Shown here piece by piece: positions 1 through 64,000 of a stretch of DNA of 64,000 nucleotides. The stretch is from contig OZ176050.1 in NCBI GenBank assembly GCA_964247055.1, positions 7,130,001-7,194,000 of the forward strand, given 5' to 3'. Numbering within the stretch: position 1 is the first letter of the stretch; the number at the start of each line of letters is the position of its first letter. The notes beneath the pieces are model-generated. The model saw only the letters and a program-made list of their open reading frames with translations. It searched no databases and was not told where the DNA came from. This DNA comes from Paragordius varius (taxonomy: Eukaryota; Animalia; Nematomorpha). The position numbers and the translations under genes are program-made.

Positions 1-3000
1 TGTTGTTAAGAAATGGTTTATATTTTACCCATACTTGTATGGTTAATATAATTTGTTTACTGTAAATTAATGGTTGAATATTGTAATTACCCATCTTTGT
101 ATGGTTAATATAATTTGATTGTTGTTAAGAAATGGTTTAAATTTTACCCATACTTGTATGGTTAATATAATTTGTTTACTGTAAATTAATGGTTGAATAT
201 TGTAATTACCCATCTTTGTATGGTTAATTTAATTTGATTGTTGTTAAGAAATGGTTAATATTTTACCCATACTTGTATGGTTAATATAATTTGTTTACTG
301 TAAATTAATGGTTGAATATTGTAATTACCCATCTTTGTATGGTTAATATAATTTGATTGTTGTTAAGAAATAATTAATATTTTACCCATACTTGTATAGT
401 TAATATAATTTGATTACTGTAAATTAATGGTTGAATATTGTAATTATTCATCTTTGTATGGTTAATATAATTTGATTGTTGTTAAGCAATGGTTAATATT
501 TTACCCATACTTGTATAATTAATATAATTTGATTAATTAATGGTTGAATATTGTAATTACCCATCTTTGTATGGTTAATATAATTTGATTGTTGTTAAGA
601 AATGGTTTATATTTTACCCATACTTGTATGGTTAATATAATTTGATTACTGTAAATTAATGGTTGAATATTGTAATTACCCATCTTTGTATGGTTAATAT
701 AATTTGATTGTTGTTAAGCAATGGTTATAATTTTACCCATACTTGTATAGTTAATATAATTTGATTACTGTAAATTAATGGTTGAATATTGTAATTACCC
801 ATCTTTGTATGGTTAATATAATTTGATTGTTGTTAAGAAATGGTTAATATTTTACCCATACTTGTATGGTTAATATAATTTGTTTACTGTAAATTAATGG
901 TTGAATATTGTAATTACCCATCTTTGTATGGTTAATATAATTTGATTGTTGTTAAGAAATAATTAATATTTTACCCATACTTGTATAGTTAATATAATTT
1001 GATTACTGTAAATTAATGGTTGAATATTGTAATTACCCATCTTTGTATGGTTAATATAATTTGATTGTTGTTAAGAAATAATTAATATTTTACCCATACT
1101 TGTATAGTTAATATAATTTGATTACTGTAAATTAATGGTTGAATATTGTAATTACCCATCTTTGTATGGTTAATATAATTTGATTGTTGTTAAGCAATGG
1201 TTATAATTTTACCCATACTTGTATAGTTAATATAATTTGATTACTGTAAATTAATGGTTGAATATTGTAATTATTCATCTTTGTATGGTTAATATAATTT
1301 GATTGTTGTTAAGAAATAATTAATATTTTACCCATACTTGTATAGTTAATATAATTTGATTACTGTAAATTAATGGTTGAATATTGTAATTACCCATCTT
1401 TGTATTGTTAATATAATTTGATTGTTGTTAAGAAATGGTTTATATTTTACCCATACTTGTATGGTTAATATAATTTGTTTACTGTAAATTAATGGTTGAA
1501 TATTGTAATTACCCATCTTTGTATGGTTAATATAATTTGATTGTTGTTAAGCAATGGTTAATATTTTACCCATACTTGTATAGTTAATATAATTTGATTA
1601 CTGTAAATTAATGGTTGAATATTGTAATTATTCATCTTTGTATGGTTAATATAATTTGATTGTTGTTAAGCAATGGTTAATATTTTACCCATACTTGTAT
1701 GGTTAATATAATTTGATTACTGTAAATTAATGGTTGAATATTGTAATTATTCATCTTTGTATGGTTAATATAATTTGATTGTTGTTAAGAAATAATTAAT
1801 ATTTTACTCATACTTGTATAGTTAATATAATTATTACTGTAAATTAATGGTTGAATATTGTAATTACCCATCTTTGTATGGTTAATATAATTTGATTGTT
1901 GTTAAGCAATGGTTAATATTTTACCCATACTTGTATAGTTAATATAATTTAATTACTGTAAATTAATGGTTGAATATTGTAATTACCCATCTTTGTATGG
2001 TTAATATAATTTGATTGTTGTTAAGAAATGGTTTATATTTTACCCATACTTGTATGGTTAATATAATTTGTTTACTGTAAATTAATGGTTGAATATTGTA
2101 ATTACCCATCTTTGTATGGTTAATATAATTTGATTGTTGTTAAGAAATGGTTTATATTTTACCCATACTTGTATGGTTAATATAATTTGTTTACTGTAAA
2201 TTAATGGTTGAATATTGTAATTACCCATCTTTGTATGGTTAATATAATTTGATTGTTGTTAAGCAATGGTTATAATTTTACCCATACTTGTATAGTTAAT
2301 ATAATTTGATTACTGTAAATTAATGGTTGAATATTGTAATTACCCATCTTTGTATGGTTAATTTAATTTGATTGTTGTTAAGAAATGGTTAATATTTTAC
2401 CCATACTTGTATGGTTAATATAATTTGTTTACTGTAAATTAATGGTTGAATATTGTAATTACCCATCTTTGTATGGTTAATATAATTTGATTGTTGTTAA
2501 GAAATAATTAATATTTTACCCATACTTGTATAGTTAATATAATTTGATTACTGTAAATTAATGGTTGAATATTGTAATTATTCATCTTTGTATGGTTAAT
2601 ATAATTTGATTGTTGTTAAGCAATGGTTAATATTTTACCCATACTTGTATGGTTAATATAATTTGATTACTGTAAATTAATGGTTGAATATTGTAATTAT
2701 TCATCTTTGTATGGTTAATATAATTTGATTGTTGTTAAGAAATAATTAATATTTTACTCATACTTGTATAGTTAATATAATTAGATTTCTGTTTAATGAT
2801 TAAATATTGTAATTACCCATCTTTGTATGGTTAATATAATTTGATTGTTGTTAAGAAATGGTTAATATTTTACCCATACTTGTATGGTTAATATAAATTG
2901 ATTATTTAAATTAATGGTTGAATATTGTAATTACCCATCTTTGTATGGTTAATATAATTTGATTGTTGTTAAGAAATGGTTAATATTTTGCTTATACTTG

Positions 3001-6000
3001 TATGGTTAATATAATTAGATTACTGTAAATTAATGGTTGAATATTGTAATTACCCATCTTTGTATGGTTAATATAATTTTAATGTTGGTTTGAAATGGTT
3101 AATATTTTACCCATCTTTGTATGGTTAATATAAATTGATTATTTAAATTAATGGTTGAATATTGTAAATACCCATCTTTGTATGGTTAATATAATTTGAT
3201 TGTTGTTATGAAATGGTTAATATTTTACCCATACTTGTATGGTTAATATAAATTGATTATTTAAATTAATGGTTGAATATTGTAATTACCCATCTTTGTA
3301 TGGTTAATATAATTTGATTGTTGTTAAGAAATGGTTAATATTTTGCTTATACTTGTATGGTTAAAATAATTAGATTACTGTAAATTAATGGTTGAATATG
3401 GTAATTACCCATCTTTGTATGGTTAATATAATTTGATTGTTGTTAAGAAATGGTTAATATTTTGCTTATACTTGTATGGTTAATATAATTAGATTACTGT
3501 AAATTAATGGTTGAATATTGTAATTACCCATCTTTGTATGGTTAATATAATTTTAATGTTGGTTTGAAATGGTTAATATTTTACCCATCTTTGTATGGTT
3601 AATATAAATTGATTATTTAAATTAATGGTTGAATATTGTAAATACCCATCTTTGTATGGTTAATATAATTTGATTGTTGTTATGAAATGGTTAATATTTT
3701 ACCCATACTTGTATGGTTAATATAAATTGATTATTTAAATTAATGGTTGAATATTGTAATTACCCATCTTTGTATGGTTAATATAATTTGATTGTTGTTA
3801 AGAAATGGTTAATATTTTGCTTATACTTGTATGGTTAAAATAATTAGATTACTGTAAATTAATGGTTGAATATGGTAATTACCCATCTTTGTATGGTTAA
3901 TATAATTTGATTGTTGTTAAGAAATGGTTAATATTTTGCTTATACTTGTATGGTTAATATAATTAGATTACTGTAAATTAATGGTTGAATATTGTAATTA
4001 CCCATCTTTGTATGGTTAATATAATTTTAATGTTGGTTTGAAATGGTTAATATTTTACCCATCTTTGTATGGTTAATATAAATTGATTATTTAAATTAAT
4101 GGTTGAATATTGTAAATACCCATCTTTGTATGGTTAATATAATTTGATTGTTGTTATGAAATGGTTAATATTTTATCCATATATGGTTAATATAATTTGA
4201 TTTCTGTAAATTAATGGTTGAATATTGTAATTACCTATCTTTGTATAGTTAATATAATTTGATTGTTGTTAAGATATGGTTAATATTTTACGCATACTTT
4301 TATGGTTAATATAATTTCCTTACTGTAAATTAATGGTTGAATATTGTAATTACCCATCTTTGAATGGTTAATATAATTTGATTGTCGTTAAGTGGTTAAT
4401 ATTTTACCCATACTTGTATGGTTAATATAATTTGATTAATGTAAATTAAAGTTTGAATATTGTAATTACCTATCTTTGAATGGTTAATATAATTTGATTG
4501 TCGTTAAGTGGTTAATATTTTACCCATACTTGTATGGTTAATATAATTTGATTAATGTAAATTAATGGTTGAATATTGTAATTACCCATCTTTGTATGGT
4601 TAATATAATTTGATTGTTGTTAAGAAATAATTAATATTTTACCCATACTTGTATAGTTAATATAATTTGATTACTGTAAATTAATGGTTGAATATTGTAA
4701 TTACCCATCTTTGTATGGTTAATATAATTTGATTGTTGTTAAGAAATAATTAATATTTTACCCATACTTGTATAGTTAATATAATTTGATTACTGTAAAT
4801 TAATGGTTGAATATTGTAATTACCCATCTTTGTATGGTTAATATAATTTGATTGTTGTTAAGCAATGGTTATAATTTTACCCATACTTGCATAGTTAATA
4901 TAATTTGATTACTGTAAATTAATGGTTGAATATTGTAATTATTCATCTTTGTATGGTTAATATAATTTGATTGTTGTTAAGATATGGTTAATATTTTACG
5001 CATACTTTTATGGTTAATATAATTTGTTTACTGTAAATTAATGGTTGAATATTGTAATTACCCATCTTTGTATGGTTAATATAATTTGATTGTTGTTAAG
5101 CAATGGTTATAATTTTACCCATACTTGTATAGTTAATATAATTTGATTACTGTAAATTAATGGTTGAATATTGTAATTACCCATCTTTGTATGGTTAATA
5201 TAATTTGATTGTTGTTAAGAAATAATTAATATTTTACCCATACTTGTATAGTTAATATAATTTGATTACTGTAAATTAATGGTTGAATATTGTAATTACC
5301 CATCTTTGTATGGTTAATATAATTTGATTGTTGTTAAGAAATAATTAATATTTTACCCATACTTGTATAGTTAATATAATTTGATTACTGTAAATTAATG
5401 GTTGAATATTGTAATTACCCATCTTTGTATGGTTAATATAATTTGATTGTTGTTAAGAAATAATTAATATTTTACCCATACTTGTATAGTTAATATAATT
5501 TGATTACTGTAAATTAATGGTTGAATATTGTAATTACCCATCTTTGTATGGTTAATATAATTTGATTGTTGTTAAGCAATGGTTATAATTTTACCCATAC
5601 TTGTATAGTTAATATAATTTGATTACTGTAAATTAATGGTTGAATATTGTAATTATTCATCTTTGTATGGTTAATATAATTTGATTGTTGTTAAGAAATG
5701 GTTTATATTTTACCCATACTTGTATGGTTAATATAATTTGTTTACTGTAAATTAATGGTTGAATATTGTAATTACCCATCTTTGTATGGTTAATATAATT
5801 TGATTGTTGTTAAGAAATAATTAATATTTTACTCATACTTGTATAGTTAATATAATGTAAATTAATGGTTGAATATTGTAATTACCCATCTTTGTATGGT
5901 TAATATAATTTGATTGTTGTTAAGCAATGGTTAATATTTTACCCATACTTGTATAGTTAATATAATTTGATTGTTGTTAAGAAATAATTAATATTTTACT

Positions 6001-9000
6001 CATACTTGTATAGTTAATATAATTATTACTGTAAATTAATGGTTGAATATTGTAATTACCCATCTTTGTATGGTTAATATAATTTGATTGTTGTTAAGAA
6101 ATGGTTTATATTTTACCCATACTTGTATGGTTAATATAATTTGTTTACTGTAAATTAATGGTTGAATATTGTAATTACCCATCTTTGTATGGTTAATATA
6201 ATTTGATTGTTGTTAAGAAATGGTTTATATTTTACCCATACTTGTATGGTTAATATAATTTGTTTACTGTAAATTAATGGTTGAATATTGTAATTACCCA
6301 TCTTTGTATGGTTAATATAATTTGATTGTTGTTAAGAAATGGTTTAAATTTTACCCATACTTGTATGGTTAATATAATTTGTTTACTGTAAATTAATGGT
6401 TGAATATTGTAATTACCCATCTTTGTATGGTTAATTTAATTTGATTGTTGTTAAGAAATGGTTTATATTTTACCCATACTTGTATGGTTAATATAATTTG
6501 TTTACTGTAAATTAATGGTTGAATATTGTAATTACCCATCTTTGTATGGTTAATATAATTTGATTGTTGTTAAGAAATGGTTTAAATTTTACCCATACTT
6601 GTATGGTTAATATAATTTGTTTACTGTAAATTAATGGTTGAATATTGTAATTACCCATCTTTGTATGGTTAATTTAATTTGATTGTTGTTAAGAAATGGT
6701 TAATATTTTGCTTATACTTGTATGGTTAATATAATTAGATTACTGTAAATTAATCGTTGAATATGGTAATTACCCATCTTTGTATGGTTAATATAAATTG
6801 ATTATTTAAATTAATGGTTGAATATTGTAAATACCCATCTTTGTATGGTTAATATAATTTGATTGTTGTTATGAAATGGTTAATATTTTACCCATACTTG
6901 TATGGTTAATATAAATTGATTATTTAAATTAATGGTTGAATATTGTAATTACCCATCTTTGTATGGTTAATATAATTTGATTGTTGTTAAGAAATGGTTA
7001 ATATTTTGCTTATACTTGTATGGTTAAAATAATTAGATTACTGTAAATTAATGGTTGAATATGGTAATTACCCATCTTTGTATGGTTAATATAATTTGAT
7101 TGTTGTTAAGAAATGGTTAATATTTTGCTTATACTTGTATGGTTAATATAATTAGATTACTGTAAATTAATGGTTGAATATTGTAATTATTCATCTTTGT
7201 ATGGTTAATATAATTTGATTGTTGTTAAGAAATGGTTTATATTTTACCCATACTTGTATGGTTAATATAATTTGTTTACTGTAAATTAATGGTTGAATAT
7301 TGTAATTACCCATCTTTGTATGGTTAATATAATTTGATTGTTGTTATGAAATGGTTAATATTTTATCCATATATGGTTAATATAATTTGATTTCTGTAAA
7401 TTAATGGTTGAATATTGTAATTACCTATCTTTGTATAGTTAATATAATTTGATTGTTGTTAAGATATGGTTAATATTTTACGCATACTTTTATGGTTAAT
7501 ATAATTTCCTTACTGTAAATTAATGGTTGAATATTGTAATTACCCATCTTTGAATGGTTAATATAATTTGATTGTCGTTAAGTGGTTAATATTTTACCCA
7601 TACTTGTATGGTTAATATAATTTGATTAATGTAAATTAAAGTTTGAATATTGTAATTACCCATCTTTGAATGGTTAATATAATTTGATTGTCGTTAAGTG
7701 GTTAATATTTTACCCATACTTGTATGGTTAATATAATTTGATTAATGTAAATTAATGGTTGAATATTGTAATTACCCATCTTTGTATGGTTAATATAATT
7801 TGATTGTTGTTAAGAAATAATTAATATTTTACCCATACTTGTATAGTTAATATAATTTGATTACTGTAAATTAATGGTTGAATATTGTAATTATTCATCT
7901 TTGAATGGTTAATATAATTTGATTGTCGTTAAGTGGTTAATATTTTACCCATACTTGTATGGTTAATATAATTTGATTAATGTAAATTAAAGTTTGAATA
8001 TTGTAATTACCCATCTTTGAATGGTTAATATAATTTGATTGTCGTTAAGTGGTTAATATTTTACCCATACTTGTATGGTTAATATAATTTGATTAATGTA
8101 AATTAAAGTTTGAATATTGTAATTACCCATCTTTGAATGGTTAATATAATTTGATTGTCGTTAAGTGGTTAATATTTTACCCATACTTGTATGGTTAATA
8201 TAATTTGATTAATGTAAATTAATGGTTGAATATTGTAAATACCCATCTTTGTATGGTTAATATAATTTGATTGTTGTTATGAAATGGTTAATATTTTATC
8301 CATATATGGTTAATATAATTTGATTTCTGTAAATTAATGGTTGAATATTGTAATTACCTATCTTTGTATAGTTAATATAATTTGATTGTTGTTAAGATAT
8401 GGTTAATATTTTACGCATACTTTTATGGTTAATATAATTTCCTTACTGTAAATTAATGGTTGAATATTGTAATTACCCATCTTTGAATGGTTAATATAAT
8501 TTGATTGTCGTTAAGTGGTTAATATTTTACCCATACTTGTATGGTTAATATAATTTGATTAATGTAAATTAAAGTTTGAATATTGTAATTACCCATCTTT
8601 GAATGGTTAATATAATTTGATTGTCGTTAAGTGGTTAATATTTTACCCATACTTGTATGGTTAATATAATTTTTTTAATGTAAATTAATGGTTGAATATT
8701 GTAATTACCCATCTTTGTATGGTTAATATAATTTGATTGTTGTTAAGAAATAATTAATATTTTACCCATACTTGTATAGTTAATATAATTTGATTAATGT
8801 AAATTAATGGTTGAATATTGTAATTACCCATCTTTGTATGGTTAATATAATTTGATTGTTGTTAAGAAATAATTAATATTTTACCCATACTTGTATAGTT
8901 AATATAATTTGATTACTGTAAATTAATGGTTGAATATTGTAATTACCCATCTTTGTATGGTTAATATAATTTGATTGTTGTTAAGAAATAATTAATATTT

Positions 9001-12000
9001 TACCCATACTTGTATAGTTAATATAATTTGATTACTGTAAATTAATGGTTGAATATTGTAATTACCCATCTTTGTATGGTTAATATAATTTGATTGTTGT
9101 TAAGAAATAATTAATATTTTACCCATACTTGTATAGTTAATATAATTTGATTACTGTAAATTAATGGTTGAATATTGTAATTACCCATCTTTGTATGGTT
9201 AATATAATTTGATTGTTGTTAAGAAATAATTAATATTTTACCCATACTTGTATAGTTAATATAATTTGATTACTGTAAATTAATGGTTGAATATTGTAAT
9301 TACCCATCTTTGAATGGTTAATATAATTTGATTGTCGTTAAGTGGTTAATATTTTACCCATACTTGTATGGTTAATATAATTTGATTAATGTAAATTAAT
9401 GGTTGAATATTGTAATTACCCATCTTTGTATGGTTAATATAATTTGATTGTTGTTAAGAAATAATTAATATTTTACCCATACTTGTATAGTTAATATAAT
9501 TTGATTACTGTAAATTAATGGTTGAATATTGTAATTACCCATCTTTGTATGGTTAATATAATTTGATTGTTGTTAAGCAATGGTTATAATTTTACCCATA
9601 CTTGTATAGTTAATATAATTTGATTACTGTAAATTAATGGTTGAATATTGTAATTACCCATCTTTGTATGGTTAATATAATTTGATTGTTGTTAAGAAAT
9701 GGTTAATATTTTACCCATACTTGTATGGTTAATATAATTTGTTTACTGTAAATTAATGGTTGAATATTGTAATTACCCATCTTTGTATGGTTAATATAAT
9801 TTGATTGTTGTTAAGAAATAATTAATATTTTACCCATACTTGTATAGTTAATATAATTTTATTACTGTAAATTAATGGTTGAATATTGTAATTACCCATC
9901 TTTGTATGGTTAATATAATTTGATTGTTGTTAAGCAATGGTTATAATTTTACCCATACTTGTATGGTTAATATAATTTGTTTACTGTAAATTAATGGTTG
10001 AATATTGTAATTACCCATCTTTGTATGGTTAATATAATTTGATTGTTGTTAAGAAATGGTTTAAATTTTACCCATACTTGTATGGTTAATATAATTTGTT
10101 TACTGTAAATTAATGGTTGAATATTGTAATTACCCATCTTTGTATGGTTAATTTAATTTGATTGTTGTTAAGAAATGGTTAATATTTTACCCATACTTGT
10201 ATGGTTAATATAATTTGTTTACTGTAAATTAATGGTTGAATATTGTAATTACCCATCTTTGTATGGTTAATATAATTTGATTGTTGTTAAGAAATAATTA
10301 ATATTTTACCCATACTTGTATAGTTAATATAATTTGATTACTGTAAATTAATGGTTGAATATTGTAATTACCCATCTTTGTATGGTTAATATAATTTGAT
10401 TGTTGTTAAGCAATGGTTAATATTTTACCCATACTTGTATAGTTAATATAATTTGATTATTTAAATTAATGGTTGAATATTGTAAATACCCATCTTTGTA
10501 TGGTTAATATAATTTGATTGTTGTTATGAAATGGTTAATATTTTACCCATACTTGTATGGTTAATATAAATTGATTATTTAAATTAATGGTTGAATATTG
10601 TAATTACCCATCTTTGTATGGTTAATATAATTTGATTGTTGTTAAGAAATGGTTAATATTTTGCTTATACTTGTATAGTTAATATAATTTGATTACTGTA
10701 AATTAATGGTTGAATATTGTAATTACCCATCTTTGTATGGTTAATATAATTTGATTGTTGTTAAGAAATAATTAATATTTTACCCATACTTGTATAGTTA
10801 ATATAATTTGATTACTGTAAATTAATGGTTGAATATTGTAATTACCCATCTTTGTATGGTTAATATAATTTGATTGTTGTTAAGCAATGGTTATAATTTT
10901 ACCCATACTTGTATAGTTAATATAATTTGATTACTGTAAATTAATGGTTGAATATTGTAATTATTCATCTTTGTATGGTTAATATAATTTGATTGTTGTT
11001 AAGAAATGGTTTATATTTTACCCATACTTGTATGGTTAATATAATTTGTTTACTGTAAATTAATGGTTGAATATTGTAATTACCCATCTTTGTATGGTTA
11101 ATATAATTTGATTGTTGTTAAGAAATAATTAATATTTTACTCATACTTGTATAGTTAATATAATTATTACTGTAAATTAATGGTTGAATATTGTAATTAC
11201 CCATCTTTGTATGGTTAATATAATTTGATTGTTGTTAAGCAATGGTTTATATTTTACCCATACTTGTATAGTTAATATAATTTGATTACTGTAAATTAAT
11301 GGTTGAATATTGTAATTACCCATCTTTGTATGGTTAATATAATTTGATTGTTGTTAAGAAATAATTAATATTTTACTCATACTTGTATAGTTAATATAAT
11401 TATTACTGTAAATTAATGGTTGAATATTGTAATTACCCATCTTTGTATGGTTAATATAATTTGATTGTTGTTAAGAAATGGTTTATATTTTACTCATACT
11501 TGTATAGTTAATATAATTATTACTGTAAATTAATGGTTGAATATTGTAATTACCCATCTTTGTATGGTTAATATAATTTGATTGTTGTTAAGCAATGGTT
11601 TATATTTTACCCATACTTGTATAGTTAATATAATTTGATTACTGTAAATTAATGGTTGAATATTGTAATTACCCATCTTTGTATGGTTAATATAATTTGA
11701 TTGTTGTTAAGAAATAATTAATATTTTACCCATACTTGTATAGTTAATATAATTTGATTACTGTAAATTAATGGTTGAATATTGTAATTACCCATCTTTG
11801 TATGGTTAATATAATTTGATTGTTGTTAAGAAATAATTAATATTTTACTCATACTTGTATAGTTAATATAATTATTACTGTAAATTAATGGTTGAATATT
11901 GTAATTACCCATCTTTGTATGGTTAATATAATTTGATTGTTGTTAAGAAATGGTTTATATTTTACTCATACTTGTATAGTTAATATAATTATTACTGTAA

Positions 12001-15000
12001 ATTAATGGTTGAATATTGTAATTACCCATCTTTGTATGGTTAATATAATTTGATTGTTGTTAAGAAATGGTTTATATTTTACCCATACTTGTATGGTTAA
12101 TATAATTTGTTTACTGTAAATTAATGGTTGAATATTGTAATTACCCATCTTTGTATGGTTAATATAATTTGATTGTTGTTAAGAAATAATTAATATTTTA
12201 CTCATACTTGTATAGTTAATATAATTATTACTGTAAATTAATGGTTGAATATTGTAATTACCCATCTTTGTATGGTTAATATAATTTGATTGTTGTTAAG
12301 CAATGGTTAATATTTTACCCATACTTGTATAGTTAATATAATTTGATTACTGTAAATTAATGGTTGAATATTGTAATTACCCATCTTTGTATGGTTAATA
12401 TAATTTGATTGTTGTTAAGAAATGGTTTATATTTTACCCATACTTGTATGGTTAATATAATTTGTTTACTGTAAATTAATGGTTGAATATTGTAATTACC
12501 CATCTTTGTATGGTTAATATAATTTGATTGTTGTTAAGAAATGGTTTATATTTTACCCATACTTGTATGGTTAATATAATTTGTTTACTGTAAATTAATG
12601 GTTGAATATTGTAATTACCCATCTTTGTATGGTTAATATAATTTGATTGTTGTTAAGAAATGGTTTAAATTTTACCCATACTTGTATGGTTAATATAATT
12701 TGTTTACTGTAAATTAATGGTTGAATATTGTAATTATTCATCTTTGTATGGTTAATATAATTTGATTGTTGTTAAGCAATGGTTAATATTTTACCCATAC
12801 TTGTATGGTTAATATAATTTGATTACTGTAAATTAATGGTTGAATATTGTAACCTATCTTTGCATGGTTAATTTGATTTTTGTTAAGAAATGGTTAATAT
12901 TTTACCCATACTTGTATGGTTAATATAATTTGATTACTGTAAATTAATGGTTGAATATTGTAACCTATCTTTGCATGGTTAATTTAATTTGATTGTTGTT
13001 AAGAAATGGTTAATATTTTACCCATACTTGTATGGTTAATATAATTTGATTACTGTAAATTAATGGTTGAATATTGTAACCTATCTTTGCATGGTTAATT
13101 TGATTGTTGTTAAGAAATGGTTAATATTTTACCCATACTTGTATGGTTAATATAATTTGATTACTGTAAATTAATGGTTGAATATTGTAACCTATCTTTG
13201 CATGGTTAATTTGATTGTTGTTAAGAAATGGTTAATATTTTACCCATACTTGTATGGTTAATATAATTTGATTACTGTAAATTAATGGTTGAATATTGTA
13301 ACCTATCTTTGCATGGTTAATTTAATTTGATTGTTGTTAAGAAATGGTTAATATTTTACCCATACTTGTATGGTTAATATAATTTGTTTACTGTAAATTA
13401 ATGGTTGAATATTGTAATTACCCATCTTTGTATGGTTAATTTAATTTGATTGTTGTTAAGAAATGGTTAATATTTTACCCATACTTGTATGGTTAATATA
13501 ATTTGTTTACTGTAAATTAATGGTTGAATATTGTAATTACCCATCTTTGTATGGTTAATATAATTTGATTGTTGTTAAGAAATAATTAATATTTTACCCA
13601 TACTTGTATAGTTAATATAATTTGATTACTGTAAATTAATGGTTGAATATTGTAATTATTCATCTTTGTATGGTTAATATAATTTGATTGTTGTTAAGCA
13701 ATGGTTAATATTTTACCCATACTTGTATGGTTAATATAATTTGATTACTGTAAATTAATGGTTGAATATTGTAATTATTCATCTTTGTATGGTTAATATA
13801 ATTTGATTGTTGTTAAGAAATGGTTAATATTTTACCCATACTTGTATGGTTAATATAATTTGTTTACTGTAAATTAATGGTTGAATATTGTAATTACCCA
13901 TCTTTGTATGGTTAATTTAATTTGATTGTTGTTAAGAAATGGTTAATATTTTACCCATACTTGTATGGTTAATATAATTTGTTTACTGTAAATTAATGGT
14001 TGAATATTGTAATTACCCATCTTTGTATGGTTAATATAATTTGATTGTTGTTAAGAAATAATTAATATTTTACCCATACTTGTATAGTTAATATAATTTG
14101 ATTACTGTAAATTAATGGTTGAATATTGTAATTATTCATCTTTGTATGGTTAATATAATTTGATTGTTGTTAAGCAATGGTTAATATTTTACCCATACTT
14201 GTATGGTTAATATAATTTGATTACTGTAAATTAATGGTTGAATATTGTAATTATTCATCTTTGTATGGTTAATATAATTTGATTGTTGTTAAGAAATAAT
14301 TAATATTTTACTCATACTTGTATAGTTAATATAATTAGATTTCTGTTTAATGATTAAATATTGTAATTACCCATCTTTGTATGGTTAATATAATTTGATT
14401 GTTTTTAAGAAATGGTTAATATTTTACCCATCTTTGTATGGTTAATACAAATTGATTATTTAAATTAATGGTTGAATATTGTAATTACCCATCTTTGTAT
14501 GGTTAATATAATTTGATTGTTGTTATTCAATGGTTAATATTTTACCCAAACTTGGATGGTTAATATAATTTGATTACTGTAAATTAATGGCTGAATATTG
14601 TAATTACCCATCTTTGTATGGTTAATATAATTTGATTGTTGTTAAGAAATGGTTAATATTTTGCTTATACTTGTATGGTTAATATAATTAGATTACTGTA
14701 AATTAATGGTTGAATATGGTAATTACCCATCTTTGTATGGTTAATATAATTTGATTGTTGTTAAGAAATGGTTAATATTTTGCTTATACTTGTATGGTTA
14801 ATATAATTAGATTACTGTAAATTAATCGTTGAATATGGTAATTACCCATCTTTGTATGGTTAATATAAATTGATTATTTAAATTAATGGTTGAATATTGT
14901 AAATACCCATCTTTGTATGGTTAATATAATTTGATTGTTGTTATGAAATGGTTAATATTTTACCCATACTTGTATGGTTAATATAAATTGATTATTTAAA

Positions 15001-16643
15001 TTAATGGTTGAATATTGTAATTACCCATCTTTGTATGGTTAATATAATTTGATTGTTGTTAAGAAATGGTTAATATTTTGCTTATACTTGTATGGTTAAA
15101 ATAATTAGATTACTGTAAATTAATGGTTGAATATGGTAATTACCCATCTTTGTATGGTTAATATAATTTGATTGTTGTTAAGAAATGGTTAATATTTTGC
15201 TTATACTTGTATGGTTAATATAATTAGATTACTGTAAATTAATAGTTGAATATTGTAATTACCCATCTTTGTATGGTTAATATAATTTTAATGTTGGTTT
15301 GAAATGGTTAATATTTTACCCATCTTTGTATGGTTAATATAAATTGATTATTTAAATTAATGGTTGAATATTGTAAATACCCATCTTTGTATGGTTAATA
15401 TAATTTGATTGTTGTTATGAAATGGTTAATATTTTATCCATATATGGTTAATATAATTTGATTTCTGTAAATTAATGGTTGAATATTGTAATTACCTATC
15501 TTTGTATAGTTAATATAATTTGATTGTTGTTAAGATATGGTTAATATTTTACGCATACTTTTATGGTTAATATAATTTCCTTACTGTAAATTAATGGTTG
15601 AATATTGTAATTACCCATCTTTGAATGGTTAATATAATTTGATTGTCGTTAAGTGGTTAATATTTTACCCATACTTGTATGGTTAATATAATTTGATTAA
15701 TGTAAATTAATGGTTGAATATTGTAATTACCCATCTTTGATAGGTTAATATAATTAGATTGTTGTTAAGATATGGTTAATATTTTACGCATACTTTTATG
15801 GTTAATATAATTTCCTTACTGTAAATTAATGGTTGAATATTGTAATTACCCATCTTTGAATGGTTAATATAATTTGATTGTCGTTAAGTGGTTAATATTT
15901 TACCCATACTTGTATGGTTAATATAATTTGATTAATGTAAATTAAAGTTTGAATATTGTAATTACCCATCTTTGAATGGTTAATATAATTTGATTGTCGT
16001 TAAGTGGTTAATATTTTACCCATACTTGTATGGTTAATATAATTTGATTAATGTAAATTAAAGTTTGAATATTGTAATTACCCATCTTTGAATGGTTAAT
16101 ATAATTTGATTGTCGTTAAGTGGTTAATATTTTACCCATACTTGTATGGTTAATATAATTTGATTAATGTAAATTAATGGTTGAATATTGTAATTACCCA
16201 TCTTTGAATGGTTAATATAATTTGATTGTCGTTAAGATATGGTTAATATTTTACGCATACTTGTATGGTTAATATAATTTCCTTACTGTAAATTAATGGT
16301 TGAATATTGTAATTACCTATCTTTGTATAGTTAATATAATTTGATTGTGGTTAAGAAATGGTTAATATTTTACCCATACTTGTATGGTTAATATAATTTA
16401 ATTAATGTAAATTAATGGTTAAATATTGTAATTACCCATCTTTGAATGGTTAATATAATTTGATTGTTGTTAAGCAATGGTTAATATTTTACCCATACTT
16501 GTATGGTTAATATAATTTGATTACTGTAAATTAATGGTTGAATATTGTAATTACCCATATTTTTATGGTTAATATATTATGATTGTTGTTATAAAATGGT
16601 TAATATTTTACCCATACTTATATGGTTAATATAATTTGATTTC
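1..16643. repeat. Satellite DNA array, 119-bp monomer (62+57-bp halves; 26/31/31/31-bp subunits), about 140 copies, running off the window start
   Basis: TGTTGTTAAGAAATGGTT recurs at 1, 120, 239 (period 119). Consensus ATGGTTAATATTTTACCCATACTTGT-ATGGTTAATATAATTTGATTACTGTAAATTA-ATGGTTGAATATTGTAATTACCCATCTTTGT-ATGGTTAATATAATTTGATTGTTGTTAAGAA. The ORF track shows nothing in the array. Confidence 0.99.
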
Positions 16644-16769
16644 TCTAAAGGAACACTAAAATGATCCATGTATGTGGATTATTACAAAACAATATTTAAT
16701 AGCTGTGACCTCATAGGTTTTCAAAACGGTGCATTCATACTAATATATTGTTTACTAGTGTAAAGCCCC

Positions 16770-18200
16770 CGACGGCTGACGGAAAAAATCGCTATAATAT
16801 AATTTTTTCCTTTTATGGGTAATAATTAGAGCCTTTATTTAACTCGTATGGTTTCTTAAGTTTTTTTGGAAATTAGCTCCAAAGCCACGCTATTTTTGTA
16901 TGGCGTCTTAGTTTTAAATCGGTAGACCCCTGCCCATAGGCCTATATGAAAAAAGCGTTAAGTTAAATTTTTCCCTTTTTAGGGAAAATATTTGGAATCA
17001 TCTTTAAGACCATCGTCTCATGGGTTATTCGAAAAAATATCTCAACTCTAAATAATCGTTATATGATGGCGTATTTTAGGGGATAAAGGCCCCAAATTAA
17101 CGGCTAATAAAAAAGACCAGACCTTAATTTTTACCTAGTTATGGGTATTATTTTGTTAAATGAGCTCATATGGCATAAGTTATAAATTAGTTCCAAAAGA
17201 ACGCAATTTCTATATAATGGCACAGTTTTTGGTTGGTAGCTTCTTACCCAAAAGCAGGTATAAAAAACATCGGGCAAAATTTTTGTCTTTATATGGGGAA
17301 TATCTGGAATTATAATGTCCATATGTTCCTATAAGTTCTTGGAAATCTGGCTTCAATACCAAAAAATTCTATGGCGGCGAATTTTTTAGGGCGTAAAACT
17401 TTTCTTAGCGACTCACTGAAATAACCGCCTATTCTAAAATATTTGTTTTTTAAGGGGTAATAAATATTTTAGGCCCTTATTGAACTCACATAGTCTAATA
17501 TGTTTTCTGAAATTTGGCTCCAAAGGCATGCTGTATCGATATTGTGACGCATTTTTACCCGGGTAGCCCCCTACCCAGTAACGTTAATTTAAAAAATCCG
17601 CTCGACTTAAATTTTTGCCTTTTTACCGGTATATTTTCAGGCCCTATGGCCTGATAAGTTTTCTGAAAATTAACTCCTAAACAACGCAATTATTATATGG
17701 TGGCGCAGTTGTAGGCGGGTAGCTCCCTACCCAGAGGCTGATACAAAAAAAGCGCTTAATTTAAATTTTTGCCTTTTTACGGAGAATACCTGGAATCATC
17801 ATTCATTCTATATGTTCTTTATAGTTTATGGAAGAATGGCTTCACAACTAAATAATGGTTCAATGATAGCGCATTTTTTAAGGCGTAAAGGGCTTATTTA
17901 ACCGTTAATTTAAAATCCGCTCGACTTAAATTATTGACCTTTTACGGGTAATATTTTAAGTGCGGATTGAACTCATATGACCTGATAGGTTTTCTGAAAT
18001 TTAGCCCCAAAGGCACGCTATTTCGATATGACGGATCAGTTTTTAGAGGGTATCTCCTTATCCGGCAGCCAATATAAAAGAAACGCATGACTAAATTTTT
18101 GCCTTTTAACAGGGAATACCTGAAATCCTTATTAAATTTTTACGGTGTCATATCTTGGGCGAAAAATAGATTCTAAAAATTATTTTTGTGGACTTAATTT
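16770..18200. repeat. Degenerate tandem repeat, ~160-bp subunits alternating as ~320-bp dimers, about 9 subunits
   Basis: An AAATTTTTGCCTTTTTA(C)GGG-like anchor recurs near 16799, 16964, 17125, 17277, 17437, 17608, 17763, 17927 and 18093 (spacing 152-171). It alternates with GAAATT(T)AGCTCCAAA and TGGAATC downstream motifs, and there is a recurrent GGGTAG-N4-CTACCC hairpin. Confidence 0.8.
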
Positions 18201-18840
18201 TTTTGAAAAAAGTGGCATTTTACGGGAGGAGCGGGTAAAATGAGGGCCTATATTTAAGAAACCGAGCCGACTATGTTCGGCGCAACCGGATATAAGTAAA
18301 AAAATTATATTTGAAATCGAATGGTCCAACACGTTTTCGGGAAAATTGTCTCAAAGACACGATTTTTGTGGACTTAAAAACGTTTTTTACAGGGTGGGCC
18401 CGAGCTGGGGGCCTTATTCAAAAGAAGACGAGGTTATTGTCGAAGCATTCATTAATGATTATATTTTTCTATATTTGGATCTGAAAGGGTCTACCGGTTT
18501 TCCGGAAACAGATCACAAAGCCACCACTTTCCATTTTTATAAATATATAGATATAAATAAAATACGAATACCACATATATACTAATTAAAAGAAAGATGA
18601 AATCTAATCGTCCTTTTGAAACCGTTTACCTTCCGAAAAAGATGGTTGCGATTCCACAAAAACGATTCTGGTTTGAAATATATTACTTAAAATAAATATC
18701 TGGTTTCATCATTTGTTTCAAAAGCATAAAATAGATAAAATGCAAAAAAATGATTGATCGATATACAATGTCTTCCTTTTTCTTAGGTATCCCATTATTA
18801 TAATGTTATTTAAGTGGGCTGGTAAATATATGATACTCAC

Positions 18841-18880
18841 TTAGGCAACTACCTTCCGTTGTGTGTTCTTCGTGTGTTTG
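18841..18880 (-). other. Candidate 40-nt exon of an unidentified spliced transcript
   Basis: On the minus strand: polypyrimidine acceptor TCTCATTTTGTTTTAG, 40 nt, then donor GTGAGTAT. An upstream AG|GTGAAA donor at 18911 would define a 31-nt intron. Confidence 0.3.
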
Positions 18881-20649
18881 CTAAAACAAAATGAGATATA
18901 AAACATTTCACCTAATTACATTTTCTTTTAAGGCTAATTGAATCCAGTTTAGACAGTTTCGTGTGGCCTTATTATGAGATAAGATATGTATGATATGATA
19001 TAATAGAGTACACAACAAGACCGCTGTTTATATATTTCTAGCATACGACGATACAATGTCAAAAAATAATAAGAAAAATGTGAAATAATTATATGTGGTT
19101 TTCGTCATGCAATTACAATAAAAGCAGGAATGGTTTGTCAAAGTCATATCGTAGAGGAAAATAAATATTTGAAACATGTCGCCTAAACAACATAAAACTA
19201 ATTAAAACATGACATATTGATGGTTGTTGTAAAAAACAATATAATAATTATATCTACAATATTATCTTTGTCTGTTTCATTTGGGAGAAATTTTTGAAAT
19301 CGTAATATCATTATTATTATTATAATTTAATCGAAATAAATATATTATTAAAAAACAAAAATTGATTATTTGCTAAACGTTTTCATGATTAATTTTTTTT
19401 GGGTTTTGGTGGGTAGTCAATTCATTAAGCTTTAAGTTTTTAACATAATAGGTTATAATTTTATTTCTTCTATAAAATTTAGGTAGTGACATAGTTATTA
19501 TTTACAAAGTGCACAAATTAAAATTTAATTTTCATTACGTTTGAATATATTGTTAATAAATAAATTTGAATAATGTTTTAATATTAATTTCAAAATTTTT
19601 ATATCATTTGACGGTAAATGGGGTTATCAATGGATTTATTTAAGGGCCTTCAAAATAACGAACTATTATTATTTTTGCTGCTCTTCTTTATGAATATATC
19701 TAGATGTGTGTTTTACTAAATGTTAACCAAAAATCACACCCTTCTTCCCGCTTACTTTGGTTTTAAATGATCCAAAATATTTAAATAAATTCTCTGGTTG
19801 CCCATTTCCTCCTCGAAAAGGTCGTTGAATTAAAGTTTTTAAGAACGAAATTTGTTAGTTTTTTTAGTATTATTCTGATGGGTGCATTCTCCATATTTAA
19901 ATATTGTTATGAAAGTCTAACGATAAAGACAGTGCAATATTAATAATTGCTTATTAATTAATTTTTGTTTTATAATTATGAATGTCGACATGGTTTTTAG
20001 ACCCGAACACATTATGAAAGGAAAGTATGCCAATTTTAATTATTTAAATACTCTTTCCAAATTTCTATTGAAATTATAAAAACTAGTTATTTTGGTTTTT
20101 GATAATTTTTAAAAAAAATTATTTGACTTCGTTTACTAAAAAAGCCATATACGCTAATGAAATTTTTAATTAATTAAATTTGATTAGTTTATAACTAAGG
20201 CTTTAAGATTTGAAAATAATGAGATGTTTTTTCACCTTTAATCTGATAAAATTAATTAAAATATAAAAAAAATGTTAAAAATTTAATTAAAATTTTATTG
20301 AGGAAGGAAATATGCTGTTTGCAGAATAATAATTCAATTAAAAATATATTAAAAATAAAACATTTTTTTATCTAAAAATAAGAATGAATATTAAACATTA
20401 CATAAAAATTACTTTTTTAGATTTCTTTTAACTGAATCTTATATATATATATATATAATAAGCAATAAGTTACATACAGCTGGCTAAATCAAATCAGGTA
20501 AAACTTTAGGATTTCGTATTTTTTTGTATAGTTGTAATAATTAAATACCCAAAATCTAATTGCATCGCTATCCATTGGTTTTCTAATTAATAATCTTATT
20601 AAAATTAATTACTTCTAAAATTGTTTAAACTTGTTTCCACGAAATCTTA

Positions 20650-20831
20650 TAATATACAGTTTAGAAGTCTCTTTTTTCCTTTTGGGTAAGGAGTTAAATT
20701 GTATCCGGGCATAGGAGGACTTACTCGCCTGCCCAGAGCTGAAGGTGATGATAAAAATTGCGTAGTTCCGGGGTTCGAACTCTGGCACACAGTGTAAGAG
20801 TCCGGCGCCCTACCAACTATACCATCGCGCC
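20650..20831 (-). mobile_element. tRNA-Lys(CTT)-derived SINE with ~19-bp target-site duplication
   Basis: The minus strand begins GGCGCGATGGTATAGTTGGTAGGGCGCCGGACTCTTAC. It has an A box (TGGTATAGTTGG), an anticodon-loop-like CT-CTT-AC and a B box (GAGTTCGAACC). Acceptor and T stems do not pair. The flanks TTGTTTCCACGAAATCTTA (20631-20649) and TTCTTCCCATGAAATCTTA (20832-20850) match 16/19. Confidence 0.85.
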
Positions 20832-21310
20832 TTCTTCCCATGAAATCTTAAAAGTGGATAAATTGTTTATACACAGTCCTTTAAGCTTAGATATTTCAAC
20901 TATTTAAGTCGTTCAAACGTACACCTGTAATAATGGATCTCTCACATTTATACAGACTTATAATGTTGATACAAAGCGATGGGTCCAGTATTTAGCATTC
21001 TGTAATTTTTGTGCATACATACAAACCATTTGTTGATCCACTTACTATTTGGCAAATAATATGCAAAAGGTTGCTATTTTGGTACCAGTAACACGCTACT
21101 TTTTGCTTGCAACTCAATTACTTTTCGAATAGTAAGGAAGTTACGATTTTGTGCAGCACCATAACGAAAAATCGCAAAATTGATGTAAATTATGCTAAAT
21201 TTTTTGGTTAAAGGTAAAGACTTCATTCCAAAAAATATCATTAATATATATCATAATCTATATTTGAAAAGACAAACTATATTTACATTAGATTTAAAAT
21301 TTAAATACTT

Positions 21311-21574
21311 TAGAGGCGTTAGGGGAGAGGAAAGGGGGGCTAATGCACGCGCCATAGTTGAAGGGTCGTCGGTAAAAAAATTTTATTTTATTTCCAAAAA
21401 TAGGTATTTAAAAGTTATTATTTTAAATTATACAAAAAATTACTCATTTATGAGTAGCCATGTCCACGGTTTGAACTTGATTATTTTTTCAAAATGCAAA
21501 GTGTTTGATGAAGGGGGAGGGGGCGCCCTCACGGATTCACGCACCGGGCGCTAGAAATGCAAGCTACGCCTCTG
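21311..21574. mobile_element. hAT-type MITE (264 bp) with 8-bp TSD
   Basis: Ends are TAGAGGCGTT and TACGCCTCTG (reverse complement CAGAGGCGTA). The 8-bp flanks AAATACTT (21303-21310) and ATATACTT (21575-21582) match 7/8. Subterminal regions are GC-rich. Confidence 0.8.
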
Positions 21575-21732
21575 ATATACTTTACTAAAATGAAAATTTC
21601 TGGACCACCCTAAAATGGGATAGTTTTATTAGAATAATCGTAAAAATGACGCTACGCGATAATAATTTTAAATACATGCCAGACTATAACATCAAAAAAT
21701 TTAAAATTTTGGATTCATAATATTTTGAAGGT

Positions 21733-21800
21733 TGTTGGAAACGGTATAACCTTTTAAGATATTAAAGAAAGATCTTTACCATATAATTCGATGATGTTTA
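21733..21800 (+). repeat. Dispersed ~65-bp repeat, copy 1 of 4 (others near 49878-49950, 62259-62330, 63031-63100)
   Basis: All four copies share the approximate consensus TGTTGGAAACGGTATAAAA-TTTAAGATATTAAAACACTTTT-ATATAATTCGATGA on the + strand. Confidence 0.7.
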
Positions 21801-21916
21801 ACAATTACCTCAGAATTCGGAAAGGTTTTTTGTCTTCACTTTTAAATATAAAATGCGTTTTTTCATATTCATGAAAGCAAACCAAACCTTTTATTCAATA
21901 TTATTTATAAGAATTA

Positions 21917-22199
21917 CACATCTACACTTCAAATTCACCCTTGAATTTAACACCCTTGAACAATTCAAATTCACCCTCAAACAATTCAAATTTACCCTAA
22001 ATGTGTTTTTTAAGATTAAAAAGTACTTATATTTATATTTACAAAAAACGAAATTTTGTTTAAAATTAAAATAATACTGAAAAAATAATAAAGTATGCCA
22101 TAAAGATATATTTCATTATAATTATGAGTCATATTAGCCCGAAAACACGTAATTAATGCTTAGGGTTTTGAAATCTAGGGTTAATTTGAATTGTAAATG

Positions 22200-22200
<1 letters not shown>
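21917..22200. mobile_element. Foldback/MITE with 21-bp subterminal tandem repeats (same family as 60818-61148)
   Basis: The left arm carries 3-4 TTCAAATTCACCCTTGAACAA-like units. The right end AGGGTTAATTTGAATTGTAAATGG is the inverse of CCATTTACA(C/A)TTCAAATT(C/A)ACCCT, and it abuts a (TA)n tract. Confidence 0.65.

Positions 22201-22202
<2 letters not shown>

Positions 22203-22238
<36 letters not shown>
22203..22238. repeat. (TA)n microsatellite, ~18 units
   Basis: Read directly from the sequence. Confidence 0.95.
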
Positions 22239-22242
<4 letters not shown>

Positions 22243-24326
22243 TGCACCCCGATTTTGCGCGTTTAAAAATCAATTTGTTTTGCAATTTGACCCCTGATTT
22301 GACAAACAGGGATAGAATTGGATAAAAGCAATTCAAAAATAAAAATTATTAAATATAAACTATAGAAATTCAAATCTCCCATATTTACTCTTAATAAAAT
22401 TTTATTTGACTAACATTATAATTAAATTCTTCTTATGACTAACGCTTTTAATACGGGTAAGCCAATTATATGTAAGATTCAATTATTTTTTTTATTTAAA
22501 TTAGAGAATTGTCACATTTATTTAAGACATGCATCTAGTCAAAATTTCATCTGAGGGATAAAATGATACATTTTGAGTTTCTTATTTCTTGCTCTCCTAA
22601 TTTGAAAGCTATTCGTTTTCAAAAAATTACTTTGCGATTGCACACACACATTGTATGTTTTTTTGGAAAGTTGTACGGAGCATATTAATTAATTAATTAA
22701 TTATTTTATTATATTTAATTTAATTAAAAATATATCTTATAATAATTATTTTATAAGTTATAAAAAAAAGAGTGAGGTGAAAAGATACTCACTACACATT
22801 TAGTGTGTTTAATATTATTAGTACCAAATATAATTAGGTGTCAATTTAATTAAAACTATAATTGCCTTAATTAATATCTTTTCTTCTGTATCAAAAGTTT
22901 CAACAAATTATTTTTTAATTAGCATTGTATTTTTCAACCTCTCAATTTTTATGAAATTTTTTTGGGTTGTATAATAAGTTCTAGAAACTAAAAAAAATGG
23001 TTATTGTAAAGAAAGTATATTGGTAAGAAGTGGAGATGCAAATAACTTATGAAATTTTCATGCTATTTTTGCTTTTTAGTTGACTATTAGTTGAGATTTA
23101 AGCAGTAAAAGCTACAGTTTTTTCTCCTCACCCATTTAAGTATCATTATAACCAATAATAATTCTTTTTGCTGCATGCATGTAGCTAGATAGATAAAATT
23201 AATTAGCAAATTAATTAAAATTAATTGGTAACGAAAAATATTATCTCTCTCTCTCTCTCAAACTTTTTTTTAAAAAAAATTAACCGTACTATTACAAAGA
23301 TACTTACTATATGAAATTTATAAAATAAAAAAAATAATTAAACTAATTAAATGCTAGTTATATCATGAGGCAATAAAAGTTTTTTAATTCATTGAAGAAT
23401 GTCTAATTAAATAGCAGAATTTTGTAATTTACATTTGATTTCGAGGATACTTAGATCATATTTTCTGCATTAAAAATATATCTCTTTTTTGAAAAAAGCA
23501 TGATTTTTGAGATGTATATAAGTATAGGAGATATTTCCTACATACAAATAACACTATGCAACAATTTTTTCTGCCATTCGAGTTTTTTGCATTTTTGTGA
23601 TATTTACTATTAATTTAACATGAAATCTGAATAAAAAACTATAATTTCACTAAGAATTTATAATTTGATTTTTTGCCATTATGCGCCCTCTTTAACATAA
23701 TTTTATGAAAAAGTATGTTTCTTTTATATTACAGCAAATGCCCATTTGTAAATCGTTCGAAAGAGTAATTAAACTCAATAAAATGCATACAAATTGTTTT
23801 TCGATTGTTATCGGACATTGGAAACAACAAACCCGCAAAGCGAGAGCGTTTTTCTCAACTTATATATTTTTTAAACTAGATGACAATGAATGTCTAAAAA
23901 AGATATCACAAAAAAGTTTTTTGATTATAATATAAAACTTTCACTTTTATGTTATTTAAAAAGCCTTTAATTTGTTTTTAAAAAATTCCCATCTCATTAA
24001 TTTTAATTCATTTTCCTTAAAAGGTTATTTCAAAATATAAAAGTCTAAAAGCAAAGTTTAAGGTATTCTTGATCTTTTTAATATTTATGTTATAAATTTA
24101 CAGTTATAACTATGCGTAATATCTGAGTATAAAAATTTTGATAATAATTTTTTTAAAAAAAGCAAACCATAAGCTTTTTCAAGATTTTTTTAATAATGTA
24201 TATTTATATTAAAATAATTTATATCATTTTTTGTTTGTTTGTGTTTTTACTTATTTATGGGTTGAAAATTTTGGCCATATAAAGCCAATTAACTTTTACA
24301 TCAGATTGTTTTAAATGATTAACTGC

Positions 24327-24363
24327 CATTCGAAAGATTCAGTTTTGTACGCTCTTTCGAATG
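24327..24363. repeat. Perfect 11-bp inverted repeat with 15-nt spacer (MITE-type internal palindrome)
   Basis: CATTCGAAAGA at 24327-24337 and TCTTTCGAATG at 24353-24363. Confidence 0.6.
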
Positions 24364-27300
24364 ATATAAAAGGCTATATATCTAAAACTTTTTTTGAAAA
24401 TGAGTTTAATATTAAATCGGGACCGAAAATTTTCAATAAACCCTGAAAAAAAAATTTAAGTGTTGGACCAATTTCTTTTTCAGATATACTACTTATGTAC
24501 TTTAATGAAATACTTTAATTTACAAGAATGTCAGTTAAAAAAGGTCTAAATTTGTTGTCTAGTGTAATTCATTCAAAAATAATCTATATAACCCAATTAG
24601 CGCCCACGCAAATTCGCATATCGATAAAGCACATAGCAAAATCATTTCTTGAACATTTAATTCTAAAGCCTTGTATTAAAATAATTAAAATCATAACAAA
24701 TAAATTTAAAGCTAACAAGTTTGAAACAACGTCCCTATCCAAAGTTAAATATTTTTTATACAAAATTATTTCATTAAATTTTAATTTGGAATATAACTGG
24801 AAAATAACCATAAAAATAAAAAAATAATTAAAGGAATTGTTTAATTATTTTATTAATATAAAACATGGTTCGAATCATAAATTTCAAAGTTCAAAACAAT
24901 TTTTTATGGTCGGCGAAATATGAAAAAATGCATAAAAAACTTTTTTCTCCTACAAAACAATTCCTTTGAAATTATTTGGTTCATTAATCTGGCTGGTGGA
25001 AAGAAATAGTTTTATATTTAAAATTTATTTAATTAAAATATGGTGTATTACAATTATAAGCTCACAATATTTTCTGCTTGCAAAAATATATATGTACCTT
25101 TTATCTATAAAGAGTATTACAATACAATATACTGCGATACAGTTAATTACATGATTTATTGTTATGAAAATCCGCAAAAATCGGAAATTATATATATATA
25201 TATATATGACTAGGGCTGAGTATTTGCTCCGTCAAAAAAATTCCACATCAATCCGCTTATGAATTCAAATATTTAGGGTCTCCTAACTAGTCAATATCAC
25301 CACAAATATAATTAAATATGTTAAAACTTTATGAAATCAATCACGAATTCCAAATCAAATGGCATTTATTATTGTTACTGCTAAGTTTTTATTTACTAAT
25401 AACAATGAAACAAACAAAATTTAAAATCCCAAATTTTTTTTTCATTTGTAAGAGTATCACATACTCATATCATATGTGAAAAACCTGTGTGTATTTGTTG
25501 GTTATTTACAAAACAAATCAAATTCTAGTTAAGATAAATATACTTTCTAACATATTTAAAATTAAAATAAATGGAAATTATACGGACAAAACGTAAAAAT
25601 ATAAAGAAAAATATTTTTTTCTAAATAAATATAACCCATTGTTTTAAATTACAAAGTATAAAATTAGAGATGTAAATTGATAATACAAGCAATTTATGTA
25701 TTGTACGATTGTAATTAAATGATTTTAATAGGATAAATTAAGGTTTGAAAAAGGTAGGGTTATCTTTTGAAAAAAAAAATGTCTATTTGTTTATACGTTT
25801 TGTTCGTATAATTTTAATTTTTACTGTAAAATTAAAATGAATGGTTATTAATTTGGACAAATTACAGTTATTTTGGAAGAATGATATTCATATATATTGG
25901 CATAATAACTTTTTTTTAACCAAATACAATAAAATAATAAATGACTTAAGAATTCCGTAAATATGTTTGTTCATAATTTTTTCGAGAGACACACTCTATA
26001 AAATATAAAATAATAATTTGAGAGAAATTATAAAACTATAAATAATGGATATATTAATATCAAAATGGCGCCAAAGCAATTACAATTAGGTTGAGGATTG
26101 TTCCTGTGCATTCATTATATTATTATGTATAAAATATAATTAATTTACAATTTTTCAGAGATAACTTTGTTCTCCATTAAAATCCAAAAAATGACACAAT
26201 ATTAAGGTTATAAAAAATAACAATATTCTTAACGTTTAAAAATTATGATATGTATATGATTGATATTAAAGGATTATTTTTATCTCAAAAAATAGGGTAG
26301 ATATATTTTTGCAAAAAATTACCAAATATGAGGAATAATATTTTTTAGGTTTTTCAAATTTTTTTTATATAATTTTGTAAATAATACCCGATTTACGGTG
26401 TATTAAAAAAGGAAAGCTTAGATAACCATGGTTCGCAAAAAAGGTTTATGCACTATCATTGGATGGCTAAAAGTTCGGCATATATCAAATTCATACGGTT
26501 AAATAGTAGAGAAAAGATATTTTAAATTAAATATAATTAAAGAAAACGAATTGTATCGACAATTTTTTGTGGTTTAAGAATTAACCCTAAAAACAGGAAA
26601 AACTATATTTGCTTTAAAATAAATGCCGATTAGTAAAAAAACTTTCAAATAAAAAAATTGACTTGATAGAAATTGTTTTTAAAATACTAATGTACATATA
26701 AGGGTTTTGTTCAATTAAACAATACTTCCGTTATGATATAAATATCTTAAAAATGATTTCTTTTATAAATATTTTAGAATTTTTTACAGCGATTATTTGT
26801 TTTTTTAGAATGTTAAAATAAAAATTATAACAATATACCTCATAAATGCAAATTCTTATGCTTCTAGAAAAATGAGATGTTTAAAATCCAATCACATTGA
26901 ATTTCTCATCCCTTAAAAATATTAATGAAATATATTTTTGGTTAATTCATTATTAGTGAAACAAATTTTAAAATTTTGAGTGTGCCAATTACGATTCTTT
27001 TAAATGTGGCTAGATAACAAAAGAATTTTGCTAGTATTTTCGATATGAGAAAATCGGAAATAATAAATCTTAACTGTCGTTCAACAACTTTAAGTTAAAT
27101 ATAATGGATGATTTATATCAAAAGCGATATACATTGTGCGAATTATAAATGAGAATAATTTTAATTACTTGTTCTGGTTCAAACTTAAATTACAAAACAA
27201 AAAAATAGTCACAGTAGATAAGATCCCCAATAAATATTTATTAATCGCCTATAAAAATGAATGATGAATAGACTTATATAGTACCATTTTAAAAACGTTC

Positions 27301-28999
27301 GATGCATTTTTTTAGTGAAAATGCCCCAAAACTTAGATAGGTAACTTTTTAAATTAAATATTAATTTAATGATTTTGGTTGTGGTATGGTTTTTACAGGA
27401 AGAGAAATAGTGTTAACTTTTGTTTTGCATAGTAACAGTTATAATACATATTATATTTTATGGTACTATAGAGGATACAATTAAAAATCTAATCAAAAGA
27501 AACCATTTCCTTTAACACACGCAAACACAGACTTACTTTAACGGTTTATATTGTATGTTTGCGTATAGCACAAAAACTAATTAAAACACTTTTTTTATTG
27601 TTGTTCTTGCAATAACTTTATAAAACAACTAACTTTCTATACTTATAGATGATAATAAATTTTTGAGATAAGCCTTAACTTAACTAATAATATATAATGG
27701 GAGTAAATAAGACTAAAAACAGTAAGTAGTAATGTGTTTAATTTGTTTTAAACAACACACAAAATGTTTAATTGAACTAAACGAACGATATATTTGCTTA
27801 TTCGAAATTCAATTAGGATCATCCATCCCATCAGATTTACTAATTGATTCCTATTTAGTTTAAAATCGTGATATATATATAATTGTTTAAATAAAATGTA
27901 ATTTTGTACTTCAACTTCAAACCAGTTAATAATTCCAAATGGATAAAAATGTTTCGTTCCATTTTCTTATAGGATAGGTATTATCACGCTAATTTTATAA
28001 CTTATTATGCTTGACTTATTCTGAAATCGGAGATATACAATATAAACATACGCCAAAATAATCAAGTATAACGCTTTTTAATTTAAACAACCCAACTATA
28101 TACATTAAAATGATTTTTTTGAAATATGATCTCTATTGGCTATTATTCTAACTGATATAATTCAATATCTCAGGTTTTATTATTATTACATTTTATGATT
28201 CGCCAATATTAAAAGAGGCTAAAACGGGAAAAATTTATAAAATGGGATTCAGTATATTATTTATATAATGATGAATACGGTGCTATAATTTAAAATTAGA
28301 AACATAATTAAAATTTTTTTCGTGTGGCAACATTTTAATTAGAGAGTTCTGTGTGATATGTGTGAATAATTTTGATAGCGCATTCGCTTCACATATAAAA
28401 TTTCAGTATTTTGCATTATAATATTTAAGAAGGAATTTATTATATTTAAGAAATATATATATGTATGAAAAATTATTATTATATATACGAAGGATATGGT
28501 AAAAACAGCTCAGGATATATATATAATTTTATGATATGTTGACTGAATATTATTATTATTAGCTGCTCGCTCTCATATTACGTTTTTTTATTACACTACA
28601 AAAATTAATTTTACAAAAAAATATTTTATTTCATATTATTATAATATAAATATTTAGTGAGTCGTAATTTTGAGTAATTATTATTATTAAAATTATTAAT
28701 ATTTTACACAAATTTTTCACAAATTTATTGAATCGGACACGCCTCTTTGCAATAATTTCCATTATTCTCCCTTCACGTATAAACATATAACCAAGTGGAT
28801 AAAAATAATTATATCTTATAATGAAAAAAAATATCTATAGTATATGTGTATGAATGTACAGAGAGAAAATATATATCTTATCCTAATTATTATCATTTCA
28901 GTTAATTGAAATTCTCATTACTCTAATTAGGTCTATTTTATAAAAATTCATTCTATTTCATAAATGATATATATCCATCTATCTTAAAGATTGTTAACA

Positions 29000-29002
<3 letters not shown>

Positions 29003-29048
<46 letters not shown>
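29003..29048. repeat. (AT)n microsatellite, ~23 units
   Basis: Read directly from the sequence. Confidence 0.95.
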
Positions 29049-29050
<2 letters not shown>

Positions 29051-30139
29051 GGAAACACAGGTAAAATTATGGAAAAATTAACTTAGAATTTAACTAATTT
29101 AGTTATTTTTAATAGATTACACCTTTATATATCTTATTATATATCTAAACTTTTTAACTCTAAAGATGAATTTAAAACCCATCCCTGATTTCATATCATA
29201 AAATATGCAGACATTTTTCAATTTTTATGCTAATAAAAGCTTTGTCTCACTTTTGATATCCAATGATAAAGCTTTTAAATGTGGAATATTAATTATATAG
29301 AGAGAAATAAAAATAATTTTTAACGTGATTTTGTGAATTTTAAATGTGCTTGATGTATGTTATCGTAAGATTTGGACAAATTTGTTTTATCCGTTATCTA
29401 TAATTTGATTAAAACCAATTATGAAATTGTCTTAAGAAATGTTTGAAACTAATTGTATTATGTCTAAAGCACGTCATGTCCAATTAGTTTTTAATATTCT
29501 TAACCTTGTGCCAGATTAATATATATATATATATATATAAAGATATAGGGAGAGATGAAGCTTAGCTAAATACAATTATCATTGAAAATGATCCATTTTT
29601 ATTTTTAGTAATTTATCTTCTACGATTTTTAAAGCTGCTTTAATTGTTTGCAAGGTATAAGCAACAACTTAGTTCTTTAGATATTTGTGTTTATTAAATT
29701 GGTAAATGGATTTTTGAACTCAATAATAAATTAAATTAAAACTGGTTATGAATTTATAGATATTGAGACTATCTATATTATATAAAATATTCAGACGAAA
29801 GATTTGAATAAAAGTAAATTTTTTATAATTGATTTTATAAATTTAATATTTTCTTTGCTTCTAATGTGTCATTATTTAATGACTTTAATGATGGTAAAGT
29901 TTAAAAAATGATTATTTTGTTATGGCGATAGTTGCCCTACTTTCAATAAACTACTTTATTCCTTCAAAAATATTTAAAAATAAACATTAAAAAAAATTGA
30001 TTATATGCAAAAGTTTTATTATATTGCTTTACTTAAAGTTACTCATCTTTTTAAAAGAATTTTTAATTAGCCAAAAATTATAACGCTTTTAATATTATTA
30101 TTACATTTCACACATGTTTTCAGTAAATTGGGTAAACAT

Positions 30140-30600
30140 ATGAGAGTACATCGCGTTGGCTTTAAGGCTTAAATTCTGCCAGTTCTTGCTTCATATTGTG
30201 TTGTCCATTTTTTTAATGGGGCCTTCACGCCTTCAACTACATGACTTATTTTCATTTGTGCAATTTAAAAATTTCCGATGTGTCTAAACCAAGGTAGTCA
30301 ATATTCTTTATAGTATCGGTTAATTGTGGCTCCCACAAATATATTAATTCTTTACTTTCTTGCTTATTACACCAAACATCATCCTAGGTATTTTCATTTC
30401 TGTAACATATTATAATGGCTTTTTTGGTTTTTAATTATCCATCTCTGTGAATTAAACCTCACATGAGTCGCAAAATGGGGCCGTATTTTACTTTGACGAT
30501 TCAATCATAAATACTTTATTTTCCAATTTAACCAGCTGCTCTTAATTCCTAAAGTAATATCGCCAGATCAAAGATCATCTAAACTCACATAGCCCTATTA
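30140..30600 (-). pseudogene. Decayed RTE-clade LINE fragment (region C-terminal to the reverse transcriptase core)
   Basis: Minus-strand fragments GDITLGIKSSWLNWK, TEMKIPRMMFGVISKKVKN, LPWFRHI and GPIKKW occur in the order of the RTE motifs EI..RI..AW..W, EMKMLRW..GV...D.VRN, LRWFGHV and GRP..RW. They are interrupted by stops and frameshifts. Confidence 0.7.
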
Positions 30601-30936
30601 ATACAGTTCTCAACCCTTTAAACCATCAAGTTCCATTTTATATTGTTGAACCCCTAAGACAAAAAAATTTTTCAATGCCAGTTGGCCGTTTTATGATTTT
30701 TATATTATAAAAAATGTCTAAAGAATATATGTTTTATTTTTGATTTGAATTGTGTAAATAAATGGACAGTACAGTTATTGTGATTTTGCGTAAAAAGCCC
30801 AGACTCTTTTTAAAAATTTTATCTTAAAAAAAAGTTTTAAAATATGTCAAATATGAATAACGAATACATTTAAAACAAATTTTTATTAAATATTGTATTT
30901 TATTTTCTAATTCATACTAATTAAATAATTACACTA

Positions 30937-31062
30937 TTTTTCAGTCAAAAGCAACATTTACATTTCGATCAAGTCCAACATTTTTTCAACACGCAACATT
31001 CAGTTGGCTTTGCTTGAAAAAATGTTGTGTTTGGTTGAAAAAGAGTTGATTTGACTGAAAAA
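30937..31062. mobile_element. 126-bp palindromic element (probable miniature MITE)
   Basis: Outer 13-bp perfect inverted repeat TTTTTCAGTCAAA/TTTGACTGAAAAA, and inner 14-bp perfect inverted repeat CAACATTTTTTCAA (30976-30989)/TTGAAAAAATGTTG (31014-31027). Confidence 0.65.
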
Positions 31063-32001
31063 TGGTAAACAATATATTAATAAATATCACATTATGAATT
31101 AAAACTGGCTTAATTAAAATAACAAATATACGAATCTTTAACCCTTGTTATGAGTCAATCTATACTTTAAAGAAATTATGTGGATATGCACTATTTTTTA
31201 AAGAGATGCTGCGATTGAAAATTTATTTGACATATAGAATATTCAACACATGTCAATATAATTTCAGAAGTGAAATTTTTTCCCCATAAGCAAAATTATT
31301 CCCCAACTAACTACATCTTTTTTAACAAAACCACTGATAAAAGGATCAACTCCGCTGTTTACCGCTGTTTTTAACTTACTTAAGATTATTCTTTATGCGC
31401 TTAAGCATATAAAGATTAACAAAAATTATGAAAAAAATAATATATTAATAGAGATAAATATTATATATCTATATACAATGGGGCATTTATTCAAACCTTA
31501 GCTGTAATTAAATTGTATGATTTTCAGCACCTCATCTATTGCATACACACACTATTTCTAAACCATTTGCTATATCCATCATATCGATACATTATAAAAA
31601 ACCACAACAAATGATCACAGACTTTCTCCCAGTATTTTGGGCAAGTTTTTTTTACAAAAAATTTAATTTTCAATATTTCATTTAAATTTTTAATCGTAAG
31701 CAACCAAGCATATATTCTCATCTGGAGATATCATTGATATAAAAACTTTATTTTTTTGAAAAAAAAATGAATCGAAAATGTTTTAATTGCATGAAATAAT
31801 TAGTGAAAAGGGATTGCATTAGATTAGATCATAGTATATTCCACTAATCTGACAAATGACATATTGCAGAAGGGGTCTATTTAAAGCCTACACGCACACA
31901 TTTTTTTTACAAAATAAAACATTTTAACCAAATAACCAACAAATGATTCAACTAACCAACCAATTTTTGATAGATAATAATAATCTTTAATCTGTTTTCA
32001 T

Positions 32002-32034
<33 letters not shown>

Positions 32035-32767
32035 TAATCTGTTTAATGAAAAATTTAAGCTATATATATATATATATATATGTTTGTTAAAACTCAAATA
32101 AATAACAGTTTATCAACAAACGTACGTAGTGTGCCATAAAGGAGTTTATTCCAATTTATAAAATATTTAAACTTTGTTTCGGTGTCTTAATTAAAAACTA
32201 TACTATACTATTTGGGCGGTTTGTATACATTTTGTTTTTAATAACAAATCTTAAACTATGTATACTCAAGATATCATTCTCTGGATGCAATCCTTCCATT
32301 AGTCCATTAAATTGCATTAAAACAATAATAATTTATAATATTTAAGTTATTATTTTCAACCATATTATCAGTAATTTTTTTTTCATTTTAAAAAATAATT
32401 ATTACTTTAGTCCATTAAAATTGTTCGTATCCTGTGTGTTAACTTTTCCAGATCACATTATTAAATAGTTTTATTATAATTATAATATATAATTTTTTAG
32501 GCTTATCATCATTTAAATGCTTCTGTTTTTTTAAACAATCGTTTAATTTGATCGCCAGAAACTTTCAATTATACCAGAATATATATTTATTTCAAGAAGA
32601 AAATGGAACAAAGATATATTATCGGCATTTATTATGTTTTAATCATGAAAACAACAAATTGATGGATATAAGAACGTACGCTAACTAGTCTAATCATAAA
32701 TATATTCAAATGTTGAAATTATATTGACATATCCTTATTCCCAATTAATATAAGTCCAATTAAAAAC

Positions 32768-35015
32768 ATGAATAATTTTGATTTTGAAACTCAGAAATCT
32801 GAGATAACACTCTTCGAAAGCCCCAAATCATATTCCCAAAGTGAGCAATCTGATGAAAATATTGCTGACTTAACAACAGGGATAAATTCTAGTTTTTCAT
32901 GCGCAAAATTTTATAGCTCTACAAATAAAAATGGTCCTTACAAAAATTTTGATCAAACGCCGGATCTTTATATTTGTGGCGGATGTCAAAAACCCATTCG
33001 TGATAAGTATTTGTTGAAGGCGGAAAGCAAATTTTGGCATGAGGATTGCTTGAAATGTTCTTGTTGTGAATGTCGATTGGGTGAGGTTGGATCTACATTT
33101 TATCTCAAATCCAATCTGTATCTCTGCAAAAGGGATTATCTCAGGTAAAACGTTTAAAATTAAATTTATATGATGTAGTTGGTTTAAAAACATAAATTGT
33201 TTTCAAGGAATATGAACTTTACAAAGATGTTTCAACTTTATTAGTTTATTATCTACAAGTTATTCAGTGTTTATTTGTTTTTTAAGTTAAAACTGTCAAA
33301 CATTTGAAAAGCTTTTTTATGATTTAAGAAAATTATATCGGCAAAAACTCAAAGACTTTAAATTTTATATTAATTACTCAGCGAATTCGATAATAAGCCA
33401 TATGCCATTCCACTTAAATTAATTAAAAAAATCTCCTGAGTTTGGTCGTTAATAAACAATTCCTAATTATAAGTAATTTCTTTTTTTCTGACATATAAAT
33501 TATTTATATTATTGTCTGCTTCCTTAATTAATATTAATTGTTTAACGATATTATATATATATATACATATATATGATGATTAGATTATTTGGAAATTCGG
33601 GATTCTGTTCCGTATGTCAAAAAGTTATACCGCCATTCGAAATGGTCATGAAAGCCAAAACAAATGTTTATCATTTGGAGTGTTTTGCGTGTCAGAACTG
33701 TAAGCACAGGTAATAATATCAGAATCAGATAACAAATTTAGGAGAAATTTTAACAGAATTATTTTTTTTTAATTTAGTTAATTATGTTATACTTTCTTTG
33801 ACTTTCTCGCTTCAAAAAGTTATTAATGAACTTAGAGTGGACTCCCATTATAATAAGGTTTGTTAATAAACAGAGTCCATAAACTATTTAACTGATGCTG
33901 ATCATTAACCACTTCTCGATTTTTAAAATAGGTTTAGGCTTTTAAGATAGTGTGCTTGGAGTTGCGAGAAAGTTTTCCACGATCTAATTTTGACTATTTT
34001 TTTTTAATTACACCTCGATTTTTTTAAGATATTATTCTTTATTTCAAAAAAAAAGAAATTCCAATTTATGCCAATAATGTGCCATGTAGCTTCCCGGCAA
34101 TCGAGGTCAATTAGCACTGAAGATTGCTCGAAATATTAATTATCTCTGTGAATCTACTTATGTGTGTGTGTGATTGCTACAGTCGAGGTCGATTTTTTGC
34201 AATACTTCTCCATATGTGGCGATTTTTAGTTTTAATGCTGAGTTCTGCCAAGATTGCATTGTTTTCTTTTAGAATATTGTCCCTTATCCTTCTTTGGCCC
34301 CTTTTACCTGTTACACTAACTTTACATCAAGGATTTTTCCAGTGAGTTAGATCTCATAATGTGGCCAAAAAAGGATAGTTTGGTACGGATGGACATTCCA
34401 AGCAATGACATATCGGGATTTATTTTATTTAAATTGCTTTGCTAATTATTTTATCCGTCCATTTTATTTGCAAGAGTTTTCTCCCATCCAGTATTTTAAA
34501 GAAGTTTATTATCCTTGGGTCGGATTTTTTCAAAGTCCAACCCTATGTCAAAAAAATTTGTGAATTAATACAACCAAACCATGTCCATTCATATTTTTAT
34601 GATTCATTCATATTTATGAATATATATATATATATATATATATTTATTTATTTATTTAATTATACCATAAAGATATTATATTTATAATAATTATCAAAAT
34701 TTAATGAAAAAAATGCCATAAACACTCACTTTTTAATCTCAAACTGTTTTTTTAAGAAGTTTATCTATCTGTTGTGAGTGATATGTATGGTAGGACCAGA
34801 AGCCAGGCCAGCCCTGATTAGATTATATATGTATATATTCATTATATCGTCATAAGAAGATTGGTGGCGATATCAATTTATTTTTATATTAATATATATA
34901 TGACTCCATTAGTTAGCCAACTAACCAACTAACTAATGAAAATGAAAATCTTAGTAGTTAGTTATAAAAAAAATATTTTTAATGCATAATATTATATTAG
35001 TTTTAATGAAATAAG

Positions 35016-35073
<58 letters not shown>

Positions 35074-37022
35074 TTCTAACTTTTGGGATTAATAAAAAGT
35101 TATTTAGATTAGTGTATGTATGTATGTAAGAAATCATCTTTACTAATCATATTGTACACGTTGCCATGATGTTAACTCTTTTTTTAATTAAATTTTGATA
35201 AATTAAATATCATCCATCCTTCTATAATGTGATATGTAACGTAATGTACATTTGTAATATTCAAACGAATAGATAAATAAATTGCTTCCAAAGGTTTGGT
35301 TTCCCTCTCTAGAAGATTCTAAAGTAGAAAAATAATTAGAATTTTTGATCCCCTTACCCCGCTTTTTTGGTGTGGTGTTTTGCTAACTGCCAAAAATAAA
35401 TAGATAAATAAATTAAAATTAATTATATTAGACAGAGTGCAGCAGCCATATATATAGTGTAACCAGAAAAGTTATTAAAAATATTTTATTCTTAAAGATA
35501 AAATAGAAATTAATGAAATTGTCAAGATTAATTTTGATTCAATGTCCATCCCTTTACCCTGCCAACCAATGATATTATGCAAAAAAGTAAGCCTTAAATG
35601 TGTCAACGCAATTTTTTTAATCTCCTCCTTCCTTTCTTCCCTCTAAATGCGCTTATATATTGTCAAAAAATATGCAACATTAATTGATATGTTGCATACT
35701 TTTCAGCTAAATTCATAGATATTGGTAAACTAGGAAAACTCAATAACCCAATGTGTTTTTAGAAAATTAAAATTGTTATTATCATCAATTTTAGTATATA
35801 TTTAACTCCACTCATTGATTAACATATAATATAATATACAATAAAGTAAAAAGTCGGTTCCTAAAAACTGTAAAATTATCGTGTTTTTAAGTTAGATATG
35901 CATTTTTAAGCATATATGTGGGTAGTGTTTTGTAAGGATATCTGGATAATATTTTAAATAAATTATTGTTATAGAAAAAACCCTCAAAGCTTATAAATAA
36001 TTGTTTTACTCTTTTGATTAGATATTTGTTTAATAATGTTTAGATTTTGTGTTGGTGACAAATTTTACCTTGTACAAAACAGAATATTGTGTGAAAGTGA
36101 TTATAAAAATGCAACCATTCCAAACAACTTGACCACCAATAATTTGATTAATAGGTCGGAATCAAATTATAATAATAACACAAATAACTCAAATACAATG
36201 CAGTATTCAAACTCTATTAACCTGCAGCATCCTTACAACTTCCAATTCCCCTTCTCAAGTTATTACGATCAAATTAATGCGTTTGAAAAACAAAAAGTAT
36301 ATGCCAATACTTCTAAGTCATCCACCACCACCATAAATAAAATGCCAGAACAAAATAAACACAAAGAGGAGGAGTCAAGTCCCGGTCATTTAAGTAATCT
36401 AGCTCAAAATCAAATCAATGCAAATGAACACTTGCCTCAATCATTAACCACTTCAAACGGTATTGCAAATCCAATGGCGGTCCAAAATGGAACAAATAAT
36501 TTGTCGGAGTCTCTTCCATCCACAACAAAACAACACAATATAATCTCGAATGGGGTAAATCAATCTGAAGTCGCATCTGTTATCCAAAATGGGACTGTTA
36601 TCCCTGACCAAATCGAGACTTCCACCCTTATCAATAATACTAAACTATACCCTAGCAATTGCATAAATAGGTCGTCTGTCTCAAATAGCGAGATAAACTA
36701 TGAAAACTTGAGTCATAACAAGATACGCTATACTTCTCTCGATCATGCGACAAACGTAGAAAAAAAATTGGCTAAAAAGGCAAAATTAAAATGTTCACAA
36801 TCTATCGATAGTGATAATGATCTTGGTAAGTTGATATTTTTAAATTTAAATATTTCTTGTTTTTTATGTAAATTGGATGAATATTTTTTTGATTTTTGGC
36901 AATCAGATGATTCAATTTATAAAACAACGAATGATTGTGACGACAACCCAATAATATCACCCGCATCTGAAAAAATACCATTAATACATGCTGAAAATGT
37001 TTGTTCATACGTTCAAACTTAA
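32768..37022 (+). CDS. LMO: LIM-domain-only protein (LMO1/LMO3/Beadex-like), 4 exons: 32768-33144, 33584-33709, 36044-36825, 36907-37022 (~466 aa)
   Basis: LIM1 reads C-x2-C-x17-H-x2-C-x2-C-x2-C-x19-C-x2-D. Phase-2 GT/AG junctions rebuild DYLR|LFGNSGFCSVCQKVIPPFEMVMKAKTNVYHLECFACQNCKHR|FCVGDKFYLVQNRILCESDY, the LMO signature. No homeodomain follows. An 81-nt GTAAGT..CAG phase-1 intron is predicted near the end. Confidence 0.95.
34160..34416 (-). mobile_element. 5'-truncated RTE-clade LINE 3' end inside LMO intron 2
   Basis: The minus strand reads KLSFFGHIMRSNSLEKSLM, then a frameshift, then CKVSVTGKRGQRRIRDNILKE...KNRHIWRSIAKNRPRL*. This matches the RTE ORF C-terminus (KL.YFGHIMR..SLEK.IM.GK.EGKR.RGRP...W). 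A short (CA)n tail follows. Confidence 0.8.
35017..35070. repeat. (TA)n microsatellite, ~27 units, in LMO intron 2
   Basis: Read directly from the sequence. Confidence 0.95.
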
Positions 37023-38961
37023 ATAATGTTGGTTAGCTATAGAACTGTAGAGCATCTCCTTAAACAAATTCAAAATCTGACAAAAATTGCAAATTAATTA
37101 TGAAATAAAATCATTTTTTATAATCATGAAGCGCAACATTTTATCATTTATAATAGTTTTATATGATGGACAGTTAGTTTTGTTTGATTTTGAGTAATGT
37201 TGATCAATTTATTTATTATATTATTACACAACATTCATATTCTTTCAAAACGTTATAAAAAAAGTTAAAATGTGATGTAAAACAAAATTATAATAGTCAT
37301 TTAGAATTAATTACCATGTATTGTTCTATCAAATAAAATAAATGATATATTTTAAAATTATTTTTTTGGATATTTTTTTTCCGCATGATCTAATTACCTC
37401 TATAAGTCAAATATATTATGATGAAAATATGCAAGGGTTTATATTGTTTTAAATAAGATACTAAATAGCCTTAAATCCGCAATCTGGCTAAAATTGTTAT
37501 TATAACTAAATATGTTGAGTTTTGGACTTTTGGCACCCTTAAATCATAACATATTTCAAAAAATTATTTAAATGCCAAAAAAATTTTATCAAAGCGTTTC
37601 TCCAGTTCTTACGACACGAAAAACGACTAATAATCAATTAAAATAGTAAATGGCAGAAAATAAAATGTTAAAATCCGAAAAAAAACTTTTTTGGAAAATT
37701 TTCGTTGAGCAAGAATTAATTAATTCATTTGGCCTAGCCTTGCTCCCACCACTGTAAATATGCATTTCAAGATAAGAAAATTGATAACACTTTTTTTTGA
37801 AACAAAATATCATATATTTTATTTAGCGTTGTGTGGTTTTAAAAATAATAATTACATTTTCGGTTGTGTTATGACAAGGATAAGATTTAAAATAAAATCC
37901 CATAATATATTTATATCTTCATTACAAAAAACATAAGCCGATTTATAAATTTTATTAGAACAAAAACATTTATATTAAATTAAAAGCATTTATTATTACC
38001 ATTTTTGTTCTTTTATAATAAATTAGAATTTTAATTAAACTAATTAAATTAAATAAAAATGGTAGCAATGATTTAATGCATTTTTGAAAACAACACATTT
38101 TTAACAATTCCCTAAACACTAATTTATTACACTTAAATTTTATTTTTGCGATTCTGAAAATGGTTAATAAAATCAAAATTAGACTCCAAATTTTAAATAA
38201 ATAATTCAATTAAAATGTTTTATTATGGATGAAAAAAATAAAATTTAAATATTGTTGTAGCGTGATAATAGGATGCAATATAAAAAATATATGTTTTACT
38301 AGTATTAAATTCGTTCCGACAAATCTGGGATATGTCAAATAACTTCAAATATTGTAAATTAATTTTGGAGTTAAATTTCATGCGTAAAATATATCCAGCT
38401 CAAAGAAAGTTATGCCAGTTTTTCGATATTTATTGGCCTAACGATCATAAAAAATTTAATTGAAGATTGAATTGTTGATATATATTGTGAGTTATGTTTG
38501 CTGTAGTATCTTAATTTCTTTATATAAAAAGTTACCGAAATAAACCGAAAAAAATCATTAAAATATGCCCCTACTAATATATTTAAAAGACCGCGATTGC
38601 GAGATTCTTGTTATATTATGAGAAAAATAGTTTTGGCTAAAAAAGCAAATGCGTTTCGAATTTCACATTTTGGAACGGTTTGCATCAGATCAGGAGATGA
38701 CTTTATCATAAAATTATCATATTTTCAATCTCTACATTATTTGTCAGTTCGGTTGATACCTATCACGATAAAACTTTGTTAAAATTTCTTTGCATCTTTG
38801 AAGGCAAATAAATTTGTTGAAATGCAAAAAATAGATATCTTCTCCAAATTGAATGTCGAAAAAGACAAGCGCTATAATATATTCCACTTGCGTCATTTCG
38901 ATCAAACGTTGGAATAATCATTATCATACCTTAAATATTTTTAAAATGCTATTTAACATTT

Positions 38962-39379
38962 AGTCAGTTAAACAAAACACCTTTTTAATCAAACAGCTAA
39001 CCAAACTCAACACTTTTTCAGTCCTCGACATTTTTTAACAAACACAACATTTCATTCAAATTCAACAATTTTCAAAAAGTAAAAATTTGTTAATATATAA
39101 TTTTAGAAATCTAAATTTAATCAAACAATTATTTGAAAAATTATGGAGTTTGTTGTTGATATTTAATTTATTAAAATGCATTAAATAAAAAAGAGTTGGT
39201 TTCTTAACATTTTTGTTAAATATTTCGTTAAAAATATAAAAAGTAATTAAACTTAAAAAATAATATATATTATTAACTGATGCTAATTTTAAAAAAATAT
39301 ATTATGAGTTGGGTTGAAAAAAAAGTTGAGTTTCAGTGGGTCAAAAAAATATTTTTTATAACATATACATTAACTGACT
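38962..39379. mobile_element. Possible MITE related to the 30937-31062 element
   Basis: A 10-bp inverted repeat AGTCAGTTAA/TTAACTGACT lies at the ends. Internal AACTCAACACTTTTTCAGTC and GTTGAAAAAAAAGTTGAGTT motifs resemble the 30937 palindrome. No TSD recognised. Confidence 0.4.
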
Positions 39380-42300
39380 TTTTGGTTATAAGATTTATTT
39401 AAGTTTTCTAACTTTGGCATTAATAGACATATTTCGAGCTGAGTAAACTCCCAATTAGAAATAAGCAGTCCGAATTTGTGTGGCACAATGTAATTAAGCA
39501 CACCTGGTAGTTAAACCTACTTTCATAAAATTTAAAGAGCAAAATATAGGATTTTTGTAAAACGAAACGAAATAAACTAATCAATTGGCACAAACAAAAA
39601 AATTACATATATAGTCAGACTTTTTTAACCATTTATGCCCATTGAATATTTAAATCCATAGATGTCATCAATTAAAAAAATTGGTCTTTGCTAAAAACGC
39701 TTGTTTAATCTTCTTGGGTGTTTTTTTATTCATTAGATAAAAATAAAAACATTTTAGGGAAAAAAGTGCACAATAATATTTTATTGCATTTTGGAATATC
39801 ATATTTGACTACCAACGAATGTTGACAATTGATTAAAAGCTTATAATTGAAAATATTTTGATTTATCTTTTTGGGACTCTCTAGAAATATCCAAGCAAAG
39901 TACATTTTGTAAATGGATAATTTAAAATTTTAAATAATTAAGGTTATTGTTGATTTTATAAATATATGTATTCTAACATATTAAATACTAACCTAATGAA
40001 CTAATAAAAAAATTAAAGTTAAAGTTGAATTAAACCAAGTTTTTAAATATATATATATATATATATATGCATTAATTATAATCATAATGGATCACAACTG
40101 CGTTTTATATTTTATGAATATGAGTGCACATTCTTTACAAAAATATTAAAATCGTGCATTTTTTATGTGCCTGCATCAAAAATCGTTTTTCAATTGTTTT
40201 TCGATGATGTATTTGAAGAAAACCATGGTGTATAAATGCATAATACGCATGTATTCTAATCAAAAATTAACTGTACTTTAGCAAAAGCTTTTCAACATCA
40301 TAGCTAAAATTAAACAGTGTTGTTGGCAGATAGACTTGTTGTATACATCCACAATATTGTATGCAGATAACATTTAACTAGCTATATTATTGGCTACAAG
40401 AGATATTTTAAATTGGTTAGAGTAAAATGTTGTAGCGTATGCCTCAGTGGATTTAATTTTTTCGCATACTAGAATGAATCAAAAGACTCTTTAACCAAAA
40501 TTATTTCTACTGCATGTAAATTACAAATCTTATTTATATATTGAAGGTATAGATATCGCATATATATCCTTTTTATATAACACATTTTTTATCATTTTTT
40601 TCTTTATAACATAATTTTAACGATTAGTTAATACAATGCGGTTAAATTTTGTATGATATAAATTAAAAATATGAATTTCAATTTTTTGCAATCAAAAACC
40701 TTTTAACAATAATAATGGTAAATTAAATACATTCGATAATTATCATTTTATATTACTAAAAATATGTTGGATTTTTTCGGATTGAAAACCATTTTTTAGA
40801 AATTGAAATTTGATCATTTTTTATTTTGTTTAAATTTATTTACTCAAGATTTTTTATTGCCAAAAAGGGTATATAGCTAACACAAGTTTTTAATTAACTA
40901 ACACGCTATTTTGTGATTCCTATATATATATATATATATATATATATCATTTTTTAAATCTGGTAACTTTTTCGAAAAAAATATTTTTCGATTAAATTTT
41001 AAGTCTAAATATAAAGAACAATATTTTGTTTCGTAAAAGAATGCCTCTTTTAAAATATGACTGAAATGGGAAATTAAATTAAACTCTAATTGTTTTTCTT
41101 GTATTGTGAGAGAGTTGGTTAGGTCCCAACACACACACACACACACACAACACTCACACGTTAATTTGAAAAAAAAACTAATTGAGTCTTTTTAAAGCAA
41201 AAAGCAGCTATCAAAGTTAATCTAATCTCCCTCTATATATATATAAAAATTAATATAATATCAAATTTTGATGACCAGACGCCAAAAAACTTTATTACGC
41301 AAAAAAAAGTTTAAATGTTTTTTTTATTTTGTTAAAGGATCAAATTAAAAATAATGTTTCACAATTTGGTTAAACCTTGCTTTTTCCCCTTCAAAGAAAA
41401 AGTTAATATAAAAACTTATTTTAAACCAACAACCATAAATCAATTGGAAATTACAACGATAAAATTTGGAGGAGCGAATCCTATATACAATAATATATAA
41501 TTATATATAAAAGGGAAGGATTAATTGTATCAGTCACAATTACATCATATGAAATTAATTATGAAAATAAATTTTCGGACATAAATAAATTCCCCATAAC
41601 AATATGTATCTATAAACCCTTATTAGAGAGATAGAGAGACTATCAATTGTCAAAATATTGTAGTAGGATTTATGAAAGTGGTTGGCACATTAGTAATTGA
41701 AATATAATTGAAGGAAAAAACATTTTTATGTTCTTAAAATCAGAAATCAAAACAAAAAATGGGGAGTTTAGTATGGGAGAGGAAGGTTTTAAAACATCCA
41801 TTTAGCTTAATTGATTCGGAAGCAATTTGGCCAATTACACTGCGCACAGATCCACAAATCCTATAATTACAAGCAAGTATAATTATTTTTATCATAATAT
41901 CATAATTATTATTATGGCGTAAGCCGATCCTGATTTATTTCCTCATTTTATCTAATAAATAGACAAAAATGTAATTATAAAAAATGGTTTTTGTGTTAGG
42001 CATGTAGTATGCCGTTTGATTTACCTTAATCCAAAACAATTAGTTAAAATTGTTTTAAAATATAGCATTTAATATTTGTAAGTAGCAGCAGGATAAAAAC
42101 AGACATTTATGGATGGCTTAATAAACATTGATAAATGAATGATGCTTTTAAATATATTGCATGTTCCGTTTGTTCGTATTATTGTTATTAAACTTGGTTA
42201 CATATATATATATATATATTTGATAACCAATCTGACAATATTACAATTAAATAAGGCATATAAATTTTTATAATATATTTATTTGACAAGATCTACGAAA

Positions 42301-45300
42301 GATCAATAACACTAATCTATGAGGAATTGTTGAATATCGGCTTTTTATAGTTATTAAAATTAATTAATAAAAGCTTAATATTTGGTGATTTAAAAAAATA
42401 TCCAAAATTTACTCAATTATCATGACTTGACATTGAAACTAAAATTAGAATCATTTATATAATAACCGGTCCAGGCCTTTGAATTTAAAATTGATTCTTT
42501 GAAAATAATCAAATACATATGGACTTTAAAAAATCAAAACAACTGCTTTAGTTATGTTTCTGATCGATTTTGGTGATTCAAAACTCATTCTCACTAACTC
42601 AAATTGCTTCCATCCCTGATATCGAAAAATCTAAACCTCTAATGTTCGCAATGAAATAAATTAACCATTATCATTAAATTTTATGAATTATAAACCAAAT
42701 TGTAAACGAAAATGATTGAAACTGAGTGTGTGAAGTGGCATTGGTTAAATTCCAAAACTGCCCAATTATTCCATCATTGTGAATTGACCTTGAGCAGACG
42801 AAACTTTCACAAGTCCTGATATTAAGTCCTTACCCTTTAATAAAAAAAGAAATAAGACTTTAGTGATTGTTTAGCATTGTAAGCAAAATAATGGGGATTA
42901 GGGTAAATAAAGGTATATTGGATTTTAAGTTTGATTATCTCAAGATATGAAACGTGAAAATTAAACGGTAGGTAAACCAAAAATATGATGTTGCCTAATT
43001 TTATAACCAAATTTTACCCATATGACCAAACAAATGGATATTTAAAATCTTTAGATTTCCCAAATCAGTTTTATTTCTAACATAGTTGTATAAACAACCC
43101 AAAAGTCTAATTTCTATAATATAATTTGCATCTCCGTCTAATTAATATTAAAAAAATGTAATTTAGCACAATTGCATGTGAAATCTCAAGTCAAATAGTT
43201 GTGTCGTTGACGAAGGATAAGCTCAAAACTACTATTATTATTATTGAGAAGAGATATTAACATATCATCTGCGTTTTATTGAAAATTATTTTCTGTTTTT
43301 CAGTTTAAAGTAAACTTATTAATATTAATTTAGAGATTGTAATATTATCTTAGTCGATTGATTGGAAACTAATTAAATTATTTTTCTTGTTTTTAGTATG
43401 ACCTATATTAAAAACTGTATTAGTTATGCGTGCTAAAATTTCTTATATGTTAAATTACCTATTTTATTAGACATTTCGTAATGTATTTTCTAATTTTCTC
43501 AATAGGGTCCCAGGTGTTAAAAATAGCTTGATGTCTCAAATCTAGTTCAAATATCGTTCTTTTCATCTAAAATGTGTACTGATTAGAAATATTTTTTTGG
43601 AAATCCTATAGCAAATAGTTCAATTATTTGTCCAGTTTTTACCAAGGATTAAATCACGATTATTTTATATATTAGCCTTCGTTTATCGACATTCTATGTA
43701 CAAATGGAGAAATTTTTTAAATATGCGATCTCAAAATTATGTTTTGTTAAAATTTAATCCTTTTATGATGCGCTGGTCATGGTTCTATTTATCAAGTTAA
43801 CTCCTGATTCTAACTTCACCTTCTCTGAAAATATCTTGTGAGATATTTTCTGGAAAACGTATTGACTCGATTATTTACCAATTATAATAAAACTCTTTTT
43901 TAGAATTGCATCCTTTAAAATACGGTTATATGTTTTCAATTTTTAAAAAAATGTGCCATATAAAGTTAACAATCTAAAATACCTATCCCATTATTCTATT
44001 TAAACGCTTAGAAAAAAAATATTGGCTTTGAAGCACTTGTCCCTTAAATGTGTGAGATCATATCTTTCAATGTTGCGAAAAAATCGGAATCTTTACATTG
44101 TTTGAAGAACGTATAAGCTTGTGATGAGCCCTTTTTTAAACCGGATTTTATCATTACCCTCTGTAAATAATGAGCCTTAAAGAGTCATAATTTTAAAAAC
44201 AAGTATAATTGGTTTTAGCTATTACATATACAAATGCACCAATTATGTCCAGCCATTTTTTTATCACCTCCTAAGTTTAACAAATCAAAAGTGGGATAAG
44301 ATTGTTTAAACGCAGTTGAATATTCAAATTAAAAATTAGAAACTTATACTTCATTTACATTTGAATAAGGCACGGACGATTTTGAATATAGCTGTCTGTT
44401 TGACCCGATTCACAGATGAGAATGACAAGGTATAACCCATTCGAAAAAGGTTTGTTACTAATTATTCATGTGCACTAAAATGGGTTAGTTTAATGAATCA
44501 GCACCTGCTTAGTTACTCCACTGTAAAAGGACAATATTACAAAATACAAGTTTGAATAAATTAATGTTTCACTAAGGTTCTAAATATCGTGATATTTATG
44601 TAGGTCATATACCAAATCTATTTTAGGTAATAACAAGAAATTCTGACTTAAAAATCGGACTCATTTTATTTTAATAATGGCCATATGGATTTAGTTTCAA
44701 ACGACTTGAAATAAAACGCTAAAAAATAATTATAAGAATGTATTTTGTAACTAATATTTTTTTCAGGGTTGTCAAAAGACAACGGTGGGTTTTTTAAATA
44801 TTGTTTTTGAGCCATATTTTTATGAATTATATCAATATTAAAGAAACAAATAAATTGTGATTGTTTCGATATAAAATTATTTCGTAGAAATGGCGTTTAA
44901 ACTCTATTTTTCAACATTTCATATATAACCGATATGGAGAAATAATAAATATCTTTAAAGGAAACTTTAAACAATTCGTATATGTACAATAATACTATCA
45001 AAAAATAGTTAAAATTTTTCCAACAAAACATATGTTGCTGTTAATCAATTTTTATTTTAAAAATATGATCTAATATTAATAAAAAACTGGGCATGTAAAT
45101 TAAATACTTCAATATTATTGGACTACTAAGAATATATTTTTTAATTTACAGCGGTAAGGCAGAAAACTGACTACTAAGATATTGGGTTGGTCATGTCGTA
45201 TAATTTATAAAAATTCAGTATATTATCTCCTCTGAATAATAAATACCTAGCTTTTCGGGTAAAACCTATATGGAAAACCTGGGTTATAATATCATCATAG

Positions 45301-45650
45301 ATATATATTACTCAATAGAGTACAATAACTTATAATAAATACCGATAATATCATTTTGAAATGAAATACACCTAAACAATAACCAATAACCTATTTTTTT
45401 TAATTTATTTTAAATTAACACCAATATTTGTCCTTTTTGGTTTTAACTAAATTAAGCAAAAAAATATTATATATTTGTAATATTATAATTAGGGATATCA
45501 AAATAAAGAAAGCTAAATATTCTTTGTGTTAAACTACTCTTTTAAATAATTTTATAAAACTAAAAACAAATATGATATAATATCATATAGAACTGTTGTA
45601 TCTGATAACCATTTTTATTTATTACTATGGCGCTTATATATTACTATTCT

Positions 45651-46697
45651 TCAATTTACAGTCGTGGATGTATTGAAATTCTCCGCCGAAATTATTGAAG
45701 GCGATGGTTTAATAAATGACTTTGCATCAAGTATGGCAAAACTATTGGCATATCTCATATCGTCTTTCCGTATTTGATTGAGCCATTTCGATCTCACCGA
45801 TTTCCAAACAGCTGTGTGAGACTCCAGATTAATCGCATTCTACAATAAATTTTATTTGCATACATATAATTTTAAGCCATGAAAATTGTTGGGATTGAGT
45901 AGGTAAATACTTTTATCAGCTCAGAAAAATATTTAAAAAGCAGCAAGTGATTATTAAATGTCAAAAATTTTACGTAGTATAAATATAAAACACATAACCA
46001 TTAAAGCTACAAAACATTGCCTTACTTATCCATAATATTAAATAACAATTACATCTATTATTATTATTATTACATTTTAGTGTTGTATATAATAATTACG
46101 TACAGTTTCACCACCAATCATTGATAACGAGTTACGCTCTTCACTACTTAGCGGTTTGGCTATTCTTGGATGTTTTAACCCTTCAATATTTTCCCAAGGG
46201 ACTGGTGGAGGTAATCTACTCTCTGAGACTTCTTTCGTAATGTTTGGCGCTTTTTCCATCGCTTTTAATCGATTTAATTTGGCTAGAGACCAATATCGAC
46301 ACTGCTCATAAAGGGAACTCTGGATCTGAGTTTGCTTATTATCGAGCGTGGTGTCCTGATTACCAAATGTGCGTTCAATTTTCGGTTTTTTGGCAGGACT
46401 TCGAATGATTTGTGTCTGAGATAAATTGTTAAGATTGTTATTTACATAGTGGGTCGGGGCTTCCGATTTAACGGTAGTGAAAGCCGTAATTCTTCTATTG
46501 AGATTCATATCATCCTGCGCTTGTTTGATTGGATGGGAGGGAGAATAATTTTTGAATTTAACGGTTGGCAAAACCTTCCTTGAGGGTGTTGTAGCTGAAG
46601 TTTTCTCATCTAGACTTGACTTTTTGGACGTTTGTTGAGACGACTCTGGAGATTTGAGGGGACTCCGTTTGACAGGAAACGTAATAAATTCATCATT
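45651..46697 (-). CDS. LIN37: LIN37 / Mip40 homologue (MuvB/DREAM core subunit); exons 46697(or ATG 46508)-46104 and 45839-45651
   Basis: Three motifs match human LIN37 in order and spacing: LYEQCRYW (LYPICRAW), LPPP...PRIAKPL (LPPP...SRIPSPL) and HTAVWKSVRSKWLNQIRKDDMRYANSFAIL ([30 protein letters not shown]). A phase-0 GTACGT..TAG intron at 46103-45840 joins them. The 5' end is unresolved. Confidence 0.85.
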
Positions 46698-47249
46698 CTA
46701 TGTTATATGTAATATTTTTAATTTGAAAGAAAATTTGTAAGAAAAAATTAATTTACGGATTAATGGGAACGTTGTTTATAGAGGTCAAATTTTTTACAAT
46801 ATCAAACTGATATATATATATATATATACAAGGATAACATTCGGATGTTTTGTATGTCACTCAATCGTTAATTGTTTCAAATTCAATGAACACGGGTTAT
46901 GTTCAAAAACCGTTTTATAACATGACGCTAAATCAATTTATAATATTTATGTCTAATAGCATATTTCAAAACAATCTCACATTAGATAAAGAAGCTTAAC
47001 AAAACGAAATTAATTAGACAAAATTATTTTGTGATAAAAATTACACGATAAAATTTTGAAAGCGACAAAATTGTACGCTTCATTGCAATAATTAAGAGAA
47101 AATATTGGACCTACCTGCATATAATAAACAATATTTATGACAAATTTTAAATAAGAATAGTATTATGTATATACAATTTATTTAATAAAACACGAAAATC
47201 ACAAAAAAAAGTTATTAGTAATGTTGCGCGTGAAATACATTTAATCATC

Positions 47250-48821
47250 TCAAGTCCACGGGTAAAAATTGACATGGAGTGCAGATCCAATTAACGTAAA
47301 AAATGTCGCATACCAGAAGTAGAAAGGCATTATACGGTACAAAAGTTTTAAGAAATTAACAAGCGATATATTTTGCAGAGCATTTGACTTGCGTGAATCA
47401 TACTCTTCACTTTTGTCGAGCAGCGATTTTAAAAAACAAGCATTGAATGTTTGAGCTAAGTACACATAAAAGAAGGGAAAGGATGAACATATAACTCTTG
47501 TAGATATTTCAATGTGAGACATAAATACTAGCGTGTATAGGAGTAAAACACCATGAATAATGACGGGAAACAAGGGATTCCAAATAAACTTCCAAAGAAT
47601 ATTGGAGGTGTTTAGGGATAAAGATTTCACAACACAAGAAACGGCAAACTTAATTGACAAAACAAGGTACATCAATATGGGCAGGGCCAAAACGAAACAA
47701 GGTGCCTTTCGCCATTTAAAATAATGCAAAAATCCAACGTCCCAATACTTACGTTGTATGTTAAAATAAAAATGAGGCATCAACATTCTAAGTAACATAT
47801 TATATTTGGATGAACACCATTCAGGTTCAGTGTAAGAAATATTCAATGGCTCAAATGTTGTATTAATTTTATTATAGGCCTCAATTAAATTTGGAGAAAG
47901 TTTGTAATTTTGACCGATGCCATATTTAACAATATCAGCGATGTGTTCCACTGGATTATGTTGGCCAAAGTATCCTTTAGTTTTTCCGAAATCCTTAATC
48001 AAATGATTCTGTGGCAAACAAAAGGTTGAATGGGCATAAGCATTATACATAACAAGTGGTCCCATCACAAATATGATGCAAATCACAGATAAAATTAAAA
48101 ACTTAATCAAATTCCAGAATTTTAGCTTATTTTTTTCTATAAAATCGTAAAGTAATTGATAAAGTAGAGAATGAGCCAGGTATATTACATTGAAAACACC
48201 TATGAATCTTGTGCCTATGCTAAAGCCAACCAGTAAGGCCGATAATAAAGTAAACAGGTAATTATGATTTTTATAGGACTTGGATATCAAGTAAAAGGCC
48301 AAAAAAGATAAAAACATATAAAGAGATTCGGAATACAGCGTTGTGTAAAAGATTGTGGCTGGATTAATTATAAAAAACCATAATAAAACTTTTGTTTGTG
48401 ATAGTTGATAAATTGAAACGAATAAAAATATTCTTTGCAAAATCAACAATGTAAAATAATTTAAGAAAATATTAAAAAATATGCCTGTTAATATTAAATT
48501 ATTGAAGATATCAAAAGTTTTAATTAACAATGGAAAAATCGGAAAAAATGCTAAAAGGTGCTCATAGACATATCCGTTTTGTGCAATAAAATAAAAATAA
48601 CGAGCATCCCATTTTACAAATCCGTCAAGATAGTGATTAATTATATAATTAAATGCATCGGGTTTATGGTCAGAAACATAATTGTTAGCAAATGTAATAT
48701 AAAATAAATATAAAATTTTAAATGAGAAAAAGGTAATAAATACGTTAAATTTTGTAGAAGACGTTTTGATTCGAGATGAAACACGTATGGGACTTTGAAA
48801 ATCTTGAGACTTGGATGTCAT
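47250..48821 (-). CDS. PIGV: GPI mannosyltransferase 2 (PIG-V / Gpi18), intronless, 523 aa
   Basis: Motifs KWDARYFYFIAQNGYVYEHLLAFFPIFP, INPATIFYTTLYSESLY, IQRKYWDVGFLHYF, CFVLALP and C-terminal GSALHVNFYPWT, with multiple hydrophobic segments. AATAAA lies at 47182-47177. Confidence 0.95.
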   Translation of the reverse strand: MTSKSQDFQSPIRVSSRIKTSSTKFNVFITFFSFKILYLFYITFANNYVSDHKPDAFNYIINHYLDGFVKWDARYFYFIAQNGYVYEHLLAFFPIFPLLIKTFDIFNNLILTGIFFNIFLNYFTLLILQRIFLFVSIYQLSQTKVLLWFFIINPATIFYTTLYSESLYMFLSFLAFYLISKSYKNHNYLFTLLSALLVGFSIGTRFIGVFNVIYLAHSLLYQLLYDFIEKNKLKFWNLIKFLILSVICIIFVMGPLVMYNAYAHSTFCLPQNHLIKDFGKTKGYFGQHNPVEHIADIVKYGIGQNYKLSPNLIEAYNKINTTFEPLNISYTEPEWCSSKYNMLLRMLMPHFYFNIQRKYWDVGFLHYFKWRKAPCFVLALPILMYLVLSIKFAVSCVVKSLSLNTSNILWKFIWNPLFPVIIHGVLLLYTLVFMSHIEISTRVICSSFPFFYVYLAQTFNACFLKSLLDKSEEYDSRKSNALQNISLVNFLKLLYRIMPFYFWYATFFTLIGSALHVNFYPWT

Positions 48822-51800
48822 ATTGTATATTTAAATAAGTTATATCAAGAAAAGGGCAGACAACAATGAATTAAAATTAAAAAAATTTACATATCGCGGT
48901 TATGTCAAAAACGTACACATATGATTCAAATATTATTTTAATTTTTATAAGATAAATTAAAAAAGGGGCTAGTTGGATGCAACTATGGGTAATTTTTTAG
49001 TACAAGGATTATTTCAAAATCTCTCTTTGGGTAACTGTGTACACCCAGGGTTTATAAAATACATTACCTTTTTTATAAACTGAAATAAAATAAATATTAT
49101 ATAAAACGTGGCAGATTATTTTTTTTAAATAATAGTCTTGAAAATTTAAATACCCTGCTATAATCTTGCATAGCTTAAACTCCGGTCAACTTTTAGGTTT
49201 AAGCCAAAAAATATATTGATGGTGCTTTTGATTTGGATATTGATTGAAATTTAAGGTAACCTGCTTTATATCGGAAAATAGCAATGACTTGCTAAATAAC
49301 TTTTTTTTGGCGTAGGCTAAATACTTCATTACAAAAAATCACTAAAATATATCACACACTATAATATGTAAAAGCCAAATAATAATATAAAACTTCAAGT
49401 TTTAGATGTGGGTTAACCCGTCTAATATGGGAAAGTTTTTTAAAATCTAACCCAAATATGCTGAGATTACACGGTATAATTTTTTAATATTGCTCGAACG
49501 GGGGCACATCCTGATAAATATATATTATGCAGTGTCAGAATTGCCGTTACAAATGATTTAAAGAAGTAATTCACAATTTTGTGCTAATTGTTACATATTA
49601 TAAAATGGATTTGCGCACATTTTGATAATTTTTTTGGTTTGATTTATTCCAAAAAATTATTAAAATATGTCATAAACAATATATAAAAAGCAGTACAATA
49701 TTTTTAAATTTTTAGATGTGTCCAAAGGTTCCAAATCTTTTTGCTCTTCTAAATGGGTGAGATTGCGCCATAAAAAATTAAATCTACGCTAAATCTTGGC
49801 ATCAAAAAAGTTTCCTACCTAAAAATTACATATTTTTTTTTAAAATTTAATTAGCCTAATCATACTATTTTGTGGCAATGATGAAAGGGTATAAAAACGC
49901 TTTAAGATATTAAAACACTTTTTCTATATCATTCGATGATGAACATTTTCTGTCTCAAAATTTTAATTTAAAAATTAGTTTCCCTTCAAATTTAAACATA
50001 CAATATGTTTTCACAAATTTTTTTCCACGTTTATAAGTAAAGAATACTTTGTGATAACATTCTTTAGCACTATCAAATTAGAAAAACTGCTTTAACACTT
50101 CGATTCAAATTAGGGTATCTAAATACACCAGATAATATTTAAATTGATATTTTTAGAAAACTACCTGCCTAAGGCCAAAATAGCTAAAATTTTAAAAAAA
50201 ATTATTGTTTGTTTTTTAAATATACTATTATTATAACTATGATATTTTTTGGGATGAAAGAATAATTTAGTCGAAAATTTTTTATTAGACAAAATGTGCA
50301 AAAATTCCATTATTTTAGAGTAATTATCACAAAAATGTGAATAACTTTTTAAATCAATTATAAGGGTCAAAATCAAAAGGACCATTATTATTCTGATACA
50401 TCTTCTTATCATTATATATTTCAACAGTTTTTTCTGGTAACTGTACATATACCATTTGCATTTCAAGAGTGTCCTTGAAAACTTCAAGTTGGTCCTTAAA
50501 ATTTTTGAATTTTGATTTAACCATAATTATTGAATGTATTTCTTTAATTTATTATTTTTAACCTAATTTTCCTTATTTATTATATATTTGTTCATTAATA
50601 AATAAAACTTTTAGTTTAAAAACCACTTTTTTATTTCAAATTAATTTTTTTCCAATTTAACAAAATGATTAACTTAAAATGTTTTTTATAAAAAATTGTA
50701 AATAATAACCCAGAATACATTTATATATTTTAATTAGCTGTTATAATCTTATAGATATCCAAAATAAATTATAAATAAAGCTTTAAAATCACATTTTACT
50801 AGCAAATTTTTGAATTTTTATTTATTTTCATCAGCTGTGCGTATTAATCGTGTTTGGAAGTATCCAAATGTAGAAGTTAACTCTAAAATATAAGTTTTTT
50901 TATATTACACAACAGCGGGGTTAAATAATTGAATTTTAACCAAAACAACTCTCATAAATATCCAATTTTTAGCTCTGGGGTAAAACTACCCAATCGTTTG
51001 CGAAATAAGGTATTAAAGTGTTAAAGCACAAAACATATCTAAATCACCTTCGATTCCAATTAGACTATTAGATAACCCCAATCAGTTTAATTAATATTTT
51101 ACAAAATATGAGATGTATTAATACCATTTCAAAAATTTGTATAATAATGTTGTCCAAATTAATAAAAAGCGCATTCAAAATGACTTGATATTACTTATTT
51201 TATAGACAAGCCTGAATGTAAAAATTTAGACAACATGACATAAGGGCATGAACTAAATTAAAAAATAATGGGTTAACTTTTTTTCTGTCGATAATAGTGT
51301 TAGTGATCATATAAAGGATTAATATTTTTTACCGGTAGAACAAAAACGGTATTTAGTTGTGAAATAAAGATGGCGTAGAAGTGGTTTGAAAAGGAATACT
51401 TTTTTAATTTATATTATTATTATTATTAAGGAAAACTGTTTGAAAATGGGACTGCCTTTTTGTAGTTTTTTAACAAATATGCAAATTTAAAGGAAAAGTC
51501 AAACTCAGTATATTATGCATGGAAAGTTACATCTGTTTGTGCCATATTATATGTCCTATTATTATGATAAATTTAAATTATAAATTGCATTCTCAAAAAA
51601 GAAAATAACTAAAGTTTTTAGCCCAACTTTTAATGCTGCCTTTGACCGATAACAATGAACCTTGACAGGGCACGGCTAATATTTATAAAATAGGTTGTAA
51701 ATTATTAATTGTATTTGTGGTTTTTGTTCATTATTTATATATCCTTCATTAAATTTAGGATATGAGCTCAGCTAATATTCAAACATGGAAAAATATTGGA

Positions 51801-52556
51801 ATTAATTGATTGTAAAAATACTTATACTCTTTTGTAACATCAATAAAATATATAATATTAGTTGGAAAAAAATGAGCCACTGATTTTAATCAATAAATTA
51901 TTATTATTCCTATACTTTTGGGATGTGAAATACGGGCAGGCACGGGTAAGGTTATATTTATGCAGGTGTTATTATTAAATAAATCAAAATATTTTGGGAA
52001 ATGACATATATTTTTTAACATATTCTATTTTTACGAAATATGAACTTTAGGATATCCTTCATATTGTTATTCCTTTTAGCAGCGGAATCTTTTCTCGAAG
52101 GTTATTTTATTTATATTGGGAACAGAACATTATAAAAAGATAATTAATTGTGATCATTTTAATTTGGAAAATAATTAATTTTGCAAGGGTTTTTAGTATA
52201 ACTTTTCATCAAGGTATCATTAGGCTCATTTTTTAAGATTATCTTTTAAGGTATAAAAAATTAATTTATTAGGCCTGCATGTAACAATAGCCCTTAAGGC
52301 AAAACGTTTCTTTCCAATTATTTAGAACCTAGGTTACAATTATTTATAAAAGTGGTAAAATAATATTTAACAATTTTTAAGCATTAAGCCCTTGAATGTA
52401 TCCGAGTTTTGTAAGAACCTAGGACAGTTCGTCTTAACCTAGAAGCATATAAATATCATTTGTTTATCATAGCAAAATATCATGTTTAAAAAGAATCGAT
52501 AAGTAAAGAACTTATAAAATGGCGGTAAATTTATAAATTACTAAATAATTTTTTAG

Positions 52557-54851
52557 GTTATAAAGTTTCGTCCTTATACAAAAGCAAGAAAATTCAGCCT
52601 AAACATGAATTGGTTAAACGCAAAAAGCAGAAAGATAAACAGACATCTGCAAAAAAATTCCCCAAACATGACATTGCAGTTTTGAATCATGTGAATTTAG
52701 CAGCAAAATTAAACGAAATCTTAGGGAATAAAGGGCAATCATTCCTAATTTCACCATTCCTTATCAGTCATACATTGAATATTTTGACTGTTGGGACGAA
52801 TAATAATGAATGTAAGGCTAATGTTGATAATGTTTTAAACACACTTCATAACACCAACAATAATAATAATAATAATATGAATATGAAAAAACGTGCCAAT
52901 AAACTTTATATGGGACAAGGTATAAATCATAAAGATAAAAGGACAATTAAGGTCCGACCGATTGTGAATGATCAAGCGAGCATTCAGAATTTAAAATCCT
53001 ATATAGGCGGTAGTAACGATATTAGGGAAAGTGAGGATATTAATGCAAACCAACTCACAAACTTTTTCTTACATCGGTCTGTGGCCGACGTTTTTCAAGC
53101 AATCCTTGATTGGTTTCTTAGTCTTTTACCCGGTACAAATTACCAATACTTGAAGACACCATTTAACGTGATAAACGTTTTATACGTCCAAAAAGGTTAT
53201 AAACTCGTCAAAAATTACCTTAAAACTTTGAACAAATTGGAAAAGGAAAAAAAGGAATTAGTGATTCAAACAGAGGTGGGTGCACTTGAAGATACTGATA
53301 ATATTACAGCAGTAGTTTCCAAAATTCGATTTGTACTTAACACCGATTGGGCACAGGCTTTTGATCCAAAGTAAAATTTGGTTATATGAATCATTAAACT
53401 ATTTATAAACAAATTTAAATGTTATATAGGGTTATATAAATATATAAGTATATTTCTAAAAGCTAGGATAGCGAGTACTCTAAATATTATCATATTTATG
53501 ATAATAAAAAACTTTTTTAATTGTTTAGAAATAATGTCGATATAAATGTGGAAGAACCCACTCTACCTCCCGTCATCCCAACGACTCAAACCCCAGAAAT
53601 GTCTGACGAAACTACTTTGGAAACCACTTTTGAAACCACTTTTGAGCCCACGACAACCGAGATAATTGAGCCAAGTGAGATGACAACGGATGAAAACTTA
53701 TCCACAACGGAACCGCCGGAAGTAACAGAGGAAGTTACTCAAACGCCAGAGTCAACTATAACTTCAGAAGTGCCCGAAACAATTAGCACAGAAACTGTTG
53801 TACCCAGTGATGAACAAACTACTACACCTAGTAATGAAATTGAGGAAATAACTATACCACAACCTGTATCAACGACACCCAATGATATAGATTTTACAGA
53901 TGAATCCGAAACTGACGAGGAAAGTAGAGAATTTCCAGTTGATGACGATAGCGAGATATCCAAACGATCGATTTATTGGGAACGAATGCTATCTGTTCGA
54001 AATAAAAAACAACAGCCCAGCGATATTGAACCCGAAAACGGTATGGATGATGATGGCTTAGATACCGGCGACATGTTGATTGGACCACAATTGATGGTGG
54101 GACAGTTTAAAGCCAAACATGCTATGATTTGGAATAATGATGAGATAAAAGCTAGCATTTTACGTTTTGCCCTGCATGATAAACGATTTTTTTATGTGAT
54201 CAAACCTCAAACGGATACTATCAATGATAATGTATCGAGACGAAAAAGGCAAAGCTCTTCAGGTGATGAAACAACCACTTTGGATTCTATTAGTAAGTCA
54301 ATAAGCGCCAATCCAAATCTAATAATACAAATTATGGACCACCGTGTCGAAAAAAGTCAGGAACTTCAAAATGTTTCACTTCCCAAATTTAATCTCACCT
54401 ACAATAGTATTGATTTGGTCCAAATTCTCCCTAGCATAGGAATCGAATGTTTATTTGAGTAAGTAATTGACACTTTTGGTTTTTTGACAAATTTAGAAGT
54501 TTTTAATTATTAGTATATTTCCCTTTTTTTTATAGAAAGGAACAGATAAATAGTTTGATTCAAAATAATCCCAGTACAGTAACACACATCCAACACAATG
54601 CCACAATCCAGACTTATGAGACGGGTTTAATGTTGGAAAGTCAGATATTTTCCGAAATAAATGTCCAACAAGAAATGGATAAAAATGAAAATTCAGAATT
54701 AACCGTCGGACCTAATTCTGAACAACCGGTCGAAAATCTTTTGACACAAAAACGTTCTATATTTAAAGCGACATACGGGTTTATCTTTTTTATCGCAGGC
54801 GAGGATAAAAAAATTATAGGTTGGGGTCAATACCACCAAAATAACGCCTAA
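52557..54851 (+). CDS. Highly divergent serpin with mucin-like insertion; exons (52557)-53370, 53529-54458, 54536-54851; first exon not found
   Basis: Serpin motifs occur in order: FLISPFLISHTLNILTVGT, NVLYVQKGYKL, FVLNTDWAQAFD, ILRFALHDKRFFYVIKP, VSLPKFNLT..DLVQILPSIGIECLF, VTHIQHNATIQTYETG and FKATYGFIFFI...IIGWGQY. Both introns are phase 2 with GT/AG ends and conserve the frame. Confidence 0.85.
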
Positions 54852-55037
54852 TTTGCGCTGTATGAAACAGACTATTTTTAGCTTAAATAAATTTCTTTAA
54901 TTAATTAATTAATCCAAATTCCCTTTATTTTTTATGATGAGTAAGTCTATTATGTGCGCTAATAAATATTTTGATTTGATTGTGTTTAGAAATGTTTTAT
55001 ACCATAATATAAATTGTAGATGTTTATCTCAATGGAT

Positions 55038-55268
55038 TTATTTCACATTATTATCCTCTACCACAAGATTTGCACGGAGATTTTTTAGTTCCTCGATGTA
55101 ATCGGATATTTCTTTGATAACACCATTGATTAAAACGCTGGCTTCAGAGTTCTCATCTAGCGTTTTCCCATCATATTTGTTAGCTAATTTTTGACTAAGT
55201 TTGTGATAGGATTTGTAACGATTTTCGATTTCATTGATCAAAAGTGTAGTTTTGGTTGGCTTATCCAT
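55038..55268 (-). CDS. Small 76-aa predicted helical/coiled-coil protein, unknown function
   Basis: The ATG is in good context (TTTAAATG), codon composition resembles the real genes, and there is a heptad pattern in VIKEISDYIEELKNLRANL. It is convergent with the serpin. No family recognised. Confidence 0.55.
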   Translation of the reverse strand: MDKPTKTTLLINEIENRYKSYHKLSQKLANKYDGKTLDENSEASVLINGVIKEISDYIEELKNLRANLVVEDNNVK

Positions 55269-55460
55269 TTAAATATTGTTTAAATAATTATAAATATAAT
55301 AGTTTACAACTATAAAAAACTATTTATTAATGTATGTAGTATGTTAACAATCAATCTACAAATATTATATATTACTCATAAATTATGAAGTTAATTGAGC
55401 CTTATTAAATTATTATCAAAATATTGATCGCTAAAAATACGGTAATGCCTTAGTCTGGAT

Positions 55461-55815
55461 CAGGAGTGTTTGACATGCGGCCCTCGGCAACTTTGTTTGC
55501 GGCCCGCAAAAAAAATTTATTTTATATTTATCTTAAGAAAAGACACTTAAAAGTTTTTTAAGGACCAAAAAATCAAAAAACGCTGTTCTTAAAACCAGAA
55601 CCTTGGTCCATATAATTTATCTTTTTTAATATGTTTATTTGATATAATGTTAAAATTTACGAATTATGATTCATTTCAATATACTAGAAATCAGGAAAAA
55701 TTGGTGGTTAATTCGTTTAAATTAAAAAGTTTGTCAAATTGTAATTTAATTTTTAAAGGGTGACCCGCCGGATTTTAAATGGGGGCAATTTAGCCTTTTT
55801 TGTTGGATACCCCTG
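55461..55815. mobile_element. hAT-Charlie-type MITE (355 bp)
   Basis: TIRs CAGGAGTGTTTGACA and TGTTGGATACCCCTG match 11/15. Subterminal GCGGCCC motifs are present. The 8-bp flanks GTCTGGAT and ATCTAGGT fit the NTCTAGAN Charlie target consensus. Confidence 0.85.
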
Positions 55816-55939
55816 ATCTAGGTTAAAAAGATCATTAATAAATGGCAAATATGAGTGAAATGTGTATACTAAATATATGATTTTTTAAAAAATGGGTTCC
55901 ACACATTCTTAACCATTTTTTGATTGCGTTATAACAAAA

Positions 55940-56956
55940 TTAATATAAAGCAACTAAAAGACCAGCTAATATAGCACCAATCGTCATAATTGCAATAATA
56001 ATCCAAAGAGTAATAAAAAATCCATTGCACCAGGTTTGACAATTTACTAAGCTCTTGGGTTTAGCTAGATCAGAACTTTCGGTATCTTCCTCGTTGGGTT
56101 CATTTTGGTTACTGAAAGATGGTTGAATACTTAAGGGCACATTTGAATTGTGGAAATTATTATTATTGAACCCTGTTGTGTGCATTGTGGGATAATGTGT
56201 TGATGTCAAATTTGTCAGTGGATTGCAGTTAATATAAGGACCTGTAGTAGGTGCAGCACAATAATTATTTGGATACTGATATTGATAATAATAATTGATC
56301 CTGTTATAATCGTTGTAAAGATAGTTATTATTACAAGGTTGGTTGTTTTGGCATCCATTGTAGATTGGGACGTATTGATCATAAAAAGCTTCATCATTGG
56401 CATATATGGATTCTGGTAAATTGGGTGGTTTGTTGAACGTTGGAATATAAATGCATTCCTGATCTGCCGTTGGAAGCGGTAAAATGCTAGGAGGCTTTTG
56501 AATTTTGGAATTAGTTCCGTATGGCTCTTTACGTCTTGGCCAATACTGTTTTCTTTTTGCAGCCATTTCTGTTGTCTTACATTGTGAACCAATTATGGCC
56601 TGGGGTGTTATATTTATGACTGGTGCAAAATCGGGTATAGCACCTTTTTTACTCTTTTTCCTTTTTGATACAGTAGTAACTGGTTCAATACAAATAAATT
56701 TATCAGGAACCTTCATATATTTCCCATTTCTCCATGGTTTATAATAGCATTCCAATTCACCAGTTTCAGGGTTAATCATTATCAAGGCAAGGATTCTCAA
56801 AAATCCTAAAACGTGGTGACATGACAAACCCTGGTGAGGTACCATCTGACAAAAACATTGGCTTCCTACAACTGCTATATCTAACGTTTCTACCCAAGTT
56901 TCATTTCCTGGAAATATGAAGGGTTGGAATTTTCCCAAATTTTGATTGCCTACCAT
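55940..56956 (-). CDS. 338-aa ORF: Cys/aromatic-rich N-terminal domain, basic and Pro/Tyr/Asn-rich middle, C-terminal transmembrane tail anchor
   Basis: A long ORF in AT-rich DNA, ending in the ~26-residue hydrophobic FFITLWIIIAIMTIGAILAGLLVALY immediately before the stop. No confident family. Confidence 0.8.
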   Translation of the reverse strand: MVGNQNLGKFQPFIFPGNETWVETLDIAVVGSQCFCQMVPHQGLSCHHVLGFLRILALIMINPETGELECYYKPWRNGKYMKVPDKFICIEPVTTVSKRKKSKKGAIPDFAPVINITPQAIIGSQCKTTEMAAKRKQYWPRRKEPYGTNSKIQKPPSILPLPTADQECIYIPTFNKPPNLPESIYANDEAFYDQYVPIYNGCQNNQPCNNNYLYNDYNRINYYYQYQYPNNYCAAPTTGPYINCNPLTNLTSTHYPTMHTTGFNNNNFHNSNVPLSIQPSFSNQNEPNEEDTESSDLAKPKSLVNCQTWCNGFFITLWIIIAIMTIGAILAGLLVALY

Positions 56957-57182
56957 ATTTCAAAAATTATATCATAAAATTTTGTCTTGTAAAAATATTT
57001 CATCAAAATAAATTTTCACCAAAACTTTATGGCACTTATTAAAGAATTATAAAACTAACTCTAAATACAAATTAGAAAATCTTCTACACCAAAAATTATA
57101 GCAGTACCTTTTATGTTACATTTAAATTTAAGCGCTTTCTATGCGCAATATTTTTTACTTACCAAATAATGGGTTTAAACTC

Positions 57183-59339
57183 TCAAACAATATAAAAATT
57201 TGAATTTGTAAAATTACTTTGAAAATCGGAAAATGCAGACCCATTATCAATGATTCTTTGTCCAGGGAAAAAAGGTTGTTCAGATGGTCCTCCTACTACA
57301 AAACTTGAATTCATAACGTTATTCATTAAGGGAATATGAGCAATGTGAAATTTTTCATATATTTCTTCAGGTACATGCGGTTGTAATACATTTTTATATT
57401 GATTGGAGAGAACAGTTTTCATGTTCGTTTCCGTAATATTTTTTGATGAAATAATTCGGTTTACTATTTTTTCAGACTTTATGGGTTCATTTTTCTTCTG
57501 ATTTTGGGTGGATGATTGAGCATTAAGTTGCTCAACTGACGTTTGTATTGGTATTTCGTCATTATTAGTTTCCGTTAATTTGGTCTCTGTCGTATTTGCT
57601 GACTGTGATACATTTTGTTCAATGGCACGATTAGTAGTTAGAATGCTATTTGTGTTAACCCAACAATGTGGCAATGTGTTATAGATATAGTTGCCCTCCT
57701 TTTCAGTATATATGTTACCATCATAATTAGGGGGCATGACATGCATTTTAGAGTCATCTTGTTGTTTGGGAATTCTAGATGCCGAACTTCCTCCATTCGA
57801 TTGAGAGTTAAAGTTTTGCGAAAGCAATGGATGTTTCCTGATATAGTTGGATGGATGATATTTGTACTTATAAGTGGCTACGTATGACATCGGTTGAAAT
57901 AACATCCTTAAATTTTGTTGATTGATATAAGAATGATTATCGTTTGGAGTATACTCATATTGTCTTACACTACTATTTCGAATATTCTGATGTTGCATTT
58001 CCATAAAAACATTAGGGTTATTCATGAAATGAGAGTTATTACTTTTATTGTACAATTGTGTAAAATAACGGGATTCCAAAAAATGTTTGTTGTGATTAAG
58101 TGTAGGAGGTACCACCGCACCTGGAAAAAAGTTTTGCACATTAGTTCCTAAAATTTGATTCGCATCATATTGATGTATGTTTCGAGGATTAATGGGTTGA
58201 ATACTATAACTTTGACTATTTTTATTTCCCACAAAATTTAAGGAATACGAGGAGGTAACATTTCTTAATAAATTATGTGGTGACAATTGGGTTAATGATG
58301 ATACATTTTTATCAAGTTTTTCCATCTCATTGTTCCTTCCCACCTCATCCATCATATTATCGTTTCCGTTTTTTGTGTTGCTATTTGATACATTTTTCGT
58401 ATTACTAGCATTAATCGCATAATATGTATTAGAATAATGATAGTTTTGATTATCAAGTTCAAGTTTATTATATGGTGTGTGATTATTCGTAACTGGGTCA
58501 CACACCTCATACATCAGTTTCGGTTTATCAGGGAAAGTCAAGCTGTTTTCTCCAACAAAATGTTGTTGATTATCATTGATTACGCTAATATTATTATTAT
58601 TGCGATTGCTATTGTTTTTACTGTTTATGAGGCCGTTATGCGTAGAATTAATTTGAGTGTAAAATTTATTAGCTTCAATGTAATTATATGGGTTATATAC
58701 ATACCTCTTTTCAATTTCAGGTGAATGAATATAAGATGGGCCTGATTGTAATTGAGTAGAACTAATAAGAGGTTGAGTATTGGACTTCATATTAGTTACA
58801 GATAAAGTTGAGTGATTAGCTCCAACATTAATACATGATGTTGTGCTCAAATTTTCATTAGTGGTGTTATTCATATGCAATTTCTTGGGCGGTGGATCAA
58901 ACACCAACAATGAACTGATCAAAGATTTAGTTTTTGTAAAATTATCATGGTCTGGTATATGATCTATCACCGATTTGATTCCCACATTTTCATTGCCACC
59001 ACTACTGTGGGATAATGATTCTTGTTTAAATAGTGGTGGTACTGATGTGTTATTAATGGTTACAAAATCATGGTTTATCAAGTTAATATGGGATGTGTTA
59101 TTACTACTTCCTATGCTATTGTTCAAATCATCTGTAGTAAAATTCCATTGAATATCGGTCGAAGTTTCTGAAAGTGAGCGACTTTGTGTAGTTATTGAGC
59201 ATTCTTCCCCCTTATTGTTTTTATAATTGTTGTAGCAATTATTATTACTATTTTCATTTTTAATATCGTTCAAATTTTCTTTATAAAATTGATCGGATAT
59301 TGGAATGGTACAATTTTCTTTGGAGTAGTGTTCCTCCAT
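57183..59339 (-). CDS. 718-aa Asn/Ser/His-rich low-complexity protein (or a large exon)
   Basis: A 2157-bp uninterrupted ORF, far too long for chance at this AT content, with no recognisable domain. A possible 5'-UTR intron lies at 59475-59350 (GTAAGT..TAG). Confidence 0.85.
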   Translation of the reverse strand: MEEHYSKENCTIPISDQFYKENLNDIKNENSNNNCYNNYKNNKGEECSITTQSRSLSETSTDIQWNFTTDDLNNSIGSSNNTSHINLINHDFVTINNTSVPPLFKQESLSHSSGGNENVGIKSVIDHIPDHDNFTKTKSLISSLLVFDPPPKKLHMNNTTNENLSTTSCINVGANHSTLSVTNMKSNTQPLISSTQLQSGPSYIHSPEIEKRYVYNPYNYIEANKFYTQINSTHNGLINSKNNSNRNNNNISVINDNQQHFVGENSLTFPDKPKLMYEVCDPVTNNHTPYNKLELDNQNYHYSNTYYAINASNTKNVSNSNTKNGNDNMMDEVGRNNEMEKLDKNVSSLTQLSPHNLLRNVTSSYSLNFVGNKNSQSYSIQPINPRNIHQYDANQILGTNVQNFFPGAVVPPTLNHNKHFLESRYFTQLYNKSNNSHFMNNPNVFMEMQHQNIRNSSVRQYEYTPNDNHSYINQQNLRMLFQPMSYVATYKYKYHPSNYIRKHPLLSQNFNSQSNGGSSASRIPKQQDDSKMHVMPPNYDGNIYTEKEGNYIYNTLPHCWVNTNSILTTNRAIEQNVSQSANTTETKLTETNNDEIPIQTSVEQLNAQSSTQNQKKNEPIKSEKIVNRIISSKNITETNMKTVLSNQYKNVLQPHVPEEIYEKFHIAHIPLMNNVMNSSFVVGGPSEQPFFPGQRIIDNGSAFSDFQSNFTNSNFYIV

Positions 59340-60817
59340 TACAGGCCAGCTAATATATGTTTTATAGTCATTAGCATTACATTAAAAGGTATTTGTGACG
59401 CAAAAAAATAGAAGATTAAAAAACTAAGGATAAAAATCATAATAATTGTTTGATAATGCGCAAAGTATTACTTACACCTTTCTTTATATCATAGAAATAA
59501 TTTAATTTATTTCATTATATTAGTAAGGTAAGGAAGATGTATGCCAATGGAATTAAACCAAGATTCTTTCTTTGTACTTAATTTTGTCATGAATATTAAT
59601 GATGATACGTCTAAGTTAATATATCTTTTTTTTCCGAAAAAAATATCATATTAAAATATTTCCTGCAGAGAGACGTGTTATCACAAATAATCCATCCTTT
59701 TACGCATAGCGCAATTTCACTTTAAATAATAATAATGATAAATCTGAGGAACACAAAAAAAGAAAAGCTAATTTTGATATACTAAATAATTTTTATTTAT
59801 CATTTTTTATATTTTTTTAACTTTCACAATTGAAGAATTTTGATAAAAAGGTGTAAAATATCATTAGATAAGATAATACTATTTCTAATCATTTGAAGAA
59901 AATCCCTTTTTTTCTGTTGCCAGTTATGCAATGCAATTTGCTGTAAACATATTATTTTTGTCAACACCTATAGAAATGAAAATAGGTCAATATTAGGTGA
60001 TTTCTTTGACTTCAAAAATGATCCCTGATTTTAAAATTAAAATATATCATTTTAAAATTTATAACTAGATATTATTTATTTTAAAAGATAAGCTTGAGAC
60101 ATTGGAATTAAGCTGAAAACACAAAATTTTGAAAATAACAAAAATCTTGACTAGTTATCTCACAACAGTTAACTATAATTCATACATAATGATGAGATTT
60201 AAAATGTGATAAAATTATTTTATTTTTTATTCAAGCAGGAAGGAAGATCAAGTGTAATCCTATTTGTTCTAATAACCTTATTTATTAATATAGACTAATA
60301 TTTTTTTATATATCATATAAATATGCAATATTAAAGTTCACTTCTTATAAAAAATTACCCTGAATTATTAATAATTAATTGATAGAATTTTGACATGAAT
60401 TATTTTTTTAAATTAATTATTCGATTTTGCCCACATAATAATCAGATCGATTGGGATTTATTGTGAAACCATATGAAATATTATTTCAAATTTATTTTTT
60501 TATTTACGATTAGATATGCGTCCATATATATTAAAATTTTAAAAGTGCGTAATTTAAGCACTCATTGTTTTCCAGCCGCTCCGTTGAGGTATGGTTAAAA
60601 ATACAGTTTATTTAAAATGTTTTTTATGTTAATTTTTCCAATTAATGAAGTTTGAAATGCTGAGGCTCTAGAGTAGTGGTACTCACCAAAAAAATTCAAA
60701 GGGCTAAAAAAATATTTAGCGTGTTTCAAGAGTCCTAATACCTATGAGATTTCATAGCTGTTTGACACATTCTTAAATCTTTATACTCCAAATAAGTACA
60801 TCAAAAAATTTAATATA

Positions 60818-61148
60818 CCATTTACACTTCAAATTCACCCTTAAACAATTAAAATTTACCCTTGAACCAATCAATTTCACCCTCGAACAATTCAAATTCA
60901 CTCTAAAATAAATTTTGTAATTTAAATATTACCTATATTTTTTCATATTTCTAAAAACTGGAATTTCGTTTGCAATTTAAATAATATTAAAAAATGATAA
61001 ACTAAGTCATAAAGGAATAATTTCTTAGTAATGATTTACATTAGCCAGAAAACACATAATTTATGAATTTAAATTGTTCAAGGGTGAATTTGAATTGTTC
61101 GAAGGTGAATTTGAATTGTTCAAGGGTGAATTCGAATGGTATAAATGA
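60818..61148. mobile_element. Foldback/MITE with inverted arms of 21-bp tandem repeats
   Basis: The left arm is TA|CCATTTACACTTCAAATTCACCCT followed by 21-bp units (60818-60905). The right arm (61065-61147) carries the inverse units AGGGTGAATTTGAATTGTTCA and ends GAATGGTATAAATG. Confidence 0.75.
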
Positions 61149-64000
61149 AGGCCTGCAAAATTACATTTATGGGATGAAATCATTTTTTTATTTGGGAACT
61201 TGTATAACTCAGTTAACTTATTACATATATTATAAATATATATTTGTATGGTTGGATTAGTTTTCTATAAATATAATCGCATTATGGTATGGGATTCTAT
61301 TCGAATATATTTGGAAACTCTAATGACTCGTAATTAAAAACATGCAAAGCATAAAAAATGTTAATTCTTATCATTAGATAATCCGATTTTTCGCATGTCT
61401 TATAAACAATTTTGTCTATATTCAAAACTTTGTTAAAATATATATAACTCAAAATTTTATAATAATGGATAATTATGCATCCATTTAAATTATTAACAAC
61501 CACGAATAAACAAACAGGTTAAACTTTATTTCTTACACCGTGCGCACAAAAAATCTGATGAAATATATACTTGATACGGGATCATTTTTGTGCTTTTGAA
61601 TTTTGGCGTTACCAGTGTATTAATTTTGTCGTAGATTGCAGTATCAAAAATGGCTAAATAAAATTTTTGAATAAGAGCATGCTATAAAAATATCACTTAT
61701 TATATCATAAGCTATTTACAAAAAGTAAAGTAGTATTTACATTATTTTAAATTATTAATAAGGGCTTTTTAAAGCTTTAATTTCCTCTGATGAAAAATAT
61801 ATAAATAGGAAAAATATATAAGGATTATCATGGTTGATTTTGGCCCTTTCAACTGATTTTAGATTATTTTAATTTTTGTGTTAATTACTCTATATCAGAA
61901 AATGACAGTATTTGTCCAAATTTTGTTAAATAATTTTTTTAATGAAAGCCAAACGCTTTGATTTAAAAAATATTACTAAAATATATCATAATCTAAACTA
62001 AGGGATCTATCATCACATATAAAAAGTAAAACAATTTTTATACTTTGATTTTACTATGGCTCCGGATTCCCCAAATAGTTTTGCCCTTCTAAAATAGACA
62101 TATTCTCTTAAAACAATAGCAAAAATGCTGGAATCGCGAGATATTTTTAAATATATGTCAAATATTGACATCAAAAAAATTTCGCCCGAAAATTGATATT
62201 TCGTTTAAAAATTAATTTTTTAGCGAAATTTCATTGGTTTTTCATATTATTTTGAGAAATGATGGAAACAGTATAAAAGGTTGTAGGATATTAATAAACA
62301 TTTTTTCTATATAATTCGATGGAACTGAACATTTCTATCATCTCGTTCGATTGAAATACTCTTTCCCCTTCAAATAATGTTAAATAAATTATTTTTTACA
62401 ATTCACAAAAATTTAAAAGCAATTGAATGTTTAAATTAAACTTAGGAAAACTTAGTATCACCATATAAAAAGGGTTTTTTATTATCTTAAAGCGCTTTTA
62501 TACCGTTTCTATCAGACCTGCAAAAAGAACGTTTATAAAAAATTTCGCTATTAATTAAATTTTCAAATATATTTATTTTATCGGCATTTTTTCAATTTTC
62601 TTATGGTTAAATTTTTATCGCACAATCTCCGCATTTTTGGTTTTATTTTATAAGAAAACTAGTCTATTAGCACGAAATTTGGTTTTTCGGACCTCTCTAA
62701 AAATTAAATATTTAAAAAATATTTTGTGTTTTTTAATTGAATTTATTTAGTGATATTATTTAGAATGTAGCATACCTTTCTCAAAAAAGTTTTATTTGAA
62801 CTATTTTTGCGTAAATTTTGCCATTTACTGATATGGACCTTATTCGTAAGGCCAAAAGCGTACTGTGATACCTGATTCATTTTCCAAGAATATATGTATT
62901 TCAATAGGATATTTTTTATACCCTCCGATTTTCGACACAGCGATGTCAAATCCAAATATTGGACAAAATTAATATTTTGCCAAAAAATTTAATTCGTAAA
63001 TTTGAAGCGAGCTTTATGGTATTTAAAAGCATGTTGGAAACGGTATAAAATTTAAGATATTAAAACACTTTTCTTACATAATTCGAGGAAGAACGTTTCC
63101 TTCAACTTAAATCATTAATTTATAAAATTTGATCGATTTAATAAATAAATTTTTTGAGAAACAAATTATGTCTGATTTAATATGGTGACGGACAAATATT
63201 TCAACAAAATTGAGGTGATAGAGATGTTTAGGTATCGAATCATATAGAAAAATATATCTATTTAATTATGCTTATATATAATTTTTTTAAATATTTATTT
63301 TTGAGCAAAATATCTATTTTGAACAAAAATTTTTATTTAATAAATTAATTTAGCACATAAATATTTAATTAACGAATAATTTCGAAATTTTTGCATTCAT
63401 TTTAAAGAAACCTGCCCAATTTAGATGGGTGTTTATTTTTAAAGTCCACATCTATAATTTAAAACTCATAATTTCTTTCCTTTTTATGTAAATATAATGT
63501 ATTTTAGTGATGTTTTTCGAATATAACATTTAGCTTTTGCCAAAATTATTTTTCTGATATGGAGCTAACGCAAAAGTTAATTCTCGTAACACTTGGCTAA
63601 ACACATACATTTCAATATTCGATTAAAATTTGGATTTGGATACCGCCAGTTTAAAATTAAATATTCAAATAATATAAAATAAATTCAAACTATTGCAAAA
63701 GCTTGCACTTACATATTAATAAACCGAAATATGAAAAACATTTGTTTAAAAATCTTAATATTAAATATTTTAAGATAAAACCAAAATGTAAAAATTTAGT
63801 CAACATGGCATGTGTGCAATAGCTAATTAAAAAATATTTGAAAATAAACCACTTTTTCTGATTCTATCAACATTATGTGATCTAAATAAAATATTATCTT
63901 TAATTTTAGCTTTAAAATTAAATACACACGATATTTAAATTGTAAAATAAAAATGGAGTCGAAGTAGTTTGATATGGAACTTTTCCTCAAACCTAATAAA

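Follow-up and report, generated by a model that had tools for sequence, protein, structure and literature searches.

Non-inhibitory serpins are common, and a role is known for few of them. Angiotensinogen (SERPINA8) is a non-inhibitory serpin and hormone precursor that is cut once by renin, in its N-terminal tail. The clade B serpins PAI-2 and MENT have CD-loop insertions of ~30 residues, are intracellular and still inhibit. Drosophila Spn4A (Spn42Da) inhibits furin: its hinge is inhibitory, and R-x-K-R serves as the P4-P1 bait of a normal-length reactive loop. The mucin-type stretch of C1-inhibitor is reportedly rich in Thr, Pro and Glu. Human C1-inhibitor (SERPING1) is a serpin with a heavily O-glycosylated mucin-type N-terminal domain of ~110-140 residues (PMC5986245). 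Drosophila Spn100A (CG1342) has been described as a 'serpin-derived fold', in which the homology blocks are split by a very large insertion confirmed to be exonic (PMC2770083). That single insertion, of 294 residues, follows a 44-residue N-terminal block; the hinge is atypical, and the paper contains no mucin-like description of the insert (PMC2770083).

Here we describe a gene of the hairworm Paragordius varius that lies in a window (the whole stretch of DNA analysed) of 64,000 nucleotides. With moderate confidence, we take the locus for an intact gene, specific to this lineage, whose product is a secreted serpin-derived protein in which protease inhibition has probably been lost. The predicted model, set in a very AT-rich genome, has four exons and 706 codons, with GT-AG introns whose phases all match:

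52040..52100, + strand: exon 0, with the start codon and a signal-peptide-like N-terminus (MNFRISFILLFLLAAESFLE), judged by eye
52557..53370, + strand: exon 1, the serpin N-terminal half with an extension and an insertion (hhalign, ESM features)
53371..53528, + strand: intron 1, 158 nt, GC 0.18, phase 2 in codon seven after the Trp
53529..54458, + strand: exon 2, 310 codons, the homologue of the ~105-125-codon middle exon of ordinary serpins
54459..54535, + strand: intron 2, 77 nt, phase 2, two bases past the Phe codon of G..F
54536..54851, + strand: exon 3, ending in the stop codon TAA

Exon 0 ends at a phase 1 donor (G/gttatt) that agrees with the acceptor at 52556. With its signal peptide judged by eye, this exon supports the entry into the secretory pathway on which the original prediction depended. 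The CAGCTG motif is absent from the gene.

Sequence comparison indicates that the gene is serpin-derived but extremely diverged. When the exons were scanned one by one against the Pfam Serpin profile (PF00079), exon 2 scored 19.2-22.5 bits at profile positions 231-289; no exon reached the gathering cut-off of 27 bits, and exons 1 and 3 went unreported. By ESM features, 30 of 30 matches of exon 1 were serpins (score 0.93), but for the serpin part of exon 2 they pointed to no clear family. When an ordinary serpin exon of the genome was used in a word search, only one protein, P0001, was retrieved, so the reference profile was built from same-genome exons. Against these same-genome serpins, hhalign placed the exons collinearly (P = 0.0086, 0.0031 and 0.17 per exon; Fisher 4e-4), and two-sequence profiles, again exon by exon, gave P = 1.9e-4, 1.7e-3 and 0.035 (Fisher 2e-6). 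The individual serpin matches, taken singly, are weak; the collinear core elements matched are s6B/hB, s2A/hE, s3A with W..F, s3B, LPKF-hH, s5A with H.A..E.G, and s4B-s5B. PDB profile searches returned a single match for the middle part, the serpin 6ssv, and a single match for the C-terminal part, the serpin Iripin-4 (7zas), while the N-terminal profile found only spurious ribosomal uL1 matches, on the basic extension. No match came from phmmer against the PDB with each exon, from HMMER with exon 1 against 1.84 billion representatives at E <= 0.001, or from a word search with residues 150-309 of exon 2, its serpin part. AlphaFold on exon 1 alone gave an unusable model (mean pLDDT 34). Both introns flanking exon 2 lie in the same codon, in phase 2, as in the serpin genes L003, L005, L006/L020, L008, L009 and L021, and the place and phase of intron 2 are common to five canonical serpin genes and to the paralogue. 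The serpin scaffold that had been proposed thus stands as far as ancestry goes, held up by the collinear profile matches, the serpin-only matches in the PDB and the shared intron positions.

The genome holds one paralogue only, 2.3 Mb distant, and no further family members were found in it. The two genes are ~30% identical over their aligned parts, and both have open exons with fitting splice sites among the exons scored, the middle exon of the paralogue having given no unambiguous model; this combination argues for constraint. Pfam found no serpin match on the exons of the paralogue. Since serpin relatives such as these escape Pfam and searches of a billion proteins, family counts in the genome will be too low.

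The core that is still recognisable comprises hA-hC, hD-hE, s3A with W..F, s3C-s3B, LPKF-hH, s5A with H.A...E.G, and s4B-s5B. Its remodelling consists of a basic N-terminal extension, an insertion between hC and hD, an apparent shortening at helix F, an expansion after W..F, an insert after s3B and a longer reactive loop:

52559-52678 (exon 1): basic N-terminal extension
52679-52843 (exon 1): serpin hA-s6B-hB-hC
52844-53077 (exon 1): 78-residue insertion between hC and hD, with poly-Asn, MKKR and DKR
53078-53239 (exon 1): hD-s2A-hE
53240-53305 (exon 1): short linker at the expected site of s1A and helix F
53306-53368 (exon 1): s3A plus W..AFD
53530..53967, + strand: mucin-like insertion (acidic, rich in Thr, Ser and Pro; 146 residues) within the s3A-s4C loop, terminating in ISKR
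53968..54069, + strand: basic-then-acidic linker SIYWERML..NKK..DDDGLDTG, in the presumed place of strand s4C
54070..54207, + strand: serpin s3C to s3B block (..GPQLM.., ..FFYVIKP), by hhalign
54208..54306, + strand: second insertion, adding ~20 residues to the s3B-hG connection, with RRKR then QSSSGDETTT
54307..54456, + strand: serpin hG / LPKF / hH / G..F block, the part matching Pfam Serpin 231-289 and PDB 6ssv
54579-54641 (exon 3): s5A and hinge (..HNATIQTYETGLMLES)
54618-54755 (exon 3): 46-residue acidic equivalent of the reactive loop, terminating in TQKR
54756-54836 (exon 3): s1C/s4B-s5B

In the alignment, s1A plus helix F take up 22 residues, compared with 45 in the reference serpin P0001 (~23 lost). 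The helix F region thus appears shortened, and helix F and s4C seem to be lost; if they truly are, the protein may have no serpin fold at all. The loop after W..F has ~180 extra residues, the mucin-like 146 among them. These 146 residues include 33 Thr, 29 Glu, 17 Pro and 13 Ser. Their 115-residue core is 34% S+T, 13% P and 23% D+E, with no K or R. Mucin domains are dominated by Ser/Thr with Pro, usually in tandem repeats; 34% S+T barely places the stretch among them, and its sole repeat is a 12-nt x 3.2 tandem at 53608-53645, not a long array. The stretch is beyond chance, because its 146 stop-free codons were matched in only 4 of 20000 shuffles and its GC content is 0.42, against 0.18-0.24 in the introns on either side. 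It probably forms an acidic, disordered and O-glycosylated stalk. A run of ~140 Thr/Glu/Pro-rich residues after W..AFD, closing with ISKR before SIYW, had been noted, and the translation of 53530-54456 contains it, at 146 residues. That it comes 'right after' W..AFD is correct for the protein, where the two are adjacent, but not for the DNA, where the intron at 53371-53528 intervenes and 53529 is the first base of the exon. The span first assigned to the feature, 53529-54300, is too short, the exon reaching 54458.

Basic pairs are unusually frequent in the protein. Seven KR pairs occur where 1.3 are expected (~five-fold, p ~2e-4), and five of the seven lie in extensions or insertions missing from ordinary serpins; one (HDKR, just ahead of the FFYVIKP strand) is probably in the core. 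The strict furin motif R-x-[KR]-R occurs once, as RRKR at 54238-54249, against 0.04 expected. As predicted, the translation has SRRKR followed by QSS in the insertion after the FYVIKP strand, with RRKR outside the reactive loop, and the dibasic sites MKKR and QKR (before S) are located in exon 1 and exon 3, respectively. The term furin-type sites suits RRKR; the remaining sites are plain dibasic KR. The paralogue has 12 [KR][KR] pairs against 4.8 expected and one strict R-x-K-R, an RKKR in its loop, and its KR pairs are enriched ~3.5-fold; a KR followed by Ala is aligned between the two paralogues in the hC-hD region. Convertase P_proprotein domains are encoded at two loci in the genome (C4:9885459 and C3:7708481-7708875). 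The gene therefore combines a predicted signal-peptide exon and R-x-[KR]-R/KR sites with a convertase in the same genome, and the placement of the insertions suggests that the sites would be exposed.

A secreted glycoprotein that is never cleaved is a possible, though unlikely, alternative. The basic clusters would then serve to bind glycosaminoglycan, the cuticle or a surface of the host, or would be a by-product of a Lys-rich composition driven by AT content, with RRKR arising by chance. Lys does make up 7.3% of the protein, the N-terminal extension amounts to a simple basic patch, heparin-binding basic patches are common in serpins, and the single strict furin motif reaches merely p ~0.04 by shuffling. 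The enrichment of KR, however, stays at p ~2e-4 when the basic N-terminus is left out, seven ordinary serpins of the same AT-rich genome have none, and the paralogue has its own strict R-x-K-R.

The same enrichment, present in both paralogues and centred on parts that ordinary serpins do not have, would also suit a polyprotein or prohormone-like precursor. Here the fold would be irrelevant, and convertases would cut at KR and RRKR to give separate products, one with a glycosylated acidic tail. The aligned KR-Ala, the seeming loss of helix F and s4C from the core, and angiotensinogen as a serpin that is a hormone precursor all favour such a reading. We nevertheless consider it distinctly unlikely: the core motifs and both intron positions have been retained over a long divergence, which suggests that the scaffold is still constrained, and the protein lacks the repeating peptides that characterise neuropeptide precursors. 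Moreover, the translation shows no basic site in the interval from W..AFD to the mucin part, which makes excision of the latter as a free piece unlikely. The strong form of the original proposal, in which the protein is cut into pieces and its mucin domain is shed, loses support on this point. The pieces of a cut, folded serpin core normally remain together.

An intact gene, as we prefer to see it, has to be weighed against a decaying one or a wrong model, that is, a serpin pseudogene, or a mucin stretch that is part of a different transcript or is spliced out as an intron. The extreme divergence, the failure to find relatives, the Pfam score under the cut-off and the missing core parts are what a pseudogene might show, and a consensus-like GTAAGT does occur inside exon 2, at 54293. 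Yet the model stays open for all 706 codons over four exons, with agreeing splice phases, in DNA that has a stop every ~10-30 codons in its introns and other frames. Exon GC is 0.33-0.42 with zero in-frame stops, and intron GC is 0.18-0.24 with many. The scored exons of the old paralogue are likewise open, and its splice sites fit at the shared last intron. No pyrimidine-rich internal acceptor was found between 53531 and 54292, and removal of the mucin part by way of one was rejected for want of a plausible site. Decay or a faulty model is accordingly improbable.

The hinge, ETGLMLESQI, agrees at 3 of 10 positions with the consensus of inhibitory-serpin hinges, a Drosophilid consensus (PMC2770083), and bears Leu, Met, Leu and Glu at positions that require small residues. 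The distance between the Glu of ETG and the Arg of QKR is 46 residues, compared with ~22 in the same-genome serpin L009; a normal reactive loop measures ~20-25 residues from the hinge Glu to s1C. R-x-K/R-R is absent from P4-P1 of the loop, which ends in TQKR only. The protein is thus probably a non-inhibitory relative of serpins, to judge by its hinge and loop. An inhibitor of furin-like or Arg-specific proteases with a basic bait, in the style of Spn4A, is highly implausible and was rejected: QKR before S at the end of the loop equivalent and RKKR in the loop of the paralogue would suit it, but the hinge is off consensus, the strict RRKR lies outside the loop in the s3B-hG insertion, and ~46 residues put the bait far too distant from the hinge for the serpin trap.

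Returning to a secreted, serpin-derived protein without inhibitory activity, we propose the following mechanism. The protein would enter the secretory pathway, its serpin core folding as a scaffold from which the acidic, glycosylated stalk would project at the pole of the reactive loop. Subtilisin-like proprotein convertases would then make nicks in exposed loops, at RRKR and probably at a subset of the KR sites. The outcome would be a glycoprotein that is nicked and still assembled, not a set of free pieces. Its likely place of action would be extracellular, in a surface coat, the matrix or the parasite's host interface. It is tempting, although we rate the full proposal as doubtful, to see here a hairworm serpin turned into a secreted, convertase-processed scaffold of a new kind, one of a small two-gene family with inhibition disabled, loops bearing KR and R-x-K-R and, in this member, an O-glycosylated acidic stalk, perhaps acting at the host interface, for example as a coat or by offering Arg-specific host proteases a decoy.

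The gene illustrates how far a serpin can be remodelled, with large insertions in three loops, a short helix F region and sites that seem suited to convertases, while intron positions and weak collinear matches still reveal its ancestry. Should the parasitic stage express it, its product would become a candidate for a surface or secreted molecule in a parasite about whose host interface little is known at the molecular level.

The original prediction regarded such a system as undescribed. This is too strong, as its elements each have a precedent, in angiotensinogen and, among published descriptions, in Spn100A (PMC2770083) and C1-inhibitor (PMC5986245). Like Spn100A, the hairworm protein has serpin blocks around a large exonic insertion and an atypical hinge; unlike it, the main insertion comes after W..F, at a mid-fold position, alongside three further insertions. 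Orthology of the two was rejected, as HMMER with exon 1 gave no match at E <= 0.001 and the insertion sites differ (PMC2770083). With C1-inhibitor it shares the coupling of a serpin to a mucin-type stretch, whose glycosylation in the hairworm protein is predicted. The resemblance is convergent: C1-inhibitor does inhibit, has a normal hinge and carries its mucin-type domain at the N-terminus, outside the fold, whereas the hairworm stretch interrupts the fold and is accompanied by a non-inhibitory hinge. Spn4A likewise has R-x-K-R in a secreted protein of the serpin family, but in the hairworm the motif falls between s3B and hG and the hinge is off consensus. Angiotensinogen offers the parallel of a serpin scaffold as the substrate of a specific protease, as predicted here, yet it is not known to have dibasic sites or a mucin-like part. 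Lastly, PAI-2 and MENT also have extra sequence between helices C and D, where the hairworm protein has its 78-residue insertion, but their loops are of ~30 residues and the proteins are intracellular and inhibitory.

The serpin-derived gene was modelled on the plus strand of the window, a stretch of very AT-rich eukaryotic DNA, with GT-AG introns of compatible phase and a coding sequence of 2121 nt, or 706 codons, in four exons:

52040-52100, plus strand: exon 0, encoding MNFRISFILLFLLAAESFLE
52557-53370, plus strand: exon 1
53529-54458, plus strand: exon 2
54536-54851, plus strand: exon 3, ending in the stop codon TAA

The exons have a GC content of 0.33-0.42 and no in-frame stops; the introns have a GC content of 0.18-0.24 and stops in all frames. 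By eye, the exon 0 product is a predicted, typical signal peptide. Neighbouring loci are an intronless PIG-V (GPI mannosyltransferase 2) gene of 523 codons (47250-48821, minus strand; Pfam, 161 bits) and a LIM-domain exon (32768-33148, plus strand), and the serpin relative is therefore solitary, outside any serpin cluster. A 119-bp satellite occupies 1-16641 (141 copies, 93% matches, GC 0.21), its plus strand carrying G in strong excess over C.

Direct searches are nearly blind to this gene. Scanned by exon, the C-terminal 60 residues encoded by exon 2 reached 19-22 bits against Pfam Serpin (cut-off 27), and nothing was returned by phmmer against the PDB with each exon separately, by a word search with the serpin part of exon 2 (residues 150-309), or by a full HMMER search with exon 1 against 1.84 billion representatives at E <= 0.001. 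Language-model features, used as a lead only, placed exon 1 with serpin clusters (30 of 30, score 0.93). In exon-wise alignment to a reference profile built from one database serpin and this genome's own canonical serpin exons, three exons matched consecutive parts. Exon 1 covers helix A, strand s6B and helices B and C, then helix D, strand s2A and helix E (P = 5e-4 to 9e-3), its end aligning with s3A and the W..F motif; the second half of exon 2 runs from s3B via LPKF to G..F (P = 3e-3); and exon 3 matches s5A with the hinge, and s4B-s5B (P = 0.17). When the paralogue was added to make two-sequence profiles, P was 1.9e-4, 1.7e-3 and 0.035 for the three exons, and Fisher combination over exons gave 4e-4 for single sequences and 2e-6 for the two-sequence profiles. 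Profile searches of all PDB sequences returned a single match each, both serpins: 6ssv for the middle part and the C-terminal peptide of Iripin-4, 7zas, for the C-terminal part. With the intron positions, these make four independent lines that agree in pointing to serpin ancestry, as the original prediction had read it. The genome holds at least 96 exon-level Serpin matches on many contigs, including tandem arrays at 2.73-3.03 Mb of contig C7; in several, between one and three TAA codons interrupt the frame and may be a sign of very short introns.

Both introns flanking exon 2 are in phase 2 and coincide exactly in position with introns of this genome's ordinary serpin genes: the 5′ one falls in the seventh codon past the W..F Trp and the 3′ one two bases past the Phe of G..F. 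This match makes exon 2 the homologue of the serpin middle exon, normally 105-125 codons, enlarged to 310. The exon ends at 54458, beyond the 54300 first proposed for the feature. At its start lies the predicted Thr/Glu/Pro-rich, mucin-like stretch, 146 residues long (53530-53967; T 33, E 29, P 17, S 13, D 11), which lacks Lys and Arg in residues 1-115 and closes with a strongly acidic run and the residues ISKR, SIYW coming next. This part is coding sequence rather than a retained intron. When its bases were shuffled 20000 times, an in-frame stop was missing in only 4 cases; its GC content is the highest within the gene; no pyrimidine-rich internal acceptor able to skip it was found in 53531-54292; and a tandem repeat of a 12-nt unit (3.2 copies, 53608-53645; ETTF ETTF) suggests expansion through slippage. 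The codons that spell ISKS contain a consensus-like donor, GTAAGT, at 54293; although the reading frame remains open there, this donor may mark an optional small intron in exon 2.

Placed on named secondary-structure elements by inference from established serpin topology, the protein appears extensively remodelled. It has a basic N-terminal extension of 40 residues and, between helices C and D, a 78-residue insertion with poly-Asn, MKKR and DKR. The s1A and helix F region spans only 22 residues versus 45 in the reference serpin, and helix F is therefore probably truncated or absent. Directly after W..AFD, the loop towards s4C gains about 180 residues, comprising the acidic mucin part and then a basic/acidic linker, apparently in place of s4C. 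RRKR sits in an insertion of about 20 residues between s3B and helix G, and the reactive-loop equivalent has 46 residues with TQKR at its end. The hinge, ETGLMLESQI, matches the inhibitory consensus of Drosophilid serpins (PMC2770083) at 3 of 10 positions, with Leu-Met-Leu-Glu where small residues are required; the protein should not be a working suicide inhibitor. AlphaFold gave exon 1 alone a pLDDT of 34.

The genome has a single further relative, located on the same contig at a distance of 2.3 Mb (G000:C1:9465664-9467446, minus strand; positions 3665-5447 of its locus, L026). It shares about 30% identity where alignable, and the position and phase of the last intron. This paralogue is compact: at the mucin insertion site it has only RCPAPAPTPA, then AKKR, and its long acidic loop contains RKKR, then Q. 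The middle exon, which reads in two frames, yields no unique model; one frame-consistent solution removes a 26-nt GT-AG micro-intron (L026 4779-4754). The start of the paralogue, MGLCLKISILALF, resembles a signal peptide and is apparently connected to the following exon across a GC-AG intron of 42 nt. The segment around RRKR (54205-54285) resembles that around the paralogue's RKKR (L026 3749-3835, minus strand; 38% over 29 residues) at a different fold position, and may be a moved cassette or a chance likeness in low-complexity sequence. The helix C-D insertion (52844-53077) falls where the paralogue has an intron (L026 about 4890-5168); intron gain, intron loss or exonisation is a possibility here.

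All the furin-type sites originally proposed are present, and only RRKR (54238-54249, after the FYVIKP strand of exon 2) fits the strict furin consensus; other dibasic sites include MKKR in exon 1 and TQKR, then S, in exon 3. Measured against within-exon shuffling, KR occurs 7 times with 1.3 expected (p about 2e-4), [KR][KR] 17 times with 7.7 expected (p about 3e-4) and R-x-[KR]-R once with 0.04 expected (p 0.04). The KR enrichment persists without the basic N-terminus and recurs in the paralogue (KR, 4 versus 1.1; [KR][KR], 12 versus 4.8; one strict R-x-[KR]-R site); it is absent from seven ordinary serpins of the same genome (p 0.19 to 1). Ordinary serpins have no counterpart to the extensions or insertions in which five of the seven KR sites sit, a KKR preceding an A aligns with the paralogue's QKR, which also precedes an A, and proprotein-convertase P domains occur at two loci in the genome. 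This enrichment, the site placement and the P-domain genes lend real, though indirect, support to the predicted convertase action.

The reading we find likeliest, and favour by a modest measure, is a secreted, non-inhibitory, serpin-derived glycoprotein that would display an acidic, probably O-glycosylated stalk and be nicked at RRKR and some KR sites. Geometry limits the cleavage idea, since no basic site separates the mucin part from W..AFD upstream of it, and a folded serpin core that is cut in its loops usually keeps its fragments together, as in cleaved serpins. An uncleaved glycoprotein whose basic clusters bind something is a distinctly less probable account of the same sites. A true polyprotein precursor is a little less probable again; the mucin part cannot come free alone, lacking that upstream site, and its proposed shedding is not upheld. 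A pseudogene or wrong gene model is improbable, as the scored exons remain open in both old paralogues, which argues for selection. With such a hinge, a Spn4A-like inhibitor is very improbable indeed.

Among known systems, angiotensinogen is a serpin that serves as a protease substrate by design. A literature search on serpin, mucin-like, insertion and non-inhibitory gave no serpin paper with the term mucin-like among the matches listed. The nearest described architecture is Drosophila Spn100A, a 653-residue protein termed a serpin-derived fold, whose serpin blocks are split by a 294-residue exonic insertion (PMC2770083); its insertion site differs from that of the mucin part, and the HMMER pass with exon 1 found no sequence link to it. 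C1-inhibitor likewise combines a serpin with a domain that is extensively O-glycosylated (PMC5986245), but there the domain is N-terminal on a working inhibitor, whereas the mucin part lies inside exon 2 of a gene with a non-inhibitory hinge.
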